DNA of 64,000 nt, taken from Candidatus Caldarchaeum subterraneum (GTDB lineage Archaea > Thermoproteota > Nitrososphaeria_A > Caldarchaeales > Caldarchaeaceae). Location of the stretch: positions 1,413,481 through 1,477,480 of the forward strand of contig BA000048.1 in assembly GCA_000270325.1 (NCBI GenBank), given 5' to 3'. The position numbers were made by a program, and so were the translations under genes. Positions 1 through 64,000 of this stretch are shown piece after piece. Numbering within the stretch: the first letter of the stretch is position 1; the number at the start of each line of letters is the position of its first letter. The notes beneath the pieces are model-generated. The model did no database searches and was not told the origin of the DNA. It worked only from the letters and a program-made list of their open reading frames with translations.

Positions 1-1018
1 CTTCTCTGACCCAGTTTTCATGCGGCACGACTATCTCGGGTGTGTCCTCGATGCTGACGATTTTCGCCGAGGGGTTGATGAATACGCTCGCAGCCCTCAG
101 GGCGGTGGTTTTACCCGAAGCCGTCTCCCCGCAGAACCATATGCTCATCCCATGTTCGAGCATTATCCATAGATAGGCTGCTTCGAGGCTGCTCATCGTC
201 CCCCAGCTTATCAGGTCGGCTATACTCACGGGTTTCTCGGAGAATTTTCTGATGGTGAAGTTGCTGCCATGTCTGCTTACGTCGCTGCCGAAGACGATGT
301 TTATTCTGCTGCCATCTGGGAGTGAAGCGTCCACAATTGGCTTACGGAAGTTGACGGGCCTTCCTATTCTCTCCGCCAGCTTGACGACGAAAGCGTCGAG
401 CTCTTCCTGGTCTGAAAAGCTTATGTTTGTTTCGCAGCTTCCGAAGATTTTATGTTCAACGAATATGGGGCCGACGCCGTTGCATGAAATATCTTCGATA
501 TATTGGTCTCGGATGAATGCCTCAAGTGTTCCGAGATAGACTTTGTCCAGGATTACGCTGTTCCGGATTATGTCGGCGGTTGTCTGGTTGGCGGCGAGCT
601 TCTCCACAATCCCCTTCCTGTAAATCGGCTTATAGTCAAAATCCTCGAGTGTATCATCTATTTCGAGAAACATGTCGAGAAGCTCGTTGAGTAGTTTTTC
701 ATGTTCTTCGCGTGTGGTGTAGTCCATCTCGGGTGTGATGAGCCTCGCCAAGCCTTTTTCAACTATTTTGTTTATCTCCATGGGAGCCATTGTGAATGGG
801 CTTATGACGTTGTAGGACGATCTTTCGCTCGGCCTCGACTCGATGTGTATGAATAACGGGTCTCCGACTGGGTAGATGATGCTGAAGCTCCGGAGGCTGC
901 GCATTTCTCGGCTGAGTTGCTCTACATAGGAGGCTGTTTTGCCCTGAAGCCTCAGCTCCTCGATATACATTCTTAGATGAGGGTTTTCCATCAGAACTCT
1001 CGAGGGCACGCTGCTCAT
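1..1018 (-). CDS. arlI: Archaellum ATPase ArlI/FlaI, 3'-partial at window start (N-terminal 339 aa present)
   Basis: I translated the reverse complement myself: it gives MSSVPSRVLMENPHLRMYIEELRLQGKTASYVEQLSREM... continuing to ...MSIWFCGETASGKTTALRAASVFINPSAKIVSIEDTPEIVVPHENW. That is a Walker A GETASGKTT in the type II/IV secretion ATPase family. The ATG is at 1018..1016. The ORF is missing from the track because it runs off the window. Confidence 0.85.
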   Translation of the reverse strand, partial: MSSVPSRVLMENPHLRMYIEELRLQGKTASYVEQLSREMRSLRSFSIIYPVGDPLFIHIESRPSERSSYNVISPFTMAPMEINKIVEKGLARLITPEMDYTTREEHEKLLNELLDMFLEIDDTLEDFDYKPIYRKGIVEKLAANQTTADIIRNSVILDKVYLGTLEAFIRDQYIEDISCNGVGPIFVEHKIFGSCETNISFSDQEELDAFVVKLAERIGRPVNFRKPIVDASLPDGSRINIVFGSDVSRHGSNFTIRKFSEKPVSIADLISWGTMSSLEAAYLWIMLEHGMSIWFCGETASGKTTALRAASVFINPSAKIVSIEDTPEIVVPHENWVRE

Positions 1019-1023
1019 GGTTT

Positions 1024-1743
1024 CTACGCCTTGGCCTGCGAGAAAGGCAGCACCCTGATGCCGAAGACCTGGTCAACCTCGAAGGCTATGGTCAACCCGC
1101 TTTTCTCAGCGCCCTTAAGCTTCATGACCTGCAGAACTCTGACAATTCTCTCACCCATCTCCTTTACGCTGAGCACGAAATGGACATCTGATATAGAGCG
1201 TAATCTGAGGAAAAGGTCGGTGTCGAGTGCATGCGAGTGTATGCTTAGGAAAATCGTTTTGCCTTCTTCGTCAACAATGTTTCTGAGGACTGTGAAGAAG
1301 TTGAGGATGTCTGTTGTCGATGCGTTGGTGAGGAGATAGGTCATCGAGTCTATGAAGAATACGTTTTCCTTTGAACGGCTTTGGATGAAGGCTGTGACGA
1401 GTCGGAGCAGCTTGGTGTATTGCTGTGATGACCAGCTAAAGTTTCTCACATGCATCTCACCTATTTTCAGCCTTCCTGTGATGATGAAGTATGAGGGATT
1501 CCATGACAACGAGGCCATACTCTCCCTAACGGCCCTCATACTCCCCTCTGTGCTGAGCAGGTAGCAGTTGAACCCGGAGAGTAATGCTCCATAGCAGTAT
1601 TGTAGTGTCAGGACTGATTTTCCGCTGTCGTTGGGGCCTTCGATAAGGCAGAGGGCGGGTGTCTTTATATGGCCGATTTTACGGTCCAGTTCGCTGTTAA
1701 AGGCTCTGATGTATCCTTCGGTCAATTCTCCGTCACCACCCAA
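1024..1743 (-). CDS. arlH: Archaellum accessory protein ArlH/FlaH (KaiC/RecA-like ATPase)
   Basis: 239 aa with Walker A GPNDSGKS. Position between arlF and arlI matches the crenarchaeal arlX-G-F-H-I operon. Confidence 0.8.
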   Translation of the reverse strand: MGGDGELTEGYIRAFNSELDRKIGHIKTPALCLIEGPNDSGKSVLTLQYCYGALLSGFNCYLLSTEGSMRAVRESMASLSWNPSYFIITGRLKIGEMHVRNFSWSSQQYTKLLRLVTAFIQSRSKENVFFIDSMTYLLTNASTTDILNFFTVLRNIVDEEGKTIFLSIHSHALDTDLFLRLRSISDVHFVLSVKEMGERIVRVLQVMKLKGAEKSGLTIAFEVDQVFGIRVLPFSQAKA

Positions 1744-2219
1744 AACCTGGCCAAAATGGCCTGAGACGAGTTGACAGCCTCCTCAAGTGTTGCATTGATG
1801 TAGATTGTTTCCCCGATGTTCCAAACACCTTCAAGCTCGGGGCTGAGAACCATAGGGTCAAGAGCCTCATCTGACTCGCCCAGCTTCACATCAATAATCT
1901 GCCACCCCGGAGTCTCGCCGAAGTTAAGCCTGCGTATCCTACGTACTCCGTCTTCGTTAAAGTAGATGATGAATAGGTCAGCCACCTTGATGTGTTTTGA
2001 AGGGATGTCGACGGGCCCGTAGTTTTGGATGCTTAGGTATACATTGTTTCCCGAAACATTTGTGATTGTGGGTTCGAGTTTCTTTAGGGATGATCTGCGT
2101 GATTGATTCAGCTCAGCCATCGTCGCCGCCGCGTCATACACGTTCAGGAAGTATCCGAGGAATTGTAGAATTATAAGAGTGGTTATGCCAAATGACACCA
2201 GCAATCCATAGACCGACAT
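1722..2219 (-). CDS. arlF: Archaellum protein ArlF/FlaF (N-terminal TM helix plus beta-sandwich)
   Basis: 165 aa with an N-terminal hydrophobic helix. Assigned by operon position upstream of arlH. Confidence 0.55.
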   Translation of the reverse strand: MSVYGLLVSFGITTLIILQFLGYFLNVYDAAATMAELNQSRRSSLKKLEPTITNVSGNNVYLSIQNYGPVDIPSKHIKVADLFIIYFNEDGVRRIRRLNFGETPGWQIIDVKLGESDEALDPMVLSPELEGVWNIGETIYINATLEEAVNSSQAILARFWVVTEN

Positions 2220-2226
2220 TTTTCAA

Positions 2227-2715
2227 TCAACCTACCGAAAATACATAGGACGAGGAGAAGTATGGGCCGGCTATTTTCACGGTGTATTCGCCGGGGTTTA
2301 GAGGTGTCTCGAGCTGCATGGTGATCGCAAGGGTTTCACCCCATGACCAGCCGTTGTCATTCAGGGTTTCTTTTAGGATGCTGTATCTCCAGCGGTAGGG
2401 CCCATGTCCGTGCTTCATCAGGAAAAACGTATCTCTTCCCACGAGGAATATGTCGGAGGCCTCGATTTCGGCGTAGGAGATTCTCTCAGTCCCCACGTTT
2501 TTCAGCCAAAGATACACAACGCTGCGGTTGTCGCTCACATATCCCATCAGGGGCTCAACGCTCGTCAGCGCTTCTCTCTTCATTCTGCTTACCTTGGCTT
2601 GATTGGCTTGCTTCAATTCATCCACGAAGCTGAACATCGTCGAAGCATAGGCCGAGGCTGTTATGATGAGTGAGATGACGAAGATTGCTTCGGCCACTAT
2701 GTAGGCGCCTGTCAA
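2227..2715 (-). CDS. arlG: Archaellum protein ArlG/FlaG
   Basis: 162 aa with an N-terminal TM helix. Position between arlX and arlF. Confidence 0.55.
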   Translation of the reverse strand: MTGAYIVAEAIFVISLIITASAYASTMFSFVDELKQANQAKVSRMKREALTSVEPLMGYVSDNRSVVYLWLKNVGTERISYAEIEASDIFLVGRDTFFLMKHGHGPYRWRYSILKETLNDNGWSWGETLAITMQLETPLNPGEYTVKIAGPYFSSSYVFSVG

Positions 2716-3332
2716 ACCTGACGACCACCCCAGCTTTTGCCGAGAAACTTTAGGTTACCAGCTGAGGAGAGAAGCAGAAAGGTTATCGGGTTTTCACGAT
2801 CTTTGACAAGCAGTGAGAGCATGTAGAGAACTATGAGGAAGTCGTTGAAGCTTGGAGGATGCGGCGGGGCCTGTTCTATTCTTGTATCCTTCTCCATTGT
2901 AGAAATGAATTCAAGAGCCTCCTTAATCCCCTCCAGCAAATTTTTCGGAATGAGGTTGCGCCAAGCCAGCATGTTAACTAAGTTGATGAGGTTATCTCTA
3001 CCAATTATCACAACCATCAGTTCTACGGCGGCCAACGTTGTGATGAAGGAGTCAAGTTCGTTGAAGCCCTGACGCAGCACCGACTCCTTGGCCAAACCCC
3101 CCTCTTGATGCGTCTTTGTATGCTCCTCAGCCGAACTGTCTGAGGCCAGTTTTGGCCGATTTTCCTCAACAACGACATCCTCAACCGCCCCTCTCAGGTA
3201 GACAAACGGGTTCTCAGCAGCATTCATCATCTCCCTAATTTCCAGCAAAGTCTTCTCAAGGGGCTCCCGGATGCGGCGAATTTCCTCCTCAAGCTTCTTT
3301 ATCCGCTTATCCCCGGTAACATTTTCGGCCAA
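2712..3332 (-). CDS. arlX: Archaellum protein ArlX/FlaX-like (coiled-coil, crenarchaeal type)
   Basis: 206 aa. It is the first gene of the minus-strand archaellum operon, has a coiled-coil N-terminus, and overlaps arlG by 4 nt. Confidence 0.45.
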   Translation of the reverse strand: MAENVTGDKRIKKLEEEIRRIREPLEKTLLEIREMMNAAENPFVYLRGAVEDVVVEENRPKLASDSSAEEHTKTHQEGGLAKESVLRQGFNELDSFITTLAAVELMVVIIGRDNLINLVNMLAWRNLIPKNLLEGIKEALEFISTMEKDTRIEQAPPHPPSFNDFLIVLYMLSLLVKDRENPITFLLLSSAGNLKFLGKSWGGRQV

Positions 3333-3449
3333 TTTTTTTCACCTCCAACAATGACATGGTCCATTCGACCAAGAAAATATGGGTTAAGAAATAAGCTTTA
3401 CTAGAATCAGACACAAATAATACAAAAGTCCAAAAAATCTCTAACAAAC

Positions 3450-3465
3450 CTTATATTTATCCGCA
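3450..3465 (+). promoter_or_regulatory. Archaeal TATA/BRE-like element (ccttatatttatcc) about 25 bp upstream of the arlB start
   Basis: AT-rich TATA box in the 150-bp divergent intergenic region between arlX and arlB. Confidence 0.4.
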
Positions 3466-3506
3466 GACAGTTATCAGTCGCAGAAATGAAAAACCAAACA
3501 AAAATA

Positions 3507-4065
3507 ATGAAAAAACAACAACAAAGGTCTGACGGGACTAGAGACGGCCATAATATTGATAGCCTTCGTCATCGTAGCCAGCGCCTTCAGCTTCGCCGTC
3601 CTAAACCTCGGCCTCTTCACCACACAGAAAACAGGCGAAGTCATGCAGGCAGGTCTCGAGGAGACTTTGTCATCTATCGAGACAGCTGGGGCTGTTGTGG
3701 CAAAGAGCTCCAACGGAAGCATAACCGAGATCGTCATCTACATCAAGTCTTCGGTGGGTAAGGGCGAGGTTGACGTACGTTCGGGCAAGCTCGTCATCAC
3801 CTACAGAGACAAAGCCATCTTTAGGGAGAACATCTACACCAACAACTCAACAATTACAACGGTATATCAAGTGACGGGAGACGGAGACACTGTACTGGAA
3901 TACGGCGAAGTCTTCGCTGTCAAAATAGACGTAACCGCGATTTCTGGGGCTAGCCTGGCGCCCAACGATGTCTTCAGCGTCGAGATCAAGCCGCCGCAGG
4001 GTTCGTTGCTTAAGGTTGAGCGGAGGCTTCCGCCGTCTTTCGACCCCGTCATGGACCTGACTTAA
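3507..4065 (+). CDS. arlB: Archaellin ArlB/FlaB with class III signal peptide. The N-terminus is disrupted by a 1-nt frame break in an A6 tract at 3510-3515
   Basis: The 3556..4065 frame extends upstream in frame as KNNNKGLTGLETAIILIAFVIVASAFSFAVLNLGLFTTQKTG. This is the conserved archaellin prepilin-like N-terminus (KG|LTGLETAIILIAF). An in-frame TGA sits at 3508-3510. The only ATGs (3486 and 3507) are in the -1 frame, reading MKNQTKIMKKQQQR. Confidence 0.8.
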
Positions 4066-4069
4066 ACTC

Positions 4070-4100
4070 CCCCACCCCTCCCCCTATTTTTTTATACCAC
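4070..4100 (+). terminator. C-rich then oligo-T tract (cccccacccctccccctattttttta) downstream of arlB
   Basis: Archaeal intrinsic terminators are oligo-T runs, and this one sits 5-35 nt after the arlB stop. Confidence 0.3.
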
Positions 4101-4171
4101 CATTTTTTCCATAAATTATGCGACTATCATGTCGACCTATTTCACCGTTTGTATGATTTTTAGGAGGTGGT

Positions 4172-4840
4172 TTGTTGCAGGGGGATGATGTTTTGCTCGG
4201 TGCTTCTCCGGCAGCCTATGCAGAGTGGGTTGCTAGAGATTTTCAGAGGCTGAGGTCAGCGAACCACAGCGCTGTGATGAAAAAATGTGACGTGGTGTTT
4301 CTACGCGGCGACGGAGCTAAGCCAAGCCGCTACATAGTCAATGTATTGAACAAAACTTTCACGGTTGAGCTTGACGAGGGTAAGGTGGTGGACTTGATGA
4401 CTGGAAAAGATGCAGGCGAAAAACTCAGCTACGTGATTCTGGAGTATTTGCTGGGTGAGGGGGCGGCTGGGCAGGATAGCTGGCAGCCACTTGACACACT
4501 CTTAAAGACATCTGCCTACCTCTCCTACTACCAGAAAACCGTTCTCAACCCGCTTCTGAAAACCTTTGGAAACCAGGCCCTGTTGTTTGAGGAGTCTTCA
4601 CGCATGCTCGGAGGCAAGAGGGAGAAACTTGGTGGAACAGCATATTCCTTCACATTTCTACCCAAGGTAAGGCTGCTGATACAGGTTTGGTTCGGTGACG
4701 AGACCGAGATGCGTAAAACATCTATAAACGCGTCCTACAACATGTCCGCAGCCAAGTTCCTGAAACCCACTCCCCTCCTCATAGCCTTCGAAATTTTGAC
4801 AACCCTCTTAACCAAGACGATTAAGAAACAGAAAACCTAG
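4172..4840 (+). CDS. Hypothetical protein (222 aa)
   Basis: Long ORF with good codon structure and a TTG/GTG start. No motif recognised. Confidence 0.4.
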   Translation: MLQGDDVLLGASPAAYAEWVARDFQRLRSANHSAVMKKCDVVFLRGDGAKPSRYIVNVLNKTFTVELDEGKVVDLMTGKDAGEKLSYVILEYLLGEGAAGQDSWQPLDTLLKTSAYLSYYQKTVLNPLLKTFGNQALLFEESSRMLGGKREKLGGTAYSFTFLPKVRLLIQVWFGDETEMRKTSINASYNMSAAKFLKPTPLLIAFEILTTLLTKTIKKQKT

Positions 4841-5349
4841 CTCCACTCCTCATCAGCAACCCCTGACAAATGATTTACGTAACGGGCTGCTGTGAAAAAA
4901 AACTTTGAAAGAAAGTTGAGAAAAGAAAAGGCGAGGGGGTCCACCTCCGATGTGTCGCCGAGTCTAACCAGTGTTCTCTCAGCTCTGCGAGCCACAGCCC
5001 TACATACATGCAGATATGCCGCGGCTTCTGCTCCACCGGGGTAAATAAACCGTCTCAAAAGCGGGAGCCTGTTCTCCATCTCTTTCTCAAAAAGTCTGAG
5101 CTCATCCAAACAAGCCCTGACGCGGTCAAGGGGGTGATTTGGAACCGCCAAATATGAGCCGATGTGGAATAATGCTTCCTGAATCTTTTTAAGAGATTGT
5201 CTAAGCTCTTCGTCCACGGTGAGAGAGCGGGCGACGCCGACGAAGGCGGATAACTCGTCAACCGTGCCTAAAGCCTCTAAAAGCGGATGATTCTTCTTAA
5301 CCTTGCCCCGGCCCGGTAGAAAGGTTTCATCATCCTTTTTTTCGCTCAA
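4837..5349 (-). CDS. ATP:cob(I)alamin adenosyltransferase, PduO/MMAB type
   Basis: N-terminus LPGRGKVKKNHPLLEALGTVDELSAFVGVAR matches the PduO-type motif (GDxGxT... RVEAYGTVDELN). Confidence 0.7.
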   Translation of the reverse strand: MSEKKDDETFLPGRGKVKKNHPLLEALGTVDELSAFVGVARSLTVDEELRQSLKKIQEALFHIGSYLAVPNHPLDRVRACLDELRLFEKEMENRLPLLRRFIYPGGAEAAAYLHVCRAVARRAERTLVRLGDTSEVDPLAFSFLNFLSKFFFTAARYVNHLSGVADEEWS

Positions 5350-6473
5350 CTTTTCTGAACCATCTTCCTTATCTTCTCAAAGCTGATGGCTGGCGTCGGC
5401 TTCTCGGGAACAATTCCCTGCGGCCTTATGATTAAGACTATTATCAGCGCGATGCCGAACAGCAGTCTGTCGAGCCAGACGATGCTGAAGGGGATAAACG
5501 GTTCGAGCAGATAGTTGTAGGTGAGTATTGCTTGGCGTAGAATGACGAAGACAAGTGTTCCAAGCAGTACTCCTCTGTTGTTCCCCGCTCCGCCGATAAT
5601 CACCATGACCCAGGGCCAGAAAGTCCATGTGAAACGGTCGTAGTTGTTGGCTATAACCGCAACCGAGTTAAAGGCCCAGAGAGCACCAGCGACAGCCGCC
5701 ATCATAGACGAGACTACCAGAATTTTCTGCTTAACCCGTACAACATCTATGCCCAGAACCTCGGCCGCCATCTCACTGTCCCTAACAGCCCTCAGCACAC
5801 GGCCCGCCGGAGAATAGGTGACGGACCTTACATAGAGGAAGAAAAGCACGGCCACGGTGAGCATGACTAAGGTGGCTGCATAAGGTCGTAGTCCTCCGAG
5901 CCAGCCGTATGGGTCGGGGACAGCGACACCCAACGTGCCGCCAACCAGGGTTCTGTCAAGATAGCCTATTTGGCGGAGAAACTCTCCCATAGCCAGCAGC
6001 GTCATCGCGAGGTAATCCTCCCTCAGCCTAATGCTGGGGTAAGACGCTATGAAGCCGAGTCCTGCGCCGACGATGGCCGCCAACCCAACCATGGCAACCA
6101 GCAGAGCTATCGAGAGCACGGGGTCGTTCACGAGAACACGTCTAACACAGTCTATCACAACAGCGTTGTCCTCGATGTAGTCAATACTATCCATGAGCTT
6201 TGGCTTGACCTGTACAAGGGTGCTGAGACACTCCGCCAGCACAGGGTTGTCCTGCACCGCTCTGTAGCCCGCGAAGAGGTTGAGCTGACTCGCCAATATC
6301 CGTCCCGGAACCGCGCCCACAACAAACGCACCCCCCGCGACGGCGAGTACTTTTCCGAAGTTAGGTATCCCTGTGAAGCCATACTCGAAGTTGAGGCTGA
6401 CGTTAACCATCAAGTAGATAGCAACATAGCCGAGGACATTCAATAGGAAGATGATAAGCTGCTCGTCTATCAC
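5346..6473 (-). CDS. livM: Branched-chain amino acid ABC transporter permease (LivM-like)
   Basis: 375 aa polytopic membrane protein. Adjacent to a LivH-like permease and divergent from the SBP and two ATPases. Confidence 0.75.
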   Translation of the reverse strand: MIDEQLIIFLLNVLGYVAIYLMVNVSLNFEYGFTGIPNFGKVLAVAGGAFVVGAVPGRILASQLNLFAGYRAVQDNPVLAECLSTLVQVKPKLMDSIDYIEDNAVVIDCVRRVLVNDPVLSIALLVAMVGLAAIVGAGLGFIASYPSIRLREDYLAMTLLAMGEFLRQIGYLDRTLVGGTLGVAVPDPYGWLGGLRPYAATLVMLTVAVLFFLYVRSVTYSPAGRVLRAVRDSEMAAEVLGIDVVRVKQKILVVSSMMAAVAGALWAFNSVAVIANNYDRFTWTFWPWVMVIIGGAGNNRGVLLGTLVFVILRQAILTYNYLLEPFIPFSIVWLDRLLFGIALIIVLIIRPQGIVPEKPTPAISFEKIRKMVQKS

Positions 6474-7408
6474 TCCGACCCACCTCTCGGAACTTGTTTA
6501 AAGACGCTACTTAACCTGAGAGAGACCAAACCCTGCGGCACCAGCAGAAGAGTTATCGCCATAGCCAATATGGGTATCAGTGGTCTGTAAACCGTTATCC
6601 AAGGCCCGAAAGAAAGACCCAGCTGACGTGTCCCAAGAACCTCCACAAACCCCAGCAGATACCCACCTGCAACTGCTCCATAGATGTTCTGCAGCCCGCC
6701 TACAATGGCCGCCGCGAAAATGCTGATGAGTAATTCGCTGCCGTAGTTGGGGCTTCCCTGAAACCAGAGGGCCAGTAGCGAGCCTGCGACTCCGCCCAAG
6801 CCGCCGGCGAGGAACCATGAAAATGTGTATGCTCTTTTCACGTTGATGCCCAGTGTCCCGGCTAGGGATGGGTTTTCTATCGCCGCCCTCAGCCCGATGC
6901 CGAAACGTGTTTTGTTTAGAAGCAGGTAGAGCAGAAAAACGGTTGAGACAGCGAGAGCAGGAGCAATTATAAACACCCCTGGCTCCCCGAAAATTCTCAC
7001 ATCAAATTTTCTAATTAGAAAGCCTCTGCTCTGGACCTTGAACGTCTGGGTGAAGTAGTCGGCGTAGATGTTGAGCACCGCGATGAGTATGAGCTCGAAA
7101 GCTATTGTGGCAATCATCTGAGACACTAGGCTCGCGTCACGGGAAATCAGAGGCCGCAAAACCAGTAGATACAACGCGAGCGCAGCCAGGCCACCCAAAA
7201 GGAAAGCAGGTAGAAGAGAAAGATAAGCAGGTTGATTAAAAGCAGAGGTCATCGTAAGCATTGTCATCATCCCGATGGATGCGAAGCTGCCGTGGCTGAA
7301 GTTGGGAACCTTTGTTGTGAGATAATTAAGTGTGAGTCCAAGGGTTAAGAGGCTGAGCATGCTGGCGAAAATAACCGCATCTCTTATAACAGGGTCGATG
7401 AACACCAT
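6470..7408 (-). CDS. livH: Branched-chain amino acid ABC transporter permease (LivH-like)
   Basis: 312 aa polytopic membrane protein. Overlaps livM by 4 nt. Confidence 0.75.
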   Translation of the reverse strand: MVFIDPVIRDAVIFASMLSLLTLGLTLNYLTTKVPNFSHGSFASIGMMTMLTMTSAFNQPAYLSLLPAFLLGGLAALALYLLVLRPLISRDASLVSQMIATIAFELILIAVLNIYADYFTQTFKVQSRGFLIRKFDVRIFGEPGVFIIAPALAVSTVFLLYLLLNKTRFGIGLRAAIENPSLAGTLGINVKRAYTFSWFLAGGLGGVAGSLLALWFQGSPNYGSELLISIFAAAIVGGLQNIYGAVAGGYLLGFVEVLGTRQLGLSFGPWITVYRPLIPILAMAITLLLVPQGLVSLRLSSVFKQVPRGGSE

Positions 7409-7485
7409 GAATTTTCTCTCCTTTTCTTCACACTAACCCTTGTATTAATAATTTTTAGAGGAAAGCTTCTAATGACCAATTTTTG

Positions 7486-7500
7486 AAAACGTTTATAAAG
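7486..7500 (+). promoter_or_regulatory. TATA-like element (aaacgtttataaagg) about 25 bp upstream of the SBP gene
   Basis: AT-rich box in the divergent intergenic region 7409-7522. Confidence 0.3.
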
Positions 7501-7522
7501 GTCTAACGACCTCCTAAAAAAC

Positions 7523-8854
7523 ATGAACAGAAAAAGCTCAGCAGGGGTTTCATCCTCTGTAGCTGGCGCTGCTGCTGTCGTTGCATTGATTGTCGGCTTG
7601 TTGATAGGCGGCATCGGTCTCGGCCCCATACTCTCCCCTGCCCAAACCATAACACAGACAAAAACAGTGGCTACGACCGCGACTGTTACAGCTGCAGCGG
7701 GTTTAACAGGTGAGGTCACTATAGGTAGTTTGCTGTGTCTCAGCGCTGTTCTTTCCTCCTATGCTGAAAACGAGCGAGTAGCGATGGACCTTGCCGCGAG
7801 AGAAGTGAACGACTTTCTCCAACGTGCTGGTGCAGGTTTTAGAATTCGCATGATTCATGAAGACACAGCCTGCAACCCCGCAACCGCCGAGGAAAAGATT
7901 CGTAGCCTCAATGCTAGAGGCGTTAAGCTGGTAGTTGGGCCCATGACTTCGGCTGAGGTTAGGCAGATAAAGAGCTATGTGGACGCGAACAAAATCCTGA
8001 TAATCTCGCAGTCATCGACGGCTCCTGACCTCAAGATACCCAACGACTTCGTATTCAGGTTCACCACAGCAGACGATATACAAGGCCCCATAGGACCGCG
8101 GCTCGCTAAGCTACTTGGCATAACACACTTCCTATATGTCTGGAGAGGAGACGCATGGGGTGATGGCCTGCACACGGTATCCACAGGTGAGGCAAAAAAG
8201 CTCGGATTAAACCTCGTCTTCGAGCTAAGATACGCCCCTGATAAAACCGAGTTCTCAGCAGAAGTCTCCCAACTCAACGCCAAGGTCACGGAACTCCTCA
8301 ACCAAGGAGTTTCTCCAGACAAAATAATGGTGGAAATCGTCGGCTTTGACGAGGTCGTAGCATTCCTCTCAGCTGCGAACGAATATCCGAACCTCAAGCG
8401 TATAAAGTGGTTTGGAAGCGACGGAACTGCGGTGACAGCTGCCATCTTCCAAGACCCAGCCGCCACAGGTTTCGCTGAGCAGGTCAAGTGGATTAATCCA
8501 TTGTTCTTTGCAACCACACCAGACAGAAAGGCCCGTGTCGACGCCGAGGTTCTCCGCGTACTCGGCAGGTCTCCACCTGACGCCTACAGCTACGCGGCAT
8601 ACAGCGCTGTCTGGGCTTACGCCCTCGCTTTGATGGCTACACAGAAGTATGACGCTGAAGCCGTGAGAGCTGTTTTGCCCACGATTGCGGCCGATTTCCT
8701 CAGCCTCAAGCTCGACGACGCAGGCGACCTTCCATACTCCGACTACATACTCTGGGTCGTCAAAACAGTTGACGGGAAGCCGAGATGGGTTGAGGCAGGG
8801 CGCTACGTCTACGCCTCAGGCACTTTTGAGTGGGCCGAGGGCTTCACTCCATAA
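7523..8854 (+). CDS. ABC transporter substrate-binding protein (LivK/amino-acid type) with N-terminal membrane anchor and Thr-rich linker
   Basis: Periplasmic-binding-protein-like body after a TM helix and a TQTKTVATTATVTAAAG linker. Precedes two ABC ATPases. Confidence 0.75.
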   Translation: MNRKSSAGVSSSVAGAAAVVALIVGLLIGGIGLGPILSPAQTITQTKTVATTATVTAAAGLTGEVTIGSLLCLSAVLSSYAENERVAMDLAAREVNDFLQRAGAGFRIRMIHEDTACNPATAEEKIRSLNARGVKLVVGPMTSAEVRQIKSYVDANKILIISQSSTAPDLKIPNDFVFRFTTADDIQGPIGPRLAKLLGITHFLYVWRGDAWGDGLHTVSTGEAKKLGLNLVFELRYAPDKTEFSAEVSQLNAKVTELLNQGVSPDKIMVEIVGFDEVVAFLSAANEYPNLKRIKWFGSDGTAVTAAIFQDPAATGFAEQVKWINPLFFATTPDRKARVDAEVLRVLGRSPPDAYSYAAYSAVWAYALALMATQKYDAEAVRAVLPTIAADFLSLKLDDAGDLPYSDYILWVVKTVDGKPRWVEAGRYVYASGTFEWAEGFTP

Positions 8855-8890
8855 TTTTCTTAAATACATCCCACACCTTTTTTCTTAGGG

Positions 8891-9652
8891 ATGGAAAACA
8901 TTATACTTGATGTTAGAGATGTTTACAAAAGCTTCGGCGGATTGTATGCGCTGAATGGAGCATCTCTACGTGTGAAGAAAGGCTCTCTATCACTGTTGAT
9001 TGGGCCTAACGGAAGCGGTAAAACAACCCTCATCAACACCGTGACAGGCGTCTACAAGCCCGAGGCCGGCAAGATAATTTTCGAGGATAGGAACATTACG
9101 GGTCTTAAGCCGCATGTCATCTACAAGCTCGGACTGGTGAGAACATGGCAAATACCTCAGCCCTTCTACTCCATGACCGTGCTCGAGAACCTCCTAGTGT
9201 CGGATAAGAACAAAAAAGGAGATGGGTTGTTGTCCGCGCTTCTCCGGTCGCGATGGATAGATAGGGAGATGGAGTTGACGCAGAAAGCTTTTGAAATTTT
9301 GAAACTGCTAAAGCTTGACCATCTCTGGGACCACAGGGCAAGCGAGCTCAGCGGAGGCCAGATGAAGCTCCTCGAAACAGGACGAGCACTGATGAGCGGC
9401 GCAAAAATGATATTGATGGACGAGCCTGCCGCGGGTCTCAACCCAGTACTCGCACACGAAGTATTCACACACCTAAGAAACGTCTGCAAAAAACTCGGGG
9501 CAACGCTTCTTCTAGTGGAACACAGGCTGGACATAGCGATACCATATGTTGACCATGTCTACGCCATGCATCTCGGTAAAGTTATCGCTGAGGGAGAGCC
9601 TCAAGAGGTTTTGACCAACAGCTTGGTCGTGGAAAGCTACTTGGGTGGCTGA
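8891..9652 (+). CDS. livG: ABC transporter ATP-binding protein (LivG-like)
   Basis: Walker A GPNGSGKTT, ABC signature LSGGQ, Walker B ILMDEP. Confidence 0.85.
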   Translation: MENIILDVRDVYKSFGGLYALNGASLRVKKGSLSLLIGPNGSGKTTLINTVTGVYKPEAGKIIFEDRNITGLKPHVIYKLGLVRTWQIPQPFYSMTVLENLLVSDKNKKGDGLLSALLRSRWIDREMELTQKAFEILKLLKLDHLWDHRASELSGGQMKLLETGRALMSGAKMILMDEPAAGLNPVLAHEVFTHLRNVCKKLGATLLLVEHRLDIAIPYVDHVYAMHLGKVIAEGEPQEVLTNSLVVESYLGG

Positions 9653-9654
9653 CT

Positions 9655-10356
9655 ATGTTGATGACACAGGGTCTCGGAGCAGGTTACAAAAAGCTTCAAG
9701 TTTTGTTCGATGTCTCGGTTACGGTGCCCGAGAAACAGCTCACAGTGGTGGTGGGCCCTAACGGAAGCGGCAAAAGCACATTCCTCAAAACAATATTCGG
9801 CCTGACCAAAATCTACTCGGGAAAAATCATGCTCGACGGAGTCGACATAACAGGTCTTCAGCCCCATGAAATCGCATACCACGGCATATCTTATGTTCCA
9901 CAGGTGGATAACATATTCAGCAACCTAACAGTATACGAAAACCTGCTTATCGCAACCCATGGACTGGACATCGACGAGTCGGCGATAGACGATGTCATGG
10001 AGATGTTTCCGCATCTAAAAACCTACCGTAACAAAAAAGCGGCTTTAATGAGCGGGGGTGAGAGGCAGATGCTCGCCATAGCCATGTCTCTCCTCAGAAA
10101 ACCCAAGATAATGCTCTTCGACGAGCCGACTGGCAACCTCTCACCGAAAATGGCCATCACAATCTTCAACATAATCAAAGACCTCCGAGAAAACTATGGG
10201 AAAACAATCCTCCTAGCTGAACAGAACGCGAAAAAAGCTCTCGAAATAGGTGATAAGGCAATACTCCTAGTAAGCGGGAAAACGGTCTACCAAGGCGACG
10301 CCAACGCATTGCTTACGCATGAGGAGCTGGGGAAGCTTTACCTCGGAATCAAATGA
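9655..10356 (+). CDS. livF: ABC transporter ATP-binding protein (LivF-like)
   Basis: Walker A GPNGSGKST, signature MSGGE, Walker B MLFDEP. Confidence 0.85.
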   Translation: MLMTQGLGAGYKKLQVLFDVSVTVPEKQLTVVVGPNGSGKSTFLKTIFGLTKIYSGKIMLDGVDITGLQPHEIAYHGISYVPQVDNIFSNLTVYENLLIATHGLDIDESAIDDVMEMFPHLKTYRNKKAALMSGGERQMLAIAMSLLRKPKIMLFDEPTGNLSPKMAITIFNIIKDLRENYGKTILLAEQNAKKALEIGDKAILLVSGKTVYQGDANALLTHEELGKLYLGIK

Positions 10357-10969
10357 GGTTCAATAGTTCTTGCAAACTGTTAAGATGAATGTCTGCATAA
10401 GGGCAGCCGCGGGTATGTATTTCGGCCGTCCTCATACCCAGCCGCTTGGCAGGCTCAAGCTCAACCTCACATCTGTCACCCACGTACAAGGCCTCCTCGG
10501 GAGAGGCGTCAGCCATCGACAGCAGTAGACGAAACCCTTCGAGGCTGGGCTTGGGCTCCGCATCATCACTCGTGACAAGGGCATCATAGCATCCATCATC
10601 AACGCCCAAGCAGCCGAGAACCTTCAACGCAAGCTTTTTCCCCGAATTCGTGTGCAGCCCCACGAAAAGCTTTCTATCCCTAACCTCGGCGAAGAACCGT
10701 TTAAGAGATGCGTCGGGCGCAAGAAACCTGCATGGCTGAACCTTCTCCGCGAGCAGTGAGTAGAATTTTCTCCGATCTATTCCAAGAACCTCCACGGATT
10801 TGCTCACGGTCTTGTGAATTTTTTTTGTCTGATAGAGTTTTTTGAAGGCCTCTGCCTTGTCTACTCCAAGGCATTCTGCTATGACTGTCACCGCCGAGGT
10901 TAGTAGATGTTGTTCATAGTCGCTGCTTCTGTAGAGTGTGCCGTCGATGTCTAGGAAAATTGCTTTCAA
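10349..10969 (-). CDS. HAD-superfamily hydrolase
   Basis: N-terminal FLDIDGTL (DxDGT) motif and a C-terminal GDR motif. Confidence 0.6.
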   Translation of the reverse strand: MKAIFLDIDGTLYRSSDYEQHLLTSAVTVIAECLGVDKAEAFKKLYQTKKIHKTVSKSVEVLGIDRRKFYSLLAEKVQPCRFLAPDASLKRFFAEVRDRKLFVGLHTNSGKKLALKVLGCLGVDDGCYDALVTSDDAEPKPSLEGFRLLLSMADASPEEALYVGDRCEVELEPAKRLGMRTAEIHTRGCPYADIHLNSLQELLNLI

Positions 10970-11976
10970 ACTATTCCGAGGGATTGGTTGGTGGCTTTTA
11001 TGCTCTGCTCGGCCGCTGCTTCTCCCATGAGGGCCCTGATGGCGTCTATGTTTTCGGGGACAACTATTGCCTCCTGATGCACACCAAGGTAGAGAAAGAC
11101 CTCGTTATCTTTGACGGTGACAGAGTCTCCGATAACACAGGCCTCGTAAATGTCTCCACGAGGTCTTCCAAGCTCGCGACCATACTCGTAGAGGTTGGCT
11201 GTTCCTTTGAAGCCTTCGGATTTCCAGAAAAGCTTTACACGGGTGGTCTCGGCGAGTGTTTTCAACACGTTTTCTCTTGTTGGTTTTTGCCGCAGGGATA
11301 GGATGAGGCTGTGGAGATGCATGTGTGTTGTCGGAACTTTGAGCGCCATGGTCACGATGTCAATATGTGGAAGAACTGTGTTGACGTCTTCGGCGTGGTG
11401 GGAGGGTATCTCTACAGGGTCGAGCACCACCGCGTCAATCACACCCTTAGACGTCTCCTCAGGGTCAACAGCCCGCCTCGCTATAACGACACGCGCCCTC
11501 TCCAAACCAAAAGCAGAGTCAAAAGCATTCAACACTCTACACAACCCAGTCGTGTTACAGGAAACAACCCTAACACTATTTCTTCCAACAGCTCTCTCAT
11601 AGTTACACTGGGCCACGAAACTCGTCTCAGCCACATCCGCCTCCTCTCCACCCTGGAAAACAGCCCTCACACCAGCTCCGAAATATTTTTCGCGATAGGT
11701 TTTCCCCACGTCGCCAGGTGTGCAATCCACAATCACGTCAACCTCCTTGAGTAGGTCGTCCAAAACACCTGAGACATCGAACCCGGCCCTCCTAAACTTG
11801 GAAACACCCGATTCATCAACACAATACAACGGAATATTCTTCTCAACAGCCAGGCGTGCCTTGTAGTCCGGTGTGTTTTTCACCACTCCCACGAGCTTCA
11901 TATCGTTTTGCTTCATGACAGCGTCAGCGACTCTGCGGCCTATGGTTCCATACCCGTTTATCCCAACTCTTATCAC
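10966..11976 (-). CDS. gap: Glyceraldehyde-3-phosphate dehydrogenase, archaeal type
   Basis: MIRVGINGYGTIGRRVADAV Rossmann N-terminus with a catalytic VVSCNTTGL-type Cys. Conserved pgk-gap operon. Confidence 0.9.
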   Translation of the reverse strand: MIRVGINGYGTIGRRVADAVMKQNDMKLVGVVKNTPDYKARLAVEKNIPLYCVDESGVSKFRRAGFDVSGVLDDLLKEVDVIVDCTPGDVGKTYREKYFGAGVRAVFQGGEEADVAETSFVAQCNYERAVGRNSVRVVSCNTTGLCRVLNAFDSAFGLERARVVIARRAVDPEETSKGVIDAVVLDPVEIPSHHAEDVNTVLPHIDIVTMALKVPTTHMHLHSLILSLRQKPTRENVLKTLAETTRVKLFWKSEGFKGTANLYEYGRELGRPRGDIYEACVIGDSVTVKDNEVFLYLGVHQEAIVVPENIDAIRALMGEAAAEQSIKATNQSLGIV

Positions 11977-13193
11977 GCCGAAGCACCTCTATGCCTTTTC
12001 GCGCTTCTCATCAAGGCCTCTATAAGTGGAAGACGCTGTCCAGCCAAGAACATCACGAGAGCGCCTCCTGCTGTGCTGACATGGTCCACCCAATCCTTTA
12101 CACCAAGCCTCTCCAGAGCAGCTGAGAGATGCCCTCCACTAACTATTGATGTGCCGAGAGAACCGGCCGCCGCCAGCAAAAGCTCGTCCGTCCCCCTCTC
12201 AAAACCCTTCTTCTCAAACATGCCGGGCGGGCCGCTGATGAAAATGGTGCCAGAGCTTTTGATTATCTTCGAGTATTTCCTGATTGTTTGCTCGCCGATG
12301 TCAAGAACTTTTCCAGGGTCCTCTATGCTCGAGATAGGTATCTCCACACGCTCGCCATCTTTTTCGATTGCAACATCATCGGGTAGGCTGAATTTGCCAC
12401 GATACTCATGCAGGATTGACTGGGCTTTTGGCACATATTTCTCGAGGTCTCCTGTTAGCGGTTTTTTCAAGGCTCCCGCAGCTCGTAGAAAGACCAGGCC
12501 TATCAGTCCAGTTAACAACACGTTGTCGGCTCTGCCGTTCTGTATAAGCGCGGTGATGGCTTCGAGCCTGTCGGAGACCTTCGAGCCGCCTAGCACAGCT
12601 GTGTAGGGAGCCTTGGAGGTCATCATTACGCGGTTAAGTGACTTGAGCTCCCGTGCCACAAGATATCCTGCACAAGTGGGCAATACCTCCGCGAACCCTA
12701 CGATAGATGGATGAGCTCTATGAGCCGTTGGGAAAGCATCTAAAACGCAGATGTCAAAAAGAGGTGCAAGTCTCTTGACGATGTGTGTTTTCGCAGCCTC
12801 CTCCGGGCTATACTCATAGTTTTCCTCGGCCGCGAACCTCAGGTTCTCGAGGAGAAGAACCTCGCCGGGTTTGAGGCTTTTTATGGCTGCTCGCGAAGCC
12901 TCGCCAAAAACGTCTTCCACAAACTTTACACGCTTGCCCAAAACCTCGGAAAGTGCCTCAGCATGTATGCTGAGCGAGACATAGTCATAGCGGCCAACCC
13001 TGCCTTGATGAGAGCCGAGAACAATCTTAGCCCCGTTCAAATGTCTAACAGTGAAAGAGGACTCCCGGATACGATGCAGCTCGAGTAGACGCCCGGTCTC
13101 TGGGTCAATAGGAGTGTTGAGGTCGGCACGCACAAAAACAGTTTTTCCCGAGACATCGAAGTCATCAATTGTAAGAAAATCGACGAAGCTCAC
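11973..13193 (-). CDS. pgk: Phosphoglycerate kinase
   Basis: 406 aa with N-terminal FVRADLNTPID and C-terminal GGG...STAGGA motifs. Confidence 0.9.
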   Translation of the reverse strand: MSFVDFLTIDDFDVSGKTVFVRADLNTPIDPETGRLLELHRIRESSFTVRHLNGAKIVLGSHQGRVGRYDYVSLSIHAEALSEVLGKRVKFVEDVFGEASRAAIKSLKPGEVLLLENLRFAAEENYEYSPEEAAKTHIVKRLAPLFDICVLDAFPTAHRAHPSIVGFAEVLPTCAGYLVARELKSLNRVMMTSKAPYTAVLGGSKVSDRLEAITALIQNGRADNVLLTGLIGLVFLRAAGALKKPLTGDLEKYVPKAQSILHEYRGKFSLPDDVAIEKDGERVEIPISSIEDPGKVLDIGEQTIRKYSKIIKSSGTIFISGPPGMFEKKGFERGTDELLLAAAGSLGTSIVSGGHLSAALERLGVKDWVDHVSTAGGALVMFLAGQRLPLIEALMRSAKRHRGASA

Positions 13194-13270
13194 AACCCCA
13201 CATGCTCATGACAAGATAAAAACGTTTCAACAAAAAACTTTATAGAAACAATTAGAAACATTCTCAGAAT

Positions 13271-13344
13271 GGGCCGGTAGATCAGTCTGGAAGATCGCCC
13301 GCTTGGCGTGCGGGAGGTCCTGGGTTCAAATCCCAGCCGGTCCA
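13271..13344 (+). tRNA. tRNA-Ala (anticodon GGC), no encoded CCA
   Basis: Cloverleaf GGGCCGG/CCGGTCC acceptor with the G3:U70 Ala identity pair, anticodon loop CTTGGCGTG, T-loop GGTTCAAATCC. A TATA-like ctttatagaaa lies about 30 bp upstream. Confidence 0.9.
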
Positions 13345-13377
13345 CTTGTTTATGGATAAGGTTTAACAGGGATACTG

Positions 13378-14499
13378 TTGATTTTTTCGGCTGTGAGGAG
13401 AAGGGTTTTTCTCGCTGTGCTCGGTTCAGCATCTGCTTTGGGGGCGGCGGCGTTCGTCTCCTCATTTATCAAGGTTGGGGAAAAACCGTCGTTAAGCGTC
13501 GAAGTGGTTGCCGAAAAGTTGTCTGTGCCATGGTCGATTTCATTCATTTCAGGGGACGAAGCTTTGTTTACTGAGAGAAACGGTGCGGTGAAGCTTCTCA
13601 CCCTTTCAACGGGCAGGGTTGAGGAGGTTGGGCGATTTGAGGTAGCAGCCGTTGGTGAAGGAGGCCTGCTCGGAATAGAAACACTCAGAGCCGGTGGAAA
13701 AACAATCGCCTATCTCTATCACAGCTACAGAGAAGGTGGAAAAATCTTCAACAAAGTCGTCAGAACCATCTACAGCGGCAGGCTGCAGGACCATGTTGAG
13801 ATTATCTCAGGCATACCGGGTGGAACCGTTCACAACGGCGGACGGTTAAAAATAGGTCCAGACAACTTGCTCTACATCACGACGGGCGAGGGAGGAGTGC
13901 CCGACCTTTCGCAGGACACAGACTCGCTTGGTGGAAAAATTCTTAGACTAATGCCTGACGGCGGAGTCCCTCAAGATAACCCCTTCAAAACACCTGTCTA
14001 TGCGCTGGGGTTGAGAAACCCGCAGGGGCTCGCCTGGCATCCGGAGACAGGGCGGCTTTACTGCACAGACCACGGCCCCAGCGGCGAAGGCCTGCGAATA
14101 GCCCATGACGAGGTGAACTTAATCAAACCCGGCGCCAACTATGGATGGCCCATAGTAATCGGAGACGCTGGCGATGAAAAGTATGTGAAACCAGTTATTC
14201 ACAGCGGGTTGGAGACATGGGCGCCTTCCGGATGCTGTTTCTACACGGGCAGAGGAAACCAAGAGTTTCGGAGCTCGTTTTTCTTCGCAGCCCTGCGAGG
14301 CAGACATCTGCATAGGCTTGTCTTCGATGAAGAAGGCTACAGAGTTGTTTTATCCGAGAAGCTCTTCGACGGCCAGTTCGGAAGGCTCCGTGATGTCGTT
14401 GAGGGTCCCGACGGAAACCTCTACATTTTAACAAGCAACCGCGATGGAAGAGGCTCGCCCGCTCCCGATGACGATAGAATAATTCACGTCACTCTTTAG
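13378..14499 (+). CDS. PQQ-dependent soluble sugar (glucose/sorbosone) dehydrogenase-family beta-propeller protein
   Basis: 373 aa with a signal-like N-terminus, repeated propeller blades, and the C-terminal GPDGNLYILTSNRDGRG motif typical of the SGDH family. Confidence 0.7.
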   Translation: MIFSAVRRRVFLAVLGSASALGAAAFVSSFIKVGEKPSLSVEVVAEKLSVPWSISFISGDEALFTERNGAVKLLTLSTGRVEEVGRFEVAAVGEGGLLGIETLRAGGKTIAYLYHSYREGGKIFNKVVRTIYSGRLQDHVEIISGIPGGTVHNGGRLKIGPDNLLYITTGEGGVPDLSQDTDSLGGKILRLMPDGGVPQDNPFKTPVYALGLRNPQGLAWHPETGRLYCTDHGPSGEGLRIAHDEVNLIKPGANYGWPIVIGDAGDEKYVKPVIHSGLETWAPSGCCFYTGRGNQEFRSSFFFAALRGRHLHRLVFDEEGYRVVLSEKLFDGQFGRLRDVVEGPDGNLYILTSNRDGRGSPAPDDDRIIHVTL

Positions 14500-14788
14500 A
14501 AAGTTTATCCTTGATGTAGAGGGTCCAGTAGGTCAACGGGTCCGTATCACCATGTGTGGAGGCGCCCGAGATGTAGTATTCGTCAAGCTCGTCAGCAAGC
14601 TTCTCCACCTCATCTTCTGAAAGCTTAAGAGAGCTTCGCAGCTTCTCCATTTCCGATGATAGAGATGATACCTCGCTGTCCATTTTGAGGTCGCGGAAAA
14701 ACCTCATCCTGTTCACCAGAGAATACAGTCTCTCCACCTTGTCCATCAACTCAGCCTCGAAATCTCCAGCATCGCTACCTGAGACCAA
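14489..14788 (-). CDS. Hypothetical acidic coiled-coil protein
   Basis: ORF only. Confidence 0.3.
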   Translation of the reverse strand: MVSGSDAGDFEAELMDKVERLYSLVNRMRFFRDLKMDSEVSSLSSEMEKLRSSLKLSEDEVEKLADELDEYYISGASTHGDTDPLTYWTLYIKDKLSKE

Positions 14789-15029
14789 ATGCCTCGACAG
14801 ATAATGTTTTGGAGTTGATTAAAAAGGTAAACCGCCTAAACATCCGCTCCCCCTTTCTCCTAAACACTCCAGCCACCTCATACACCTCCCCCCTATCAAA
14901 AGTTCTCACAATCTCGAACTCCACCTCACCATACCTCTTCTCCAAATAGGCCCTGACAGCATCCACCACTCTCTCAAGCTCCACACAACACTCATCATAC
15001 CTCCCGCTAAAATTTTTTACCAACATCAC
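14775..15029 (-). CDS. Hypothetical protein (84 aa)
   Basis: ORF only. Tandem with the previous ORF. Confidence 0.3.
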   Translation of the reverse strand: MMLVKNFSGRYDECCVELERVVDAVRAYLEKRYGEVEFEIVRTFDRGEVYEVAGVFRRKGERMFRRFTFLINSKTLSVEAFGLR

Positions 15030-15043
15030 TCGCCCTTAAACTA

Positions 15044-17512
15044 ATGACTACACAGCCATACCTAAAGGCTGGAAGAGACTTCGCTTTTCCCGACTACAAG
15101 CCAAGATATCCACGTCAAACAAGCTTCAAGATAAACCACTACCGTCTCGAGCTCAAAGTCGACATAGAGGACAGAAGAGTGGACGGTTATGCGGAGATTA
15201 GGCTAACCAGTAACGGGTCGATGGCTGAGCTCGACGCCGTGGATTTCCAGATTCTCGAGGTTACTGGTGTCAAAGAAAGAGATTATGATGGAAAATTACT
15301 AACTCTCTTCTTTGATGGGGCGGGTGAAAAAGTTGTTGGGATAAGGTACAGGGCTTGGCCGCGGACGGGTGTCCATTTTGTTGAGAAGGAGAAGGGTTAC
15401 GGTTTTCCCTTCGTGTGGAGCCACGGTGAGCCCGAGTATCACAGAAACTGGATGCCGATCTACGACTATCCCAATATGAAGTTTACGACAGAGTTGTTGG
15501 TTACGGTGCCACAGCCTCTAGAAGTTGTCTCCAACGGTGAACTGTTAGACAGGAGAAACAACGCCGACGGCACATCCACTTTTCACTGGCAGATGGATAA
15601 GCCTCATCCAGCATATCTCATCAGCTTTGTTGCAGGAGTGTTCGACAAAGATGAGGAGATGGTCGACGGCGTCCGCCTCGAATACTATGTGCCGAAAGGC
15701 TTAGGAAAACTGGTGAAAAACTCTTTCAACAAAACCGCTGACATAATCAGGTTTTTCAGCAACTACCTGAATTATCCCTACCCCTTTAAGAGCTATCGAC
15801 AGGTCTGTGTCCCAGAGTTTGTTGTCGGCGGCATGGAGAACACAACAGCCACAACCCTGACAGACCTCACTCTCCACGACGACCACGCCCACATGGATTT
15901 CAGCAGCGACCCGCTTGTCGCCCACGAGGCGGCTCACCAGTGGTTCGGAGACCTTGTCACCTGCCGAGACTGGTCGCACATCTGGCTCAACGAATCCTTC
16001 GCAACATACCTCGAAAACCTATACCTAAGACATGACAAAGGAAACGACGAGTTTCTATACGAGCTATACAACGACCTCCAATCATATCTCGACGAATACA
16101 AACGACGATACTCGCGCCCCGTGGTCTATCGGGTCTACAAATACCCTGAGGAGCTTTTCGACAGACATGCATACCCAAAAGGCGGGCTGGTGCTCCATAC
16201 CATCAAGAACATCGTTGGTGAGGAAAGTTTCCGGAAAGCCTTGAACCTGTTTCTGACCCGTCACCAATACTCAAACGCCGACACAGAAGATTTGCGCAAG
16301 GCTCTCGAGGAATCATCAGGCATGATGCTGGAGAAGGTGTTTGAGCAGCTTGTGTATTCTGCTGGGCATCCCGTGGTCAAGGTGAGCTATCGATGGGAGC
16401 CTGAGACAAACTTGTTCAAGATTAGTTTTAAGCAGGTTCAGGCAGAGGATTCGCCAGAAACCTATGGACTCAGTCTGGATGTTGTAATCCACTCTGGTGG
16501 AGAGAAGGTTGAGAGAAAAATTTCTCTTGAAGAACGAGAAACAACGCTTTTCCTATCCATGAAAAACAGGCCAGAACATGTCTGCGTAGACCCTGAGCTC
16601 AAGGTTCTACGTGTCCTAGACATCGAGAGACCGCTCGAAGAGGCTCTCTCGATGGTTGAGAAATGTGGAAGCGTTGTCTGCAGAATAGAGATGATTGACT
16701 CTTTGGCGAAACATGGTGGACGTAGGGTTGTCGAGGTGTTGGAGAGAGTTATCTCGGGTGACCCGTTTTGGGGGGTTTCCTACAGGGCCGCTAAGGCCCT
16801 AGGAGAGATAAAGACTGAGGAGGCGAAAGCCGCTCTTCTCCGTGTCCTCCAAAAAGTGAAGCATCCGAAAATCCGCAGGGGAATAGTGGAGGCCCGCGGC
16901 TCCTTCGAAAAAGACACCGAGGTGATGAGGATGTTGGCAAAAGTCGTTGAAGACACAGTCGAGTCATATTATGTTAGACAGGCTGCGGCGATTTCACTTG
17001 GGCGGCTTAAGCTGGATGAAGCAGTTCCAGTTCTCGTGAAGGCCCTTGACTACCCCTCCCACGCACATGTTATCCCATCTGGCGCAGTCCAGGGACTGGC
17101 TGAAACAGGTCTGGAAAAAGTCTATGAACATGTCTCTAAGAGAGTTGAGAAAAGCTATCCGACTCCTGTTCGCGTGTCAGCGACCGTGGCTCTCGCAAAA
17201 TTCCCAGAGAAACACGAAACATACACCTTACTCGAGAGGCTGTCGGAAGACAGTAACGAGCGTGTCCGCCACGCGGTTGTCGCCGCCGCCCGTGAATTGA
17301 TGGACCCAAGGCTTTTACCCATGCTGGACAAAATGGCTGAGAAGGATTTGAATGAGAGGGTGAGACGGGGCGCAAGGGAAGTCTCTAAGAAGATTAGAGA
17401 CCATCTCGAGAAGGGTGTTGAATACAAGTCGCTGCGGGAGGAGCTTGAGAAAATACGGGAGGAGAACAGGCGGCTGGCTGAGAGGCTTTACAGGGTTGAG
17501 GGTAAGGTTTAA
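15044..17512 (+). CDS. M1-family zinc aminopeptidase (tricorn-interacting factor F3/aminopeptidase N-like) with C-terminal HEAT-like repeats
   Basis: HEAAHQWFGD (HExxH) plus the downstream WLNESFATY glutamate, and a GGMEN-type exopeptidase motif (VGGMEN). 822 aa. Confidence 0.85.
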   Translation: MTTQPYLKAGRDFAFPDYKPRYPRQTSFKINHYRLELKVDIEDRRVDGYAEIRLTSNGSMAELDAVDFQILEVTGVKERDYDGKLLTLFFDGAGEKVVGIRYRAWPRTGVHFVEKEKGYGFPFVWSHGEPEYHRNWMPIYDYPNMKFTTELLVTVPQPLEVVSNGELLDRRNNADGTSTFHWQMDKPHPAYLISFVAGVFDKDEEMVDGVRLEYYVPKGLGKLVKNSFNKTADIIRFFSNYLNYPYPFKSYRQVCVPEFVVGGMENTTATTLTDLTLHDDHAHMDFSSDPLVAHEAAHQWFGDLVTCRDWSHIWLNESFATYLENLYLRHDKGNDEFLYELYNDLQSYLDEYKRRYSRPVVYRVYKYPEELFDRHAYPKGGLVLHTIKNIVGEESFRKALNLFLTRHQYSNADTEDLRKALEESSGMMLEKVFEQLVYSAGHPVVKVSYRWEPETNLFKISFKQVQAEDSPETYGLSLDVVIHSGGEKVERKISLEERETTLFLSMKNRPEHVCVDPELKVLRVLDIERPLEEALSMVEKCGSVVCRIEMIDSLAKHGGRRVVEVLERVISGDPFWGVSYRAAKALGEIKTEEAKAALLRVLQKVKHPKIRRGIVEARGSFEKDTEVMRMLAKVVEDTVESYYVRQAAAISLGRLKLDEAVPVLVKALDYPSHAHVIPSGAVQGLAETGLEKVYEHVSKRVEKSYPTPVRVSATVALAKFPEKHETYTLLERLSEDSNERVRHAVVAAARELMDPRLLPMLDKMAEKDLNERVRRGAREVSKKIRDHLEKGVEYKSLREELEKIREENRRLAERLYRVEGKV

Positions 17513-17550
17513 CAGCCTCATACAAGTTTGATGGCTCGGCGGCGATGATG

Positions 17551-17608
17551 AACAGAAACGCTTGAAAAGTGATAGCCTCTGGGGTATCTGAGCCGCTAAA
17601 CCAGCGTC
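17551..17608 (+). ncRNA. Candidate C/D-box sRNA
   Basis: 5' stem GCGGC, then box C ATGATGA, a 12-nt spacer, degenerate D'/C' boxes (GTGATAG), a 12-nt spacer, box D CTGA, and 3' stem GCCGC. The stems are complementary. Total about 58 nt in an intergenic 3' region. Confidence 0.45.
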
Positions 17609-17994
17609 TCCACAGACTCGACAATATCTCTGACCGTTATCATACCCACCAAGTTGTTGTTCCTGTCGACTACGGGAAGATGTCTAATGTTGTTAGACAC
17701 CATTATGTTTTTTGCCTCGTTCAGGGAAGCATCCTCCCTAACCACGATGACTTCACGCGTCATGTAGTCGCTTATTTTCGAATCATAGTCTACACGTAGC
17801 GCAAAAAACTTCACGAAATCTTTCTCCGTAACTATGCCAGCGACTTTTCCATCCGAGACAACCACGACGCTGCTCACCTTTGACTGAATCATTTTCTCCG
17901 CAATATCGGAGAGCTTTTCATCACCCTTCGCCGTGACGACCCTGCGGGACATTATTTCCGAAACCTTTACCCCAAGCAACCCAACATAATACAT
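17596..17994 (-). CDS. CBS-domain pair protein
   Basis: 132 aa with tandem CBS motifs. Confidence 0.7.
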   Translation of the reverse strand: MYYVGLLGVKVSEIMSRRVVTAKGDEKLSDIAEKMIQSKVSSVVVVSDGKVAGIVTEKDFVKFFALRVDYDSKISDYMTREVIVVREDASLNEAKNIMVSNNIRHLPVVDRNNNLVGMITVRDIVESVETLV

Positions 17995-18013
17995 TTTTTG
18001 GCCAATAAATCAT

Positions 18014-18808
18014 TTACTCGAGCGACAGGAGGCTCGGCAGCTCAACAAGGCTGTCTACAACCATGTCTGCCTCCGATATCTTGTCTCTGAAGAGCTCAAA
18101 GGCACCGGTTTTCACAAGTATGCATCGAGCCCCCACAGCCCTTGCCGCTGCCACGTCGGTGTCGACACGGTCGCCTACAAAAACCACCTCTGAGGCCTGG
18201 AGACCTAGAGTCTCCAAAGCCATTTGAGAGGAGATTGGCGACGGCTTACCCACCGAAAATGGTTTCACGCCAGTGGCGGCTGAAAGCATGGCTATGATGG
18301 AGCCCGCTCCCGGCATAAACCCTTCTTCTGTAGGATAGATGTTGTCGAGGTTTGTCGCTATGAATTTTGCACCATTTCTTATAGCTTGGGAGGCGTTCGC
18401 GGCTTTCTGATAAGTGAAGCCTCTGTCCAGACCTGCTACCACGTATTCGGCCAGCTTCCATTGGCTGTGGTCTATAATCCGCAGCCCCAGCTGCAGAGCC
18501 TCTCTTGATATGCCCTCTTCCCCCACGACGAGGACATGGGCCCCAGGATGCTCTGTCGCCACATACCTGGCCGCTAGATAACCAGATGTCAAAATCTCTG
18601 AGACATAGGCATGGATTCCCATGCGGTTTAGCTTCTCGAGATACTGAGTTCTTGTCAGGGTGGAGTTGTTTGTCATAAAAACAAGCTTCAGCTTTTTGCG
18701 GAGTCTGTTGACGGCTTCGGGTGCGCCTGGAAGCGGCTTGGAGCCTATGTAGATGGTGCCGTCCATGTCGAGGACGAGGCCTTTAACCTTTTCCAGCGTA
18801 ACCTTCAC
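18014..18808 (-). CDS. HAD-IIA family sugar phosphatase (NagD/4-nitrophenylphosphatase-like)
   Basis: LVLDMDGTIY motif and C-terminal VGDRVDTD. Confidence 0.75.
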   Translation of the reverse strand: MKVTLEKVKGLVLDMDGTIYIGSKPLPGAPEAVNRLRKKLKLVFMTNNSTLTRTQYLEKLNRMGIHAYVSEILTSGYLAARYVATEHPGAHVLVVGEEGISREALQLGLRIIDHSQWKLAEYVVAGLDRGFTYQKAANASQAIRNGAKFIATNLDNIYPTEEGFMPGAGSIIAMLSAATGVKPFSVGKPSPISSQMALETLGLQASEVVFVGDRVDTDVAAARAVGARCILVKTGAFELFRDKISEADMVVDSLVELPSLLSLE

Positions 18809-18815
18809 CTCTCTG

Positions 18816-19265
18816 TTAGACGCTTTCTTTTACGGCCGCGAGGGAAACACATGTAATCGTTTTCCCTACCCCCGGCATGTTTCTTATTTTGTCGACGACG
18901 AGGGAGCCGATGGACTGCATAGACTCTGACCTCACCTTCACTATGATGTCCCATTCCCCTGTGATGACGTGTGCCTCCACCACCTCCGGAAGTTTCGCGA
19001 TGTCCTCGGCCAGTTTTTTCTGCGAAGTTGTTCCCTGCTGGAAAGATACGAGGACGAAGGCTGTGGCTGGTTTGCCAAGCTTAGAATGGTCAAGCTGAAC
19101 CGTGAACTTCTTAATCACGCCCAACTGCTTCAGTCGCTTAATTCTTTCCTGAACGGTTGTGCGCGGCATCTTAACCTTAGCCGCTATGGCTGAAACCGTC
19201 TGTTCGGCGTCTTCTACAAGCTCTTCAAGTATTTTCAGGTCTTTGTCGTCGAGTTCGGTTGACAT
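18816..19265 (-). CDS. Lrp/AsnC family transcriptional regulator
   Basis: N-terminal HTH (LDDKDLKILEELVEDAEQTVSAIAAKVKMPRTTVQERIKRL) plus a RAM domain. Confidence 0.8.
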   Translation of the reverse strand: MSTELDDKDLKILEELVEDAEQTVSAIAAKVKMPRTTVQERIKRLKQLGVIKKFTVQLDHSKLGKPATAFVLVSFQQGTTSQKKLAEDIAKLPEVVEAHVITGEWDIIVKVRSESMQSIGSLVVDKIRNMPGVGKTITCVSLAAVKESV

Positions 19266-19370
19266 AATGACGGTTAATTATTGGGAAGGCTTTGTATTAT
19301 TTTTGCTGTTGTTCGCTGTTTGTCGAAGTCTTTGTCTGCAAAAGCCTTTTAATAGGGCTGGGAGAACCGA

Positions 19371-20423
19371 TTGAACATGCCGAAGATAAGGGATGCGGCT
19401 ATTCACGGTTATGGTTGCTATCTTCCAAGGTATAGATTATCTGGTGAGGAGATTGCAAGGGTATGGGGTAAATCCTCCGCCGAGCTGCCTGTTAAGGAGA
19501 AGGCTGTGGCGGGGCTGGATGAGGACACTATAACCATGGCCGCCGAGGCGGCGCGGATAGCCTTGGCTCGGGCCGGTGTGGAGCCCTCAAAGGTTCAGGC
19601 GGTTCACGTGGGAACAGAGTCCAAACCATACGCCGTCAAGCCTTCTGGAACTCTGGTCGCCGAAATCCTCGGAGTATCCCGCCATGTAACCACCGCCGAT
19701 TTCGAGTTCGCCTGCAAAGCGGGGACAGAGGCTATGCAGATGGTTACCGCTCTCGTCGAGACAGGGAGAATTGAGTTTGGGCTTGCCATAGGGGCGGATA
19801 CCGCGCAGGGGAGGCCGGGTGACGCCCTTGAATACACCGCTGCAAGCGGGGCCGCCGCCTACCTCATAGGACGCAACGGCTCAGACTGTATTGCGAAATT
19901 TGAATACTCGACATCATACGTGTCTGACACGCCCGACTTCTGGAGAAGAAGCTATGAACGGTATCCGATGCATGGGTCCCGCTTCACAGGCGAGCCAGCT
20001 TACTTCCACCACACATTGTCCGCCTTAAAGACCCTGCTAGAAGAAAACGGTTTCACCATCAACGACATAGACTATTTTGTTTTCCACCAGCCCAACGTAA
20101 AATTCCCCCTCGCGGTGTCAAAGATACTTTCCATACCTGTCGAGAAGGTGAAGCCTGGAATTGTTGCGGATGTGGTGGGTAACACTTACGCCGCGTGCTC
20201 GATGATTGGGCTTGCAAAGGTCTTAGACATAGCTAAGCCGGGCCAACGTATAGTGATGACGTCTTATGGCTCGGGAGCCGGGAGCGACTCATTTGTGTTA
20301 ACCGTGTGTGACGGGATTGAGGAGAAACGTGGCAGGGGCCCGACTTTTAGCCAACTTCTCAGCCGTAGAAAACCGATAGATTACTCGACCTATCTAAAGT
20401 TCAGGGAGAAGATAAGGGTGTAG
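19371..20423 (+). CDS. Hydroxymethylglutaryl-CoA synthase (archaeal)
   Basis: N-terminus IHGYGCYLPRYRLSGEEIA and thiolase-fold condensing enzyme. First gene of the HMGCS-thiolase-DUF35 triad. Confidence 0.9.
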   Translation: MNMPKIRDAAIHGYGCYLPRYRLSGEEIARVWGKSSAELPVKEKAVAGLDEDTITMAAEAARIALARAGVEPSKVQAVHVGTESKPYAVKPSGTLVAEILGVSRHVTTADFEFACKAGTEAMQMVTALVETGRIEFGLAIGADTAQGRPGDALEYTAASGAAAYLIGRNGSDCIAKFEYSTSYVSDTPDFWRRSYERYPMHGSRFTGEPAYFHHTLSALKTLLEENGFTINDIDYFVFHQPNVKFPLAVSKILSIPVEKVKPGIVADVVGNTYAACSMIGLAKVLDIAKPGQRIVMTSYGSGAGSDSFVLTVCDGIEEKRGRGPTFSQLLSRRKPIDYSTYLKFREKIRV

Positions 20424-20427
20424 CGGG

Positions 20428-21582
20428 TTGCGGGCTGTATTGGTCGGAGCGGGGTTGACGAAGGTGGAGGAGCACTGGGACAAAGGCTTGACAGAGCTTA
20501 TGGCGGAGGCTTCTCTTCAAGCACTCGATTCAGCGGGCGTCTCAACAGTTGACGCGGTATACGTCTCAAACGCGTTCGGACAAGTTTTGCAGGAGCAGTC
20601 AAACATAGGAGCATACCTCGCGGAGGAGCTTGGCATTAGGGGTGTCTCTGCTTCAAGGTTTGAGGCAGGTGGGGCCTCAGGCTTGGCCGCTGTGATAGCC
20701 GCTGTAGCGGCGGTTTCATCCGGTTTATACAAATCTGTTCTCGTTGTCGGCGGCGAGAAAATGTCTGAAGCAACGTCAGAGGATTTCGTGTCGCTGCTCA
20801 CGACTGAAGAGTCGGCCGAATCGGTTGCAGCCCTTGGAGTGACGCAATTGGCGGAGGCGGCTCTGCTCTACAAAGAATACTTGAAACGCAACCGCCTAGA
20901 GCATGAAGATGTTGCATATTTTTCCGTCCTTGGTCACGAGCATTCTCAAACCGCGCCGCATGCACAGTATCAGTTTAGAATCACCCTCGACAACGTAGTA
21001 AACTCGCCCGTCGTGGCTGACCCCATCAGACGACTCGAGACAACCGCTCCAGCAGATGGAGCAGCCGCTGTTTTAATTGCTTCCCGGGAAACGGCCCTAA
21101 AAACGGATGGTTACAGGGCCGTGGTTTCAGGAGTAGGCGCGGCCACCGACTATCTGTCGCCGTTTGACCGAGAGGACCCTCTGTGGCTCAGTAGCTTGTC
21201 GCTGGCTTCTCAGAGGGCTTTGGAACTGGCGGGGAGAAAGGTGTCCGAACTCGATTTTCTGGAGGTTCACGATAGCTATAGCCTGTTGGCGCCGCTTTCG
21301 CTTGAGGCTATTGGGGCGGCTGAGGCTGGTGAACCCTGTCATCTTGCCCGCAAAGGCTGGTGGACGTTGTCCGGAGAGATGCCAGTCAACACCTTCGGTG
21401 GTTTAAAGGGCCGCGGAAACCCAGTCGGGGCCTCTGGCCTCTACGCCTTGGTCGAAAGCTATCTTCAACTGACTGGTCGCGCTGGAAAAAATCAGGTCGA
21501 CGGTGCGAAGGTGGGGATGGTGTCCTCGATGGCTGGGCTGGGCTCGCTAGCGGCAGCCGTTGTCGTGGAGGCGTGGGTGTAG
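20428..21582 (+). CDS. Acetyl-CoA C-acetyltransferase (archaeal thiolase)
   Basis: 384 aa thiolase-like protein, 4 nt after HMGCS. Confidence 0.85.
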   Translation: MRAVLVGAGLTKVEEHWDKGLTELMAEASLQALDSAGVSTVDAVYVSNAFGQVLQEQSNIGAYLAEELGIRGVSASRFEAGGASGLAAVIAAVAAVSSGLYKSVLVVGGEKMSEATSEDFVSLLTTEESAESVAALGVTQLAEAALLYKEYLKRNRLEHEDVAYFSVLGHEHSQTAPHAQYQFRITLDNVVNSPVVADPIRRLETTAPADGAAAVLIASRETALKTDGYRAVVSGVGAATDYLSPFDREDPLWLSSLSLASQRALELAGRKVSELDFLEVHDSYSLLAPLSLEAIGAAEAGEPCHLARKGWWTLSGEMPVNTFGGLKGRGNPVGASGLYALVESYLQLTGRAGKNQVDGAKVGMVSSMAGLGSLAAAVVVEAWV

Positions 21583-21982
21583 TATGTCGACGAGACCATC
21601 CTCTTACTGGCGTCTCCGCCCATATCTCTACAGGCTTGAGGGAAACCGTTGCACACAGTGCGGCCACTTTAACCCGCTCGCGCGAAAGATATGTAGGAAA
21701 TGTGGCTCCCGCCGCCTCGAGCGAGACAGGCTCGCCGGCCGTGGTAAACTAAGGCATTTTACTGTTGTGTATCAGCCTCAGACAGGATTTGAGAAAACGG
21801 TTCCATATGTGGTCGCTTGGGTTGAGATGTCTGACGGAACCCAGATAATAGGCCAAGTTACAGACTGTGAGCCATCGGAACTTTCCGTAGGCATGGATGT
21901 CGAAACGGTTGTGAGAAAAATACGTGTAGATGGTGAGTCTAAGCTGATAGTTTACGGAGTAAAGTTTAGGCCAGTGCTTTAA
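21560..21982 (+). CDS. DUF35 OB-fold/zinc-ribbon scaffold protein of the thiolase/HMGCS complex
   Basis: CTQCGHF...CRKCGS zinc ribbon followed by an OB fold. Overlaps the thiolase 3' end. Confidence 0.8.
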   Translation: MSWRRGCSMSTRPSSYWRLRPYLYRLEGNRCTQCGHFNPLARKICRKCGSRRLERDRLAGRGKLRHFTVVYQPQTGFEKTVPYVVAWVEMSDGTQIIGQVTDCEPSELSVGMDVETVVRKIRVDGESKLIVYGVKFRPVL

Positions 21983-22773
21983 CGGTTGGCTAGGCTTTTC
22001 CAGAGAAGAATTACAGCATACTCCCTTGGTATCGATTCTTGCTGAGCTATTTTCTCAATCTCCGCCCTAGCCACGGCCTCGGCCCGCTGTCCATGTGAGA
22101 GAATGTATTTTTTCTTGATTTCTTCGAAGAGCTTGGCCGGCTCCTCTTTGTTGGTGGTTATGTCGGCTATGTTGCGTGGGAGGTCTGAAAGCTGTTTAAC
22201 CATTTCCTCCACCATCTTTAACCTGTTGCGGAGGCTTGCGAGCTTTTTCCGCAGCTCAGGTATCTTGGCCTCCAGCTCCTCTCTGATGCCCACACCTCTG
22301 CCAGAGTCCGAGTCCTTCTCCAGCTGCATCGTGTTGAGCTCTATGCTTGACCAGATAAGCTCCTCCTCGACCTGCGCAAACTCCGACCCTAAAGCCTCTT
22401 TCGCTGCCTTCAACCTCTCCAAGACCTCTCCGCTTTTCTCCAGCAACGCGTTCCTTTTTTCGGCAAGTCTGCTCAGGATATTTCTTACCAGCTGAGGCCT
22501 TAGTTCCTCCATCTTAATGCAGTAAAGCATGAAGTTACGGTCCAAACCGCGTAAACGTTCAATTTCCCGCATAAGTTCATCATACATCTTAAGAGCCTCG
22601 TCAAGCTCGTCGCCGACCGGCTGCTGCGTCACAGCCTCCTCGACAGGCTTCACACTCTCCTCTTTGACAGTTTGTTCCTCTTGTGGTGGTGTGGGAGGAA
22701 CAACCTCTACATCTGGAGATGTCTCAGGCTTCTGCGGCGACGGCTTGATACGGAGAACAATCTTCTTCGGCAA
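21979..22773 (-). CDS. Coiled-coil protein, hypothetical (downstream of and co-oriented with the JAMM gene)
   Basis: 264 aa with a Pro/Glu-rich N-terminus and long heptad-like segments. Confidence 0.4.
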   Translation of the reverse strand: MPKKIVLRIKPSPQKPETSPDVEVVPPTPPQEEQTVKEESVKPVEEAVTQQPVGDELDEALKMYDELMREIERLRGLDRNFMLYCIKMEELRPQLVRNILSRLAEKRNALLEKSGEVLERLKAAKEALGSEFAQVEEELIWSSIELNTMQLEKDSDSGRGVGIREELEAKIPELRKKLASLRNRLKMVEEMVKQLSDLPRNIADITTNKEEPAKLFEEIKKKYILSHGQRAEAVARAEIEKIAQQESIPREYAVILLWKSLANR

Positions 22774-22804
22774 CCTTCAGCGACCCCGTTCCAGCTGCCT
22801 CCAA

Positions 22805-23413
22805 TTATGCTCCGAATAGCTTTTTAGCTTTTCCCAGCAGACTCTCCTGCTCTTCTGACAAAGGCTTGTCCCTCGTCTTACCAGAGGACTCGCCTAAGAT
22901 ATGCATAAAGTCAAAGGTGCTTAATGCGTGGAAAGTGCTTTCGAGAAGTTTCGCCCGATGCACTCCTATGCTCACGGGAAGGGAGACAACCCTCCCCTCT
23001 TTCGATATCTGGAAAACCTTGAACTTGAGAGAGGAGATTCTTCGTGTTTTGGCATAATCAACGGGGTCCACCACAAGGGCTACAGCCTTGCTGAACATTG
23101 CTTGGTATCGCTTCTGGGTGTCGATGTCCGTTGGCGAAAGAAAAACATCAAGCCCCGGATGCGAATGATACCATCCAACTATGTAGAGGTTTTTATCTGA
23201 TTTGGAGAGTTCTTCTGCAACCTTTGCCATAACCATCTCGTCAAGCTGCACGTAAGCAGGTGTACCGTACTGCTCACCCGTGACAGCATCCCATATCTCG
23301 AGAACCTTTCCTGCCGACTTGCCGACCAGCAAGCCCGCCACTTCACGCTGGAGGCTTGACGCAGCGTGTTTAACCACCTTCGCCAAGGCCAGCGGATAGA
23401 TTCTTACACGCAT
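22805..23413 (-). CDS. JAMM/MPN+ metalloprotease, Rpn11-like deubiquitinase
   Basis: Complete JAMM motif: upstream Glu (REVAGLLVG) and HSHPGLDVFLSPTD (HxHx7Sx2D). Confidence 0.85.
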   Translation of the reverse strand: MRVRIYPLALAKVVKHAASSLQREVAGLLVGKSAGKVLEIWDAVTGEQYGTPAYVQLDEMVMAKVAEELSKSDKNLYIVGWYHSHPGLDVFLSPTDIDTQKRYQAMFSKAVALVVDPVDYAKTRRISSLKFKVFQISKEGRVVSLPVSIGVHRAKLLESTFHALSTFDFMHILGESSGKTRDKPLSEEQESLLGKAKKLFGA

Positions 23414-23517
23414 TAGCAGACCATCGTCTAGGACGGTAATAAAAGTGACGCTCCGAGAAACGTTGTTGAATATTACCGAGGTATTTTGTTCACTGGCTCG
23501 AGGTTTGACTTCTGGTT

Positions 23518-23535
23518 AATCCTTATATATGCTGC
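23518..23535 (+). promoter_or_regulatory. TATA-like element (aatccttatatatgc) about 22 bp upstream of the Ub gene
   Basis: Sits in the 140-bp divergent intergenic region between the JAMM and Ub genes. It shares the ccttatat core with the arlB promoter element. Confidence 0.35.
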
Positions 23536-23553
23536 GGTTGTGAGGAGTCCAGA

Positions 23554-23817
23554 ATGAAGATTAAGATTGTTCCCGCTGTCGGAGGAGGTTCACCCTTGGA
23601 GCTCGAGGTTGCTCCAAACGCCACCGTCGGCGCAGTTCGGACGAAGGTTTGCGCTATGAAGAAACTGCCACCCGACACCACCCGCCTAACCTACAAGGGT
23701 AGAGCCCTCAAAGACACCGAAACTCTTGAGAGTCTCGGCGTGGCTGATGGAGACAAATTCGTACTCATCACGCGGACGGTGGGTGGATGTGGAGAGCCAA
23801 TACGTCGAGCTGCCTGA
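23554..23817 (+). CDS. Ubiquitin homolog (pro-form: beta-grasp ending in GlyGly plus a 9-aa C-terminal extension CGEPIRRAA)
   Basis: LPPDTTRLTYKGRALKDTETLESLGVADGDKFVLITRTVGG aligns with ubiquitin [41 protein letters not shown]. The N-terminal MKIKIV strand resembles MQIFVK. Confidence 0.85.
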   Translation: MKIKIVPAVGGGSPLELEVAPNATVGAVRTKVCAMKKLPPDTTRLTYKGRALKDTETLESLGVADGDKFVLITRTVGGCGEPIRRAA

Positions 23818-24295
23818 AAACGCGTGGTACAGGCGGCTGGCTCTCGAGTATGCTTTGATTCAGGAGAATGAACCCACCTTCACACCCGTCGAAAACGACC
23901 TAACTCATTACGAGGGAGTCATAGTCGGCTCAGGCGAATATGAGGGAGGCTTTTTCAGAGTAGAAATAATCATTCCACGGTCTTACCCATATTTCCCACC
24001 CGATGTTATTTGGCACACACGGATATGGCATCCAAACTTCTCTGACAGCGTCCCCGCAAGAGTCTGTGAATCAATTTTCAAAGACCACTGGTCACCCTCT
24101 CTCCGCATAGTGGCCGTAATCGAGTCTTTGAGAAACCTTTTGACAAACCCCAACCCCGAGGACCCGCTCAACCCCGTCGCAGCATTTGAGTACAAGAACA
24201 GGCCCGACCTCTTCTACAGCCGTGTTAGGCAGTTTGTCGAAACATATGCTACGCCTGAGCAGGCTTTCGGAAAGAAGCGTTGGAAGGGTTTGTAG
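23726..24295 (+). CDS. Ubiquitin-conjugating enzyme E2 (UBC fold). Start is uncertain: ATG 23726/23747 or GTG 23783/23789; it overlaps the Ub 3' end
   Basis: UBC hallmark HPN motif with the downstream catalytic Cys (RIWHPNFSDSVPARVCESIF). The N-terminal helix is RRLALEYALIQENEP. Confidence 0.8.
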   Translation: MRVSAWLMETNSYSSRGRWVDVESQYVELPENAWYRRLALEYALIQENEPTFTPVENDLTHYEGVIVGSGEYEGGFFRVEIIIPRSYPYFPPDVIWHTRIWHPNFSDSVPARVCESIFKDHWSPSLRIVAVIESLRNLLTNPNPEDPLNPVAAFEYKNRPDLFYSRVRQFVETYATPEQAFGKKRWKGL

Positions 24296-25479
24296 TGTTG
24301 GGTGAGGTTGACGCGCTGTCGAGGTACGATCGCCAGCTACGGCTCGAGGGATGGGACCAGAACAAGCTCCTGTCGGGTAGGGTGATTGTAGCAGGTGTGG
24401 GGGCGCTTGGATGCGAGGTTGCGAAAAACCTCGCTCTTATGGGAGTTGGCGAGCTCCTCCTCATAGACAACGACTATGTCGAGCTTTCCAACCTCAGCAG
24501 ACAGATGCTCTACACCGACCAAGACATAGGAAGACCAAAAGCCTCTACGGCTGAGAAAAAAATATCCTTGATGAATCCTCTCGTGAAGGCGAAAGGCCTG
24601 CACACAGATGTCCGAAAAATCCCCGAGGAAACCTTCGCCGAGGCCGATGTCATAGTCTCAGCCGTCGACAACTGGCCGACAAGAAGATGGATGAACTCGA
24701 TGGCGGTGCATGTCGGAACTCCGCTTGTCGACGTAGCCACCGACGGCTACTATGGAAATGTTCAAACAGTGATACCCGGTGTCACCAGCTGCCTGGAATG
24801 CCATGCAGAGGCCCTTATTCCCTCGGACATACAGGCCTCGGAATGCTCTCTACGCCGCCGCACCCCAAACGACCTCGTCAAAGACCTTAGTGAACGAGGC
24901 ATATCAATAAACTTGTCCGATGCCGAGACTCTCTTCCAACACAACATCAAAACAGTCTACGACATCAAGTTCGCGCCGCAGACAGTGTTGGATCAAATGG
25001 ATAAGTCACTCAGAGAACAAGTCATCCAGCTCCGTTCACTGCTTAACCCCAAGATGCCCGCTCTACAGAGCATATCAGCAACCGTCTCAGGCCTTGCCTC
25101 GTTCGAAGTAGTCCGTTTACTTCATAAAGGTTCTCTGGGCAGGTCGTTGAACGGTATGATGGTTTTCGACGGGCTGAGGGGGAGGCTTTCGCGTATAAAG
25201 CTGGAGAGAAACGTGAACTGCCACGTATGCGGCTACAGCGAGGACAAGCCTGTGCAGATAAATGTTGCGCCTAACGAAACTATCGCCGACCTAAGAGAGA
25301 GAATATCCAACCTTCTAATGTTTCCTGACACCCGTTTACAACACGGCGCAAAACTATTGGATGACACGGCTGATATTACATCGGCAGGCATATGTGATGG
25401 AGACATACTTTATATCCATTCAAGCAGGAGAGCAACACCGGTGGCTGTGAAGGTGAAGCTGATTGAGGCTGGTGATTAG
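24280..25479 (+). CDS. Ubiquitin-activating enzyme E1-like (ThiF/MoeB/UBA family) with C-terminal ubiquitin-fold domain. Likely start is the GTG at 24295 overlapping the E2 stop (taGTG)
   Basis: YDRQLRLEGWDQNKL plus the Rossmann motif VAGVGALGCEVAKNL. A Cys-containing crossover region (CLECH...C) and a beta-grasp-like C-terminus. Confidence 0.85.
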   Translation: MEGFVVLGEVDALSRYDRQLRLEGWDQNKLLSGRVIVAGVGALGCEVAKNLALMGVGELLLIDNDYVELSNLSRQMLYTDQDIGRPKASTAEKKISLMNPLVKAKGLHTDVRKIPEETFAEADVIVSAVDNWPTRRWMNSMAVHVGTPLVDVATDGYYGNVQTVIPGVTSCLECHAEALIPSDIQASECSLRRRTPNDLVKDLSERGISINLSDAETLFQHNIKTVYDIKFAPQTVLDQMDKSLREQVIQLRSLLNPKMPALQSISATVSGLASFEVVRLLHKGSLGRSLNGMMVFDGLRGRLSRIKLERNVNCHVCGYSEDKPVQINVAPNETIADLRERISNLLMFPDTRLQHGAKLLDDTADITSAGICDGDILYIHSSRRATPVAVKVKLIEAGD

Positions 25480-25690
25480 AGAGGTCAACGCAGGGTTTTG
25501 GAACCCCTTTGAGGAGCCGAAGCCAAGGCCGAAGCAAGAGAACTGTGTAATTTGTGGCCTGGAGATGGGGAATGAAAAAACATATTCATGTCCTCACTGT
25601 GGAGCAGTTGGTCACATGTCGTGTTTCGACGACTGGCTGGTGGTGAAGCAGACGTGCCCGCTTTGCCGCAGGCCGCTGGTAGAGATGTGA
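25463..25690 (+). CDS. Small RING-type zinc-finger protein (putative E3). Likely start is the GTG at 25472 overlapping the E1 stop
   Basis: CVICx10CPHCx4Hx2Cx10CPLC, a C4HC3 cross-brace spacing, in a protein of about 72 aa. Confidence 0.8.
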   Translation: MRLVIREVNAGFWNPFEEPKPRPKQENCVICGLEMGNEKTYSCPHCGAVGHMSCFDDWLVVKQTCPLCRRPLVEM

Positions 25691-25691
25691 G

Positions 25692-26003
25692 ATGAGCGGA
25701 GAAGAAAACGAGAAAGTAATCGAGCTGGACTATTTGGAGACGCCGAAAGGAGCAGTAGCAAGGTTCGAGGGTGTCCGGCAGCTGGCTGAGGTTCTTGCAG
25801 AGGTTATCGAGGAAATTGACAAGATGAAAGAGCGGCTGCAAACACTGTCCGAAAGCAGTCAGACTCCCGAGAACCTCGAGCGCAGGCTGAAATACATAGA
25901 GGACCAGCTGATTGTGCTTAGCGACGACGTGAGAGAGATATTAAACGCCCTCGGGGAGTTGTCTGCGACGGTTGCGCAGATAAAAAAGGCTTTGAAGCTA
26001 TGA
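25692..26003 (+). CDS. Small helical/coiled-coil protein, last gene of the Ub operon
   Basis: The ATG sits 1 nt after the RING gene stop (tgagATG). 103 aa, acidic and helical. Confidence 0.4.
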   Translation: MSGEENEKVIELDYLETPKGAVARFEGVRQLAEVLAEVIEEIDKMKERLQTLSESSQTPENLERRLKYIEDQLIVLSDDVREILNALGELSATVAQIKKALKL

Positions 26004-26906
26004 TGTCAGGAAGGCTCGTCTCATCTCTGTGATTAGCTCGTTAAGTTCGGTTCGACGTCTCTCCATCTCAGCTATCTCTCTGGCCAGCGTCTCCTTGTAG
26101 GCTTCCAGCTTCTTAACCTCCTCCCTCAACTTGTTGGAAGTCTCTATCAAAGTCTCCGCTTCTGCCTTGCTTTTCTCCAGAGCTGCTAGACGCTCCTCAA
26201 GCTCCCTCTCCCTGCGTATCATCCTCTCCATCCTTATCTCCCGCAGCTTAAACAGCTTATCCATCTCTCTTCCAAAGTTTTCAAGCTTTTTCTGAGCCTC
26301 CTCAAATGATGTGAGGTAGCGTTCCGACAGGATGTTTATCTCTGTCTCGAGCGCTTCTTTCTTGGTGATAAGCTGCTTCAGCGTCTCCTGCGCCTCCGCT
26401 ATCTGCTTCTCCTTTGACTCAAGCTCCTCACGCCACTTCAGAACCTCCTCGCGAAGCCTAGACAAGCTCTCCCTCTCCTGCATAAGCCTCTGAACTTCCT
26501 TAACCAGCTCAGCACGCTGGTTCGACAAAAGGTCAGCCGTCTCATGCAAGCTCTCACTAAGCGACTTGACCTCCTCCGTTAACCCCCTATACGAGTCCAG
26601 CGCCTGGTCCAGAAGATACGCCTTCTCGACAACAGACTGCAGGGATGACAGAGTTCTCTGAGGAGATGAAACCTGCTCAAGAACCTGGCGGACATCCTCC
26701 TTGAGCTTGGCCAAGGCTTCTTCGAGCAGGCTTATTCTTTCTTCAAGCTTTTCTATGACCTGTACCCTTATGGCCGCGACCTCTTTACGGAGGTCGGCTA
26801 TGCTGTCTGACTTTCTCGGCAGCAGACCCATGGCTGAATTTGGGGTCTGCATGATTATAAACCCTACTTGGTAGTGTAAGATAGAGAATGGCCAAGTATT
26901 GTTCAA
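25998..26906 (-). CDS. Long coiled-coil protein, hypothetical
   Basis: 302 aa, essentially all heptad-rich E/K/R/L sequence. Convergent with the Ub operon. Confidence 0.4.
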   Translation of the reverse strand: MNNTWPFSILHYQVGFIIMQTPNSAMGLLPRKSDSIADLRKEVAAIRVQVIEKLEERISLLEEALAKLKEDVRQVLEQVSSPQRTLSSLQSVVEKAYLLDQALDSYRGLTEEVKSLSESLHETADLLSNQRAELVKEVQRLMQERESLSRLREEVLKWREELESKEKQIAEAQETLKQLITKKEALETEINILSERYLTSFEEAQKKLENFGREMDKLFKLREIRMERMIRRERELEERLAALEKSKAEAETLIETSNKLREEVKKLEAYKETLAREIAEMERRRTELNELITEMRRAFLTS

Positions 26907-27651
26907 AGGTTTTCGTGGGGCATGTTTTTATAAGGTGGGGCATCTGGGTTTAATCGGCATGGTTGTGTCTGAGAGACGGTTGCTCGTTCGGTTTTTTCAG
27001 ATAGGCTCGGTGCTGGCTTTGGCGGGCAGCATACATGTGCTGACCCTTCTCCTTCCATGGTACACTGTAAGGGCTGACAGCGTTTCAACCTCTGTTTTGA
27101 GCGGCTACCTGCTACCCGAGACACTGGCCCTCTCAGTGGCCGGAGGAGTTTTGGCGGGTCTGTCTTTGTTGGTGACATCCTTTAGCCAGCGTCCCATGGC
27201 GGTGAGAACCGTGCTAGTTGTCTTATCGCTTTTAGGAGGGGTGCTAGCCATGGTTTCTCCGCTCTATCTCGGGCTTGTCAGGGTTCCGGCTCTAAGCGTG
27301 GCTGGCGAGCCGGGCATAGGGTTCTTCATAGCACTTTTCTCCGCCATAGTTATTCTTGCGTTAGGAGGAGTGGCTCTTATGACACGGCCGCGTGTGGTCG
27401 AGATTCCATATCAAGGCTATGGTGGCGTGAGCGGGGCTACAGTGTCGTCCACACAGCCGATGGAGACAACCTCTTTTGAAGTTGCCGGTGAGGTTGAGGA
27501 GGGAGTAGTCTGCCCCATTTGCTACACATCCGTGGAAGCTGAAAATGCTGTTAGATGCTCCTCATGCGGTGTAGTTTTTCACTCTGGATGCCTTGACGCA
27601 TATGTAAACATAAACGGTACTTGCCCAAACTGTGGAAGAGCCGTTGTCTAG
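26899..27651 (+). CDS. Polytopic membrane protein with C-terminal cytosolic C4HC3 RING/PHD-like zinc finger
   Basis: Four to five hydrophobic helices, then CPICx11CSSCx4Hx2Cx9CPNC. The spacing is the same as in the small RING protein at 25463. Confidence 0.6.
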   Translation: MFKGFRGACFYKVGHLGLIGMVVSERRLLVRFFQIGSVLALAGSIHVLTLLLPWYTVRADSVSTSVLSGYLLPETLALSVAGGVLAGLSLLVTSFSQRPMAVRTVLVVLSLLGGVLAMVSPLYLGLVRVPALSVAGEPGIGFFIALFSAIVILALGGVALMTRPRVVEIPYQGYGGVSGATVSSTQPMETTSFEVAGEVEEGVVCPICYTSVEAENAVRCSSCGVVFHSGCLDAYVNINGTCPNCGRAVV

Positions 27652-27662
27652 CGTGAGTCTGC

Positions 27663-29111
27663 ATGGGCCTCGAGGAAATCGTTAAACTCGGTCTTGAGCG
27701 GGGGTTTTTCTTTCCGTCGGCGGAGATTTACGCCGGGTCTCCGGCGGGCTTCTGGGAATATGGGCACCTAGGAGCACTGCTCAAACGCAAGTTCATAGAC
27801 GCGTGGCATCGCCTAATGGTGCGAAGAGATGAGATGCTTCTCGTCGATGGTTCGCAGATTCTTCCCAAACCCGTTTTCGTCGCATCTGGTCATCTAGCCA
27901 CATTCGCAGACCCCATAACACGCTGTAAATCATGCAAGTCCGTTTATCGAATAGATAGGCTGCTGGAGGAGAAGCTGGGCATAAAGGTTCCGGAAAGGAC
28001 TCCACCCGAGCAGATTGACGAGATTATTGCTGAGCATGGTTTCCGTTGCCCTGCATGCGGGGGAGAACTGGACAAAGTCTCCCTGTTCAACATGATGTTC
28101 GGTGTTTCTCTGGGGGCGTCGGGCGATGAGGGATATCTCAGGCCCGAGACGTGTCAAAACATCTTCATAGATTTTCCACGTGTTTACAAGATTTCGCGGA
28201 GAAAGCTGCCGCTCGCGCTCGCACAGGTGGGGAAAAGCTTCCGTAACGAGATATCACCTCGCCAATCACTTATCAGGCTCCGGGAGTTTACACAGGCAGA
28301 GATAGAGGTTTTCTTCAACCCACGCACAGCCAACGAATTTGCGAAGGCCAAGACAGTTGCTGACAAAGAGTTAAACATGTGGGTTGGAGAGAGGGTTGAA
28401 AAAATCACATGCGAAAGAGCTGTTGAGAGTGGTCTGGTTTCGAGTTGGCTCGTCGCATATTATCTCTGGCTTGTGCAGGACTTCTATTTCCGCTTAGGCA
28501 TAGGCTCGGACAGGCTTAGGTTCAGGAGGCTCGGTGATGATGAGAAGGCTTTCTACGCCGCCGAGGCCTGGGATTTAGAGGTGCTTACCTCGACTGGGTG
28601 GGTGGAGCTTGTTGCATGTAACAACCGAACCGACTATGACCTCGGTGGGCATCAGAGGGTTAGCGGAGTCGACCTACGGGTAACGGAGGATGGGGAGAGC
28701 TTTCTGCCGCATGTTTTCGAGCTTTCGATGGGTGTTGACAGAAGCCTTCTCGCTCTTCTTGAGCACGGCTACGTCCAAGAAAATGGTAGGAGTGTTCTCC
28801 GTCTTCATCCAGCCCTCGCCCCATACACAATCGCGGTCTTCCCTCTGCTTGACAGGCCTGAGCTGACTCAGGTGGCCCAACAGCTCTACAACAAGCTGCA
28901 GCTGGATTTCGACACTTTCTATGACGAGAAGGGAAGCATAGGCAGAAGATACAGGAGACAGGATGAGATAGGCACACCCTTCTGCATAACAGTAGATTAT
29001 CAAACCTTGGAGGATAACACGGTGACCGTGCGTGACCGAGACACCATGAAACAGGAGCGGGTGAACATCGAAGTGCTCAAGAGCTACATATCGGATAAGC
29101 TCGTGATATAG
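27663..29111 (+). CDS. glyS: Glycine--tRNA ligase (archaeal/eukaryotic alpha2 type)
   Basis: N-terminus RGFFFPSAEIYAGSPAGFWEYGHLGALLKRKFIDAW and class II aaRS motifs. 482 aa. Confidence 0.85.
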   Translation: MGLEEIVKLGLERGFFFPSAEIYAGSPAGFWEYGHLGALLKRKFIDAWHRLMVRRDEMLLVDGSQILPKPVFVASGHLATFADPITRCKSCKSVYRIDRLLEEKLGIKVPERTPPEQIDEIIAEHGFRCPACGGELDKVSLFNMMFGVSLGASGDEGYLRPETCQNIFIDFPRVYKISRRKLPLALAQVGKSFRNEISPRQSLIRLREFTQAEIEVFFNPRTANEFAKAKTVADKELNMWVGERVEKITCERAVESGLVSSWLVAYYLWLVQDFYFRLGIGSDRLRFRRLGDDEKAFYAAEAWDLEVLTSTGWVELVACNNRTDYDLGGHQRVSGVDLRVTEDGESFLPHVFELSMGVDRSLLALLEHGYVQENGRSVLRLHPALAPYTIAVFPLLDRPELTQVAQQLYNKLQLDFDTFYDEKGSIGRRYRRQDEIGTPFCITVDYQTLEDNTVTVRDRDTMKQERVNIEVLKSYISDKLVI

Positions 29112-29132
29112 CTGCGCATGTTTAAATAATCG

Positions 29133-29507
29133 ATGGAGCCCGATACATCGATGGCGGACACTCTCTCACTCATCATATACATAGTTGTCTCGGCGCTGCT
29201 GCCCGTTCTACTAATCATAGGTTCCAAGCTCCTCTCACCCAAAAAACCAGCAAGACGTAAGCGACTTTCTTTCGAGAGTGGCCAGGTTCCATTTGGCTGG
29301 ACAGAGTCATCGTTTCCCGTCGAATACTTTCCCTACGCTATTATCTACATAGCCTACGCGGTCATCGCCCTAGCTGTCTTCCTCTCCGTTGTAGCTGTCA
29401 TCGACAACCCAGGCGCAGCTCTCAACGTAGTTGTTTTGCTAGCTGTTCTCAGCGCTTCATCGATATACGCAGCCGCAACCCTAAAGAATTTGCCGCAGAG
29501 GCTGTAG
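29133..29507 (+). CDS. nuoA: NADH-quinone oxidoreductase subunit A
   Basis: Three-TM 124-aa protein with a conserved FESG motif. Confidence 0.8.
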   Translation: MEPDTSMADTLSLIIYIVVSALLPVLLIIGSKLLSPKKPARRKRLSFESGQVPFGWTESSFPVEYFPYAIIYIAYAVIALAVFLSVVAVIDNPGAALNVVVLLAVLSASSIYAAATLKNLPQRL

Positions 29508-29511
29508 AGAG

Positions 29512-30543
29512 ATGGTTGTAGCCTTACCTCCTCCTTTACAGGAGCTTGTCAGGTTTCTGGCGAGTGAGAGCTTCGTAAAGGCTGCTGTCTTCCCGGGAGC
29601 AACCTTCGTGGCGGTATTGGGCATATTGTCCGTATGGTATGAGAGAAAGCTTCTCGCACGCATTATGCTTCGCCCCGGGCCTCTTCACGTGGGCAAGTAT
29701 GGTGGATGGCTGCAGGTAATCGCTGACGCAGTCAAGTTTCTCTCAAAAGAGTTCATCATCCCGGCACGGGCCAAGAAAAAACTGTTTGTCACCATGCCTC
29801 TCACAGCACTTTTCCTTTCAGCTCTCCTCTTCGCCTTCCTCCCTTTCAGTGAGTACTGGGTGATTTACAGAAGCGAGATAGGTGTCCTACTCGTCTTTGT
29901 GCTGATAGCTCTCACACCTATTCCATTGATTATAGCGGGATGGGCCGCGGGAAGCAAGTACAGCTTCGTCGGCATGCTGAGGTTCGCTTTCCAGATATTT
30001 GCATACGAAGTCCCCCTTTTCATAGCGTTGGCTGGTGTTATTCTCGCGGCAAAAACCTTCGACATAGTCGAGATTGTGAACGCACAGTATGCTCTACCGT
30101 TTATCGTCACACAGTTCATAGGATTTCTCGTCTTCTTTATAGCCGCGGTCAGTGAGGCGGAGCGGATACCGTTTGACCTTCCAACGGCGGAGCAGGAGCT
30201 TGTGGAGGGATGGATGGTTGAGTACGGGGGTGTAGGATTTCTCGGTATTCAGCTAGCCATGTACACTAAGCTTGACGCTCTCCTGTTCCTTACCGTCAAC
30301 CTATACCTCGGCGGATGGCATGGCCCAGCTATACCAGGTGTACCAGAGACAATTCTCCACCCCTTCTGGGTCTTCGTGAAGTTCCTCATACTTTTGACAA
30401 TCGTGTTCATGTTTAGAGGCGTCTACACCCGCATAACCATCAGAAAAATCCTCGACTTGGGCTGGAGATACCTCATACCTCTTGGCTTCATCAACCTCTT
30501 TCTCGTCAGCCTCACAATCTATCTGCCAACTTTCCTAGCCTAG
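29512..30543 (+). CDS. nuoH: NADH-quinone oxidoreductase subunit H
   Basis: 343 aa polytopic protein resembling NuoH/ND1. Confidence 0.8.
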   Translation: MVVALPPPLQELVRFLASESFVKAAVFPGATFVAVLGILSVWYERKLLARIMLRPGPLHVGKYGGWLQVIADAVKFLSKEFIIPARAKKKLFVTMPLTALFLSALLFAFLPFSEYWVIYRSEIGVLLVFVLIALTPIPLIIAGWAAGSKYSFVGMLRFAFQIFAYEVPLFIALAGVILAAKTFDIVEIVNAQYALPFIVTQFIGFLVFFIAAVSEAERIPFDLPTAEQELVEGWMVEYGGVGFLGIQLAMYTKLDALLFLTVNLYLGGWHGPAIPGVPETILHPFWVFVKFLILLTIVFMFRGVYTRITIRKILDLGWRYLIPLGFINLFLVSLTIYLPTFLA

Positions 30544-30896
30544 CCTTTTCTCATCCTTTTCAGCTTAAACTCCAAGCCTGTTGAGACGATGTTGGCTCTC
30601 ACGATTGTGTAAACGACTTGGTCAAGCATGCGTCCAAAAGTCATGTCATCCATATTGGCTCCTCCGGTTTCGTAAATTTTTTGAAGCTGCTCCATGTTGT
30701 TATCGAGGTCCAGATGCCCGGACAGGTGTTGGTATATAGGGATGCCCCTGATTTCCTGATGAATCTTCACGGATTCAGTGAAGTACGTAAAGTCTTCTGT
30801 GTCGAGGAATGACCTAAGTGTTTTTGCGAGTAGACGCAGCTTTTTCAGTAGTTCATGGGCCTCGGGTCTCTCTTTCGGGGTTAGCTCTGTCGCCAT
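30540..30896 (-). CDS. Hypothetical protein (118 aa), upstream of the nuoI-like gene
   Basis: ORF only. Confidence 0.35.
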   Translation of the reverse strand: MATELTPKERPEAHELLKKLRLLAKTLRSFLDTEDFTYFTESVKIHQEIRGIPIYQHLSGHLDLDNNMEQLQKIYETGGANMDDMTFGRMLDQVVYTIVRANIVSTGLEFKLKRMRKG

Positions 30897-30898
30897 GG

Positions 30899-31807
30899 CT
30901 ATCCTCTCAACGCGGTGACGAGTTTGTCGAACCAGCCCAGCTCGGCCGGCGGCCCTCTAACACCGGGTTTGGCGAGCTTCTTGGGGCTGTAGAAGAGGGA
31001 GCGTCTATCGGTGTCCGAGAGCTCGATCTCGGGCGTCATCTCGAGGGCGTAGAAGGGGCATGCGTCTACGCAGAAGCCGCAGAAGACGCAGCGGCCATAG
31101 TCGACCGCGGGGAAGTATGACTTCTTGTTGTGGGCGAGTTTTTCATCAATTTTCGTGATGGCTAAAACAGCCTCATATGTGCCGTTGCTGAGCCTGTGGT
31201 ATTCGTCTTCTTTGTCGGCGCCCTGCACCTCGATGACTTGGTCGCTCCACCCGTTTCCGCGAGCCCATGTGAGGAAGCTGTCGAAATATGACTCGAGGAC
31301 AGCCTCGGACCTATATGAGTAGATGGGCTCTGCGTTCAGCTTCCACTCATAGCCCTCACCAGCCTGCTGCAGGGCCCTCAAATCATTCCATACAACGTCT
31401 ACCACTGGATGCGAATTCGGTGCAGCGCCGTTTTCACTAACGCCCAATCGGGTGACCAGGTTCTCGACAAAGTCTACAGCCGATTTCTCACCTTTCCTAT
31501 AATCCTCCACAAACTTTTTCCCGAGCTTGAGGGATGCATTGAACCCGTAGACCATCATGATGGCTTCGGCCACGTTTTGGCATGCTATGTCGCATAGGCT
31601 GCAGCCGGTGCATTTGTCGAGATAGAGGATGTGTCTGCCTTTGAAGCCTGGGTAGGCTATGCTTGCCTTGGGGTCGTATCGATAGTTTTCACCCGTCGTG
31701 TTGATGATTTTCTCGTAGGGATACTTTATCGTGACTGTGGGCATAAACACGTGTTTCAGGGCGACTATCATCGGCTTAACTATCCTTGCAAACGTCTCGA
31801 AAACCAA
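30899..31807 (-). CDS. nuoI: NuoI-like 2x[4Fe-4S] ferredoxin subunit with about 160-aa insertion between the two clusters
   Basis: NuoI N-terminus TIKYPYEK...RYDP...GRHILYLDKCTGCSLCDIACQ and second cluster CVFCGFCVDACP, separated by about 160 residues. Confidence 0.65.
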   Translation of the reverse strand: MVFETFARIVKPMIVALKHVFMPTVTIKYPYEKIINTTGENYRYDPKASIAYPGFKGRHILYLDKCTGCSLCDIACQNVAEAIMMVYGFNASLKLGKKFVEDYRKGEKSAVDFVENLVTRLGVSENGAAPNSHPVVDVVWNDLRALQQAGEGYEWKLNAEPIYSYRSEAVLESYFDSFLTWARGNGWSDQVIEVQGADKEDEYHRLSNGTYEAVLAITKIDEKLAHNKKSYFPAVDYGRCVFCGFCVDACPFYALEMTPEIELSDTDRRSLFYSPKKLAKPGVRGPPAELGWFDKLVTALRG

Positions 31808-31850
31808 CGCGCGTCACCTAGCGAAAAGCCGTCCCAGGATAAATAGGTAA

Positions 31851-32222
31851 TCAGTTAACAATTACACGGTTCGTCTGCTTGGCGAGGAGATATTTCCTAT
31901 ATAGCCTGTGGCCGAAAAGAGCGTTAAAGATTGTCAACAGCTGGAGAGTCACGTGGGTGGCGATAAACACTGGCAGCGGTTGTTTCAGAATCACTATCAC
32001 TACTATAGCCGTTATGAAGATGAAGAAGTGTACGAGGATTGCTGCCACGACCGATGTTGTCTGGTATTTCTTCACGGCCTCTTCTATTGGTGATGTTTCA
32101 CTTGGCTTCAGGCTTGACCACCTGTTGACGAGTTTTATCCAACTGGTTGAGATATTCTCCTGGAAAGTCTGGCATGTGGTTCTTGATGGATTGCCACGGG
32201 TCTGCGTCAGCCTTTGGCCCAA
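31851..32222 (-). CDS. Small two-TM membrane protein, possible oxidase accessory subunit. Start uncertain; the track ORF overlaps the coxI 3' end
   Basis: Two hydrophobic helices. Confidence 0.25.
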   Translation of the reverse strand: MGQRLTQTRGNPSRTTCQTFQENISTSWIKLVNRWSSLKPSETSPIEEAVKKYQTTSVVAAILVHFFIFITAIVVIVILKQPLPVFIATHVTLQLLTIFNALFGHRLYRKYLLAKQTNRVIVN

Positions 32223-33672
32223 ACTTCCAGCTCAGCAGCACGTTTAACAAGAAGACTGCGGTGCCTATGCCTATTAGAAAAGCTCCAACAGAGGCAACTA
32301 CATGCCAGGGTTGGTACTCGGGGACATAGCTGTAGTATCGCCGCGGCATACCCATCAAACCGAGGATCATCATCGACATGAAGACAAGATACTGTCCGAC
32401 GTTAGCTGTTATTGCATGGATTTTGCCGAGGGATTCGCTGTACATTCTCTTGGTCAAGTATGGGAAGTAGTAGTATGTTGCGGCGAAAGCTGCTTGGGAT
32501 ATGGCGCCGAAGAGGATGAAGTGCATGTGGCCTACAACCCAGTAGGTGTCGTGGACGTGCCAGTCGACAGGTATCGCTGGATGGAAAACACCTGTTATCC
32601 CCCCGACAATAAATGTGGCTATGAACGAGAGCGTGAATATTGTTGGAGTGTTGTACCTTATTTTTCCTCCCCACAGTGTTGCCTCCCAGTTAACCACTTT
32701 AACGCCGGATGGAATGGCGACAAGCATCGTCATTATCATGAACGGGGCGAGGGTCAGTGGTGATAACCCGGTGGTGAACATGTGGTGGGCCCATACACCG
32801 AAGCTGAGCACCGCTATGAGAACCGATGACAGTGCTATCATCCGGTAGCCGACGATGGGTTTCTTGACGAGGCGAGGCAGTATCTCTGATATTATGCCCA
32901 TGGCGGGGATGACTAGTATGTAGACCTCTGGGTGGCCGAAGAACCAGAAGAGATGTTGCCAAAGGATTGGGTCGCCTCCCTGTGCGGGGAGATAGAAGCC
33001 TGTTCCAAGGTTTCTGTCGAGCAGTAGCATGGTTAAGCCGAACGCCAGTGGGGGAACGGCGAAAATTATGATGAAAGCAGTTACAACCCATGACCATACG
33101 AATAGAGGAAGCCTCCACCACCCCATGTCAGCTCTTCTAAGCCGCCAAGTCGTGACTATGAAGTTCAAGGCCCCAACCATCGACGAGGTGCCTGCTACAT
33201 GCAGGCTCAGTATCCAAAGGTCGACTCCAACACTAGGCTCAATCACAGAGAGTGTTGCATAACCTGTCCAGCCTATGTTTGCCCAGCTCGACATGAGCAG
33301 GACACCGGCTGCCAGAAACAGCCAGAAGCTCAGGGCATTGAGCTTGGGATAATACATGTCCGGAGCCCCTATCATTTTGGGGATTAGATAGTTTCCCAGA
33401 CCAGCGAAAACTGGCATGGCCCAGAAGAAGACCATCAATGTGCCATGTATCGTGAAAAGTGAGGAGTAGGTGTTTGAGTCTACTAGGTTGCCCTGAGGCG
33501 TGGCCAGCTCAAACCGCATCAACAGAGCCAACAGTCCACCGATGACGAGGAAGACATAGGATGCGGCGATGTATAGCATTCCTATGTGGGCGTGGTTGGT
33601 TGTCGACAGGATCTGGTAGAGGCTCTTGTACCATGGCTTGGGTTGAGTTTTTTCCATTGTTACCGCGGTCAT
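32098..33672 (-). CDS. coxA: Heme-copper oxidase subunit I
   Basis: 524 aa, 12+ TM helices, with conserved GHPEVYILVIPAMG and HHMF motifs. Confidence 0.9.
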   Translation of the reverse strand: MTAVTMEKTQPKPWYKSLYQILSTTNHAHIGMLYIAASYVFLVIGGLLALLMRFELATPQGNLVDSNTYSSLFTIHGTLMVFFWAMPVFAGLGNYLIPKMIGAPDMYYPKLNALSFWLFLAAGVLLMSSWANIGWTGYATLSVIEPSVGVDLWILSLHVAGTSSMVGALNFIVTTWRLRRADMGWWRLPLFVWSWVVTAFIIIFAVPPLAFGLTMLLLDRNLGTGFYLPAQGGDPILWQHLFWFFGHPEVYILVIPAMGIISEILPRLVKKPIVGYRMIALSSVLIAVLSFGVWAHHMFTTGLSPLTLAPFMIMTMLVAIPSGVKVVNWEATLWGGKIRYNTPTIFTLSFIATFIVGGITGVFHPAIPVDWHVHDTYWVVGHMHFILFGAISQAAFAATYYYFPYLTKRMYSESLGKIHAITANVGQYLVFMSMMILGLMGMPRRYYSYVPEYQPWHVVASVGAFLIGIGTAVFLLNVLLSWKFGPKADADPWQSIKNHMPDFPGEYLNQLDKTRQQVVKPEAK

Positions 33673-34097
33673 GGCTCAACCACCATGTTCGCTCTCATAC
33701 TGTAGTGGCCTTGTCCACAGAACTCTGCGCATTGTATTAAATATGTCCCTGGCTCCAACGGAGTTACATAGAGGACGTTTGTGCGGCCGGGTACGACGTC
33801 TTTCTTCAACCCAAAGTCTCTAAGGTAGAAGCTATGGATGACGTCTTCGGAGTTTAGCTCGAGTCTCACGGTTTGGCCTGCCTTGACACGGAGCTCGCCG
33901 CTGACGGTTCCATCGGGGTAGACAAACTGCCAGGCAAACTGGCGTGCGACAACCTTGACCGTCAAATCCGCTGGCTTATTTGCTTCGAGGTCATTCAAAA
34001 CATTCCACGACCAGAAACCGATTACAACGAACAGTATTAATGCGCCGACGATTGTAGCGTTCTCCACCAGCTTAACCCTTTCCATGCCATCATTCAC
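33669..34097 (-). CDS. coxB: Heme-copper oxidase subunit II (cupredoxin, CuA site)
   Basis: CuA ligand motif CAEFCGQGHYSM (CxExCGxxHxxM) with an N-terminal TM helix. Confidence 0.85.
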   Translation of the reverse strand: MNDGMERVKLVENATIVGALILFVVIGFWSWNVLNDLEANKPADLTVKVVARQFAWQFVYPDGTVSGELRVKAGQTVRLELNSEDVIHSFYLRDFGLKKDVVPGRTNVLYVTPLEPGTYLIQCAEFCGQGHYSMRANMVVEP

Positions 34098-34323
34098 CTT
34101 TTTCTCTGAATTTATACATCATGAAGAAGAGTGCGCCGATGAATATGGAGCCCACCGCGGAGCCGGCGATGTAAACAAATTGGTAGAGCCTGTTAATTTC
34201 TATGGTTTGGGGTGACAGGGGTCTGAAGAGCTGCCCAAAGTTTCCTAGGATAAGTAGGGTTGAGAAGATGGCGAAGATTATTAGAGCGAGTACGAGGTAG
34301 TCTGTTGTCCTTGTCTCAGACAT
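34090..34323 (-). CDS. Small 2-TM membrane protein in the cox operon
   Basis: 77 aa and hydrophobic. Confidence 0.35.
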   Translation of the reverse strand: MSETRTTDYLVLALIIFAIFSTLLILGNFGQLFRPLSPQTIEINRLYQFVYIAGSAVGSIFIGALFFMMYKFREKGE

Positions 34324-34774
34324 GGGGGACCATCTCCGGGGCTGTATTTTTGTGTTTTTCCTGTATGCGTATGACGTAGGCTGCGGTGGCTAACGAGGAG
34401 TGGAGCGCTAAAACGGTTGCAGCAACCGCTTGATGAGCGGCTATGACTATTGGAGGTATGGCTGTGAAGATTACCACCGCGCCCACCACGAAAACCTGCA
34501 GCAAAAGCGCTGCGAAAGCATATACGGCCAGGGGACGGAGTGTGGTTCTCCAGCCGAGGTAGAAGGTGTAGACTCCTGAGAGGAAGGTGATGAAGGCAAC
34601 GATTCGGTGTCCGAATTCGAGGAGAATGAATGGGTCGTTTTCGAGTGGGCAGAGGGGCCAGTCGGGACACGCCATTCCCGCGCCAACCTTGCTCACATAG
34701 CTGCCTAGGGACATCGTCAAAATCGCCAGTAGCGATGTGCCGAGGGCGGAGTAGAAAACCCGCCTAAGATTCAT
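34316..34774 (-). CDS. ctaA: Heme A synthase, short archaeal form (CtaA/Cox15-like)
   Basis: GAGMACPDWPLCP matches the conserved CPDWPLC motif of CtaA. Four TM helices and a His in TM2 (FGHRIVA). Confidence 0.6.
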   Translation of the reverse strand: MNLRRVFYSALGTSLLAILTMSLGSYVSKVGAGMACPDWPLCPLENDPFILLEFGHRIVAFITFLSGVYTFYLGWRTTLRPLAVYAFAALLLQVFVVGAVVIFTAIPPIVIAAHQAVAATVLALHSSLATAAYVIRIQEKHKNTAPEMVPHV

Positions 34775-34801
34775 TTGGAGAAAAAGTCTCTGTGCGTTTA
34801 T

Positions 34802-35689
34802 TTATATGTAGCCGGGCATCACTTCTTTGGAAAACTTCTCCATATCTTTAACATAGTCTTCGGCGGGTTTGTCTCCAAAATAGAGAGCAAAGTGTGTGAC
34901 ATTTAGATTGATGTATTGTTCTATGGTGTCGATTATCTTGTTGGGGGAGCCTGTGAGGATTGCCCTGTTCTCGCCTGCTCTGACCTTTACGACTTGGGGG
35001 GTTTTTCCCGAGAAGTCTACGGTGAAACGTCCTGATATTTTGAAGCCCTCGGTCTTACTAATGTTGGAAACCCGTTCGCTAAGTGTGTCAAGAGTTATGC
35101 CTGTGAAGTGCCACGCCTGACCATGTTTCATGGCTCGTCTTAAGGCGTGTTCGCTGTTTCCGCCAATCCAGATCGGTGGACCGCCATTCTGTGCAGGGGC
35201 GGGTTCGAAGATACCGGCTTCCACCTTGTAGTATCGGCCTTTGAAAGATACTTCTCCCCCTTGCCACAGCTGTTTAATGAGTTGAAGGGCTTCGTCAAAC
35301 CTGCGTCCCCTGTTTCTAAAATTCATACCGAGGTTTTGGAACTCTTCTTCACACCATCCAGCTCCAAACCCCGCCACCACCCGTCCTCCGCTGAGCACAT
35401 CGATGGCTGCCAGAGCTTTTGCCACTTGGACAGGTTCCCTCATAGGAAGAATTAGCACAGAGGAGCCGACCTTAACCTCTTCAGTAACAGATGCGACGTG
35501 GGCCATGGTGGTGATAGCTTCGAGGATGTTTCCGTAAGGATACCTCTGGGTCGGAGGCAGCAGCAAATGGTCGGTTATCCACACTGACTCGTACCCAAGC
35601 TCCTCAGCTTCTGATGCGATGACATCTATAGACTTGGGTGAGAGATGTTTTCCGAAGTTGGGTAGACAGACGCCGAACTCGATTCTCAT
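34802..35689 (-). CDS. Luciferase-like monooxygenase (LLM) family, possibly F420-dependent oxidoreductase
   Basis: TIM-barrel LLM family N-terminus GYESVWITDH. Confidence 0.7.
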   Translation of the reverse strand: MRIEFGVCLPNFGKHLSPKSIDVIASEAEELGYESVWITDHLLLPPTQRYPYGNILEAITTMAHVASVTEEVKVGSSVLILPMREPVQVAKALAAIDVLSGGRVVAGFGAGWCEEEFQNLGMNFRNRGRRFDEALQLIKQLWQGGEVSFKGRYYKVEAGIFEPAPAQNGGPPIWIGGNSEHALRRAMKHGQAWHFTGITLDTLSERVSNISKTEGFKISGRFTVDFSGKTPQVVKVRAGENRAILTGSPNKIIDTIEQYINLNVTHFALYFGDKPAEDYVKDMEKFSKEVMPGYI

Positions 35690-37089
35690 ATCTCAACACC
35701 CGCAAGCCTGCGGCTGAGACGTAACAGCTTTCTCACCACATCATATGCATCGACGCCGAACACAACCGCCATAGGCTCCTTGCCCACATCTCCACGGTGA
35801 TAAACAACGTCCACCACGCCGCCTGCTTTTCTTATAGCCTCCTCTATCCCCCACGGAATGGTGCGTCCCTCCTCTTTCTTAACCTCCTCAGGCTCGGCGC
35901 CTCTGTCATATGATGAGACGCTTAGGCCAAGGGCCTCTAATGTGGAAAGTATTTCATCGTCGAATCGAATGTTGGCGGCGCTTTTTACGGATGGGTCATG
36001 TTTCATGGCTGTCAGTACGGCGTTGGCGACGTGTCGTGATGCGCCGAACCACGGCTCCAAGGCAGATGTGAACCCGTCAGGTGTTTTTACTATGCGGCCT
36101 GGTACACCCACCACATCTTCGGGCGAGGACGCGTATTCGGTTGCGACCACGATGTTTGACCCGCTCTCGGGAATTAACCGCTGGAAAGATTCTTCCCGCT
36201 CAATCATCTTCAACGCTTCTTTTAGCTGGCGGAGTGCTGTCAGTTTTTCGGAGTTTTCGTAGACGGCTCCTGTGGGGTGGACAGGGCCGTAGCCGCGTCC
36301 GATGTCTAATCCTCTTTTTATTGCTTCGTTTACGAACCTCTGGGCCGCTTGGACCGCTTGGGGGATTTTCCAGCCTTTGGCGAGGTAGGCCGCAGTGGCT
36401 GATGCGAATACGCATCCAGTTCCATGGGTGTTGCGTGTATGGATTTTCTCGGCGGCAAACTTGTATATGTTACCTGCGTACAGGAGGATGTCCATGGTTG
36501 TTTCACCGGGTAGGTGTCCACCCTTAACCACCACCGCCTCGGGCCCCATCTCAGCTATCCTATGAGCAGCATCCACCATTTCCTCAGCGGAGCTGATCTC
36601 GATGCCTGTCAACAGCTTTGCCTCGTTTATGTTTGGGGTTACCACGGTTGCCAGCGGCAGCAGCTTCTTCACGAGGGCGTCAACGGCGTTGGGCTTCAGC
36701 AATGGCGCACCACTCTTAGCGACCGCAACAGGGTCAACAACCAGTGGAACCTTTATCTCCGATAACTCGTCTGCAACAGATTCGATAATCTCCTCGCTGA
36801 ACAGCATGCCGGTTTTGACGGCGTCAACACCGATGTCAACGGTGACGACGCGTATCTGCTCCCTAATTATTTCGGCGGGTACTTGGTGAATAGCAGTTAC
36901 AGTTTCTGTGTTTTGGGCTGTTATGCAGGTGATGGCTGACATGCCGTGAACTCCGAGTGCGGCAAATGTTTTAAGGTCCGCTTGAATCCCGGCGCCACCG
37001 CCTGAGTCCGACCCTGCGACGGTCAGGACGCGTTTAACCATGCCCATAGCTCCCCTCGGTGTTATAAAAGCTGAACCTTTTCTTGACAA
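35686..37089 (-). CDS. thiDN: Bifunctional ThiD-ThiN: hydroxymethylpyrimidine/phosphomethylpyrimidine kinase fused to archaeal thiamine-phosphate synthase ThiN
   Basis: ThiD N-terminal VLTVAGSDSGGGAGIQADLKTFAALGVHG plus a C-terminal ThiN domain of about 180 aa. Confidence 0.8.
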   Translation of the reverse strand: MSRKGSAFITPRGAMGMVKRVLTVAGSDSGGGAGIQADLKTFAALGVHGMSAITCITAQNTETVTAIHQVPAEIIREQIRVVTVDIGVDAVKTGMLFSEEIIESVADELSEIKVPLVVDPVAVAKSGAPLLKPNAVDALVKKLLPLATVVTPNINEAKLLTGIEISSAEEMVDAAHRIAEMGPEAVVVKGGHLPGETTMDILLYAGNIYKFAAEKIHTRNTHGTGCVFASATAAYLAKGWKIPQAVQAAQRFVNEAIKRGLDIGRGYGPVHPTGAVYENSEKLTALRQLKEALKMIEREESFQRLIPESGSNIVVATEYASSPEDVVGVPGRIVKTPDGFTSALEPWFGASRHVANAVLTAMKHDPSVKSAANIRFDDEILSTLEALGLSVSSYDRGAEPEEVKKEEGRTIPWGIEEAIRKAGGVVDVVYHRGDVGKEPMAVVFGVDAYDVVRKLLRLSRRLAGVEI

Positions 37090-38314
37090 CCCCGGCAGAC
37101 CTTCTCTCTTCAGCCGTCATGTTGAACACATTCTGGAGCATGTCCAGATAGTTTTTAGAAGGTTCTACGCCTCTTCGCGACATCATTCTCTTGGCTGTTT
37201 CGAGGGCCTGCTCGATGTTGAGCTCAATTTTTTCCGTGGGTGTGTGTATTGTGTAGGATGGGATGTCTGTCTGAGCTTCTCGGTAGACGTGGCTTGCTAC
37301 TCCGATTTTTACACCGCCTGAAACCATGGTGCCTATTCCTGTTTTGACGTGGTCTGCGAAGAATGAGCCGAGGAACTGTCTCCCGGTTTCGACCCTTCTG
37401 CCCTCAACGGTCATTCTAAAGCTGCCGTAGGTGTTTTTCATGTTGGAGACTGTTGTTCCAGCGGCTATGTTCACCCACTCGCCCACCACGCTGTGTCCCA
37501 AAAACCCGTAATGCCTCTTGTTGGAATATCCCATAAAGACACATCCCTCAACCTCGCCGCCAACTCTGCACACGGGCCCGAAAGAGCAGCTCGCGATGTA
37601 TGAGTTTGGGAAAATGCGGGATGATTTCCCAACATAGCATGGACCAACAATTTTCGTGAACGACTCCACAACAACGCCCTCATCAAGCACAATTGGGCCT
37701 TTCCTATCATCCAAGACCACATGATTATCCAATTCAACCTCCCCGCGGGCAAACACAAGGTCTCTCTGACCGTAACTTGTCTTTTCTCCGAAAACCTCAT
37801 CCAGAATTAGCTTGGGTGAGAGCTCAACTATGTCCCACAGGTTGTTGACGAGGTTCGCCTCCAGCTCCCTCTTGGTCAAGTGGTGCACCGGGATTTCGAC
37901 CCTTTTTCCCGGCGTTGTCAGGCTTTGCCAGAAATTTTCGGGGAGGTCTGGCTCGGCCAGCTTAACTGCCGCAACTTCTCCACCAACGTAGAATACACAG
38001 CCGGGTTCTGCTTTTCTGAGCGTCTCCGCCACCACCTTGTTTACGACGAGTCTACCGTTGATGAGTAATGTTTCGCCCTCTGTCGGCGGCATGTTTACAA
38101 TGGCCTCTGGATACTTCTCCCCCAAGACCTGTGAGAGATGTTGTCTTGTGTAGAGATGGATTTGCGCCACGTCGGTGAAGTGGTGTTTTATTTTCTCGAC
38201 GTTGGTGCCGGTTCCTATGAATATGTCGTAGACGGGTTTTGTGGTTGTTAGGGGCCAGAACCGCAGTAGGCCGGGGTCCTCGTAGACGCAGATGTTCATG
38301 AGGCTTCTTGTCAA
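37034..38314 (-). CDS. Left-handed beta-helix (hexapeptide repeat) protein with a nucleotidyltransferase-like N-domain
   Basis: Repeating [LIV]G-x4 hexapeptides in the C-terminal half. Confidence 0.35.
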   Translation of the reverse strand: MTRSLMNICVYEDPGLLRFWPLTTTKPVYDIFIGTGTNVEKIKHHFTDVAQIHLYTRQHLSQVLGEKYPEAIVNMPPTEGETLLINGRLVVNKVVAETLRKAEPGCVFYVGGEVAAVKLAEPDLPENFWQSLTTPGKRVEIPVHHLTKRELEANLVNNLWDIVELSPKLILDEVFGEKTSYGQRDLVFARGEVELDNHVVLDDRKGPIVLDEGVVVESFTKIVGPCYVGKSSRIFPNSYIASCSFGPVCRVGGEVEGCVFMGYSNKRHYGFLGHSVVGEWVNIAAGTTVSNMKNTYGSFRMTVEGRRVETGRQFLGSFFADHVKTGIGTMVSGGVKIGVASHVYREAQTDIPSYTIHTPTEKIELNIEQALETAKRMMSRRGVEPSKNYLDMLQNVFNMTAEERRSAGVVKKRFSFYNTEGSYGHG

Positions 38315-38865
38315 CGGCTGGAATTAAGGTTGATAACTATGTTAACATGCTTTGATAGTTCCTCTACTCTCCGTTTCTCCGATTCCGTGAGACCTGTTCC
38401 AAAGTCCTCGGCCAGCCTTGTTCCGTAGTAGGCTGTCGCGATGAAGGTGGAGGCTTTCTCAACATATGCAAGTAGCTCAGCTGCCTCGGCTCCGTGGAGA
38501 AATATAGTGACGTCGTTGACTGCGAGGACAGGTGTCGGATTCTGAATAAATTCATTGAATAGTCTCTTGGCGGTCTCGAGATTTGAGTGGACGTATTTTT
38601 TGAGTTCTTCCGCGTTGCATGCCATGAGCCGTGGTGCGTAGATGTTGGGTGGTCGCTTGTAGTGGAGGCCGTCGACTCTCATGTGTTCTGTTAATGGGCC
38701 GCCTACGTCCATTATGCGTGGGGGCGCGAGGTCTATGACGGTTATGCTGCATGGCCCCAGCTTGGTGAGAAGGTTCTGGAGGACTTGGGCGAGGAGGCTT
38801 GTTTTTCCCGAGCCTGCCTCTCCGATGATAAGGGTTCTTTTGCCCAGCAGCTCCTCGGGGTTCAA
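38311..38865 (-). CDS. P-loop NTPase, hypothetical
   Basis: Walker A GEAGSGKTSL and Walker B-like ITVIDLAPP. Confidence 0.4.
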   Translation of the reverse strand: MNPEELLGKRTLIIGEAGSGKTSLLAQVLQNLLTKLGPCSITVIDLAPPRIMDVGGPLTEHMRVDGLHYKRPPNIYAPRLMACNAEELKKYVHSNLETAKRLFNEFIQNPTPVLAVNDVTIFLHGAEAAELLAYVEKASTFIATAYYGTRLAEDFGTGLTESEKRRVEELSKHVNIVINLNSSR

Positions 38866-39443
38866 CGCTGTCTGCGTATTGTTGCGGTGATGGCTCTGGA
38901 TATAACTCCATATCTTTCTGCCGCGAGTAGGAAGAGGAATCCCGCCACAGTGCCTATGATGGAGCTAACGGCCCAGCCTCCCCAGAGCAAGAGAAGGGCT
39001 GGCCAGAACCCGAGTGTCTCAAGGTTACGGAGCATGACTGCCGCGGGCCCCACCGCTGGCCCTATACCCGGCGCCACTACCGCGAGCGCTATTGTTCCAC
39101 CTATCAACACAGTGCCTATTGGTTCTGCGAAAGCAGCCAGATACCTTAGACGAGGATTCCGTAATCTTTTAAGCAGAATGTAGAATAGGCCGACCAACAC
39201 CGCTCCGGGAATGCCGCCCGGGTATGCGAACACTGTCCCCGTTCCCAGCGCAATCCGCACTGTTCCGATTATGATTGCGACAATTGCTCCCCAGAGCGGG
39301 CCCAGCAGAACGCCTGAGAGTACGTTGATGAAATGCTGGCCCGGAAAAGCTCTTGACCCAAGCCATTCAAACATCATGGGAGATATTACTATCCCTAGAG
39401 CGCTCAAAGCCGATGCTAGAGCCACTTTTTTGGAGAGGTTCAT
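38862..39443 (-). CDS. ECF-transporter S-component-like membrane protein, possibly ThiW-type
   Basis: 193 aa with 5-6 TM helices and Gly-rich helices, located upstream of thiDN. Confidence 0.4.
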   Translation of the reverse strand: MNLSKKVALASALSALGIVISPMMFEWLGSRAFPGQHFINVLSGVLLGPLWGAIVAIIIGTVRIALGTGTVFAYPGGIPGAVLVGLFYILLKRLRNPRLRYLAAFAEPIGTVLIGGTIALAVVAPGIGPAVGPAAVMLRNLETLGFWPALLLLWGGWAVSSIIGTVAGFLFLLAAERYGVISRAITATIRRQR

Positions 39444-39488
39444 GTAATTGCTGTGTTTCTAAAGGATATAAGGATATGAATAAGTGGC

Positions 39489-39895
39489 TTATTTCCAAAC
39501 CCAGTAGCTGCTCGTCAGGTAGTTGACAGCCATGCCAGCCAACACGCCCACGATGTTGGAAACCAGATAAAATATCCCCAGGAAATCGGTTAGGAGATAT
39601 AGGATGCCTAGCGAAGTTATGGTTCCCGCTATTCTTGAGCCGTGGAATTTGAGAGGCGTCCGGGTATGCCTGTGGGCCCTGCTCTGTCTCGGAAGGTCCA
39701 GTACTCGTTGAGGAAAAAGTTGTTGAGAATAGAGATTTCGAGGCTTATAACGGCGGCTATGAGATACAGCCTCTCGCCAAAGACATAGTTTGTGAGCAGG
39801 AAGAGCGCTACTGTGTTTACGACGAGGCCGACGCCGCCCACCACGCTAAACTTGATGAGCCTCGGGATATCTAAGCTCCTTAGAAAACTTCTCAT
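39489..39895 (-). pseudogene. GtrA-family membrane protein disrupted by a frameshift
   Basis: The N-terminal half (39895..39629) has 2 TMs and ends ...NEYWTFRDRAGP. The -1 frame then continues LKFHGSRIAGTITSLGILYLLTDFLGIFYLVSNIVGVLAGMAVNYLTSSYWVWK* to 39489. This holds the conserved GtrA C-terminal NYxxxxxWVW. Confidence 0.55.
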
Positions 39896-39899
39896 CTCT

Positions 39900-40991
39900 T
39901 CACCCTTCTGAGAAGATGTTGAGGCTTGTCTGGCCTGAGACAGGCTTAAGTCCTGTGAACCTCACTCCAACACGTCTAAGCATCATCTTCTCATCTGTCT
40001 CGAGAAGTTTTGTCAAGAGAATGCGCAGGGTTCTCAAAACCTCGTCGAGAGACGCTCCAAACCGTATGTCAGCCTGTCGAGTGATTGTTTCTAGACGCGT
40101 GGTTATAGCTATCAACCCTATCTTTGAGGCGAAAAACTTAGCCGACGCAAGCCTCGTGTAAGCCTGTGAAGCGGCTGCCGCAAGCGTCTCCATGACCTCC
40201 TCGACTTCGCGAGTGTTCCGTTTAAGGGTGACTATTTTGCTCAACTGCTTAGGCGGAGGCCTCTCCTCTATAACCTCGTCATAAATTCCCCTTGAAGCTA
40301 GGTAAAGGTATTGGGCTTTCTTTGGCCCGAAAAGTTCCTCGAGCTTCTCCAGACTTTGACGCGAAAGGTCGCCGACTGTTTTGATTTGGTGCTCGGCGAG
40401 GATTGACTCTGTTTTAGCCCCTATGCCGGGCAGGTTCTTGACAGGAAGGTCACTTAGGAACTCTTCCAAATTTTCTGGTTTCACGACTGTGAGGCCATCA
40501 GGCTTCGAGTAATCGGCCGCCATCTTAGCTACGACACGGTTAGGGCCTATCCCAACGCTGCAAGTTAAACCAAAATTTGCCCTGATCATTTCCTTAACTT
40601 CTTTCGCGAATTCCTCGGCCTCGGCGTAGTCGCTTCCCACGGCCTGTGTAACATCCATCACGGCCTCGTCTACGCTCTCCACACGGAGGGGTGTGTTGAA
40701 TTTCTTGAGGTTGTCCATGATTTGGCGCGAGATGTTTGCATAGTGTTCTAGCCGCACGGGAAGAATTACTGCCTCCTCTGGTAGAAGCTTCTTGGCTGCT
40801 TTTATGGGCATTCCTGCTTTTACCCCGAATCTTCTCGCCACATAGTTTGCTGAGCTCACTACTCCGCTGTCGGAAGTTCTTCCTGAGAAGACGCATACGC
40901 AGAGCGGCTTACCCCTTAGCTCAGGGTTTTCGACCTCCTCAATCTGGGCGAAAAAATAGTCAAGGTCTAGGAATAGAACAATCCGCGGCAA
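39900..40991 (-). CDS. dinB: DNA polymerase IV (Y-family, Dpo4/DinB). Start probably the TTG at 40991
   Basis: IVLFLDLDYFFAQIEEVENPELRGKPLCVCV...SANYVARRFGVKAGMP. A conserved Y-family palm and the Dpo4-like start MIVLFVDFDYFYAQ. Confidence 0.85.
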   Translation of the reverse strand: MPRIVLFLDLDYFFAQIEEVENPELRGKPLCVCVFSGRTSDSGVVSSANYVARRFGVKAGMPIKAAKKLLPEEAVILPVRLEHYANISRQIMDNLKKFNTPLRVESVDEAVMDVTQAVGSDYAEAEEFAKEVKEMIRANFGLTCSVGIGPNRVVAKMAADYSKPDGLTVVKPENLEEFLSDLPVKNLPGIGAKTESILAEHQIKTVGDLSRQSLEKLEELFGPKKAQYLYLASRGIYDEVIEERPPPKQLSKIVTLKRNTREVEEVMETLAAAASQAYTRLASAKFFASKIGLIAITTRLETITRQADIRFGASLDEVLRTLRILLTKLLETDEKMMLRRVGVRFTGLKPVSGQTSLNIFSEG

Positions 40992-41047
40992 TTCCGGAAA
41001 ATCTTCCTCGGAACGGTATAAAAGCCTCCACGCATTACATAGAGGTG

Positions 41048-41998
41048 ATGCGTAGGATAGGGATTGCTCGGGGGCCACAGCTTTTTCTATACAGTTTTCC
41101 CGAGCCGCATCCCTTGAACAGGGTAAGGCTTGAGGCCTTCTACCAAAAGCTTGACAGCGAAGGGAAAAATTTGCAGGGTTTGTTGTTTGTCGAGCCGGAA
41201 AAAGCAGGGAAAGACGATGTGATGCTTTTCCACACACCTGCTTATGTCGAGTTTGTCGAAGAAAGATGCAGGGTGGGAAAAGGTTACCTCGACTACGGTG
41301 ACACACCCGCTTTCCCGGGCTGTTTCGAAGCAGCTTCATACGTCGTTGGAACAACGCTTAAACTGCTACGCATGATTATCTCCGGCGAGATTTCGGCAGG
41401 TTTCAACCCGATGGGTGGCCTGCATCACGCGAGACGTGACAGAGCTGGCGGGTTCTGCATATTTAACGATGCCGGGGTGGCCATCGAGTATCTCCTCAGA
41501 CGCGAAAACATGCGGAACGTCGCCTACGTAGACATTGATGCTCATCATGGAGACGGTGTCTGCTATGACTTCTACAGCGAAAAGCGTGTGATTTTCGCCG
41601 ACATCCATCAAGATGGGCGCACACTTTACCCGGGGACAGGTTTTCGAAATGAGACAGGCGAGGGTGAGGCGCGTGGAACCAAGCTCAACATTCCGCTTTT
41701 GCCCTATTCGGGTGACGAGGAGTTTTTCCAAGCATTTCAGGAGGTTGAGCAATTTCTCGAGAAACATGAGTTTGATTTTCTGCTGCTACAGTGTGGAGCT
41801 GACGGGTTGATGGGAGACCCGCTTACAAACCTCCAATACTCTGCGAGGGCCCACGGCTACGCGGCTTCGAGGCTTCTCAAGATTGCTGAGAAGAAGTGTG
41901 GAGGTAGGATTCTCGCGATGGGTGGAGGAGGATATGACCCTGTGAATGTGGCGCATGCGTGGACAGCCGTTGTGAAGGCGTTTGCAGAGCAGGGTTAG
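41048..41998 (+). CDS. Histone deacetylase-family protein (AcuC/acetoin utilization/HDAC class)
   Basis: Metal-binding DIDAHHGDG, catalytic HH (GGLHHARRD) and CGADGL motifs. ATG at 41048. Confidence 0.8.
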   Translation: MRRIGIARGPQLFLYSFPEPHPLNRVRLEAFYQKLDSEGKNLQGLLFVEPEKAGKDDVMLFHTPAYVEFVEERCRVGKGYLDYGDTPAFPGCFEAASYVVGTTLKLLRMIISGEISAGFNPMGGLHHARRDRAGGFCIFNDAGVAIEYLLRRENMRNVAYVDIDAHHGDGVCYDFYSEKRVIFADIHQDGRTLYPGTGFRNETGEGEARGTKLNIPLLPYSGDEEFFQAFQEVEQFLEKHEFDFLLLQCGADGLMGDPLTNLQYSARAHGYAASRLLKIAEKKCGGRILAMGGGGYDPVNVAHAWTAVVKAFAEQG

Positions 41999-42614
41999 GG
42001 TTGGGAAAAAGGGGATAAGAGCACTCGGCGTCGCCGAGAGTTTTAGGAAGCGGCTGGGCTCACGCGCTGTTCTCGCAGGCGTCGTGATGAGGTCGGACCT
42101 GCTGGTGGACGGGTTTGTTTTCGGCGCCTGCACCGTTGGTGGCATGGACTCCACCGAGGCAGTTCTAGAGATGTGGCAGCGTCTCGGCCGCATGGACATC
42201 AACGTGGTCCTGTTGAGCGGAAGCGTAATCAGCTGGTTTAACGTCGTCGACCTCAACAAGCTTCATCAAACAATAGGCACTCCCTTGATATGCCTCAGCT
42301 ACCGCGATTCACGTGGTCTTGAGGAGGTTTTTAGGAGAAGGTTTCCGAGTGACTGGGAGCAGCGTCTTAGTGTTCACCTTCGCAACGGCGAAAGAAGCGA
42401 TGTAGTTCTGAAGACAGGCTACAAAGTCTATGTGCGATGCTTTGGTCTGCTGCCCACCGATGCCAAAACAGTTCTCGACAAGTTCACTGTCGACGGACGC
42501 TTCCCCGAGCCCGTTAGACTGGCTAAGCTTCTTGCGAGAGGAGCGTTAAACTATCTTGAGCCTTTTCTCGGCTCTGAATCCGGGTTCGCTGACGTAGGCC
42601 GGGAAACCACCTGA
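41982..42614 (+). CDS. DUF99/UPF0215 family protein
   Basis: About 210 aa with an archaeal-conserved fold. Confidence 0.4.
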   Translation: MQSRVRVGKKGIRALGVAESFRKRLGSRAVLAGVVMRSDLLVDGFVFGACTVGGMDSTEAVLEMWQRLGRMDINVVLLSGSVISWFNVVDLNKLHQTIGTPLICLSYRDSRGLEEVFRRRFPSDWEQRLSVHLRNGERSDVVLKTGYKVYVRCFGLLPTDAKTVLDKFTVDGRFPEPVRLAKLLARGALNYLEPFLGSESGFADVGRETT

Positions 42615-43595
42615 CAAAACTTCCACACCCTCACTGAAAACAGACCCCTCGCCCAAAACCGAGTTAACCAAATGCGAGCCGGGGCCGAGAAAACACTTCT
42701 CCAAGACCACAGAACCCGCTACCCTGCTTCTCCTACCTATGAATGAGCCTTGGCAAATGTAGCAAGGCCCCTCCAAAACCGAGCCCGACTCTATCACGCA
42801 TCCTTCCTCAACCATGACAGGACCATTTAGCTCGACATCCTCCCCCAACACAGTCCCCTCATCAATCGAGATGGCTTCGCCAAGGAAGTTGCTAAGGTAA
42901 ACATGGTTAACTCTGAGATAGTCCGCGGGCAGTCCGACATCAAACCACCAGCTTCTATCAAACACCTTCACACCGACGATGTGTCCCTGCGCGGCCAGCT
43001 GGTTGACTGCATCGGTCAGCTCTATCTCCCCGCGTTCAGAGAAACCCACCATCTCAAGGGCCTTGAAGATGTTTTTGCTGAAGATGTATATGCCTGCGTT
43101 CACGATTTTACCCGCGCCCGTCTTCTCCTCTATCTTGACCAGCCGCTCACCATCAAGCTTGATAGAGCCAAATCTCTTGCTCTCCTCCAGTTCCACAGCC
43201 GCCAACACGCTGTCAAACCCGCCCTCACGCCAAAAACCAAGCAACCGCCGCAGAACCATGTCGTTTACCGTAACGTCGCCGTAAACCACGAGAAAAACAT
43301 CTTCTCCCTCCAAAAACTCCCTACATTCTTTCAAGGCCTGGCCGGTGCCGAGAAGCTTCTTCTGCTCTATGAATGTCAGCCGTGGCCTATGAAGGTTCTT
43401 AAGGGCTTCCACCGCGTCATGTCCATGGTATCCAACTAGAACACCGACATCATCTATTCCAGCCGTGGAAAGGGCCTCGACAACCCATCTAATCAACGGC
43501 TTACCTGCGACGGGCAAAACATGCTTGGGTCTATTAATTGTCAGAGGCCTCAGCCTCTTACCGTAGCCAGCCGCGAAAACCACCGCTTTCAACAA
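42546..43595 (-). CDS. Sugar-1-phosphate nucleotidyltransferase with C-terminal LbH domain (GlmU/RmlA-like)
   Basis: N-terminal AVVFAAGYGKRLRPLT (GxGxRL) motif. Confidence 0.8.
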   Translation of the reverse strand: MLKAVVFAAGYGKRLRPLTINRPKHVLPVAGKPLIRWVVEALSTAGIDDVGVLVGYHGHDAVEALKNLHRPRLTFIEQKKLLGTGQALKECREFLEGEDVFLVVYGDVTVNDMVLRRLLGFWREGGFDSVLAAVELEESKRFGSIKLDGERLVKIEEKTGAGKIVNAGIYIFSKNIFKALEMVGFSERGEIELTDAVNQLAAQGHIVGVKVFDRSWWFDVGLPADYLRVNHVYLSNFLGEAISIDEGTVLGEDVELNGPVMVEEGCVIESGSVLEGPCYICQGSFIGRRSRVAGSVVLEKCFLGPGSHLVNSVLGEGSVFSEGVEVLSGGFPAYVSEPGFRAEKRLKIV

Positions 43596-43636
43596 ATTAT
43601 TACTTTAAAAACGCCTTATCAAGATACTTTCGAGGG

Positions 43637-44644
43637 ATGGCTCTCACTTTTGTGGGCGGTGGATTGGGCAGATTTGAGCATCTGACCATCGAGGCGCTTG
43701 AAACCGTGAAAAATGCGGAGAAAATCTATGTGGATACTTATACGAGCTTCTGGGCAGCTGACTTTTTCGACAAGCTCAGAGAGGCCGCGGGCCATGTTGT
43801 TGCAGCTGACCGGAAAATGCTCGAGGACAACGTTCACAAGCTTGTCTCAGAGGCCGTGGAAAATGAGATAGTTTTGCTGACCCCGGGAGACCCGTTTATA
43901 GCCACAACCCACCTCGCCATCAGAACACTCGCACACAGAAAAAACGTTTCAGTAAAAGTTGTCCACGGCGTTTCAGCGGTTTCAGCAGCGGTAAGCTCCT
44001 CAGGCCTCCACATCTACAAGTTCGGCAAAACAGCCACCATCCCAAAAACAACCGACTCCAACATGCTAAACGAAATCTTCAAAACAATCGAGACAAACCT
44101 CTCAAACAACCTCCACACCCTACTTCTTCTAGACACATCAGACAACGGACTCACAATTCCGGAAGCTGTAAAACAGCTACTCGACTACTCAAAACAACAT
44201 GGAAAAAACTTCATAAACCAAAACACGCTCATGGTGGCTTTAGCGAGGCTAGGGTTCCCGGACAACATGACCCTTGCCGCGCCCGCCGAGAAACTCATGA
44301 TACACAACTTTCCCCCGCCACCACACTCAATCATCATACCCTCGAGCCTCCACTTCACAGAAGAAGAAATTCTACAAACTTTCCACAAAGGCCCTTTATG
44401 CATCGCGGAAAACCCGTTAAAAAGCAGAGTAATGAACTATGTCGCAAAATGCCGGAGAATACTTGCCGAGCTTAGCGACTTTCATGAGCTCACAGACTAT
44501 CTTGGATATGTCTCAAGGTATGTGGAGGACGCTGAGCGCTTCGTGAAGGACGGGAATATGGTTGATGCACTTCTGGCGATAGGTTATGCGGAGGGCTTGC
44601 TTGACGCTCTGAGGCTGAGAGGCGAGGTGACATTTACTTGGTGA
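43637..44644 (+). CDS. dph5: Diphthine synthase (Dph5) with about 80-aa C-terminal extension
   Basis: MALTFVGGGLG tetrapyrrole-methylase-like N-terminus. ATG at 43637. Confidence 0.75.
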   Translation: MALTFVGGGLGRFEHLTIEALETVKNAEKIYVDTYTSFWAADFFDKLREAAGHVVAADRKMLEDNVHKLVSEAVENEIVLLTPGDPFIATTHLAIRTLAHRKNVSVKVVHGVSAVSAAVSSSGLHIYKFGKTATIPKTTDSNMLNEIFKTIETNLSNNLHTLLLLDTSDNGLTIPEAVKQLLDYSKQHGKNFINQNTLMVALARLGFPDNMTLAAPAEKLMIHNFPPPPHSIIIPSSLHFTEEEILQTFHKGPLCIAENPLKSRVMNYVAKCRRILAELSDFHELTDYLGYVSRYVEDAERFVKDGNMVDALLAIGYAEGLLDALRLRGEVTFTW

Positions 44645-45096
44645 AGAGCAGAACCGTTCTAACGACAGGAGCCTTCGACATCCTTCATCTCGGACACATG
44701 CTCATGCTAAAGGATGCCAAAAAACTCGCGGGCCCACGTGGGAAACTAGTCGTGGTCGTGGCCTCCGATAAAACAGTTAGACGCAATAAAGGACGCGCAC
44801 CCATATTCGGTGCACGTGAGAGGAAAAAGATGCTCCAATTCCTCAAGCCGGTTGACGAAGTGTTGATCGGCTATGACCCGGTCTCTTTTGAAAAAATTTT
44901 GAGGAAAGTTAGGCCGGATATCGTCGCTTTCGGCTATGACCAGCGGAAAATACGCGACCAGTTTCTGAGATTCTGCCGGGAGAGAAAGGTTAAGGTAAGG
45001 GTTGTGACGCTTAGGAAGCACAACGTCAACCCTGTTAGCAGCAGCGATGTTGTGAAACGGGTTCTAAGCCTCGGAAAGCGCGTAAGACGTCTTTAA
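44638..45096 (+). CDS. ribL: FAD synthase RibL / cytidylyltransferase-family nucleotidyltransferase
   Basis: TGAFDILHLGH (HxGH) motif. 152 aa. Confidence 0.7.
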   Translation: MVKSRTVLTTGAFDILHLGHMLMLKDAKKLAGPRGKLVVVVASDKTVRRNKGRAPIFGARERKKMLQFLKPVDEVLIGYDPVSFEKILRKVRPDIVAFGYDQRKIRDQFLRFCRERKVKVRVVTLRKHNVNPVSSSDVVKRVLSLGKRVRRL

Positions 45097-45188
45097 CCCT
45101 TCATAGAATATTTTTGGCTGTAGTGTCGCCGAGATTTTGACAAGCGAGCCGTCGACTAGTCCCAGTTTTTCCCTTAGATTGTGTTGGG

Positions 45189-45788
45189 CTATGAGTCTGC
45201 GACGGAGTTGTCGTATAGTGTGCGTTCGGGGAAAATCATGTAGGCTGGCTCTGTGTCGTTTACGGTTACCCTTACTGCCTTGACGTCACCGTATGTTCTT
45301 TTCTCGTCTCTAAACCCGTGTATCTCTATGTCAGCGTATTTCTGGAGAAGCATCTTGTTTTCTATCGAGTCTTTCGAGAGCAGTGTGATGTTCAAGGTTC
45401 CGGGATAGGGGATGAAGCCGAGTTTCTCCTGCATCTGCTTGACATAGTTGGGGAGAGACATGTAGTAAACGCCCTCACCGTATCCCGTGAAAACTCTGCC
45501 CTCAAGGACAACCTTGACGGGCCTCTCGAAAATCATTTTCAGTGTAAGGTATAGGTCCAGCAGTCTTGCAACACCTTTTTGCGTAAGCTTGACGTAGCTT
45601 GTTCGGCCCACAACCCGGCGCTCAATCAACCCCTCCTTCTCAAGAAGTATCAAAAGCCTCGAGGCTGACTGCTGACTGGTTGAGAACTGTCGAGAAAGGA
45701 TTGGGGTGGTGATTTTGAGACTAGAGGTTATAGCGCCTGCTTCGGCGAGGTATATCAACACTCTTTCGCGGAGAGAGAGGTTTGCCAC
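45189..45788 (-). CDS. ribK: CTP-dependent riboflavin kinase with N-terminal wHTH (MJ0056 family)
   Basis: N-terminal HTH plus a C-terminal TGYGEG...PYPGTLN kinase core. Confidence 0.7.
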   Translation of the reverse strand: MANLSLRERVLIYLAEAGAITSSLKITTPILSRQFSTSQQSASRLLILLEKEGLIERRVVGRTSYVKLTQKGVARLLDLYLTLKMIFERPVKVVLEGRVFTGYGEGVYYMSLPNYVKQMQEKLGFIPYPGTLNITLLSKDSIENKMLLQKYADIEIHGFRDEKRTYGDVKAVRVTVNDTEPAYMIFPERTLYDNSVADS

Positions 45789-45868
45789 GTCAATTTTTTC
45801 AAGCCTTTAGCTTGATTTAAACGTAAGATCTGGTTAAACGGGGTGAAAAATGGGCGTAACGTTGAGAA

Positions 45869-46498
45869 CTAGACTGTTATTGATTCTTCAGCTTCGAGAC
45901 CTTTTTGTGTATAGAGAAGAAGGTCTATGCCGTTTCCGCTACCCGCGTCTCTGGCTATCGATGCTTTGATGGCTTTGGTAGCGAGGTCTCTTATCTCAGT
46001 CGCTGACATATCTTTCCGGTATAAGTTCTCGATTACTCCGACAGCTACCTCTGCACCCGTGCCCACCACCGCATAATCATCCTCTATCATGGAGCCTAGA
46101 GGGTCGAGGACAATAACATGCGGGCCCTGAGAATCGATGCCGCCGACAATCGTTTCCATAAAGTAGGGGAAGTATCTGTTGCCGAACAGGTTCCAAGAGA
46201 GTATCTTGGCCACGGTTTTTACACTGGGTTCGACACCTTGCTCAAGCCTGTAGAGGTTGACAACCGCCGTCACCTCCTTAATCATGTTCTGCATGTCGGC
46301 GACGACCCCTGCGCATGCCGCTCCCACGCTGTTGCTTATTTTGAAGACTTTTCTCGCCTGTTTTGACATCACGAAGTAGCCGTAGGCGAACCTTTTCTCA
46401 GCAGCTATCACGACGCTGTCCTTACCCCTTATTCCGAGGGTGGTGGCGCCTGGGTAGTATAGTGGGGCAGCCATGACAGTATCCCGTGGCTTCTTCAT
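45869..46498 (-). CDS. psmB: Proteasome subunit beta
   Basis: Propeptide followed by the catalytic TTLGIRGKDSVVIAAEKR. Confidence 0.9.
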   Translation of the reverse strand: MKKPRDTVMAAPLYYPGATTLGIRGKDSVVIAAEKRFAYGYFVMSKQARKVFKISNSVGAACAGVVADMQNMIKEVTAVVNLYRLEQGVEPSVKTVAKILSWNLFGNRYFPYFMETIVGGIDSQGPHVIVLDPLGSMIEDDYAVVGTGAEVAVGVIENLYRKDMSATEIRDLATKAIKASIARDAGSGNGIDLLLYTQKGLEAEESITV

Positions 46499-46556
46499 CT
46501 CGAGTGACTAATATAGGTTCGCGTCAACCATAAATCACGTCAACTTCACCATAGCC

Positions 46557-47642
46557 GTGATGGAGCGTTTTCTCGAACTCGATGGCTCGATAGGGGAGGG
46601 AGGTGGCCAGGTTCTTAGAGTAGCCTTAGCCATCTCCGCAATAATTGAAAGACCTCTCCATGTCTACAACATCAGGAAAAAGCGTAGCAACCCAGGGCTT
46701 CGTAACCAACATTTGACAGCCGTGAGGGCTGTTCAGCTTGCCTGCGGAGGAGAGGTGAGAAACGCCCACGTCGGCTCGACTGAGATATTTTTCAGCCCAG
46801 GAAGAATAACCGTAGATAGCTTGCTTCTTGACACCGGCACGGCGGGAAGCACTTCACTTGTTCTCCAGTCGCTCATCCCCGTCCTCTGCTTTGCGAAAGC
46901 AAGGACACAATTCCGGATACGCGGTGGAACAAACAACCCAAACGCCCCCACCTTCGAATATTTTCAGCAAATTTTCTTCCACTTTCTACAGACGATTGGA
47001 GTCGAATGTGGGCTGAGGCTTTTGAGACGAGGGTTTTACCCAAGGGGAGGCGGCGAGGTAGAGGGATACATCATCCCAGTCAAAAAAATCTCGGCTTTCA
47101 GCTTAACGGAGAGGCCTCAGCTCACAAAAGTATCCATCCATGCATACACCTCGAGACTACCGGCCCATGTTGCCAAGAGAATGGCCGAGTCATGTAAGCA
47201 ACGGCTTCAAGCCGAGGACATAACTGTGATAGAGACACGTGAAGAGGTTTTAACCGAGTCGATGCACAACTGCGCAATCGACCCGGGGGCTGGAATATTT
47301 GTCGCTGGGGAGTTTGACACTATCCGCATAGGTGTTGACAAGCTTGGAGAGAAGGGGGTTCCGGCGGAGAAGGTGGGCCAAGAAGCCGCTGAAAGCTTTC
47401 TCAAAGAATATCGAAGCGGCGCACCGGTCGACACTCATCTCGGCGACATGCTGGTAATTTATGCCGCTTTGGCCGAAGGTGTCTCAACATACCGTGTATC
47501 AACCCTCACCATGCATACGTTAACCAGCATAGAGGTCTGCAAAGCTCTTCTCGAAATCAAAGCCTCCGCGGATGGTGAACTGGGAGGCCCTGCAACAATC
47601 ACCATACACGGGGCGGGGATACTGAACAAAAATATATCATAG
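46557..47642 (+). CDS. rtcA: RNA 3'-terminal phosphate cyclase
   Basis: N-terminus LDGSIGEGGGQVLRVALAISAI. 361 aa. Confidence 0.85.
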   Translation: MMERFLELDGSIGEGGGQVLRVALAISAIIERPLHVYNIRKKRSNPGLRNQHLTAVRAVQLACGGEVRNAHVGSTEIFFSPGRITVDSLLLDTGTAGSTSLVLQSLIPVLCFAKARTQFRIRGGTNNPNAPTFEYFQQIFFHFLQTIGVECGLRLLRRGFYPRGGGEVEGYIIPVKKISAFSLTERPQLTKVSIHAYTSRLPAHVAKRMAESCKQRLQAEDITVIETREEVLTESMHNCAIDPGAGIFVAGEFDTIRIGVDKLGEKGVPAEKVGQEAAESFLKEYRSGAPVDTHLGDMLVIYAALAEGVSTYRVSTLTMHTLTSIEVCKALLEIKASADGELGGPATITIHGAGILNKNIS

Positions 47643-47660
47643 CTGGAGGAACGTTGCTGG

Positions 47661-48176
47661 ATGAAACGCGGACTCTTCATAGGCCGTTTCCAGCCTTTTC
47701 ACCTTGGTCATCTCCGCGCAGTTGAACACATTCTCAAAAAAGAGGATGAACTCATCATCGGCATCGGCTCAGCCCAATACAGCCACACACCAGAAAACCC
47801 CTTCACAGCAGGAGAACGCATAGAGATAATTATGAAAAGCCTCAGGCAAACAGTTGATACACGTCGTGTCTACCTGATACCTATACCGGATGTCGGCGAA
47901 CACAGGCTTTGGGTCAGCCAAGTCATCTCCTTCTGTCCGAGCTTCCAAACGGTTTACAGCAACAACGGCTTGGTCAAGGTGTTGTTTGAAGAGGTGGGAT
48001 ACAGGGTGGAACCTGTTCCCTTCTTTGACCGTGATTTGATGATGGGCCGTGAAATTAGGCGTCTCATCTCATCTGGCGGAGACTGGAGAAGCAGGCTTCA
48101 CCCTGACGCGGCAAAGTATCTCGCCGAGATAGGTGCAGAGAGGAGGCTGGCGACCATTCTCAAGCCCGACTTTTGA
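47661..48176 (+). CDS. nadM: Nicotinamide-nucleotide adenylyltransferase (archaeal NadM)
   Basis: GLFIGRFQPFHLGH motif. Confidence 0.85.
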   Translation: MKRGLFIGRFQPFHLGHLRAVEHILKKEDELIIGIGSAQYSHTPENPFTAGERIEIIMKSLRQTVDTRRVYLIPIPDVGEHRLWVSQVISFCPSFQTVYSNNGLVKVLFEEVGYRVEPVPFFDRDLMMGREIRRLISSGGDWRSRLHPDAAKYLAEIGAERRLATILKPDF

Positions 48177-48951
48177 CTAGAGATATTTTGTCGCCGGGTT
48201 TGATGCCAAATGTCGTTGACGCGTTTCCCCTGTTGATGGAAAGCTCCAAGTAGCCTGTTCCCCCCACCAGCAGAATAGGCTCCCCTATCTCTACCTCGGC
48301 GTAAAACCTGCCAACCGCGGCGACCGTCCGCCATTCATCGTTAACATAAACCTCTGCTTTTAACCAATCTCGCGGCAAAGCCCCCTCGATACAGGTTATC
48401 ACGTTACCGAACCTATCAACATGAAGAGCAACTGAATCCACCCTATCATCTCCCAGAACAGGCCTCGGTATCTGCAGCTGAACCATTGAAACATACGGCT
48501 CGGTCAGATGGGAGATGTCTTTATCAGCGGCGGCGAGGCCCGCGACATAGGCGAAAACATCTCTTCCATGAAAAGTGTTGGAAACGTTTGGAATAAGCTC
48601 GGTCTTTATACGGAATACTTGTCTAATTTTTTCACGTGCTGCAGCTGGGTAGAGGAGCCCGTTATCAGGGCCTATGAAGATTTTCCCTGACGTGGTTTCG
48701 ACGAATAGGGAGGCCCTTTCTCCACCGACCCCCGGGTCGACAACTGCGACGAAGATTGTGTTGCTTGGGAAGGATTTTGCGGCAAGCATCAGGAGGAAAG
48801 CTCCCTGCATTATGTTCTGGGGGTGGACTTGATGTGTAATATCGACGAGCACCACATCAGGGGTTTCCCTGAGAATTGTCGCCTTGACCTCTGCGACGTA
48901 GGTGTCCATGTCTCCGTAGTCTGTTAAAAGGGCGACGATAGGCTTATTCAT
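48160..48951 (-). CDS. SAM hydroxide adenosyltransferase (DUF62, fluorinase/chlorinase-like). Start trimmed to the [14 protein letters not shown] Met
   Basis: Conserved N-terminal LLTDYG motif. The track ORF is extended N-terminally and overlaps pth2. Confidence 0.7.
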
Positions 48952-48984
48952 CCTTTTATCCACCGCCTGGAAACATTCAGGGTA

Positions 48985-49341
48985 ATGGGTGGATTTAAGC
49001 AGGTGATTGTTGTGCGTTCTGATTTGAGGATGAGTGTGGGTAAGACGGCTGCTCAGGCTGGGCATGCGGCTGTTCTTGCTCTGGAGAGGACGCGTAGAAT
49101 GAGGCCCGAATGGGTTAGAAACTGGTTTGAGACGGGGCAGAAGAAAGTTGTTCTCCGTGTTTCCTCCGAGGAGGAGCTTCGCCGAATAGCGGCCGAGTGT
49201 AGTCGCCGTGGTTTGCCGTGGGAAATTGTTGAAGACGCGGGGCTAACCGAGCTTCCCCCTGGAACGGCCACTGCGCTCGGCATAGGCCCAGCGCCTGACG
49301 AGGAAGTGGACAAGGTAACTGGCAGTCTCCCGCTCCTCTGA
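48985..49341 (+). CDS. pth2: Peptidyl-tRNA hydrolase Pth2 (archaeal type)
   Basis: 118 aa with N-terminus [26 protein letters not shown]. Confidence 0.8.
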
Positions 49342-49352
49342 GGCGAAGCAAA

Positions 49353-50036
49353 ATGTATGAAGAATATTCACCCCACAGGCCACGATTAGTCTTCGTTATA
49401 ATAGTCGCCAACATAGTGGTCTGGCTTTTCATCAATATCGTCTTCACCAACCAAGTGGCTCTTAACAGGTTTCTTCTCAGCTTCGGGGCTGTACCGTTTT
49501 TCATTCTGAATGGGCAGAACCTCCTCAGCCTAATCAGTTACATGTTTATCCACGTTGATTTCTTACATATTTTCCTTAACATGTATGCTCTCTTTCTTTT
49601 CGGTAGAGATGTCGAGGAGCGGCTGGGGTCAGCCTTGTTTCTCGTTGTATATTTTTTGAGCGGGGTTGTGGCCGCGGTTTTTCACATGATTTATTACGCT
49701 GTTTTCATGTCACTGGAATGTAGTCCATTTGTTCGCCCTCTTCCGGCTGTTTGCGTGGTTCCGGCCATAGGTGCGTCGGGCGCCATCTTCGGCATCATGG
49801 GAAGCTATCTCGTCTTCTTTCCAAGGAGGCCTCTCGCAGCCTTTCTCTACCTCATACCAATCATCGCACCAGCATACATCGTCATCGCCTTCATCATCCT
49901 CATCCAGACCTTCTTCATGCTAACCATGCCATTCAGCACCATCGCCTACACAGCACATGTCGGAGGATTCATCGCAGGGCTTCTCACATCACTACCGTTC
50001 AGAAACCGTGGCCCCCGCTGGACCATTTATGGTTAG
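49353..50036 (+). CDS. Rhomboid-family intramembrane serine protease
   Basis: GASGAIFG (GxSG) in TM4 and a catalytic His in TM6 (AHVGGFIAG). Confidence 0.75.
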   Translation: MYEEYSPHRPRLVFVIIVANIVVWLFINIVFTNQVALNRFLLSFGAVPFFILNGQNLLSLISYMFIHVDFLHIFLNMYALFLFGRDVEERLGSALFLVVYFLSGVVAAVFHMIYYAVFMSLECSPFVRPLPAVCVVPAIGASGAIFGIMGSYLVFFPRRPLAAFLYLIPIIAPAYIVIAFIILIQTFFMLTMPFSTIAYTAHVGGFIAGLLTSLPFRNRGPRWTIYG

Positions 50037-50076
50037 CAACCTATAATAATAAGCCGCCACATTTCTGCTCAAAGAC

Positions 50077-50733
50077 ATGTACCCGCAGACAAGAACCTTC
50101 TTCCCCGGATACATAAAAACAGGAATTTTCGGCTACAGGTTCGCGGACTCTAAAAACATAGTGTCGATGGTTGAGGAGAATGAGGTCCCGCCGCGTAAGG
50201 TCGACGAGACAATAGCTCGTTATGGTGTGGAGAAGGTTCACAGGGTTGAGACACCACGGGGGGTTGAATATTTTCTATTCAGGTTTCGCAACTTTAGGCT
50301 GATAAGGTATCTGCTTAACTGGGGTAGGATGGCTTCTCTCTTCCCCGCTCACATAACAACTGCATGCTGTTCGGTCGAGTTTGCTGCGACACATTCGCCG
50401 AGATACGACCCTGAGCGTTTTGGCTGGCTACCTGCTACGGGAAGCCTTCGCCAGAGCGATGTGCTTGTTGTGGAGGGAACGGTTACCTCCAAGATGGCTC
50501 AGAGACTTAGACTAGTCTATGACCAGATGCCTGAGCCGAAGTGGGTGATCGCTATGGGCGCATGCGCCATAAGCGGCGGATTATACGCTAAAGACAGCTA
50601 CAACGTCATACAGGGGATAGACGATATTCTCCCAGTTGATGTCTATGTTCCTGGATGTCCTCCAAACCCCTCGACGTTTTTCCAGGCCATTTTGTTGCTG
50701 AGGGAGAAAATCCTGTATGGGAGGGTTGCCTGA
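50077..50733 (+). CDS. nuoB: NADH-quinone oxidoreductase subunit B (N-terminal extension or uncertain start)
   Basis: LNWGRMASLFPAHITTACCSVEF with later GCPP cluster-N2 cysteines. Confidence 0.85.
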   Translation: MYPQTRTFFPGYIKTGIFGYRFADSKNIVSMVEENEVPPRKVDETIARYGVEKVHRVETPRGVEYFLFRFRNFRLIRYLLNWGRMASLFPAHITTACCSVEFAATHSPRYDPERFGWLPATGSLRQSDVLVVEGTVTSKMAQRLRLVYDQMPEPKWVIAMGACAISGGLYAKDSYNVIQGIDDILPVDVYVPGCPPNPSTFFQAILLLREKILYGRVA

Positions 50734-51218
50734 TGTCTGAAACCGTGCTTACCGTTGTCCAGGAGCTTGAGAACAAGTTTGGGAAGGCTTTGCTCGAGAA
50801 GGCTGTGGACACTCGTAAGCTTGTGAAAATCGTTGTTGATGCAGCGTCGTTGGTTGCTGTCGCCCGTTTTCTAAGGGACAATTATGGGCTCGACCATGTT
50901 AAGGCGGTCACAGGCGTGGATTTGAGCAGGCTTTTGAAGAAAGAGGACAAGATAGAGATCATTTATCATCTCGGCTCATACACGAGGCCCGAGCTGGCGA
51001 CGGCGGATATTGCGCTGTCGACCAAGCTGGATAAAAAGTCGCCGCGGATGCCTAGCCTCATCGATGTATGGCCTAGTGTAGAGTTTCATGAACGAGAGGT
51101 TTATGAAATGTTTGGAGTAGTTTTCGAGGGACATCCAGACTTGAGGAGGCTACTGTTGCCGGAGTACTGGAGCGATATACCGCCGATGCTGAAGGAGTAT
51201 GAGCCGCCTGGGAGGTGA
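50733..51218 (+). CDS. nuoC: NADH-quinone oxidoreductase subunit C (30 kDa)
   Basis: The ATG overlaps the nuoB stop (tgATG). Conserved EREVYEMFGVVFEGHPDLRRLLLP. Confidence 0.8.
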   Translation: MSETVLTVVQELENKFGKALLEKAVDTRKLVKIVVDAASLVAVARFLRDNYGLDHVKAVTGVDLSRLLKKEDKIEIIYHLGSYTRPELATADIALSTKLDKKSPRMPSLIDVWPSVEFHEREVYEMFGVVFEGHPDLRRLLLPEYWSDIPPMLKEYEPPGR

Positions 51219-51224
51219 AACAGG

Positions 51225-52448
51225 TTGACCGTGACGGAGCATAAGGAGATTAGAAAAATCGAGGTGTATGATGCCGGCGAAGGCGCTCTCAAGATGAGCT
51301 ACGGCCCCCAGCACCCCGGCACAGGACACTTCAGGCTAATCATCACCGTACTCGGCGACACAGTTCTCGAGGCTGAACCGGACCCGGGGTTCGTCCACAG
51401 AGGAGAGGAGAAGCTGGCGGAGTACAAGACATGGATTACAAACATACCTCATCTTGAGAGGCCCGTTATCCTCGACTCCGCGGGCATTCAGTATCCATAT
51501 GTCTTGGCTGTGGAGAAGCTGATGGGTATAGAAGCTCCCGAGAGGGCTAAATATCTACGCGTCATCATGGCGGAGCTGCAGCGTATCGCCAGCCACCTCT
51601 ACTGGTTCGCCCTCTACGGTGTCTTCTTAGGCAACTCAACCATGTTTCTATGGTGTTTCGGCGACCGAGAATATCTTGTTGACCTCACCTCGCTGATAGG
51701 CGGCCAACGCATAACCCACAGCTACTTTGAGCCCGGCGGCGTGCGCAACGACATGCCGTCAAGGGTTCCGCAAGACCTGTTGAAAGAGTTCAATCGTTAC
51801 TACCGGATGGTGATGGGGAGGGATTTGCCCGGCGACGCTGACCAGCTCCGCAAATACATCACATACGTCTGTGAATGTTTCGACAAGCGGCTTGACGACT
51901 ACTGGGACCTCTTCTTCAACAACGAGCTCTTCATATCAAGGACAAGGAACGTGGGCATTCTCAAGCCAGAGGATGCCATTAAGCTGGGAGTTGTTGGAAC
52001 AACTCTCAGAGCATCTGGAATAAAGTTTGACAATAGGGTAAACAACCCATACGACGCCTACAGCCAGCTCAAGTTCGAGATACCGATAGGGGAGCGAGGC
52101 GACTGCTATGACCGAGCCATCGTGGGCTTCAAGGAGATGAGAGAGAGCTGCAGAATCATCTCGCAAGCGGCCGAGATGATGCCCGACGGCCCCGTGAAGG
52201 TTAAGCAGCATCCGATTAACATCAGGGTGCCCGCGGGGGAGGCTGTGGCGAGGACAGAGGCTGCGCGCGGCGAGATGATGTACTATATTAGGAGCGAGGG
52301 AGGGGATAAGCCCTACCGCGTGAAAATAAGCACACCATCATTCCGACTAATACCTGCCATAAAGTATCTGCTCAGGGGGGAGGAGATAGCCAACATCCCG
52401 CCGATATACTGGTCTCTCAACTACTGGCCAGTTGAGGCTGACCGCTGA
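51225..52448 (+). CDS. nuoD: NADH-quinone oxidoreductase subunit D (49 kDa)
   Basis: 407 aa, NiFe-hydrogenase large-subunit-like, starting MSYGPQHPGTGHFRL. Confidence 0.9.
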   Translation: MTVTEHKEIRKIEVYDAGEGALKMSYGPQHPGTGHFRLIITVLGDTVLEAEPDPGFVHRGEEKLAEYKTWITNIPHLERPVILDSAGIQYPYVLAVEKLMGIEAPERAKYLRVIMAELQRIASHLYWFALYGVFLGNSTMFLWCFGDREYLVDLTSLIGGQRITHSYFEPGGVRNDMPSRVPQDLLKEFNRYYRMVMGRDLPGDADQLRKYITYVCECFDKRLDDYWDLFFNNELFISRTRNVGILKPEDAIKLGVVGTTLRASGIKFDNRVNNPYDAYSQLKFEIPIGERGDCYDRAIVGFKEMRESCRIISQAAEMMPDGPVKVKQHPINIRVPAGEAVARTEAARGEMMYYIRSEGGDKPYRVKISTPSFRLIPAIKYLLRGEEIANIPPIYWSLNYWPVEADR

Positions 52449-52450
52449 AT

Positions 52451-54934
52451 CTACATAAAGCTCTCTAGGCTTGTCAAACCGATGATGCTGTCGAAATCAA
52501 TCTCCAGCGGGTCGAGAACCTGCTCAAAAGTTGACCTCATGTACTCGATGTATTTGTCGACATCTATGTTCTCTCTTTTGGCCAGCTGGAGCGGCGTGAC
52601 ACCGTCTTTGTCCTTTGTCTTGACGTAGCTGATGATGTCGCCGGGCCCAACCTTAACACCGAGGCTCTGAAGCTTCTTCGCAGCCTTTACGTGCTGAGGC
52701 GTGGTCTTCTCATATCGCTCGATGGTCTTGGACATCATCACACGGAAAGCGAGCTGGTCAATTTCAAAGGTCCTGTTCTTTAGCCTCGAGTACCATGTCG
52801 CGATAACCTGTCGAATGTTCTTCTTCACCGTCTCCAGCTCCTCAGCAGACTTGACCTCGGCAAGTTGCTTCAACATGTCGTCGAAAGCCTCCTTGATGAA
52901 TACAGGGATGTTTCTCTTCTTCCCCGTGAGACCCTTTACGTCAACAACCCCCCTATCCGTGACACCTAGATAGTTTTTCTTCCTTTTGCTGAAGACGACG
53001 TAGCGGTAGACTTTGTCGAACTCGAGGTCGAGCCTGAATTTTTCACGGGCCCATCTAATCAGTTCATGGACAAGCTCCTGTTTCTCAGCCTTGAGGAATA
53101 TCGAGTCAGTGTCGCCGTACACCACGGTGACGCCGAGGGATTTCGCCTTCTCGACCGCTGAGGAGAAGACGTATCGTCCGATAGCTGTGGTGCTCTCGGC
53201 CAGCGGAGGGCAGTAGAGTGGAAATTCTTCAAACCCTAGCACTCCGTAGCTCGCATTTAGGAAAACCTTCAAAGCCCTCTGAACAACCTCATACCAGCTT
53301 CTAGTCACGGGGTCGAGGGACTTGTTTGAGGCCATCGGCTTATACCATCTGACGCGGATGTCTCTTATCACTCCGATGATGCTGCTCTGAACTCCTCTCT
53401 TCTCTCTGCACACCCAGTGTGTTGTCTCTGGGATGTTGTTTGTTCGGCATTTCTCGTGACTACAGTTTATCGTTTCGAAGCTTAGGTTGTATTCCTTCAG
53501 TATGCTTGGGTATAGGGAGGCGAAGTCGAGGACTGTGACGTTGAAGTGGATGCCGGGTACGGGTTCGACGACAAGGGCTCCGCGGTATTTCTTGCCCTCG
53601 ATGATTGCTTTAGTTGTTGTGCCTCCCTTCGCGGTTATCAACTCATCTTTCCGCGGAATAAGCCAATTGCGGCCTCGAAGCTCCCAGTAGAGAAGGTTCT
53701 TGATCCAGCCGCTTACCCCATGTCTGCACACATCCTCGATAGGCATTTTGCTTATCCGAGAAATTACAGCCATCAGCCGTAGGATGAGCCGGTCACCGGC
53801 CTCAACCATGTCGCGTAATAGACGCGAGTCTCGGTAGCTGTAGTCCGCAAGCTCCTGCAAAGACAGCTCGTTAAGTGTTTTTGTGAGCTCAACTTTTCCG
53901 ACTCCTATCAACGCCTTGGCTACGCCGTCAAGTGTGTGTTCGCGATATCTGTTGTCGAAGGCGTATACTTGTACTGATTTGTTGTTGAAGAATCTGTAGA
54001 GGTCTAGGTGTATCCCCCGTCGTAGAGAGGCTCCTTCTCTGCCGAGGGTGATGGGTATCCTGTTCTTCGGTATGCCGAGTTTTTCAGCCCTGTTGCGGAG
54101 ATATGGGAGGTCGAAGTCGTCGCCGTTGAAGGTCACCACTATGGGGTAAGAGTCCATTATCTCGAAGCATCTGCTTAACAGTGTTGTTTCGTCGTCAAAC
54201 ACCTCGACGCTGTATTCGCCGCCGTTGAAAGTCATGTCGACACCGTCCCGTCTCAGGACAAGGACTTTACCCATCCCCCTAGTGCCTGAGAAAGAGATTG
54301 CCACAACCCTGTCAACGGGGTTGCTTGGGCTGGGAACCTTGGTGGGCGAGTCGCTCAAAATCTCTATGTCAAGTCCGGTGAAATCGACCGCTGGGTGCTC
54401 AGACTCCAGCATCCGCAGCCATTTCTCCATCTCCTCCCTCTCCTCAGCCGGGAGGTCTGGGAAAAACTGTTGAAGAATGTTCTCCACTTTGGATTTCTCT
54501 CCAAACACCGGGGTGAGCATCCCATTCTTTTTCTCGTAAATCATGCTGGGGGTGAGACGCATGTCATAAACATAGTTCAGGTGATAGGGTATGTCTGCCT
54601 CCCACGCTGTGACAAGTTCGCGGATAGATTTTTTGCTTCCCCCAACAGCCAGAGGGTCAGTTGCCTGAATGAGTGTCATCTCCCGCATCCTATCAGCTAT
54701 GCTGTCATACTTTGTGACCTTGATGAAGGCCGTGGCACCTGCTTCACGCAGAGCCTGATTCTTCTCAAGCTCGTCAATCGGCCGGTCGGTTAAACAATAT
54801 GGCTTGTGACCTGTTGAGTCCATATGTATCTCCACGGTGTTTGTGGAGAGGTTGAGGAGCTTGAGAAATGCTTTCTTCTCCTGACCATCGTATCCTACCC
54901 CTAGTAGAAAATATCGCTCCGCCATGAAAGCCAA
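52451..54934 (-). CDS. polB: Family B DNA polymerase
   Basis: 827 aa with the polymerase motif C YGDTDS (TVVYGDTDSIFL) and exonuclease motifs. Confidence 0.9.
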   Translation of the reverse strand: MAFMAERYFLLGVGYDGQEKKAFLKLLNLSTNTVEIHMDSTGHKPYCLTDRPIDELEKNQALREAGATAFIKVTKYDSIADRMREMTLIQATDPLAVGGSKKSIRELVTAWEADIPYHLNYVYDMRLTPSMIYEKKNGMLTPVFGEKSKVENILQQFFPDLPAEEREEMEKWLRMLESEHPAVDFTGLDIEILSDSPTKVPSPSNPVDRVVAISFSGTRGMGKVLVLRRDGVDMTFNGGEYSVEVFDDETTLLSRCFEIMDSYPIVVTFNGDDFDLPYLRNRAEKLGIPKNRIPITLGREGASLRRGIHLDLYRFFNNKSVQVYAFDNRYREHTLDGVAKALIGVGKVELTKTLNELSLQELADYSYRDSRLLRDMVEAGDRLILRLMAVISRISKMPIEDVCRHGVSGWIKNLLYWELRGRNWLIPRKDELITAKGGTTTKAIIEGKKYRGALVVEPVPGIHFNVTVLDFASLYPSILKEYNLSFETINCSHEKCRTNNIPETTHWVCREKRGVQSSIIGVIRDIRVRWYKPMASNKSLDPVTRSWYEVVQRALKVFLNASYGVLGFEEFPLYCPPLAESTTAIGRYVFSSAVEKAKSLGVTVVYGDTDSIFLKAEKQELVHELIRWAREKFRLDLEFDKVYRYVVFSKRKKNYLGVTDRGVVDVKGLTGKKRNIPVFIKEAFDDMLKQLAEVKSAEELETVKKNIRQVIATWYSRLKNRTFEIDQLAFRVMMSKTIERYEKTTPQHVKAAKKLQSLGVKVGPGDIISYVKTKDKDGVTPLQLAKRENIDVDKYIEYMRSTFEQVLDPLEIDFDSIIGLTSLESFM

Positions 54935-54958
54935 GACTACATCGGTTTCGATGGATAT

Positions 54959-55846
54959 TTAGGTTTCCTCCGCAGAGGCCACTGTTTCAAAAATTATACG
55001 GGCGGCGAGCGCAGCGGTTGCGCCGTTGTCGAATAACGGGTTGACCTCGACCACATCCAAACCAGCTGGTCTAAAAGCTCCAAGGATTGAGACAAGGTCG
55101 ATAACCTGTGTCGGATTGAGGCCTTCTGGTTCGGGGTTCCCTACGCCGGGGCAAAATCCCGGGTCCACCACGTCGATGTCAACCGATATGTATGGACGAC
55201 CGTGTCCCACGGCCTCCTCAAGTATCTTCACCACTCTCCGCCTATCATCCATCTCACTCGCCTTGATGTACATGATTCCATGGTCTTTCGCAAACTTTTC
55301 TTCCGCGGGGTCGAAGCCCCTAACACCTAGGACGGCCACTGGTTTGTTGGGAAATTTTTCCACGAGGCGGCGTAAATACGATGCGTGATTGAACCGGAGA
55401 CCAAGATACTCGTCGCGAAGATCAAAATGTGCGTCGAGAACTATGATGCATGATGATTTCTCGGCGAGAGATTTGAAGCAAGAATATGTGAAGCTGTGTT
55501 CGCCGCCAATCATGATGGGGCTTTTTCCTGATGCGGATATGATCTCAACGACTTTTTCGACTTTTCTGAGCATTTTTGGCAGTTTGTATTCGAAGATGAT
55601 GTCGCCGAGGTCGGCTATTTTTGCTGTGGATATGTCGAAGCCTTTCCGATAGCTGTTGGCCTCGATGTTTGCGCTGAACCTGCGGACGGCCTCGGGGCCA
55701 TACCTACAACCGGGCCGAAAGCTGCTGGTCAAGTCATATGGGACGCCGAAAACACAGTATCGTGCTTTCTCATACCCAACTTCCACGCCGGAGAAAACCA
55801 TCCCCTTCTGCAGATAGAATGGTAGCTCGCTCGCCATCATGCCCAA
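54959..55846 (-). CDS. speB: Agmatinase (arginase family)
   Basis: Mn-binding motifs GGEHS, DAHFD and SVDIDVVDP. Confidence 0.85.
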   Translation of the reverse strand: MGMMASELPFYLQKGMVFSGVEVGYEKARYCVFGVPYDLTSSFRPGCRYGPEAVRRFSANIEANSYRKGFDISTAKIADLGDIIFEYKLPKMLRKVEKVVEIISASGKSPIMIGGEHSFTYSCFKSLAEKSSCIIVLDAHFDLRDEYLGLRFNHASYLRRLVEKFPNKPVAVLGVRGFDPAEEKFAKDHGIMYIKASEMDDRRRVVKILEEAVGHGRPYISVDIDVVDPGFCPGVGNPEPEGLNPTQVIDLVSILGAFRPAGLDVVEVNPLFDNGATAALAARIIFETVASAEET

Positions 55847-55893
55847 ACTTTGTTGAAATCGTTTAAATAGAGTTTTGCCCGTCCAGTGGATGG

Positions 55894-58107
55894 ATGTGGA
55901 ACTGGAGGACGCTCGCCGTCTTCGGCGTAGCTTTTCTCATTAGGGCTGTTTTGGCGCCCTTTTTCGGTCATTCATGGGACATGTATGTTTGGGTTAAAAG
56001 CGGTGAGATGTTCTCCAGCGGCGTCGACGTCTACTCTGTAAAGAATTTGACCGATTTTCCATGGGGTTTCTACGCTTATCCGCCTGTCTGGCTCTACTGG
56101 CTCGGGTTTGCCCATGCTATTTCCGGTTTTTTCCCGAGTCTGAGTTTTCAAGTCTTCGTTATAAAGCTCCCGATTATTTTTGCTGATCTGGCCGTGGCTG
56201 TTCTGGTTTCTAGGCTGGCGGCTGAAACAGGGGGGTTGAAGTATGCTGGATTGGCTTCGCTTCTCTGGCTCTTCAACCCTCTGGTCATCGCGATATCGGC
56301 TGTTTGGGGCATGTTCGACTCGATTGCGGTCGCATTATCCCTTTTCGGCGTCTTGCTAGCCTACCGGAGAAAATATGCGGCCTCGGCGTTTGTGCTGGGA
56401 TTTGGTGGAGCCGTCAAGCTCTACCCATTATTCCTCATGCTTCCGCTGCTAGTCTACATGAGGATAGGTGAACGAATATCCCTCAAGAAATCCCTCTTAA
56501 CAATCATAGCCTGTGTCTCTGGACTAATCTTGCCCGCCGCACCATACATCACCAACCCAATCCCCCTACTCGAGAAGCTGTTCTACCACTTTGGAAACAT
56601 CGGCAGCTTCACCTACTGGACAGCACTCAGCCTCGTATCGCCTCCAGCAGCCATTCCAGCGTTATCCTACGGCTTTTTCGCAGCAATACTCTACATCGTC
56701 TACAGAAGAACTCAAAAAAGCAATAGACCCAGCCTTTTCGACCTCTCACAATTAACATTAGTAGCTTTCCTAGCCACTTCCGCAAAGGTGAACGTCCAAT
56801 ACGTTTTATGGGTTCTGCCCTTTCTCACAATCTCGTCTCTGCGCAGCGCAAGCCGAGAGCTTCGTATGAACACTGTGCTTTTAGTGGTCGCTGGCGTCCT
56901 GTTTATCGCTGCCTCACAGGTGGCGCTCGCCATATTCGACCTGCGAAACCTTGGGAGGATAGTTGTTTCCCGTGAGGTTGAGTCGATGACTATTGGTGGC
57001 GTGGCCTTGGTTCTTTCCGCCATTTTCGGCGGCTCGAGGTTTATTGTTTTGTTTACATCGCTGATAGGTATCCGTAAGAATGTTTGGAATGTTCAGAGAA
57101 TCACTATTGTTTCGCTGTTGGTTGTTTTTGTTCTTGTTATAGCGGTTTTCCCCGTGGGCAGAGGCGTGGTTATGCCAAGGGCCTCGGTTGTCGTCGGAGT
57201 CACAGAGGGTGTTGAAGCCCTCTTCACGAAGACAGAGAGCTTTGGCGTAGAAGGGATTGCTGACAGGCTTTTCATGACTCATCTAGTGATTCCCTTCGGA
57301 CCCGAACCCTACATCTATGGAGGAAACTTTGGCGAATCCTCAAGGTTTAAGCTCACAAACGACATGTGGCTTGAAAAAGATTTGGCAAACCTGGCATCCA
57401 AGCTAAAAACAATGGGGATAAAACCTGTTCTCGGCCTCTACCTCAAGACAAGCTATGTCTCTGTACATTTTGGATACCATGGCTACAACTCTTCCAGATT
57501 ATTATCGGAGTTCGGGAGATGTGTGTCATCCGGCGGGGATATTGTTTTTTCCTGCTTGACTGACACGGGCGAGGTTTTCGGAGATTTTTTGGCTGAAAAA
57601 GTTGTTGCCGCTGTTTCTCGGATGGGGTATGACGGTGTTTATGTTTTGGGGTTTGACTGGATTAGGCCCGACGCAGACATCGATGGCTTTGCACAGTTTG
57701 TCGCGAGCTTGGCAACGAAGGCGAAGAGTAAGGGGCTTCTGGTGTTTGTTGAGGTCGACCCACTGGTAGCGAGATACGGGTTCTCTCCTGCAGTTGAAAA
57801 TGTTTTGACTCATGCCGAATACATCGTTTTGCTCACCAACCCGTTTGTCAAAAATCTTGAGAACCCTCTGCGGGGAAACTATACCATAGCCGAGTACAAG
57901 AGGCTGATGGAGATGTTTGTTGAGAAGGCTTCGGGCCGCGCCAAGGTGCTGTATTCTCTTCACGTCATGGATATTGCCAAGGGTTGGATGACGCCTGCTT
58001 TGCAGGTTCAGCTCGAGGTTAACGAGTTTTCCTCGGTTAGGAATGTTCATGGATATGCTGTTTACCATGTCAGCCGCTATTTGCCGATGAGGCTTACGGT
58101 CAGCTAG
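55894..58107 (+). CDS. Large membrane protein: GT-C-like (DUF2029-type) glycosyltransferase N-domain fused to a soluble TIM-barrel-like C-domain
   Basis: 737 aa. About 12 TM helices in the first 420 aa, then a 300-aa globular domain. Confidence 0.45.
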   Translation: MWNWRTLAVFGVAFLIRAVLAPFFGHSWDMYVWVKSGEMFSSGVDVYSVKNLTDFPWGFYAYPPVWLYWLGFAHAISGFFPSLSFQVFVIKLPIIFADLAVAVLVSRLAAETGGLKYAGLASLLWLFNPLVIAISAVWGMFDSIAVALSLFGVLLAYRRKYAASAFVLGFGGAVKLYPLFLMLPLLVYMRIGERISLKKSLLTIIACVSGLILPAAPYITNPIPLLEKLFYHFGNIGSFTYWTALSLVSPPAAIPALSYGFFAAILYIVYRRTQKSNRPSLFDLSQLTLVAFLATSAKVNVQYVLWVLPFLTISSLRSASRELRMNTVLLVVAGVLFIAASQVALAIFDLRNLGRIVVSREVESMTIGGVALVLSAIFGGSRFIVLFTSLIGIRKNVWNVQRITIVSLLVVFVLVIAVFPVGRGVVMPRASVVVGVTEGVEALFTKTESFGVEGIADRLFMTHLVIPFGPEPYIYGGNFGESSRFKLTNDMWLEKDLANLASKLKTMGIKPVLGLYLKTSYVSVHFGYHGYNSSRLLSEFGRCVSSGGDIVFSCLTDTGEVFGDFLAEKVVAAVSRMGYDGVYVLGFDWIRPDADIDGFAQFVASLATKAKSKGLLVFVEVDPLVARYGFSPAVENVLTHAEYIVLLTNPFVKNLENPLRGNYTIAEYKRLMEMFVEKASGRAKVLYSLHVMDIAKGWMTPALQVQLEVNEFSSVRNVHGYAVYHVSRYLPMRLTVS

Positions 58108-58555
58108 TGTCGGGAGGTAGTCGTCTCCATTTCGGCACCTGCGGATAAGCAACACCGTTAATATCCACTACAGCTGTTCCGAGAAGATGTTCCCTGTAAC
58201 GGCCTATCACTGTTTTATGGTTTTGTTTCCCAACCTTCACCGGGTCTCCTCTCATCCACTTTAGGGCATCCTCTTTCGTAAGCTCAACCACATGAGCCTC
58301 TGGAGGCAGTGTGACGAATTTGCAGCCCTCAATAGTTAGGGTGACAAAGTTTTTCCTCTGCTTGGCCACGTAGATACCCGCGTTCATAACTCCTCGGAAA
58401 AGTGTGGCGGCTCGATAAGCTTCTTCCGTCAAGGCCCTTACCTTGCCCTCACCTGTTTTCACGAACACATAACCCTCTGTCAGCAGCCTTGCCCCGAAGC
58501 CCTTCAACACCTCGTCAGAGAGATGTTGAAGCTCATGTCTCTCCATCTTTTTCAA
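58100..58555 (-). CDS. PUA-like domain protein, hypothetical (downstream of the NSUN methyltransferase)
   Basis: 151 aa with a C-terminal beta-rich PUA-like segment. Confidence 0.3.
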   Translation of the reverse strand: MKKMERHELQHLSDEVLKGFGARLLTEGYVFVKTGEGKVRALTEEAYRAATLFRGVMNAGIYVAKQRKNFVTLTIEGCKFVTLPPEAHVVELTKEDALKWMRGDPVKVGKQNHKTVIGRYREHLLGTAVVDINGVAYPQVPKWRRLPPDTS

Positions 58556-58564
58556 GCCTAGTGC

Positions 58565-59527
58565 TCACCCAGGCTTCCTAATCTTAGCTATGTAAAAGCC
58601 CTCGGCACCGCTCTGAAAAGGCCATATCCTCACTGTCTTACGCACCTCTGGTGAAAAAATTCGTCCACCCCATTCATCAAACCCCCAATCACACTCGAGA
58701 CCGTTTAGCTTAATCGGAAGTACTTCAGCCTCTTCAAATTTCTCCAACAAATTGTTCACGACGGTCTCGTTTTCGAATGGATGGAACGTGCAGGTGGAAT
58801 ATATCAGAATGCCTCCGGGCTTTAGGGCCATGTATCCGGAGAACAATAGGCTTGTCTGAAGCCTAGACAGCCTCGCCGAGGAACCCGTTGTCCAGTTTCG
58901 TAAAACGCTCCAGTCTTTGGAGCCTATGCCGAGAGATGTGCAGGGCGCGTCTATCATGACTCTGTCAAACATCCCCCTATACCTGTAGCCGAACCTTCTC
59001 CCGTCCGCGAGGGTCAACACACCGTTAACAACCCCGCATCTCTGCATGTTAGATGAGAGGGCTTTGATACGTGTCCTCGAGACATCGTTTGCCACAACCA
59101 CGCCTTCACCTCTCAACCTGGCCGCTATGTGAGTTGTTTTGCTGCCTGGGGCGGCGCAGAGGTCGAGGACCCAGTGACCAGGCTCAACGTCCAAAAGCTC
59201 GGTGACAAGAATTGAGACGGGGCCCTGAGCATAAACATAGCCCAACATGTGCCAGAGAGAATCAGTCAACAACCCCTCCGGCTCCGCGTAAAAACCATCG
59301 ACCGTGAACGGAATCCTTCTAACGGTCAACCCCTCCTCTCGGAGCAGAATTAGACAATTTTCCCGGTCTATCTTGAGGGTGTTGACGCGGAAAGAATCAG
59401 GCAGCGGCCTAGAATACGCTTCGAGAAGCATGTCCATTTTATCGGGGATTATTGCCTCGAGGAAACTTCTCAATTCCTGTGACAGCTGAACACTCATTTT
59501 AACACACGACCCGTTGCAGACGCCCAA
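58565..59527 (-). CDS. NOL1/NOP2/Sun-family RNA cytosine-C5 methyltransferase
   Basis: SAM motif VLDLCAAPGSKTTHIA and catalytic PCT/TC motifs (DAPCTSLG, STCTFHP). Confidence 0.85.
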   Translation of the reverse strand: MGVCNGSCVKMSVQLSQELRSFLEAIIPDKMDMLLEAYSRPLPDSFRVNTLKIDRENCLILLREEGLTVRRIPFTVDGFYAEPEGLLTDSLWHMLGYVYAQGPVSILVTELLDVEPGHWVLDLCAAPGSKTTHIAARLRGEGVVVANDVSRTRIKALSSNMQRCGVVNGVLTLADGRRFGYRYRGMFDRVMIDAPCTSLGIGSKDWSVLRNWTTGSSARLSRLQTSLLFSGYMALKPGGILIYSTCTFHPFENETVVNNLLEKFEEAEVLPIKLNGLECDWGFDEWGGRIFSPEVRKTVRIWPFQSGAEGFYIAKIRKPG

Positions 59528-60117
59528 ATCAATAGGTCAAGCTCCGCGGGCGTTAAACCAATTTTCTCCGCATGGCTGACAAATTTTCTCTCATAGTCAA
59601 GGTAGCGCCATGGCGAAAAAGGGGAATCCACCTTGTTGATAATTCTGTTAGCGGCCATGTATCTAAGTATGTGTCTGTCGAGAATCGCGAGTCCATCGAA
59701 ACCGATGTTACGTAGAAAATGGCTCGCCTCCTTCATCCCCAGCCCCACCACAACATCCACAAGAAATCTCCTTATCTCCACATGCGACCTCCCACTTCTA
59801 ACAACAGCAAGAACATCACCAAACATCTTCAACGCGTCAACGATATGCCGAGCCTTTGTTCTATGAAACCTTACACCCGAATTCCTCAAAACAGATTCTA
59901 TCCTTGAAATTTCTCCTTGCCATAGAGCCCCCTTGTCGAAGAGTTTCTCAACCGCGGTTAATGCGCATAGTGCTTTGGTCTGTGGAGTGCACAAACAGTA
60001 GACAAGCTCCTCCAAAACCCTGTCATCATCGAAAAAATTTCGCCTAAACTGTTGGACAACAACTCTGATTTCATCCCTGTAGAGTGGCAGCTTCGACAAT
60101 ACGGCAGATGTCTTCAT
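59494..60117 (-). CDS. ogg: 8-oxoguanine DNA glycosylase, HhH-GPD superfamily (Ogg2-like)
   Basis: HhH motif GMKEASHFLRNIG with the catalytic Lys and Asp (LDRH). Confidence 0.65.
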   Translation of the reverse strand: MKTSAVLSKLPLYRDEIRVVVQQFRRNFFDDDRVLEELVYCLCTPQTKALCALTAVEKLFDKGALWQGEISRIESVLRNSGVRFHRTKARHIVDALKMFGDVLAVVRSGRSHVEIRRFLVDVVVGLGMKEASHFLRNIGFDGLAILDRHILRYMAANRIINKVDSPFSPWRYLDYERKFVSHAEKIGLTPAELDLLIWASATGRVLK

Positions 60118-61580
60118 CTATGGTCTTTGGTTGCCGAGCTCCTTTTAAAGAAAAGTTTGGTCTGCCCCATCGTCATAAGGCTGCTCGTTCTCACTTTCAG
60201 CATCAGCGGAATGTCCGAGACTATTTTGCCGAGTACGAGGCAGCGTCTTGGCGGCATCTTCTTGACGAGTAGCTTCACGGTTTCGGAGTCGATTTTCGAT
60301 ATTTTTGAAATTTTTTCTAGGTCTGTGTCGTTTGTGAAGTTGAACAGGAAAATGTTGTCGGCCTGTCTGTATACCAGCTCGGGTATGGTGTCTGGCTGAT
60401 TTGTTACAAAGATGGGGAACATTCCTATGTGTCTCATTCTAGTTACTAGGTCTTCCCAATAGGTCTCCCGGAGGTATAGATGTGCTTCCTCAGCTAACAG
60501 GAAAAGAGGCTCAATCTTGTTTGACGAGAGTAGCGTCGAGAGGTGGCTGAGTAGGTATTCGACGACAAGTCTTCTTGTGCTAGGTAGCAGTTTGGAGAGG
60601 TTGACCACGGTGACGTTTCCGCCTGGTCTTGGTTTGAGTAGTTCTGCGAGGTCTGTGGGGTCGTTGTCGGAAATGAAGCCTGAAGAGTTGATGCTCTCCA
60701 GCCTCGAGAGCAGGGCCTCGCGCACAGCCTCGTTCATCGGCTCGTTTTCCACAACATCCATCAAGTCGTCTAGACAGAAGTCTCCACATTCTTTTTCAAG
60801 CTTCTTCCATATTCTTCCAAGCTCTCTTAAGCTGGTTGCCGGAGTTCCGTAGACATGCTCCATTATGTCGTGAAAGGTCTTCAGCCCCATCATCCTCAAC
60901 GAGGCAGTGAAGTTTCTGCCAGGATGCAGAAGTGTAAGGGCGTCTGCGAGGTCGCTTTTACCGCCGTCAAACCTTTTATCCAGACTAAGGTACTCGCCGT
61001 TGACATCAAGCACAACAACGGTTCCCCCATTTGACACGATTCCCTCCACAATTATTTTGGCGAGATGTGATTTCCCGCTCTCTTTCTTTCCTGTTATGAT
61101 TGTTAGGCTGCCGTCAAGCCTAGTCAACGGAAGGTTTATCGGCTCTCCCCCTACTGTGCCGGGGCAGAAGAGAAATTGGTTTTCATCTCCAAGTATGAGC
61201 TGGTGGAGGAGATGTGGCCCGGCTTTTTCATGTGTGGCCGTGTATCTGCTTGGGAGCCATGGCGATGTTTGGGCCTGTAAACCGTTGTGGAAAATGGCGC
61301 GGACTTTGGCCGTTACGCACCGGACCTCCCGAACCATCATGGAGAGTGAGGATGTGTTGTAGGGGTCGAGTGAAGATACTCCATCAACCTCCGCGACTAT
61401 CAATTCTCTCAAAAGCTCCTCCACTCCCCCCGGCAAGTCAACATAACCGACGTCAACGACCTGTGCGAGCAGGAAACTATTTCCTTCACCTAATTTGATG
61501 TAGTCACCTATCTCAAAGTCGAGCTCTGAGGGCATGCATAGCAGCTCAAGAGTTTCTCCATGTTTCTGTAATATTTTCAT
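60114..61580 (-). CDS. HerA/FtsK-like (DUF87) ATPase
   Basis: Walker A TGKKESGKSH and HerA-type Walker B FLLAEEAHLY. N-terminal barrel-like domain. 488 aa. Confidence 0.55.
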   Translation of the reverse strand: MKILQKHGETLELLCMPSELDFEIGDYIKLGEGNSFLLAQVVDVGYVDLPGGVEELLRELIVAEVDGVSSLDPYNTSSLSMMVREVRCVTAKVRAIFHNGLQAQTSPWLPSRYTATHEKAGPHLLHQLILGDENQFLFCPGTVGGEPINLPLTRLDGSLTIITGKKESGKSHLAKIIVEGIVSNGGTVVVLDVNGEYLSLDKRFDGGKSDLADALTLLHPGRNFTASLRMMGLKTFHDIMEHVYGTPATSLRELGRIWKKLEKECGDFCLDDLMDVVENEPMNEAVREALLSRLESINSSGFISDNDPTDLAELLKPRPGGNVTVVNLSKLLPSTRRLVVEYLLSHLSTLLSSNKIEPLFLLAEEAHLYLRETYWEDLVTRMRHIGMFPIFVTNQPDTIPELVYRQADNIFLFNFTNDTDLEKISKISKIDSETVKLLVKKMPPRRCLVLGKIVSDIPLMLKVRTSSLMTMGQTKLFFKRSSATKDHR

Positions 61581-61587
61581 CTCTCTT

Positions 61588-62595
61588 TCACGAGTGTGTC
61601 AGCGGCCCAAAGAGGAAGCTTCTTAACGATGGTGATTGTGTGAACTTAATCTTGTGAAGAGCTTCGAGCCGAGCGCATATAGAGAGGATGTCTAATCGGC
61701 TGAGCTTTGCAAGCTGATGCGCCAGTATCAAAGACTCCGGATAGCCGTAGATGATTGCCTCGCTTGAGAGAAGTTGGTTGAGAAGCTGGATATCGTCGGC
61801 GGCGGAGACATCGACTCTGAAGGGAAAATATCGTGGCGAGAGGTGGGCCACGTATATTGAGCCGCAGTAGACTGGCCAACGCTCCGTCCTGCGCGGAGGC
61901 AGCTTAACGACGTAGGGGGGTGCCATGGTGCCTGCGACCGAGAGAATGTTTCGGCCCTGCAGAGTTAACGTGGTTGATTTAGAGAACGCGGCTACGCCGA
62001 GGCCGTTGCGATGGGACGACTCAACTATGCGGGCAACGACCTCTACGGGACTGTCGGCAGGACCTGCGGTCAAAGCTCCGTCGAGAAGAAGAATTCCGCC
62101 CTCTATAATTTGTGAGGCATGTAGTTGGAGAACTTTTTCGAAAAGGTTTCCGACAAGCTTGGGTGCGGTGGTTTGGTGGAAGGATGGTGTTTTGCCGTCC
62201 ACACCCAAAACATCAAAAAGTGATGAAAGTATCATGTCCACGTTGCGTGGAGAAGATGTGTAGACGAAGGGGCCGACCAACATAACCTCCAGCCCAGAAA
62301 CGTTTTTCCTCACTATGCTTCCGCGGACAGCCCAGAGGCCACCCTCCGCCGAGTCGGCAATCTTCACAGTGGACATGTCGCATGCAACAACAGGAACCCT
62401 TACCCCCGCCGGCTCTAGAGGAATGGCATCACATCCATCCATGTCCAGCTGGAACTCGTCTTCTTGGCTGTCGGTTGACGCTGTTTCTATCGCGACGGTG
62501 TGGTTTTTTAGACCAGTGAGGCTGTTTTGGGCTGTTTGTGTGAATGTTTCTAGGAGGGTTTGTAAGTGATGTTGTTGAATGGTCAGATTGCTCAT
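61588..62595 (-). CDS. NurA-like nuclease domain protein. Start taken at MSNLTIQQ; the track ORF extends to 62676
   Basis: Acidic motifs VVACDMS and ILLLDGAL resemble the NurA catalytic Asp residues. Paired with the HerA-like gene. Confidence 0.4.
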   Translation of the reverse strand: MSNLTIQQHHLQTLLETFTQTAQNSLTGLKNHTVAIETASTDSQEDEFQLDMDGCDAIPLEPAGVRVPVVACDMSTVKIADSAEGGLWAVRGSIVRKNVSGLEVMLVGPFVYTSSPRNVDMILSSLFDVLGVDGKTPSFHQTTAPKLVGNLFEKVLQLHASQIIEGGILLLDGALTAGPADSPVEVVARIVESSHRNGLGVAAFSKSTTLTLQGRNILSVAGTMAPPYVVKLPPRRTERWPVYCGSIYVAHLSPRYFPFRVDVSAADDIQLLNQLLSSEAIIYGYPESLILAHQLAKLSRLDILSICARLEALHKIKFTQSPSLRSFLFGPLTHS

Positions 62596-62676
62596 GATGT
62601 TCAACAACTTCACAGAAAGATTGGAGTTGTTGAAGTATTTAAATATTGCGCAACATGAGCAATAAACAGAACACAA

Positions 62677-63081
62677 TTGACAACAGCAAAAATCAAAATC
62701 AACATAGGCAACATAACGGTGGAAATAGAGGCTCCCGTCGACAAAATAGAAGAAGCCGTCAAAAACACCATCGCAGCCATCCGTTCAACAGAACAAGCAA
62801 CACCACAGCCGCAGACACAAACACGCAAACCAGTCACCTGTAAGAAAGCGGTGGAAGATTTGCTTGCCGATGGATGGCTTCAAACGGGCAGGACACTCGC
62901 TGAAGTTGTTTCCGAGCTCGAGAGACGCGGATTCCTATACGACACAACGGCCGTGGCCCATGTCCTGCTCGACCTCGTCAGAGAAGGAAAGCTCGAGAGA
63001 GTCGGAGAACCCCGTCGCTACATTTACCTAGCCAAGAAAACATCAGTCACTCAACGCTTAGAAGAAAACTCCACAAGATAA
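62677..63081 (+). CDS. Small wHTH protein (paralog 1), TTG start
   Basis: N-terminus KIKINIGNITVEIEAPVDKIEEAV and a C-terminal winged-helix-like LLDLVREGKLERVGEPRRYIYL. Confidence 0.4.
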   Translation: MTTAKIKINIGNITVEIEAPVDKIEEAVKNTIAAIRSTEQATPQPQTQTRKPVTCKKAVEDLLADGWLQTGRTLAEVVSELERRGFLYDTTAVAHVLLDLVREGKLERVGEPRRYIYLAKKTSVTQRLEENSTR

Positions 63082-63530
63082 TCGAGGCCATAAGGAGTGA
63101 TAGTGTAGCCGCCGCGTCCAACCCTTTTCAGCAAACTCTTCTGCACAAGCTCAGACAACCGGCCCGAGACCGTTTTCTCAGGCTTTCCAAGGGCTGAAGC
63201 AGCCTCTGAAGCGAGAAACTCGCCGCTGTCAGAATGACCGAGCAACTTGTTCAAGTAACGTGTCGAAGCATAGAGCAGCAGCGCTTCAGCTGTAGGTAAT
63301 TTGGACAAATCCGTTCTTAGATAGATTCCCTGCGAAGAGTCGTAGCTAACCCAGTCCTTGATTTTGTCGAGAATCTCCTCTACGCCGGCGGAGCTGCGCA
63401 GCTTTGAGGCAAGTGAGTAGGCTGGAATGTTTTTCTCGAGAAACTTTAGCACGCTTTGATAAACATCGGCGGGATCACCTTCAAAGTCCGCCCGCAACTC
63501 ACCGTAAGTAATAGTGATTTTCAGCTGCAT
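63051..63530 (-). CDS. Small wHTH protein (paralog 2)
   Basis: N-terminus LKITITYGELRADFEGDPADVYQSVLKFL and a C-terminal LSELVQKSLLKRVGRGGYTITPYGL. Confidence 0.4.
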   Translation of the reverse strand: MQLKITITYGELRADFEGDPADVYQSVLKFLEKNIPAYSLASKLRSSAGVEEILDKIKDWVSYDSSQGIYLRTDLSKLPTAEALLLYASTRYLNKLLGHSDSGEFLASEAASALGKPEKTVSGRLSELVQKSLLKRVGRGGYTITPYGLDYLVEFSSKR

Positions 63531-64000
63531 TTACTCACCCTCGATAGCTTTCATGCCTGTTGAAGGCTTAAAAAAGTAACGCCCTTCGTCGTCGCGGTCG
63601 ACAACACCTTCTTTCCACAATTCGCTGAGACGTGCACGAGCTACTTTTTCATCGATGTGTAGAATCTGCGCTACACGTTTGGGGCTTAGACCATCGGAGT
63701 CAAGGAAACCTAGTCGTCGGCCTGCATAGGCTCCTGCGAGACAGTAAACAATTCGTTTCTTTGTATCGGCTTCTGCGACTACATCTATGCCACCGTTGTT
63801 GACAACCACTTTTCCAATCATCTTCTCAAGCAGCTTACCCAAATCAACCTGTCCACTCAGCTTTGCAACAGCTTCAACAGGGCCGAGACGCTCGGAAAAA
63901 TAGCGGTTGACTAGCGCCCACACCTCCTCCTTATCGCCGCTGAACTCAACCTCGTTACCTCCATGCCTGATTCTAACCGTAACAACCGTGTCTCCGCTCA
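63531..64000 (-). CDS. Small wHTH protein (paralog 3), 5'-partial, running off the window end
   Basis: The frame stays open upstream of the listed GTG: ...DTVVTVRIRHGGNEVEFSGDKEEVWALVNRYF. This is the same N-terminal pattern as paralogs 1 and 2. C-terminal RLSELWKEGVVDRDDEGRYFFKP. Confidence 0.4.
   Translation of the reverse strand, partial: SGDTVVTVRIRHGGNEVEFSGDKEEVWALVNRYFSERLGPVEAVAKLSGQVDLGKLLEKMIGKVVVNNGGIDVVAEADTKKRIVYCLAGAYAGRRLGFLDSDGLSPKRVAQILHIDEKVARARLSELWKEGVVDRDDEGRYFFKPSTGMKAIEGE

Follow-up and report, generated by a model that had tools for sequence, protein, structure and literature searches.

The archaellum locus

The window, meaning the whole 64-kb stretch of DNA that was analysed, begins within an archaellum gene cluster. 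The archaellin gene itself, arlB, lies on the forward strand from ATG 3486 to a stop codon at 4063-4065, and a surplus base at 3517/3518 breaks its frame. The other archaellum genes are on the reverse strand. The one nearest to arlB is a gene in the position of arlX (2712-3332), which encodes 206 amino acids from TTG 3332 (206-215 in relatives) and has no family match. It is followed by an intact arlG/arlF-like stator gene (2227-2715), whose product has an archaellin-fold N-terminus (PF01917, E = 3.3e-8) and weak matches to NF052591 (ArlG) and NF052590 (ArlF), and by an intact gene for 165 amino acids in the arlF/arlG position (1722-2219), again with no family match. Next come an intact arlH, encoding a KaiC-like ATPase (1024-1743; NF004723 FlaH, E = 1.6e-69, above cutoff), and the N-terminal part of arlI, the gene for the T2SSE ATPase (2-1072). 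The latter runs off the window; in relatives it encodes 553 amino acids and is followed by arlJ (T2SSF). Apart from arlB, every archaellum gene in the window is intact and matches exactly its counterpart in the metagenome-assembled genome HR03, and thus the cluster shows no sign of decay.

Directly downstream of arlB, on the same strand, there is a gene for a DUF3786 protein (4172-4840), whose position is kept in all Caldarchaeum loci examined. Rfam and tRNA scans gave no match near the arlB locus; the sole RNA gene found in the window by ARAGORN and Rfam is a tRNA-Ala (GGC) at 13271-13345.

How does arlB read as written? ATG 3486 and ATG 3507 both open an ORF of 91 amino acids (3486-3761), which translates as MKNQTKIMKKQQQRSDG... 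The archaellin frame (3511-4065) is one base on from this ORF. It reads stop, KTKQK, stop, stop, KNNNKGLTGLETAIILIAF..., the double stop being TAA 3505-3507 and TGA 3508-3510, and its translation after the double stop runs as KNNNKGLTGLETAIILIAFVIVASAF... up to the stop at 4063-4065. The earliest canonical start in the archaellin frame is TTG 3556. The original prediction had been that this frame contains TGA 3508-3510 and no canonical start before TTG 3556, that the only ATGs (3486 and 3507) lie in a different frame, and that 3510-3515 is a run of six A residues; reading and translating the window bears out all three. In the window no ORF extends unbroken from a start codon across the signal peptide, the frame being broken at 3517/3518; all other assemblies have such an ORF.

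A candidate archaeal TATA box, TTATATTTA, can be read at 3451-3459 on the forward strand, approximately 27-35 nt upstream of ATG 3486. If this element is used, the arlB mRNA would be leaderless or nearly so, a suggestion that comes from the sequence only. No Shine-Dalgarno (SD)-like motif was found in the window before ATG 3486, ATG 3507, or TTG 3556.

Identity of the repaired protein

When the frame is restored, the translation matches PF01917 (Arch_flagellin) over positions 1-161 of the 162 in the model (E = 7e-30; 104.9 bits, cutoff 29.5), and TIGR02537, the archaellin/type IV pilin N-terminal domain, with 30.7 bits (cutoff 20). These matches indicate that the gene is real and that it is disrupted as written. 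The repaired protein has the features of a class III signal peptide: a short basic leader, Gly at -1, and a hydrophobic N-terminus. The KG motif at the cleavage site, followed by LTGLETAIILIAF, is kept in 19 orthologs; in the window it is present in the DNA and out of frame with the ATG. Nine solved archaellin chains are matched by the repaired protein, the closest being 7txi_A ('Probable flagellin 1', E = 6.7e-31) and 9i5h_C. The genomic neighbours are also those of an archaellin gene, with arlH, arlI, and stator arlF/G genes in the window and arlJ (T2SSF) seen in relatives.

The true product is thus predicted to be an archaellin with a class III signal peptide, MKNQTKIMKKHNKG followed by LTGLETAIILIAF... 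It would be cleaved after the Gly by a prepilin-type peptidase (ArlK/PibD) and assembled via the adjacent machinery of ArlX-position, ArlG, ArlF, ArlH, ArlI, and ArlJ proteins.

Position of the lesion in orthologs and same-population assemblies

Homologs of the repaired protein number 2763, and the best are proteins of 191-193 amino acids from Candidatus Caldarchaeum (Aigarchaeota/Caldarchaeales). Intact orthologs of 192 amino acids (P0001-P0009) are 90-99% identical to it, and the closest (P0001, 99%) comes from 'archaeon HR03'. Their leaders are MKNQTKIMKKHNKG in HR03, MKNKTKRMKKQNKG in P0003, which is found on 35 contigs including one of 1.5 Mb, and MKKNTKIMKKANKA. Every ortholog is one unbroken ORF from an upstream ATG, and the distant ones begin with MK..TK.MKK. 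An arrangement shared among orthologs, with a non-ATG start, had been put forward as one way in which the window could be normal; the comparison finds an upstream ATG in frame in every case.

The original prediction placed the lesion inside the run of six A residues, and here the comparison points elsewhere. In a DNA alignment of the gene starts, all seven orthologous loci have ATGAAAAAAC, which includes the A6 run, is in frame, and encodes Met-Lys-Lys. The tract (3510-3515, forward strand, Lys-Lys) is invariant in 8/8 aligned sequences, namely the window and the seven orthologs, and the variable site is elsewhere. Over 220 aligned bases, the sole difference between the window and HR03 is one extra A, the window reading AAAAAAC-ACAACAAAGG against AAAAAACAACAACAAAGG in HR03. 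The lesion is therefore AA in place of a single A (CAC to CAAC) at 3517-3518 on the forward strand, where near-identical assemblies all have a single A; dropping one A gives MKNQTKIMKKHNKGLTGLE... The alternative repair, in which an A is removed from the A6 run, leaves two mismatches to HR03, so that the parsimonious event is A to AA one base past the run. The earlier idea that loss of one A from the run yields a class III leader holds in part: the resulting leader, MKNQTKIMKNNNKG (MKNNNKG), would in principle be functional, whereas the ancestral form is MKNQTKIMKKHNKG (MKKHNKG).

Is the extra A seen elsewhere in the same population? The whole contig of HR03 (GCA_002898595.1) aligns with window positions 485-5643 over 5159 columns with no mismatches and two one-base gaps, which are the A at 3517 and a T7 versus T6 difference at 3333-3339. 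Further contigs were retrieved from the Logan assemblies via the neighbouring DUF3786 and ArlG-like proteins, and came from runs DRR101361 to DRR101366 and from DRR000358. Those from DRR101362, DRR101363, and DRR101366 span the site, and all have CAC and an intact 192-aa ArlB. The four same-population assemblies that cover the site (the HR03 genome and these three runs) are otherwise identical or nearly identical to the window, agree with each other, and encode ArlB as MKNQTKIMKKHNKG followed by LTGLETAI. The contig collection held no record of the exact 91-aa ORF or of the exact 169-aa product of TTG 3556, and exact-pattern scans of genome and metagenome contigs matched neither allele, nor the sequence just outside the window. 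The window is the only sequence with either insertion (at 3517/3518, or the T7 at 3333-3339).

The intergenic region between arlB and the arlX-position gene shows variation of its own. Between 3407 and 3606, inside this region or next to it, short-read contigs break off, both those of the Illumina runs DRR101361-66 and those of the older DRR000358, and six SNPs set one strain (contig L021) apart from 3408 to 3470. Small differences between strains seem to be concentrated around the divergent archaellum promoters. The start of a DRR000358 contig at 3523 was considered as a sign of read heterogeneity and rejected, because a k=31 graph with a simple two-allele bubble at 3517 would break elsewhere. 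Contig L018 (DRR000358_520), from that old run, has an extra base of its own beside an A8 run, relative to window position 4894, and 16 mismatches in 300 nt against window 5859-6161. Its divergence may mean that the DRR000358 data include a second strain or that the contig is chimeric.

Other single-base indels in the window

The extra A in arlB is one of at least four private one-base indels in the window, three of which break conserved genes, and the nearest relatives are intact at all four sites. The indel closest to arlB is a run of seven T at 3333-3339 (A7 on the coding strand, which is the reverse strand). Five assemblies, HR03 and four Logan contigs, have six. In the arlX-position gene, the run separates an SD-like GGAGGTG from TTG 3332, or would fall in codons 7-8 if translation begins at ATG 3357; gene callers disagree on this protein (206/207 versus 214/215 amino acids). 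The change may be harmless, giving a spacer of 7 nt rather than 6 nt between the SD-like motif and the start.

The second broken gene encodes a GtrA-family membrane protein (39489-39895, reverse strand), which is split by the absence of one base at about 39652-39655. Its first half is an ORF of 88 amino acids (39629-39895) that matches positions 1-56 of 117 in PF04138 with 52.4 bits, and the other half (LKFHGSRIAGTITSLG..., ending in WVWK and a stop) is in a different frame (39489-39653). When the halves are joined by one added base, the match rises to 93.7 bits over positions 1-117 of 117, and the repaired protein of 135 amino acids is identical at 134/135 positions to the intact P0216 (ERZ1669417 NODE_42).

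The third is the gene for a CTP-dependent riboflavin kinase with wHTH and DUF120 domains (45064-45788, reverse strand), from which one base is missing at 45195/45196. The main ORF (45189-45788) matches positions 1-96 of 121 in PF01982 (99.1 bits), and the remainder (LIAQHNLREKLGLVDGSLVKI..., ending in SEA and a stop) is in a different frame at 45064-45195. One base added at 45195/6 extends the match to positions 1-120 of 121 (129.7 bits), and the repaired protein of 241 amino acids is identical at 239 positions to the intact P0121, which was found on 30 contigs. For both this gene and the GtrA gene, the lost base was deduced from protein alignments with relatives. Riboflavin kinase makes FMN and is presumably essential; a viable cell lacking the last 42 residues of this enzyme is implausible.

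These frameshifts were discovered by Pfam scans of small ORFs beside unexplained gaps, partial domain matches being the sign of a broken gene. The partial matches overturned an earlier view of the window as globally clean, which had rested on its dense 64-kb ORF map and on the absence of indels over 21 kb in comparison with contig L009, and which had made the two indels near arlB look like a cluster specific to that locus. Two further gaps gave a different outcome. The 491-bp gap at 50733-51225 had been taken for a broken gene, but an intact ORF of 163 amino acids lies there in the NuoC position, and the gap at 42259-42546 showed no continuation in any frame.

Composition and provenance of the window

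The window has a G+C content of about 51% and differs along its length in how closely it matches other assemblies. Logan contigs L015 and L017 show no substitutions against the window out to 6428. By contrast, window 17663-38694 has 94 substitutions (approximately 0.45%) and no indels relative to the Illumina-derived contig L009, and 17663-39111 as a whole has about 0.45% substitutions and no coding indels relative to Illumina contigs. Three other window proteins had no record in the contig collection, and the indel rate was therefore measurable only over 1-6428 and 17663-39111. This mosaic of strain and quality suggests a composite of fosmids from different strains and of different sequencing methods.

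At approximately 22805-27651, the window carries a eukaryote-like ubiquitin operon encoding a JAB/MPN deubiquitinase, a ubiquitin-like protein, an E2 (UQ_con), an E1 (ThiF), and small RING-finger proteins. We take this to be the Ub/E2/E1/RING/JAB operon known from the Ca. Caldiarchaeum subterraneum genome.

The published composite genome of Ca. Caldiarchaeum subterraneum was put together from 62 fosmid sequences, twelve of them obtained by Sanger sequencing (PMC3082918). The remaining fosmids were sequenced as pools in four 454 GS20 runs, followed by PCR gap closure and manual joins, and the reads are deposited as DRP000160 (PMC3082918). The subsurface geothermal stream that yielded the 'Aigarchaeota' (C. 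subterraneum) genome of Nunoura et al. also supplied the mat for a set of bioreactors, and it is from these bioreactors that the HR metagenome-assembled genomes and runs DRR101361-67 derive (PMC5877337). The old run DRR000358 has a Logan contig with the arlB locus as well. The window is probably a part of the C. subterraneum composite genome.

Origin of the frameshift

Has the frame of arlB been lost in the cell or in the record? The original prediction left open a sequencing error, an inactivating or phase-variable slip, and non-canonical initiation. It is the first of these that the comparison favours: the indel is private to the window, the orthologs are intact, and the same record holds more private indels that break conserved genes, one of them presumably essential. 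The arlB frameshift is very probably a base-calling or assembly error in an ordinary conserved archaellin gene. Private frameshifts in unrelated genes cannot be accounted for by selection on motility, whereas sequencing error covers all four indels. Pyrosequencing miscalls run lengths. According to the proposed mechanism, one spurious A would have been called at 3517/3518, right after the A6-C context; incomplete extension on the A6 run could have added signal to the next A flow, turning A into AA. In the Candidatus Caldarchaeum population, arlB would then be a normal functional archaellin gene.

The position of the two indels near arlB speaks against an artefact. They lie within 185 bp of each other, at the 5' ends of divergent archaellum genes, and the probability of their co-location by chance is estimated at approximately 1-2%, based on about 30 runs of at least 6 bases in the 27.5 kb that were compared. 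This could point to a local biological cause, or else to thin coverage at this spot or to contigs joined by hand. The same pair of indels supports the view that the extra A was real in the sequenced molecule, either as a natural non-motile variant in the mat or as a mutation fixed in the fosmid clone in E. coli, for example by selection against leaky expression of a membrane-inserting archaellin. On this view that strain or clone would have lost arlB to pseudogenisation very recently. The micro-diversity of the intergenic strain sequences (the six SNPs of L021) and the contig ends of DRR101361-66 and DRR000358 in the same region are consistent with it, as is the fact that loss of motility is a common adaptation. 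However, the CAAC allele is missing from all four other same-population assemblies that cover the site, the rest of the archaellum cluster is free of secondary lesions, the T7 variant may have no effect at all, and motility does not explain the private frameshifts in the GtrA and riboflavin kinase genes; a real mutation is on balance unlikely. A more elaborate version would have CAAC as genuine in a mat subpopulation sampled by one fosmid, with archaellin synthesis either off or made leaky by +1 or mRNA slippage on the neighbouring A6 run, and with the A7 changing the distance from SD-like motif to start in the divergent accessory-gene operon, so that the two indels act together as a two-hit motility switch. 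This is more doubtful still.

It might also be asked whether the cell reads through the break. If tRNA-Lys slipped by +1 on AAA-AAA-C, or if one A of the A6 run were skipped during transcription, such recoding would result in low or regulated archaellin synthesis and might serve as a programmed or phase-variable switch. The A6 run does separate the ATGs from the archaellin frame, a +1 slip or an mRNA shorter by one A would give a class III signal peptide that is plausible, and programmed frameshifting at an A-rich heptamer has a precedent in a crenarchaeon (fucA1 of Saccharolobus solfataricus). Yet the two-frame arrangement is not conserved, every ortholog having a single frame with the A6 run in it, and six A residues are short for efficient transcriptional slippage. 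A downstream RNA structure that could stimulate frameshifting was sought by folding 3486-3600 and is excluded by the result (minimum free energy -16.6 kcal/mol, z = 0.41; 133 of 200 shuffled sequences fold equally well or better), and no slow codon follows the slip site. Nor does the locus behave as a phase-variable contingency locus: the length of the tract is constant among strains, and the indel is outside the tract and occurs only in the window. The inactivating or phase-variable slip of the original prediction thus finds no counterpart elsewhere in the population, and recoding is highly improbable.

Initiation at TTG 3556, giving 169 amino acids, or at a non-standard codon between 3511 and 3555, would bypass the break altogether. 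No canonical start precedes TTG 3556 in the archaellin frame, and the equivalent TTG was picked by the gene caller in L021, though the long ORF is intact there. A protein begun at this codon would lack the basic leader, the Gly of the cleavage site, and the first 10 residues (LTGLETAIIL) of the invariant hydrophobic N-terminus, a region that all orthologs and solved archaellins keep. With no SD-like motif before the TTG and with an upstream ATG in frame in all orthologs, none of which is so arranged, non-canonical initiation can be given almost no credence.

Consequences for annotation

Read as a sequencing or assembly error, the record is no evidence for a non-motile Caldarchaeum lineage, for unusual initiation, or for recoding of archaellin; were the frameshift real, it would represent ordinary recent pseudogenisation. 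Annotation should treat arlB as an intact gene or mark it as carrying a probable sequencing error, and the same correction is needed for the GtrA-family and riboflavin kinase genes. If the window comes from the 2011 composite reference genome, comparisons of gene content will score too few genes as intact in those 454-derived parts that have such indels.

Comparison with known systems

Programmed -1 frameshifting takes place at an A-rich heptamer in the fucA1 gene of Saccharolobus solfataricus. The window resembles this case in having an A-rich tract where two overlapping frames of an archaeal gene meet. It differs in that a shift of +1, not -1, would be needed, and in that the arrangement is unconserved and lacks a supporting structure, the tract being in frame in relatives.

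There is also a likeness to homopolymer miscalls of the 454 GS20. The events are single-base changes in run length (T6 to T7, A to AA beside A6, and what are probably CC to C and AA to A), they are private to one record, they break conserved ORFs, and they are patchy along a composite assembly. On the other side, three of the four events are in runs of only one or two bases, and A1 to A2 is not the classic miscall of a long homopolymer; that this platform was used for the stretch in the window is something we infer from PMC3082918.

A further parallel is with archaellin ArlB (FlaB) itself. In the window, unlike in other ArlB genes, leader and mature domain are in separate frames, whereas near-identical assemblies encode unbroken 192-aa orthologs, and arlB is transcribed divergently from its accessory genes. 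In all else the repaired gene is of the crenarchaeal/thaumarchaeal type, with a full-length PF01917 match and a basic leader ending in K-G and followed by LTGLETAIILIAFVIVA. It adjoins arlG/F-like genes, arlH, and arlI (relatives have arlJ next), and in the alignment with 7txi_A the RRRG and IVGIEAAIVLIAFVIVA of the solved chain fall opposite the KG and LTGLETAIILIAFVIVA of the window.

Follow-up and report, generated by a model that had tools for sequence, protein, structure and literature searches.

The ubiquitin genes of Candidatus Caldiarchaeum subterraneum and their conserved surroundings

Do the five adjacent genes lying between positions 22,805 and 25,690 of the 64,000-nt stretch of archaeal DNA analysed here (the window) encode a complete ubiquitin (Ub) system, or only proteins that resemble one? 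A preliminary description had read them as a full Ub cycle, with a JAMM protease divergent from a Ub-E2-E1-RING operon. All five ORFs were found where it placed them, and each exceeds the gathering threshold of its Pfam family (JAB, ubiquitin, UQ_con, ThiF, and zf-RING_2). By exact-sequence look-up, the proteins are 100% identical to BAJ51324 to BAJ51328 (CSUB_C1473 to C1477), encoded on a 1,680,938-bp contig of the uncultured Candidatus Caldiarchaeum subterraneum; the window is therefore the very locus in which this Ub system was discovered. The earlier remark that the architecture matches C. subterraneum was correct but did not go far enough, this being the locus of C. subterraneum itself.

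The cluster was discovered by Nunoura et al. (NAR 2010/11; PMC3082918), with the layout rpn11l-ubl-e2l-e1l-srfp and the same RING motif. Its cascade was reconstituted in vitro by Hennell James et al. (2017; PMC5654768), so that the reconstitution suggested as a check on the preliminary description is already in print, and structures of Rpn11 and Ub were reported by Fuchs et al. (2018; PMC6043591); the CsRpn11/CsUb system has been partly solved by crystallography and NMR. The five genes are a real and complete system for ubiquitin tagging and untagging and, as a finding, one already known. It is almost certain that CSUB_C1473 to C1477 are the ubiquitin-modifier gene cluster of C. subterraneum, a minimal eukaryote-type ubiquitylation system.

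The five proteins

The divergent gene (CSUB_C1473; 22805..23413, minus strand) encodes CsRpn11, a 202-aa Rpn11-like JAMM metalloprotease (Pfam JAB, 1.5e-22; BAJ51324.1), with 100% identity to PDB 6FJU_A over 202 aa. The intact motif claimed for it is there, reading E24 and H83-x-H85-x7-S93-x2-D96; Glu24, His83, His85, Ser93, and Asp96 are named as the active site by Fuchs et al. (2018), who also describe a CsRpn11-CsUb complex. The enzyme both matures pro-ubiquitin and releases ubiquitin from its conjugates, and cleavage of a nine-residue pro-peptide has been demonstrated (Hennell James et al., 2017).

The pro-ubiquitin, CsUb (CSUB_C1474; 23554..23817, plus strand; 87 aa; Pfam ubiquitin, 7.7e-13; BAJ51325.1), comprises mature Ub, residues 1-78 with a GG end (23554-23787), and, after G77-G78, the 9-aa pro-peptide CGEPIRRAA (23788-23814). 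It is matched by PDB entries 2MQJ, 6FJ7, 6FNN, and 5ZEW, and its ubiquitin-like fold is borne out by published comparisons (Hennell James et al., 2017; Fuchs et al., 2018). Its identification as a ubiquitin homolog stands: the Pfam search of the 87-aa protein that returned the ubiquitin family matched no ThiS or MoaD model, the alternative that had been named for it. Its likeness to eukaryotic ubiquitin had been placed in the C-terminal half, and this part of the description does not hold. In a gapless alignment with human ubiquitin the whole protein aligns, 23 of 76 positions being identical (about 30%) and evenly spread between the N-terminal (11/38) and C-terminal (12/38) halves.

The E2 ubiquitin-conjugating enzyme (CSUB_C1475; 23789..24295, plus strand; 168 aa, GTG start; Pfam UQ_con, 1.2e-29) covers positions 2-139 of the 140 in the UQ_con profile, so the proposed E2 does have the UBC fold. 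The mechanical ORF extends upstream to a TTG at 23726; BAJ51326.1 is matched exactly only with the GTG start at 23789. The HPN motif and catalytic Cys expected of it are present as H81-P-N and a single cysteine, C93, and these residues, together with P67/Y68 and P103/S104, agree with the published numbering. In the PDB it is closest to eukaryotic UBC8 and Ubc4/UbcH5 (about 1e-25).

The E1 ubiquitin-activating enzyme (CSUB_C1476; 24295..25479, plus strand; 394 aa, GTG start, with a TTG at 24280 as another possible start) is identical to BAJ51327.1 at 394/394 positions. It consists of an adenylation domain with a G34xGxxG motif, a catalytic-Cys insert whose C184 aligns with Cys600, the catalytic residue of yeast Uba1, a Zn site (C166xxC169 and C309xxC312), and a C-terminal ubiquitin-like domain (UBL; about aa 317-376). 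The match to Pfam ThiF (1.7e-56) agrees with its description as a ThiF/UBA-type E1, and the ubiquitin fold proposed for its C-terminus, weak by Pfam alone (E = 0.03), is recovered when HHalign compares it with the Ub family of the operon itself (probability 97.1%, E = 5e-11). Its closest relatives in the PDB are the catalytic subunits of yeast Uba1, UBA7, and NAE1.

The small RING finger protein, srfp, is the E3 (CSUB_C1477; 25463..25690, plus strand; BAJ51328.1). It had been described as a C4HC3 finger of about 72 aa; its length is 75 aa from the TTG, or 72 aa if the GTG at 25472 is the start, and its ligands, C28-x2-C31-x11-C43-x2-C46-x4-H51-x2-C54-x10-C65-x2-C68, are indeed C4HC3, with C43 and C46 invariant and H45 variable. 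The zf-RING_2 match (6.5e-10) scores 39.6 bits against a cutoff of 27.3 bits. A rubredoxin-like or zinc-ribbon identity, raised earlier as the competing possibility, was rejected, both types of model falling under their cutoffs (E = 0.016 to 0.035). The closest PDB relatives are RING-H2 E3s (EL5, Arkadia, RNF38, and Hrd1), and I30, W58, and R69, the residues mutated by Hennell James et al. (2017), are in place. The PDB copy searched held no solved structures for E2, E1, or RING themselves, the best matches being eukaryotic homologues; the start codons of these three genes are annotation-based.

Agreement between the window proteins and the published residue numbers is exact. With these exact proteins, conjugation in vitro is ATP-dependent, requires the exposed C-terminal Gly-Gly, and depends on E1, E2, and srfp, with isopeptide linkages identified by mass spectrometry (Hennell James et al., 2017); deconjugation was obtained as well. 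Hennell James et al. (2017) report that E1 and E2 ubiquitylate themselves when ATP is supplied, along with srfp-dependent ubiquitylation of substrate, for which heterologous Sulfolobus Rad50 is the only example in vitro, chain sites at K4, K53, and K68, and effects for the mutants E2-PY67/68AA, srfp-I30Q, W58A, and R69A, and Ub-T46D.

The pathway runs as follows. Ub is produced as the 87-aa precursor, and the divergently transcribed protease trims the nine residues past Gly77-Gly78. E1 would adenylate the exposed C-terminal glycine and load Ub on C184, from which it would pass to C93 of E2; we infer both thioesters (E1~Ub and E2~Ub) from how the two proteins align with their eukaryotic counterparts. 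Binding E2 via I30 and W58, srfp promotes, through its linchpin R69, transfer of Ub to lysines of the substrate and to the three Ub lysines named above, and the same Rpn11 that processes the precursor strips Ub from conjugates. The role of the system in vivo is a presumed one.

Junctions, promoters, and the larger block

The translational coupling signals of the preliminary description are all present. The Ub and E2 genes overlap by 29 nt, the E2 GTG lying within the 3′ end of the Ub gene; at E2/E1 the stop TAG and start GTG have one base in common (TAGTG); and E1 and RING overlap by 17 nt. That the four genes overlap or abut makes it very likely that a single conserved BRE/TATA promoter drives their co-transcription and that their translation is coupled. 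This BRE/TATA-like element (23514..23529, plus strand) consists of GGTTAATCC followed by TTATATA (23523-23529), which ends 24 nt upstream of the Ub ATG, close to the 22 bp or so first estimated. TTATATA and the upstream GTTAAnCC are invariant in 14 related loci, the remaining spacer being variable; TTAAnCCTTATATA is invariant and at a fixed distance in loci L001-L012, and L013 carries TTAACACTTATATA. Across the compared loci neither the flanking spacer nor an SD-like GAGGAG upstream of Ub is conserved. By the usual archaeal TATA-to-start spacing, the conserved placement of the TATA box and the unconserved GAGGAG together imply a leaderless or very short-leader Ub mRNA.

The JAMM gene has a TATA-like box of its own, TTTTATTA (23437..23444, minus strand), 23 nt upstream of its ATG at 23413, which may serve as its promoter. 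The core GTCAyTyTTATTA is kept in L001-L007 and L010, with TTTTAATA in L008, L009, L011, and L012.

A genome scan with a single-protein query returned only Caldarchaeales loci, with the cluster kept in 21 Caldarchaeales species genomes at graded divergence (E2 from 99% down to 58%). The conserved block exceeds five genes: three coiled-coil genes and a putatively membrane-anchored RING paralogue are kept with it in 14 to 16 Caldarchaeales species. Of these, the gene that stays with the cassette most persistently encodes a 264-aa coiled-coil protein (21979..22773, minus strand) and lies 31 nt downstream of JAMM, on the same strand; it adjoins JAMM in 21/21 related loci, even in L019-L021, which are without RING genes. 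The protein has no Pfam domain and 24 homologues, all in Caldarchaeales-type MAGs. On the other side, a 103-aa coiled-coil protein (25692..26003, plus strand) is a possible sixth cistron, its ATG lying 1 nt past the RING stop (TGAgATG). In each of the 16 loci reaching past RING (L001, L002, L004-L011, and L013-L018), this gene lies at the same position and on the same strand, and the ORF is called as a gene in L022-L025; a domain search gave only sub-threshold coiled-coil matches. Convergent with it is a gene for a 284-aa coiled-coil protein (25998..26852, minus strand; 302 aa from the TTG at 26906), syntenic in the 16 loci extending that far, with 284 aa as the gene call; its domain search gave only SMC/Rad50-type coiled-coil matches, also sub-threshold.

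Beyond these lies a second RING protein, CSUB_C1480 (26959..27651, plus strand; Pfam zf-RING_2, 1.9e-09), with four transmembrane helices predicted by hydropathy, then a disordered linker and, at the C-terminus, a RING whose Cys/His spacing is that of srfp, to which it is 37% identical over 46 aa (E = 2e-10). BAJ51331.1 exactly matches the 250-aa TTG-start version; most homologues are 228-239 aa, and the ATG at 26959 is therefore favoured. Its AF2 model has a mean pLDDT of 80.5, with helices at 4-30, 52-73, 78-111, and 119-140. These features make CSUB_C1480 a candidate membrane-anchored E3. For the flanking coiled-coil and TM-RING genes, the only homologues found were in Caldarchaeales-type MAGs. 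The four flanking genes are only partly mentioned in the literature: the published cluster descriptions (Nunoura et al., PMC3082918; Hennell James et al., 2017; Fuchs et al., 2018) show the five genes and unlabelled "hypothetical proteins", without discussing the coiled-coil genes or naming CSUB_C1480.

Rival readings and known systems

Might the cassette be a prokaryote-type sulfur-carrier/SAMP system (a ThiS/MoaD-like protein with a ThiF/MoeB/UbaA adenylyltransferase) that merely resembles a ubiquitin system? The adenylation domain of E1 does match the NCBIfam ThiF, MoeB, and SAMP-activating UbaA models (3e-39 to 2e-33), and a homologue, GBC72510.1, is annotated "Sulfur carrier protein ThiS adenylyltransferase", but these matches are far under the curated cutoffs (e.g., 134.5 against 275 bits) and confined to residues 7-184. 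The Uba1-like Cys insert and C-terminal UBL of E1, the family of the small protein, an E2 and RING within the same operon, the four distinct ThiS/MoaD genes that Nunoura et al. (PMC3082918) list at other places in the genome, and the discrimination of CsRpn11 and CsJAMM each for its own partner all make this exceedingly improbable, and published E2- and srfp-dependent isopeptide conjugation refutes it (Hennell James et al., 2017). A bacterial-type anti-phage conjugation module (CBASS Cap2/Cap3, Bil, or 6A-MBL) is very improbable. PADLOC "E1-E2" (Cap2) models match E1 (up to 3e-22), JAB (Cap3) models match JAMM (1e-07), and NCBIfam 6A-MBL cap2_3 matches at 8e-14; these matches span only the shared Rossmann or JAB cores, are much weaker than those of eukaryotic type (ThiF, 1.7e-56; Uba1, 2.8e-38; Rpn11, 4e-21), and are lacking in PADLOC for Ub, E2, and RING. 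E1 and E2 are separate proteins, not a Cap2 fusion; a search nearby for CD-NTase, effector, and MBL genes found none, and no defence-system partner genes are consistently linked to the cluster. In no fewer than 14 species the cluster keeps a stable housekeeping setting (thiolase, GlyRS, and NADH dehydrogenase), not that of a mobile defence island.

For each of the five proteins, the nearest relatives that have been characterised are eukaryotic, and Nunoura et al. (PMC3082918) leave room for an ancient transfer from an ancestral eukaryote. Contamination or recent horizontal transfer from a eukaryote is nevertheless extremely unlikely, given the operon packing, overlapping frames, and GTG/TTG starts, the conserved archaeal BRE/TATA elements, a uniform GC content across the region (about 0.51 to 0.52), ordinary archaeal genes around the cluster, the graded divergence across 21 species, and an identity with eukaryotic proteins of only about 30%. 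Nor do published trees place the Caldarchaeales proteins within any one clade of modern eukaryotes (Hennell James et al., 2017).

The window is the same as the published C. subterraneum cluster in all five proteins, their order, strands, and overlaps, the RING motif, and residue numbering. Asgard clusters (Loki-, Odin-, and Heimdallarchaeota) also encode Ub, E1-like, E2-like, srfp, and Rpn11-like proteins (Hennell James et al., 2017; Fuchs et al., 2018). The window, archaeal SAMP/UbaA/HvJAMM1, and bacterial Cap2/Cap3 or Bil all combine a modifier of the beta-grasp type with a ThiF-type adenylating E1 and a JAMM isopeptidase; however, the window proteins fall under the cutoffs of these family models, with no matches for Ub, E2, and RING. 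SAMP systems have ThiS/MoaD-type modifiers and neither the E2 nor the RING found here, and Cap2, which is linked to defence genes, fuses E1 with E2, whereas the window has the two apart.

With the eukaryotic system (Uba1/NAE-type E1, Ubc4/UbcH5, EL5/RNF38/Hrd1, and proteasome-lid Rpn11) the window shares its domain families, although each component is single-copy and operon-encoded. The E1, a single 394-aa chain where the eukaryotic enzyme is a pseudo-dimer of roughly 1000 aa, has GxGxxG, the catalytic Cys, and the C-terminal UBL in common with it; the E2 shares HPN, Cys, and the E3-binding residues of loops 4 and 7. In srfp the cross-brace ligands, E2-binding Ile and Trp, and linchpin Arg are those of eukaryotic RINGs, with the ligand order C4HC3 and invariant C43 and C46 setting it apart from RING-H2 E3s. 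CsRpn11 has the E-HxH-S-D motif of its proteasome-lid counterpart, but is free, active alone, and carries out the precursor processing done in eukaryotes by other DUBs. CsUb, about 30% identical to human Ub and with Thr46 at the Ile44 position, shares with eukaryotic ubiquitin its GG terminus and its synthesis as a precursor.

The genes of the ubiquitylation cassette

The five reading frames of the cassette are all found between 22805 and 25690 in a six-frame ORF list, as in the preliminary description, each product scores above its Pfam gathering score, and the motifs named there are all present in the translated sequences. Since five neighbouring ORFs clear, one by one, the curated cutoffs for successive components of a single pathway, a chance pattern is impossible.

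The JAMM gene (22805-23413, reverse strand) encodes a 202-aa protein matching Pfam JAB (1.5e-22, 80.1 bits). Its translation has the metal site of an Rpn11-type MPN+ deubiquitinase, E24 and H83-x-H85-x7-S93-x2-D96; Glu24, His83, His85, Ser93, and Asp96 are the active site of CsRpn11 reported by Fuchs et al. (PMC6043591), who solved the structures of CsUb, CsRpn11, and the CsRpn11-CsUb complex and found CsRpn11 to be active on its own.

The ubiquitin homolog (Ub; 23554-23817, 87 aa) matches Pfam ubiquitin (PF00240; 7.7e-13, 48.4 bits with a cutoff of 25.4 bits) and has no ThiS or MoaD match in the Pfam scan, which disposes of an assignment to the MoaD/ThiS proteins. A PDB sequence search aligns it with 2MQJ over residues 1-87 (E = 1.5e-53), and also with the ubiquitin-like entries 6FJ7, 6FNN, and 5ZEW; the entries for Ub include both NMR and crystal structures, and the fold is described in Hennell James et al. 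(PMC5654768) and Fuchs et al. (PMC6043591). The C-terminal half does align with eukaryotic ubiquitin, as had been noted, but is not exceptional in this: the comparison with human ubiquitin is gapless, with 23 of 76 residues identical, and these are spread evenly over the N- and C-terminal halves.

In translation, the Ub di-glycine (G77-G78) is followed by a pro-peptide of 9 aa; conjugation via the TVGG end has been seen by MS/MS (PMC5654768). Across the related Caldarchaeales loci recovered by genome scan (L001-L021) the sequence past TVGG is poorly conserved, varying in composition and in length (6-18 residues), and four lineages lack it (L017 and L019-L021; in L019 the Ub gene occupies 6732-6998). 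Because the gene stops right at GG in these four, they would do without Rpn11 for Ub maturation.

The E2 gene (23789-24295, GTG start) matches positions 2-139 of the 140 in UQ_con (PF00179; 1.2e-29, 103.1 bits); with the full UBC core profile covered, the doubt raised beforehand, that this ORF might lack a UBC fold, falls away. It has an H81-P-N motif and a single cysteine, C93, which lines up with the active-site Cys in UBC8 and UbcH5. The E1 gene (24295-25479, GTG start, 394 aa; Pfam ThiF, PF00899, 1.7e-56, 191.5 bits) encodes all three hallmarks of a canonical Uba1/NAE/SAE-type enzyme: an adenylation domain, a catalytic-Cys insert, and a C-terminal ubiquitin-fold domain. Its translation includes a Gly-rich ATP loop (G34VGALG) and two CxxC pairs, and C184 (SECSLRRRTPN) aligns to Cys600 of yeast Uba1 (PLCTLRSFPN). 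The ubiquitin-fold domain, already proposed from the sequence, is seen weakly by Pfam (E = 0.03) and is clear by profile-profile comparison: HHalign of residues 316-394 from 20 orthologues with the operon's Ub family gives a probability of 97.1% (E = 5.4e-11, 32% identity over 60 columns). By alignment to Uba1, UBC8, and UbcH5, the Ub thioester steps would take place on E1 C184 and E2 C93; the E1-E2 complex is reported to be stable on SEC (PMC5654768).

The junctions fit the translational coupling originally proposed. E2 begins (GTG, 23789) before Ub has ended, with an overlap of 29 nt; the last base of the E2 stop is the first of the E1 start (TAGTG); and the TTG of the RING gene is 17 nt inside E1, with an in-frame GTG three codons on that yields the 72-aa version first described. 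The residue numbers of PMC5654768 and PMC6043591 fit the window translations, confirming the start codons used here.

The TATA-like box noticed upstream of Ub proves to be a conserved element. TTATATA (23523-23529) ends 24 nt 5′ of the Ub ATG; it and the TTAAnCC preceding it are unchanged in sequence and distance in 12 related species (L001-L012), and in L013 one base differs. The surrounding spacer varies, as does an SD-like GAGGAG before the ATG, which was rejected as a ribosome-binding site for its lack of conservation in related loci. The JAMM gene has a similarly conserved TATA-like element, TTTTATTA (23437-23444, reverse strand), 23 nt before its ATG. In archaea the TATA box usually lies about 25 nt before the point where transcription starts, which makes leaderless or nearly leaderless mRNAs probable for both genes.

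As a sulfur-carrier/SAMP (UbaA) system, the cassette could claim NCBIfam matches to ThiF, MoeB, and UbaA, but these cover the adenylation core only and are far below their cutoffs (for the UbaA model, 115.9 bits with a cutoff of 450 bits); the modifier's match is to ubiquitin, with none to ThiS/MoaD in Pfam, and the operon includes an E2 and a RING protein, both of them required. This reading is excluded, and so is a bacterial defence-type module (CBASS Cap2/Cap3 or Bil). The PADLOC matches that might suggest one are weak and cover no more than the common cores (Rossmann in E1, JAB in JAMM), while Ub, E2, and RING have none; E1 and E2 are separate proteins, not fused; and there are no defence genes within 6 kb on either side of the cluster, whose surroundings are housekeeping (thiolase, GlyRS, NADH dehydrogenase).

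Contamination, or recent transfer from a eukaryote, is likewise excluded as the source of so eukaryote-like a gene set: the genes lie in one operon whose reading frames overlap, with GTG and TTG among the start codons, the promoter elements preceding them are archaeal, GC content is uniform, and divergence is graded over 21 species genomes.

The RING protein and its zinc ligands

The last gene of the cassette (srfp, 25463-25690) encodes 75 aa matching zf-RING_2 (6.5e-10; 39.6 bits, above a cutoff of 27.3 bits), rather than the rubredoxin or zinc ribbon that might have been feared. Its zinc ligands follow the cross-brace spacing C-x2-C-x11-C-x2-C-x4-H-x2-C-x10-C-x2-C, with 8 of 8 positions invariant in 15 orthologues. 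The translation also carries E2-binding residues I30 and W58 and the linchpin R69, mutation of which weakens ubiquitylation (PMC5654768). A PDB sequence search returned no solved structure of srfp; I-TASSER and PHYRE2 models are presented by Hennell James et al. (PMC5654768).

The published accounts assign this protein to different RING classes: Nunoura et al. (PMC3082918) read its motif as C4HC3, while Hennell James et al. (PMC5654768) label it RING-H2 (C3H2C3), allowing for a two-residue shift of C3 and H4. When srfp is aligned by phmmer to EL5, a RING-H2 protein, Ala48 falls at the position of the canonical H4. C43 and C46 are invariant in the 15 orthologues, H45 is variable (Asn in one, L018), and the paralogue CSUB_C1480 has C-S-S-C at the C43-C46 site. 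For these reasons RING-H2 is set aside, and C4HC3, the type given in the preliminary description, appears from these alignments to be the better supported ligand order.

Upstream of the RING, the srfp N-terminus (25463-25540) has a conserved GFWNPFE, present in the window and in L004-L013 (11 of the 15 sequences aligned); L014 has GFWDPF in its place. No discussion of this motif was found in published accounts of the cluster.

A wider conserved block

The genome scan, queried with the E2 protein alone, reached only E2s of at least 58% identity, and its 21 loci are all from Caldarchaeales; conservation of the window's neighbours was assessed by tblastn against these loci. In every locus reaching that far, order and strand are kept for nine genes: a 264-aa coiled-coil gene, JAMM, Ub, E2, E1, RING, coiled-coil genes of 103 and 284 aa, and the second RING gene, CSUB_C1480. 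Sixteen loci extend far enough for the RING-side genes. Four of the loci (L015-L018, E2 identity 60 to 65%) keep the block though they have lost the thiolase and OB-fold genes upstream of it; on the downstream side, GlyRS is inverted in L017 and only weakly matched in L018. In L015 the tight coupling of the operon is broken: a 223-aa gene (7536-8207, reverse strand) separates E2 from E1 and runs in the opposite direction.

The 264-aa gene (21979-22773, reverse strand) follows JAMM after 31 nt, in the same orientation, and adjoins it in 21 of 21 loci, L019-L021 included; it is possibly co-transcribed with Rpn11. Its product is rich in Pro and Glu at the N-terminus and has a conserved motif in its C-terminal part, ..IPREYA..L.W... 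On the other side, the ATG of the 103-aa ORF (25692-26003, forward strand) is 1 nt past the RING stop (TGAgATG): this may be a sixth cistron of the Ub operon, and its product could be translationally coupled to the RING gene as part of the proposed block. The 284-aa gene (25998-26852, reverse strand) converges on it with a 6-nt overlap, and both are syntenic in every locus extending that far (16 of 21).

Scans of these coiled-coil neighbours with Pfam, NCBIfam, and PADLOC gave only sub-threshold generic matches (SMC, Rad50, RecN, LmuB, JetC), treated as compositional and rejected as homology. A homology search with the 264-aa protein found 24 clusters, all from Caldiarchaeum-type MAGs and without a domain match; one with the CSUB_C1480 protein found 17, again all from such MAGs, and neither search gave a link to Asgard or eukaryotic proteins. 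A 191-aa JGI metagenome protein (P0099, from an 18,259-bp contig) joins JAMM residues 1-150 (83% identity) to about residues 62-104 of the 264-aa protein (63%). Known from one contig, it looks like the outcome of either an in-frame deletion that fused the neighbouring genes or faulty assembly, and was not counted as a fusion.

CSUB_C1480 (26959-27651, forward strand; the mechanical ORF begins at TTG 26899) is 37% identical to srfp over the RING, with exactly equal Cys/His spacing. Four transmembrane helices, then a disordered linker and a RING at the C-terminus, are predicted for it from hydropathy and from an AF2 model (mean pLDDT 80.5); by the positive-inside rule, this RING should face the cytoplasm. 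Its synteny with the Ub operon holds in every locus reaching it, making it a candidate membrane-anchored E3. A Foldseek search of the model against the PDB found only claudin/TARP-type tetraspans (E at least 3.7e-3, TM-score 0.44 to 0.58), a likeness of the membrane domain that is below significance and not relied on. The sole tRNA/Rfam match in the 64-kb window, an unrelated tRNA-Ala (GGC), is at 13271-13345 (forward strand).

Across Caldarchaeales, the functional unit could extend beyond the five genes described in print to the whole of this block, about nine genes; this is a tentative proposal and on present evidence an unlikely one. The order and strand conserved in 16 loci, including L015-L018 where the upstream flank is lost, argue for it, as does the invariable pairing of the 264-aa gene with JAMM. 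Against it, all the genomes are from one order, within which common descent might by itself be enough to keep the synteny; GlyRS is also kept in most loci; and L019 is without the RING-side genes, which are replaced there by an ABC transporter (L020 and L021 end too early to tell). In L019, an ABC-transporter substrate-binding gene follows E1 (8676-10346), with no RING gene there. If the block does work together, it could hold missing adaptors, substrates, or a membrane arm of the archaeal Ub system, and could guide a search for physiological substrates. No discussion of the coiled-coil genes, or of the membrane anchor of CSUB_C1480, was found in published accounts of the cluster.

The locus and the published system

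Exact sequence look-up identifies JAMM as BAJ51324.1, Ub as BAJ51325.1, E2 as BAJ51326.1 (solely with the GTG 23789 start), RING as BAJ51328.1 (CSUB_C1477), and the second RING protein, CSUB_C1480, as BAJ51331.1; E1 from GTG 24295 is identical to BAJ51327.1 at 394 of 394 residues, and PDB 6FJU chain A to the window JAMM at all 202. Compared as DNA, the window shares 99.5 to 99.6% identity with independent metagenome contigs of Caldiarchaeum, and 90.8% with the GTDB species representative. The architecture had been said to match that of Caldiarchaeum subterraneum; with all five proteins identical to CSUB_C1473 to C1477, the window is the Caldiarchaeum subterraneum Ub locus itself, beyond mere similarity.

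Working in vitro with these proteins, Hennell James et al. (PMC5654768) established the mechanism. Ub is made as a pro-ubiquitin of 87 aa, from which Rpn11 cuts off the nine residues past the di-glycine; E1 activates only cleaved or truncated Ub, and requires ATP. Auto-ubiquitylation of E1 and E2 by isopeptide bonds was seen by MS/MS, and a Sulfolobus Rad50 test substrate was modified only with E1, E2, and srfp together. With the substitutions E2-PY67/68AA, srfp-I30Q, srfp-W58A, srfp-R69A, and Ub-T46D, the reaction is impaired or lost altogether. Ub is itself modified at K4, K53, and K68, and conjugates are removed by Rpn11.

A minimal, operon-encoded E1/E2/RING-E3/Rpn11 Ub machinery in an archaeon bears on eukaryote origins, and the importance of this exact locus was recognised in 2010/11, with biochemical reconstitution and structures coming later. 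The preliminary description, made from sequence alone, was accurate and its interpretation is supported; it adds nothing new, and the wider conserved block is the sole possibly useful addition, chiefly for its candidate membrane-anchored RING paralogue and the coiled-coil protein beside Rpn11. In Nunoura et al. (PMC3082918), rpn11l (CSUB_C1473) is on the reverse strand, adjoining ubl (C1474), e2l (C1475), e1l (C1476), and srfp (C1477), and that cluster and its RING motif are exactly those of the window: the cassette, its mechanism, and its significance are already known, and this locus is the type example of the system.

Follow-up and report, generated by a model that had tools for sequence, protein, structure and literature searches.

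Why does an archaeal ubiquitin gene run past its Gly-Gly and into the gene that follows? The question arises from one locus in the window, by which we mean the whole 64-kb stretch of DNA that was analysed (64,000 nucleotides). Here the ubiquitin reading frame reaches TRTVGG, continues with CGEPIRRAA and only then meets a TGA stop codon. We consider it very probable that the locus is a ubiquitin operon whose pro-ubiquitin is cut by Rpn11 and then activated by E1, and that the tail is a tolerated by-product without sequence-specific function. The presence of the tail and its removal by Rpn11 are correct, yet both had been described in detail before, for this same sequence. What is new is modest: the E2 start codon is placed by comparison, and data from 60 related species show a labile propeptide that follows the E2 frame.

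The ubiquitin operon and its surroundings

The reading frame at 23554..23817 on the forward strand encodes 87 amino acids, with a C-terminal end of ...TRTVGGCGEPIRRAA / ...LITRTVGGCGEPIRRAA, that is, TRTVGG-CGEPIRRAA. It bears out the preliminary description, which had the frame running nine codons past Gly-Gly with this same tail; the accompanying claim that tail and E2 gene overlap in different frames, at the 5' end of E2, also stands, the E2 frame being +1 relative to that of ubiquitin. Only the first base of the tail falls outside the overlap. The precursor contains a ubiquitin-family β-grasp domain (Pfam PF00240, above the gathering score), and an exact-sequence look-up identifies it as CSUB_C1474 (BAJ51325.1 / UniRef100_E6N8B8). 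The full precursor, residues 1-87, is the construct in PDB entry 2MQJ; residues 1-78 are present in 6FJ7, 5ZEW and 6FNN, and 6FNO also contains this ubiquitin. Chance is of no concern: the precursor is identical over its full length to BAJ51325.1 and to the 2MQJ construct, and 12 close species have a junction built in the same way.

Table 1. Features of the ubiquitin locus, in window positions.
Feature	Positions	Strand	Basis
Rpn11-like JAMM/MPN+ metalloprotease, CsRpn11, CSUB_C1473, 202 aa	22805..23413	-	Pfam JAB 1.5e-22; exact match to BAJ51324.1
TTATATA, putative TATA-box-like element, 24 nt 5' of the ubiquitin ATG	23523..23529	+	inferred from the letters
Mature ubiquitin part, 78 codons, Gly77-Gly78 at 23782..23787	23554..23787	+	Pfam ubiquitin 7.7e-13; BAJ51325.1
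Propeptide CGEPIRRAA, nine codons (23788..23814), and TGA (23815..23817)	23788..23817	+	ORF; PMC5654768
E2 ubiquitin-conjugating enzyme, CSUB_C1475, 168 aa, start GTG 23789	23789..24295	+	Pfam UQ_con 1.2e-29; BAJ51326.1
Ubiquitin/E2 overlap, 29 nt, two reading frames	23789..23817	+	coordinates
E1, ThiF-type adenylating enzyme with C-terminal ubiquitin-like domain	24295..25479	+	Pfam ThiF 1.7e-56
Small RING finger protein, srfp/E3-like, CSUB_C1477	25463..25690	+	Pfam zf-RING_2 6.5e-10; exact match to BAJ51328.1

The proteins of the window are identical to CSUB_C1473-C1477 of Candidatus Caldiarchaeum subterraneum; by exact-sequence look-up, ubiquitin, the 168-aa E2, the JAMM protein and the RING protein correspond to BAJ51325.1, BAJ51326.1, BAJ51324.1 and BAJ51328.1, respectively. 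The locus is therefore the ubiquitin operon of this organism, with Rpn11 on the opposite strand, followed by ubiquitin, E2, E1 and srfp (Table 1). Pfam searches of the neighbouring ORFs confirm the E2, E1 and RING genes and the adjacent, divergent Rpn11-like JAMM gene, and the arrangement is repeated in relatives. Five genes of the cluster were described as partially overlapping (Nunoura 2011, PMC3082918). The junctions downstream of E2 are as tight as that between ubiquitin and E2: the E2 stop and the GTG start of E1 share one base, 24295, and the 3' end of E1 overlaps the RING gene by 17 nt. The srfp start at 25463 agrees with a published primer (PMC5654768 supplement). Regarding the E1 start, TTG 24298 and TTG 24280 are alternatives to GTG 24295, and the annotation is inconsistent, with lengths of 399, 394 or 393 aa (394 aa with an MLGEVD start in BAJ51327.1, 393 aa in relatives as called by PGAP). 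The C-terminal ~90 residues of E1 form a ubiquitin-like domain (VQINVAPNETIADLRERI...GDILYIH), fragments of which several sources name 'ubiquitin-like domain-containing protein'; the domain is already listed in Supplementary Table 2 of PMC5654768.

If the TATA-box-like element upstream of ubiquitin is a promoter, the operon mRNA would be nearly leaderless. A Shine-Dalgarno role of the G-rich Gly-Gly codons was considered, with SD-like motifs 5' of the ubiquitin start in the 60 loci serving as a proxy for SD use. An SD-like GAGGAG lies 6 nt 5' of the ubiquitin ATG in the window; among the 60 relatives' loci the motif is not conserved. The 64-kb window contains no 16S rRNA, and its lone RNA family match is a tRNA-Ala (GGC) at 13271..13345 on the forward strand.

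Several coiled-coil genes flank the operon. Rpn11 is followed, after a gap of 31 nt and in the same orientation, by a gene for a predicted coiled-coil protein of 264 aa (21979..22773, reverse strand) that matched no Pfam family. It occupies the same position in 34 of the 60 Caldarchaeales loci, distant tail-less ones (27-32% identity) among them, and is a candidate for an uncharacterised partner in the Rpn11/ubiquitin system. On the other side, a 103-aa coiled-coil ORF (25692..26003, forward strand) starts one base past the RING stop and is conserved in 25/60 loci; it is probably the fifth operon gene of Nunoura 2011. A convergent coiled-coil ORF of 302 aa (25998..26906, reverse strand) is conserved in 24/60 loci. 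Pfam, NCBIfam and PDB sequence searches with these flanking genes returned just generic coiled-coil matches (SMC, Rad50, syntaxin).

Beyond them, at 26899..27651 on the forward strand, is a 250-aa protein with a C-terminal RING finger (zf-RING_2 1.9e-09). By eye, the ORF translation shows a hydrophobic N-terminal region that probably spans the membrane, and the protein is probably the second E3-like protein mentioned in Fuchs 2018. A tblastn search of the loci with 3-kb flanks, beyond which its position falls in most of them, revealed no full-length counterpart. The search matched six distant loci, only within or just past the srfp region; these are probably RING-domain cross-matches to srfp. 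On the other side of the operon, three consecutive co-directional genes at 19371..21982 (forward strand), two with 3-nt gaps, are unrelated to the tail; by eye, their translations resemble a thiolase-like condensing enzyme, a second thiolase-fold protein and a DUF35-type zinc-ribbon/OB-fold protein. This gene arrangement is seen in archaeal mevalonate-pathway operons.

Maturation of the precursor and origin of the tail

The nine extra C-terminal residues were already remarked upon in 2011 (PMC3082918). Pro-ubiquitin is cleaved by Rpn11 (CSUB_C1473), and loss of the nine-residue CGEPIRRAA propeptide was confirmed by tandem mass spectrometry (Hennell James 2017, PMC5654768); intact-mass spectrometry places the cleavage precisely after Gly-Gly (Fuchs 2018, PMC6043591). 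Full-length ubiquitin is refractory to E1, and the Rpn11-cleaved or GG-truncated form is activated and then handed along the E1/E2/RING cascade (PMC5654768). All of this biochemistry was performed in vitro with recombinant proteins; the organism is uncultured. Thus, both experiments on maturation proposed in the preliminary description, a mass-spectrometric search for JAMM cleavage after Gly-Gly and a comparison of the pro-form with the GG form in E1 activation, had already been published with the outcome that it anticipated, and its proposal that the adjacent JAMM protein matures pro-ubiquitin by exposing the Gly-Gly is established for the same protein (PMC5654768, PMC6043591). Calling this JAMM protein divergent, on the other hand, was mistaken: CsRpn11 is reported as one of the archaeal JAMMs that most resemble eukaryotic Rpn11 (PMC6043591) and gives a clear Pfam JAB match (Table 1). 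Its catalytic motif, E ... HxH-x7-S-xx-D, is present in the ORF as EVAGLL and HSHPGLDVFLSPTD, and exact matches to CsRpn11 chains are found in PDB entries 6FJU, 6FJV and 6FNN.

The sequence of events, as established by the published biochemistry, is as follows. Ubiquitin is translated as the 87-aa precursor, and the Rpn11-like JAMM protein encoded divergently next to it cuts after Gly78, releasing the nonapeptide CGEPIRRAA. Only after this cut can E1 adenylate the exposed Gly, and ubiquitin passes to E2 and the RING protein. The tail is an out-of-frame run through the first nine codons of E2, which starts one base past the Gly-Gly codons; with a stop codon missing at the tightly packed ubiquitin-E2 junction, it would persist as a tolerated by-product.

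The composition of the tail fits such an origin, since the ubiquitin frame here reads through E2 codons 1-10. First, the codon of residue 79 has the form N-(A/G/T)-T, because its second and third bases are also those with which the E2 start codon opens. In the window and its 12 closest relatives this residue is C, Y, V, F, N or D, all of which fit NAT, NGT or NTT. Second, Gly80 has no freedom: its codon, GGA, consists of the last base of the E2 start codon followed by the GA of E2 Glu2. Finally, in the window and in the relatives with nine-residue tails, the TGA that ends the tail arises from two conserved E2 codons of the ELPE motif, Pro9-Glu10 (CCT GAA). Wherever a Caldarchaeum-clade sequence depends on this CCT-GAA stop, its Pro codon is CCT; this invariance may reflect selection on tail length, or just shared ancestry. 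Codon differences were counted over the window and the 12 closest relatives, which represent 12 distinct junction sequences. The nonsynonymous share is 77% (197/257) in the first six tail codons, compared with 10% (293/2897) in the ubiquitin body and 23% in the E2 body. The earlier statement that the overlap constrains both sequences therefore requires qualification: the end of the tail is indeed fixed by the conserved ELPE of E2, but the amino acids of the tail are not conserved.

To compare the tail more widely, ubiquitin, its Gly-Gly codons and E2 were located in each of 60 loci, from as many Caldarchaeales species, that gave a ubiquitin alignment. The tail is missing in 23 of the 60 species, where a stop codon comes straight after Gly-Gly, and is 1-20 aa long in the other 37; among these 37 tailed ubiquitins there is no shared tail motif. 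In the tail-less loci the E2 start lies 5-7 nt downstream or, in a few, 59-81 nt. Three loci (L017, L029 and L037) have tails without an E2 overlap, so the overlap is not the sole route to a tail. On a neighbour-joining tree built from E2 and E1 (50 taxa), tail presence switches at least four times; all 19 sequences of the Caldarchaeaceae clade on this tree, the window included, have some form of tail. In 15 tail-less loci, too, the Rpn11 gene lies next to ubiquitin in divergent orientation, which shows that its retention is independent of precursor processing. The comparative data suggest that the tail has no sequence-specific function. Neither the link between tail and E2 start codon nor a survey of the tail across Caldarchaeales appears in PMC3082918, PMC5654768 or PMC6043591, and the word 'overlap' does not occur in the latter two.

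Two of the compared loci, both from Terraquivivens (L023 and L024), have ubiquitin tails of 18-20 aa and a peculiar E2 region at ~3230..3260 in locus coordinates. Here the E2 frame contains no ATG, GTG or TTG before the conserved N-terminus. TGG stands where sister species have a GTG overlapping the last Gly codon, and a CTG precedes GAG-GCC-TAC. Either these E2 genes start at a non-canonical codon, or they have a peculiarity that is not annotated.

With somewhat better than even confidence, we favour a more specific account of how the tail arose. The tail would be functionless and would result from loss of the stop codon at a packed, possibly translationally coupled ubiquitin-E2 junction, with residue 79, Gly80 and the tail end dictated by E2 and with at least four gains or losses. 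It would be harmless because a deubiquitinase, the pre-existing Rpn11, already cuts off anything after Gly-Gly. If this is true, ubiquitin maturation could come to depend on a protease by a neutral first step, which would offer a simple path to the precursor processing that is obligatory in eukaryotes.

The main competing explanation is that the propeptide is a selected safety catch, keeping new ubiquitin inert until Rpn11 licenses it and so coupling the supply of ubiquitin to deubiquitinase activity. The tail does gate activation biochemically, as the refractory pro-ubiquitin shows (PMC5654768), and the presence of a tail throughout the Caldarchaeaceae clade would suit such a role. However, more than a third of the related species keep the same operon with no tail at all, and Rpn11 adjoins ubiquitin whether or not a tail is present. 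The residues of the tail also bear on cleavage. Crystal structures of Rpn11 and of Rpn11-Ub were accompanied by cleavage-site mutants in which residues 77-81 were mapped for their effect on cleavage; the tail residues influence the cleavage rate, and the substitutions Cys79Glu and Gly80Trp block cleavage in vitro (PMC6043591). This blockage means that the tail is not wholly neutral: at the least, it must be sterically compatible with cleavage. Nevertheless, a tail with no conserved motif or length, in which most codon differences are nonsynonymous, is labile, and its sequence derives from the E2 frame; these properties argue against a regulatory meaning in the tail sequence. Thus, we regard a selected safety catch as unlikely, and retain the by-product explanation.

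The start of the E2 gene

The argument above places the E2 start at GTG 23789. The preliminary description had listed four possible starts, and an in-frame start-type codon does occur at each of the four positions; the first of them is TTG 23726, however, and not an ATG, and it is followed by ATG 23747, GTG 23783 and GTG 23789. Only the last is supported. The alternative is that E2 begins at one of the three upstream codons, which would lengthen the protein to 170-189 aa and extend the overlap further into the ubiquitin body.

The E2 frame is open from 23726, so the upstream codons are available in principle, and the E2 cluster holds one metagenomic gene call of 170 aa (P0027). However, among the four possible forms, the public protein collection contains only that of 168 aa, and an exact look-up found none of the window's 189-, 182- and 170-aa forms there. 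Comparison with the 12 closest species, whose E2 is 79-99% identical to that of the window, also points to 23789. A start codon homologous to it, one base after the Gly-Gly codons, is present in all 12 (7 ATG, 5 TTG), and in six it is the sole in-frame start candidate. The upstream candidates are sporadic: the homologue of 23726 occurs in one species, that of 23747 in one and that of 23783 in three, the last existing only where the Gly77 codon is GGT.

The protein itself agrees with the shorter form. E2 has a UQ_con domain with the HPN motif and the catalytic Cys, WHPNFSDSVPARVCE, in its ORF translation, and the Pfam match starts at residue 17 of the 168-aa form. E2 activity has been demonstrated experimentally, and the active recombinant enzyme of 168 aa has the N-terminus MESQYVELPENAW (MESQ...; PMC5654768 and its supplement). 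The comparison with relatives thus supports GTG 23789 as the start, from which the expected N-terminal peptide is (M)ESQYVELPENAWYR. The starts at 23726, 23747 and 23783, being unconserved and missing from the protein collection while the active recombinant E2 uses 23789, were rejected, and we judge an upstream start to be highly improbable.

Finally, the tail might be an error of assembly or sequencing, such as a stop codon lost in the composite metagenomic genome, which was indeed built from fosmid sequences (PMC3082918). This is next to impossible, because independent MAGs (L001, L002 and others) repeat the junction with its nine-codon read-through and several sources hold the exact 87-aa protein on record.

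Comparison with known precursor systems

The closest known system is the CsUb precursor with CsRpn11 (CSUB_C1474/C1473), to which the pair encoded here is identical residue for residue, with the same operon, CGEPIRRAA propeptide and protease. Eukaryotic polyubiquitin with its extra C-terminal residue or residues, the ubiquitin-ribosomal fusions and the tails of SUMO and NEDD8 likewise mask the Gly-Gly until a dedicated protease acts before E1; this likeness has been drawn in PMC5654768 and PMC6043591. The two differ, however, in the protease and in the source of the tail. In eukaryotes, cysteine-protease DUBs and ULPs do most of the precursor processing, and Rpn11 is confined to the proteasome lid. 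In Caldiarchaeum, a free Rpn11-like metalloprotease performs both precursor processing and deconjugation, and the tail comes from a gene overlap within the operon, of which eukaryotes have no counterpart.

SAMP precursors are also β-grasp modifiers in which the residues after Gly-Gly are removed by a JAMM protease, as in the CsUb precursor. The SAMP-type modifiers of C. subterraneum carry 89 and 12 residues after Gly-Gly (PMC3082918). CsRpn11 does not cut the SAMP precursors and CsJAMM does not cut the CsUb precursor (PMC6043591). Unlike CsUb, the SAMP modifiers are of the prokaryotic MoaD/ThiS-like type and operate without an E2 or a RING protein. Bacterial antiviral ubiquitination-like operons encode a Ubl, E1, E2 and a JAB protease that can trim the C-terminus of the Ubl; they belong to another lineage and have another role, phage defence, compared with the Caldiarchaeum operon. 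Among prokaryotes, the Caldiarchaeum system is the closest relative of eukaryotic ubiquitylation, as was established between 2011 and 2018.

Follow-up and report, generated by a model that had tools for sequence, protein, structure and literature searches.

A predicted membrane-anchored RING finger protein, candidate ubiquitin ligase, encoded beside the ubiquitin operon of Candidatus Caldarchaeum subterraneum

In eukaryotes, membrane RING ligases such as Hrd1, gp78, ATL and MARCH serve the quality control and trafficking of membrane proteins. Among minimal ubiquitylation systems of the eukaryote-like kind, the Caldiarchaeum ubiquitin (Ub) operon has been studied best. The soluble small RING protein of this system, srfp, is a demonstrated E3 in C. 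subterraneum (Nunoura 2011; Hennell James 2017), and the motif published for it (CSUB_C1477) is C-x2-C-x11-C-x2-C-x4-H-x2-C-x10-C-x2-C (Nunoura et al.). Residues I30, W58 and R69 of srfp matter by experiment: I30 and W58 are required for E3 activity, which is impaired in the R69A mutant. In addition, "a second E3 protein" was mentioned beside the Ub operon by Fuchs et al. 2018. An earlier interpretation made from the DNA letters, here termed the sequence-only reading, had considered a membrane-tethered finger at this place as not characterised, which holds as regards experiment but not as regards mention in print; the membrane anchor of the protein and its conservation appear to be undescribed.

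The gene in question, memRING, was analysed within a 64-kb stretch of C. subterraneum DNA (64,000 nucleotides, hereafter the window), and the features discussed are collected in Table 1. Computation assigned its product to the RING sequence family, with a RING-like model fold, four predicted helices and conservation of both residues and gene order. We estimate at roughly 0.6 the probability that memRING is a membrane-tethered RING E3, or an E3 subunit, of the eukaryote-like Ub system found in archaea of the Caldiarchaeum type.

Table 1. Features of the memRING locus (positions in the window; residues in the 230-aa protein)
Feature	Position	Strand	Remarks
Rpn11-like JAB/JAMM deubiquitinase gene	22805..23413	-	conserved neighbourhood member
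Ub-E2-E1 genes	23554..25479	+	Ub 23554-23817; E2 ORF 23726-24295; E1 24280-25479
srfp (CSUB_C1477), soluble small RING protein	25463..25690	+	75 aa; same ligand spacing as memRING
cc103, 103-aa coiled-coil protein	25692..26003	+	last of the Ub-E2-E1-srfp string; always with srfp
cc302, coiled-coil protein	25998..26906	-	divergent from memRING gene
TATA-like box TTTTTATAA	26925-26933	+	25 nt 5' of memRING ATG; conserved, inside the TTG-extended frame
Membrane RING gene (memRING)	26959..27651	+	230 aa plus stop; basis: homologue starts, upstream TATA, third-position substitution bias
Membrane helix 1, residues 5-31	26971..27051	+	invariant His26; conserved LLPWY motif at its end
Membrane helix 2, residues 53-74	27115..27180	+	hydropathy, AlphaFold2
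Membrane helix 3, residues 79-112	27193..27294	+	conserved S100-P101-x-Y103 motif
Membrane helix 4, residues 120-141	27316..27381	+	hydropathy, AlphaFold2
Linker, helix 4 to RING	27382..27510	+	core residues 150-167 at pLDDT <50
RING finger, Cys185 to Cys225	27511..27633	+	C-x2-C-x11-C-x2-C-x4-H-x2-C-x10-C-x2-C
Glycyl-tRNA synthetase (GlyRS) gene	27663..29111	+	11 nt 3' of memRING, same strand; conserved neighbour

The ORF originally claimed (26899..27651, plus strand) is present in the window, with CPICx11CSSCx4Hx2Cx10CPNC encoded at its C-terminus. The true memRING start is almost certainly the ATG at 26959, replacing the listed TTG at 26899, because most homologues start there and a TATA-like box lies inside the TTG-extended frame. 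The TTG start, and with it a fifth helix, was rejected, the extension being unconserved and overlapping the box. A T/A-rich box was found at a similar distance 5' of memRING in Caldarchaeum, Wolframiiraptor-type and distant-clade loci; in the window we infer it to be an archaeal promoter belonging to memRING itself, from which a near-leaderless mRNA would be made. Third codon positions take most of the memRING substitutions with respect to close relatives (65/82 and 105/152). A Tat signal in the 'SERRLL' N-terminus was also considered and discarded, its Arg pair being unconserved beyond the genus.

Four hydrophobic helices were obtained both by Kyte-Doolittle analysis and in the AlphaFold2 model, so that the protein is polytopic, as first described, but with four helices and not the five also allowed for. 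In the full-length model (pLDDT 81.5) the four helices have high confidence, and the linker that follows them differs in length across the family, most members of which have an acidic one. Since Lys and Arg are enriched at the N-terminus, in loop 2 and in the segment after helix 4, the N- and C-termini, RING included, are both predicted to lie in the cytoplasm; the helix analysis and the model thus support the cytoplasmic C-terminal zinc finger proposed for this membrane protein. No sequence relatives of the membrane domain were detected in Pfam or the PDB, and it would represent a previously unclassified family. In the model its four helices form a bundle whose outer loops carry short beta strands, resembling the Claudin/PMP22/TARP tetraspan fold (Foldseek E 5e-3, target-normalised TM-score 0.52-0.57, no match reaching E 0.001). 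This likeness comes without sequence or Pfam support, and may be a generic four-helix similarity.

The finger passes Pfam zf-RING_2 (PF13639) with 38.1 bits against a gathering cut-off of 27.3 (E 1.9e-9; residues 205-245 in the numbering of the 250-aa ORF), and PF13639 is carried by all memRING homologues. The eight putative zinc ligands (C185, C188, C200, C203, H208, C211, C222 and C225) are invariant in a divergent alignment and in 50 distinct sequences, the about 50 distinct homologues being at 30-94% identity. Because of this score above cut-off, the invariant ligands and the third-position bias, memRING is judged to be a real, conserved archaeal gene and its motif no chance match. A motif scan of the 64-kb window revealed no further RING-like ORFs beyond memRING and srfp; one other match to the motif, within a 68-aa ORF at 7573-7695, was put down to chance.

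In the PDB, the memRING finger matched best in sequence to active RING-H2 E3s, namely EL5, RLIM, RNF38, RNF4, Arkadia and gp78. When a RING-only AlphaFold2 model (pLDDT 90) was compared with the PDB by Foldseek, the best 50 matches were all RING E3 domains, with TM-scores of 0.65-0.76 and rmsd of 1.4-3 A; the E-values were weak (best 4e-3), as expected because the domain is so small (54 residues). Given the zf-RING_2 match and the presence of RING E3 domains only among the best 50 folds, the C-terminal domain is, by profile and model, a RING and not a zinc ribbon, a PHD or a RING-CH/MARCH finger. A zinc ribbon, rubredoxin or DUF1610 identity, the first two foreseen as objections in the sequence-only reading, was ruled out by the Pfam score and the RING-type fold of the model. 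The NCBIfam search returned only a sub-threshold rubrerythrin-like match (E 0.03). At ligand 4, the His that RING-H2 domains carry at C3+2 (C-x-H-x2-H) is absent: memRING reads CSSC-GVVF-H, with Val at that place, and the Cys three residues before ligand 3 substitutes. The same deviation from RING-H2 was described in srfp by Hennell James et al.

Indeed, the order and spacing of the zinc ligands are identical in the two fingers, as the sequence-only reading had stated, although its counts were slightly off (x11 and x10 are correct for both); the distance from srfp, given there as about 1.2 kb, was measured at 1.27 kb. Shared with srfp are also the shifted ligand 4 (C-x2-C for C-x-H), the E2-contact Ile and Pro and the gene block. 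On the other hand, srfp is soluble and has Trp58 and the Arg69 linchpin, whereas memRING has a 150-aa four-helix membrane domain, Tyr for Trp and Gly at the linchpin. The alignment of the two gave 37% identity over 46 ungapped residues, with 9/38 non-ligand positions identical, and they form separate orthologous groups throughout Caldarchaeales. An srfp HMM gave the memRINGs 41-53 bits, a range that overlaps the score of the best unrelated RINGs (45 bits), in a comparison set that had been pre-selected with the memRING profile and is hence biased. Since C4HC3 is reported as the usual arrangement of prokaryotic RINGs, it is by itself no proof of close memRING-srfp paralogy. Of the paralogy that had been proposed, the identical ligand order and spacing stand, while the HMM cross-scores are no better than those of the best generic RINGs.

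The memRING family comprises about 50 distinct sequences, limited to Caldarchaeales and a single, more distant clade of Nitrososphaerota. The block formed by JAB, Ub-E2-E1-srfp-cc103, cc302 and memRING-GlyRS was found in 27/27 Caldarchaeales loci holding upstream sequence, which supports a conserved position of memRING beside the Ub operon; the sequence-only reading had proposed to look for homologues next to Ub cassettes in other archaea. Two RINGs and no more are encoded in each of the 27 loci: a soluble one, and another with four or five hydrophobic segments by Kyte-Doolittle scoring. The block persists down to 32-39% protein identity, and even in loci where the thiolase cluster has moved and the nuo genes are missing; the linkage of memRING to the Ub genes appears to exceed general synteny, and the pattern is not universal. 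In the distant clade (loci L039-L041) srfp, cc103, cc302 and memRING are found together and Ub-E2-E1 is not adjacent; a search for E2 homologues gave only 25 close relatives, and the contigs of this clade were not among their sources. In a third clade (L042-L044) the operon, with srfp and both coiled-coil genes, has no adjacent memRING. Both arrangements count against the E3 reading.

In nearly every locus, and also in the distant clade, GlyRS lies next to memRING with the same orientation, and it is possibly co-transcribed with it. The putative own promoter, the position of memRING outside the Ub-E2-E1-srfp string and a linkage as tight to GlyRS as to the Ub genes are further observations against an E3. 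As regards the coiled-coil neighbours, the real start of cc302 is probably the ATG at 26831, because its homologues are called at about 277 aa; no relatedness was detectable among the three coiled-coil proteins, which matched only generic coiled-coil families.

At the positions equivalent to the E2-contact residues of srfp, conservation is high. The C1+2 position (I30 in srfp) is Ile in 49/50 distinct memRINGs, the central-helix aromatic (W58) is Trp in 36 and Tyr in 12 of the 50, and Pro is found at C7+1 in all of them (50/50). In the window, as in the genus Caldarchaeum, Tyr replaces Trp58, so that memRING keeps two of the three srfp residues of experimental importance, Ile and Trp as Tyr. 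The conserved Ile, Trp/Tyr and Pro suggest that an E2-binding surface, whose absence had been foreseen as an objection, is retained. The linchpin Arg/Lys is not found in the window memRING, where Gly246 (250-aa ORF numbering) comes immediately after the last Cys and is followed by Arg. Among the 50 memRINGs this position is Gly in 25, Lys in 19, Gln in 3 and Asn in 3, whereas the srfp linchpin Arg/Lys is kept in 24/26. As most memRINGs (31/50) have Gly, Gln or Asn there, the stand-alone RING may be weak. The replaced linchpin cation, and Tyr for Trp58 in Caldarchaeum, are likewise noted against the E3 reading. In the srfp of the distant clade, Ala and Leu take the place of I30 and W58 and the linchpin is kept; memRING there keeps Ile and Trp and has Gly at the linchpin. 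The two residue sets are complementary.

This complementarity, together with the linchpin missing from most memRINGs and present in srfp, would also suit a non-catalytic or partner RING, that is a membrane receptor or heterodimer partner recruiting E2~Ub to the membrane, along with srfp, the coiled-coil proteins or both, and having little ligase activity alone, by analogy with BARD1 or BMI1 supporting an active partner RING. That the unit of srfp-cc103, cc302 and memRING holds even without adjacent Ub-E2-E1 points the same way. However, the Ile, Trp/Tyr and Pro of the E2 contact are all retained in memRING itself, Lys occupies the linchpin position in 19/50 sequences, and L042-L044 have srfp and both coiled-coil genes without memRING. 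We regard a partner role as unlikely, if worth serious consideration.

Less probable still is a zinc-finger membrane protein unrelated to ubiquitin, whose proximity to the operon would be inherited synteny, maybe tied to GlyRS. The GlyRS gene next to it, in the same orientation, in almost every locus and in the distant clade too, the own promoter that we infer, the non-adjacent Ub-E2-E1 of L039-L041 and the label 'Zn-ribbon protein involved in translation (DUF1610)', given by one source to a close homologue, are in line with it, but both the Pfam cut-off and the modelled fold make the domain a RING and no zinc ribbon, and the rubrerythrin-like NCBIfam match stays below threshold. Conserved E2-contact residues, and a tie to the second RING, srfp, that persists in both clades, also speak against it.

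Under the preferred reading, memRING would act as a ubiquitin ligase or as an E2-recruiting subunit of one; its E2 binding, ligase activity, substrates and topology are predictions, as is any complex formed with srfp or with the coiled-coil proteins. The four helices would form a compact, conserved membrane domain, from which a flexible, mostly acidic linker would hold the cross-brace RING at the inner membrane face. The RING might bind the operon's E2~Ub via the Ile that follows Cys1, the central-helix Trp/Tyr and the Pro that follows Cys7, and promote the transfer of Ub to lysines on proteins in or close to the membrane, with the membrane domain selecting substrates and srfp and the two conserved coiled-coil proteins possibly acting alongside. 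A bolder version, which we consider distinctly unlikely, would make srfp, cc103, cc302 and memRING one four-gene E3 module, a heteromeric ligase assembled at the membrane in which memRING docks the E2, srfp gives the linchpin and the new tetraspan-like domain selects membrane-protein substrates; this would be an archaeal forerunner, predating eukaryotes, of ERAD-type/endocytic membrane-protein ubiquitylation. If memRING is active, its conservation with the operon across an archaeal order suggests that membrane targeting of ubiquitin is old and built-in, and not a eukaryotic addition. It would also be a handle for native substrates, through proteins in the vicinity of the membrane domain or through the coiled-coil neighbours conserved with it.

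Among known ligase families, the MARCH/RING-CH or PHD likeness put forward in the sequence-only reading did not hold, and homology to these families is scarcely credible: memRING shares with MARCH/RING-CH (RINGv, PF12906) the C4HC3 order and membrane helices with a cytosolic finger, and with PHD (PF00628) a weak match (20.1 bits against a cut-off of 24, over the first 33 profile positions only), but C4HC3 is reported as a general prokaryotic RING arrangement, no RINGv match was found at E <= 0.1 among 15 families, ligands 3, 4 and 5 are spaced C-x2-C-x4-H and not C-x-C-x7-H as in RING-CH, no PHD is present among the best 50 folds, and the closest matches, in sequence as in fold, are RING-H2 E3s (EL5, RLIM, RNF38). 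Membership of either family was ruled out by the Pfam profiles and these folds. In MARCH proteins, moreover, the RING is N-terminal to the helices, in contrast with the C-terminal finger of memRING.

The Prok-RING_1 family (PF14446) reportedly gathers prokaryotic RINGs tied to Ub/E1/E2/JAB neighbourhoods, and its Pfam description is said to include membrane-bound bacterial versions. Its profile scored memRING at 13.3 bits and srfp at 23.4, against a cut-off of 29.1, and precomputed PF14446 matches are present in distant-clade memRING relatives; zf-RING_2 fits both memRING and srfp better. As for eukaryotic membrane RING-H2 ligases (EL5/ATL family, RNF13, gp78/AMFR, Hrd1/synoviolin), memRING differs from them in ligand 4, a Cys before ligand 3 and not His at C3+2, in a membrane domain for which neither Pfam nor the PDB gave a sequence relative, in what we take to be the lack of the ATL GLD motif, and in its host, an archaeon with a single E2. 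The layout is nevertheless the same, membrane helices followed by a cytosolic RING, and the RING domain matches EL5 with E 5e-7 and a TM-score of 0.71, with gp78, RNF13 and synoviolin also listed. If active, memRING would be an archaeal addition to the membrane RING ligases represented by Hrd1, gp78, ATL and MARCH.

The window holds a eukaryote-like ubiquitin gene cluster, as known from Candidatus Caldiarchaeum subterraneum, and the motif of its 75-aa RING protein is that of the soluble small RING protein srfp (CSUB_C1477) published by Nunoura et al., with I30, W58 and R69 sitting exactly at the numbering of Hennell James et al. The ORF proposed by the sequence-only reading for a second, membrane-anchored RING protein is real: substitutions against two close relatives are in excess at the third codon position (65/82 and 105/152), thus indicating a gene under purifying selection. 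Since the majority of homologues begin at a Met matching ATG 26959, the 20 codons ahead of it are unconserved and a TATA-like box (TTTTTATAA) lies within them, 25 nt 5' of the ATG, with a T/A-rich box at similar distance in every lineage examined, the gene probably encodes 230 aa from its own putative promoter, with a short or absent leader. The glycyl-tRNA synthetase (GlyRS) gene follows in the same orientation, starting 11 nt beyond the stop codon.

Coordinates of the features discussed (window positions unless a homologous locus is named)
Feature	Locus	Position	Strand
Coiled-coil protein cc264	window	21979-22773	-
JAB/Rpn11-like deubiquitinase	window	22805-23413	-
Ubiquitin	window	23554-23817	
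E2 (UQ_con), ORF	window	23726-24295	
E1 (ThiF)	window	24280-25479	
E1, ubiquitin-like part	window	about 25250-25410	
srfp	window	25463-25690	
srfp, N-terminal motif	window	25463-25540	
Coiled-coil protein cc103	window	25692-26003	+
Coiled-coil protein cc302	window	25998-26906	-
Membrane RING, full ORF	window	26899-27651	+
TATA-like box	window	26925-26933	
Membrane RING, probable gene	window	26959-27651	+
Four-helix domain	window	26971-27381	
RING finger	window	27511-27633	
Unit srfp-cc103, cc302, membrane RING	window	25463-27651	+, -, +
Same unit	L039	8456-10774	+, -, +
Same unit	L040	8472-10747	+, -, +
srfp	L039	8456-8656	
srfp	L040	8472-8678	
Membrane RING	L039, L040	from 10001	
Ub operon region lacking membrane RING	L042 (also L043, L044)	11719-13629	
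E2/E1 insert	L028 (also L025)	5359-6803	
Fused Ub-E2 ORF	L005	6519-7322	
Vps4/CdvC-type gene	L004	571-1680	

The C-terminus of the membrane RING reads CPIC-x11-CSSC-x4-H-x2-C-x10-CPNC; the zinc-ligand spacing is exactly that of srfp, as claimed from the sequence, although two loop lengths had been miscounted. The finger passes the Pfam zf-RING_2 cut-off (38.1 bits against 27.3). Among solved structures the best sequence match is the RING-H2 ligase EL5 (E 5e-7), followed by RLIM, RNF38, RNF4, Arkadia, gp78, RNF13 and synoviolin. Foldseek comparison of the RING-only model (pLDDT 90) with the PDB returned RING E3 domains for all of the 50 best matches (TM-score 0.65-0.76, rmsd 1.4-3 A), many solved with E2 bound, and neither a PHD finger nor a zinc ribbon; the E-values are weak (at best 4e-3), as is usual with a domain of 54 residues. 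These matches thus identify a RING rather than the zinc ribbon or rubredoxin without an E2-binding surface that had been envisaged as the contrary outcome.

Hennell James et al. reported that I30Q abolishes ubiquitylation by srfp, while W58A and R69A reduce it. Over 50 distinct membrane-RING domains, the position of I30 (C1+2) holds Ile in 49, that of W58 (C6+4) Trp in 36 and Tyr in 12, and C7+1 Pro in all; the window protein has Ile, Tyr (as throughout the genus Caldarchaeum) and Pro, so far as sequence goes an E2-docking surface that looks intact. At the linchpin, the element priming E2~Ub (R69, C8+1), the family has Lys in 19 and Gly, Gln or Asn in 31. The window protein has Gly, then Arg; the linchpin is absent, and the protein may therefore be a weak ligase alone or depend on a partner. 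We favour, at a probability of about 0.6, a membrane-tethered RING E3, or E2-docking subunit of one, which would serve the Caldarchaeal Ub system on the cytoplasmic side of the membrane. The main rival, a partner or adaptor RING needing srfp and the coiled-coil proteins, draws on the same missing linchpin against the same docking surface, and we consider it possible but distinctly less probable. In L039 and L040, of a distant Nitrososphaerota clade, srfp retains a Lys/Arg linchpin but carries Ala in place of I30 and Leu in place of W58, whereas the membrane RING retains Ile and Trp and carries Gly in the linchpin position. The two RINGs complement each other in these residues, which would fit a heterodimer.

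A GTDB species-genome scan retrieved 33 loci (Caldarchaeum, HR01, Pelearchaeum, Terraquivivens, Wolframiiraptor and unnamed Nitrososphaeria), on which, together with five others, the window proteins were placed. All 27 loci holding upstream sequence show the order cc264-JAB, Ub-E2-E1-srfp-cc103, cc302, membrane RING-GlyRS (cc103 being undetected at E <= 1e-4 in three), kept even where the membrane RING is 32-39% identical, the thiolase cluster has moved to the opposite flank and the nuo genes are absent. The distant clade (L039-L041; GlyRS 44-46% identical) retains srfp-cc, cc, membrane RING-GlyRS, with no Ub, E2, E1 or JAB within 10 kb, and here both RINGs may make up a separate module with both coiled-coil proteins. 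In a third, AT-rich (29% GC) Nitrososphaerota clade (L042-L044), cc-JAB, Ub-E2-E1-srfp-cc and cc are followed by an AT-rich non-coding gap of 489 bp and a malic enzyme gene, with neither membrane RING nor GlyRS beside the operon. It is therefore srfp, the membrane RING and both coiled-coil genes that are most tightly associated. Vicinity to a Ub cassette is seen across Caldarchaeales but not in these two clades: the link to Ub-E2-E1 is strong inside the order, not universal. A zinc-finger membrane protein unrelated to ubiquitin could accommodate the distant clade and the equal constancy of GlyRS as neighbour, but appears unlikely.

The three coiled-coil proteins, without family assignment or detectable relatedness to each other, flank and end the operon and accompany it as conserved neighbours throughout the order; by analogy with the Rad50 coiled coil, to which Ub was attached in vitro (Hennell James et al.), they could be native substrates or adaptors. 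In Terraquivivens, an insert of 0.9-2 kb separates E2 from E1 and holds an opposite-strand polytopic, transporter-like membrane gene that seems to be broken into two ORFs. L004, the most divergent of the Caldarchaeum-like genomes, carries a Vps4/CdvC-type gene (MIT, AAA, Vps4_C) about 4 kb upstream of JAB, a position where the window has none. The window Ub gene and E2 ORF overlap, and both are called as one ORF (ubiquitin plus UQ_con) in two sources (L005 and protein P0203), which may reflect either a genuine fusion or an artefact of gene calling. The E1 C-terminal part is ubiquitin-like (Ub aligns there with 33-37% identity in several loci; weak Pfam ubiquitin matches at residues 325-381). 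Before its RING, srfp has a conserved aromatic motif (GFWNPF, GFWDW, RWDW, MWDW; window, L039, L040, L042) that may bind a partner or substrate. The nearest public fragments are a Ca. Caldarchaeum subterraneum MAG (L007), with 92-99% protein identity over the block, and a 2.8 kb contig (L006, CAZQJI010000119.1) that is 100% identical from E1 through the membrane RING. This contig belongs on record to an 'uncultured Bacteroidota bacterium' MAG, into which it was almost certainly misbinned.

The two RINGs are 37% identical over an ungapped stretch of 46 residues (9/38 non-ligand positions). Across the order every locus has a single soluble and a single membrane RING of this type, as two distinct orthologous groups, so any duplication is older than the Caldarchaeales radiation. 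HMM cross-scores of 41-53 bits overlap with the range reached by the best unrelated RINGs, the set compared having been chosen beforehand with the membrane-RING profile. Shared spacing, shifted ligand and adjacency make paralogy plausible, sequence similarity being no proof.

The protein is polytopic, as first read, with four helices rather than 4-5: Kyte-Doolittle analysis gives four hydrophobic segments and the AlphaFold2 model (mean pLDDT 81.5, 19 homologues) long helices at residues 5-31, 53-74, 79-112 and 120-141, short strands in both outer loops, a disordered linker core (150-167) and a C-terminal domain that is folded. Lys and Arg are more frequent at the N-terminus, in loop 2 and past helix 4, loops 1 and 3 having fewer or being acidic; by the positive-inside rule, both termini, hence the RING, are predicted to be cytoplasmic. 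The membrane domain is conserved to the same degree as the RING (R11, H26, W34, G49, Y50, S59, G67, S100, Y103 and G121 are invariant across clades) and has no Pfam or PDB sequence match. Close relatives, all from Ca. Caldarchaeum, are named 'RING finger protein' or 'RING-H2 finger protein' at NCBI. Searching 1.84 billion representatives by profile, about 13 clusters matched membrane domain plus RING, the remainder of the 870 matches covering little outside the RING.

Nunoura et al. described srfp only, and the paper of Hennell James et al. is silent on any second or membrane RING. The counts of Grau-Bove et al. include several zf-RING_2 proteins for Aigarchaeota, with no discussion of their architecture. 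Fuchs et al. (2018) mention 'a second E3 protein' beside the operon, in a text where the words membrane and transmembrane are absent; nothing further on the locus tags or archaeal transmembrane RINGs was found in the literature searched. The gene was thus already known as a candidate second E3, while its membrane anchoring, conservation and four-gene unit appear to be new in that literature. It offers a testable way toward the proteins that the archaeal Ub system modifies.

As to known systems, the suggested MARCH or PHD homology, for which the C4HC3 order might speak, is essentially excluded, RINGv being absent from the Pfam matches, PHD (like Prok-RING_1 and other families) below cut-off and no PHD among the fold matches. 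RING-H2 fingers have His at ligand position 4, whereas the membrane RING has Val there, the ligand being supplied instead by a Cys three residues ahead of ligand 3, which gives C4HC3; srfp has the identical shift (Hennell James et al.), and this is the usual order of prokaryotic RINGs according to a recent review. A 243-aa Asgard protein (P0097, Freyarchaeota/Sigynarchaeota), named 'M48 family metalloprotease', has a RING with the same C-x2-C-x4-H arrangement, so the variant is not limited to Caldarchaeales. The four-helix domain resembles claudins and TARP/stargazin weakly in fold (Foldseek E 5e-3, TM-score about 0.55), a likeness without Pfam or PDB sequence support. In kind, the membrane RING most likely belongs, as an archaeal addition, to the membrane-anchored RING ligases; its membrane domain is unclassified.
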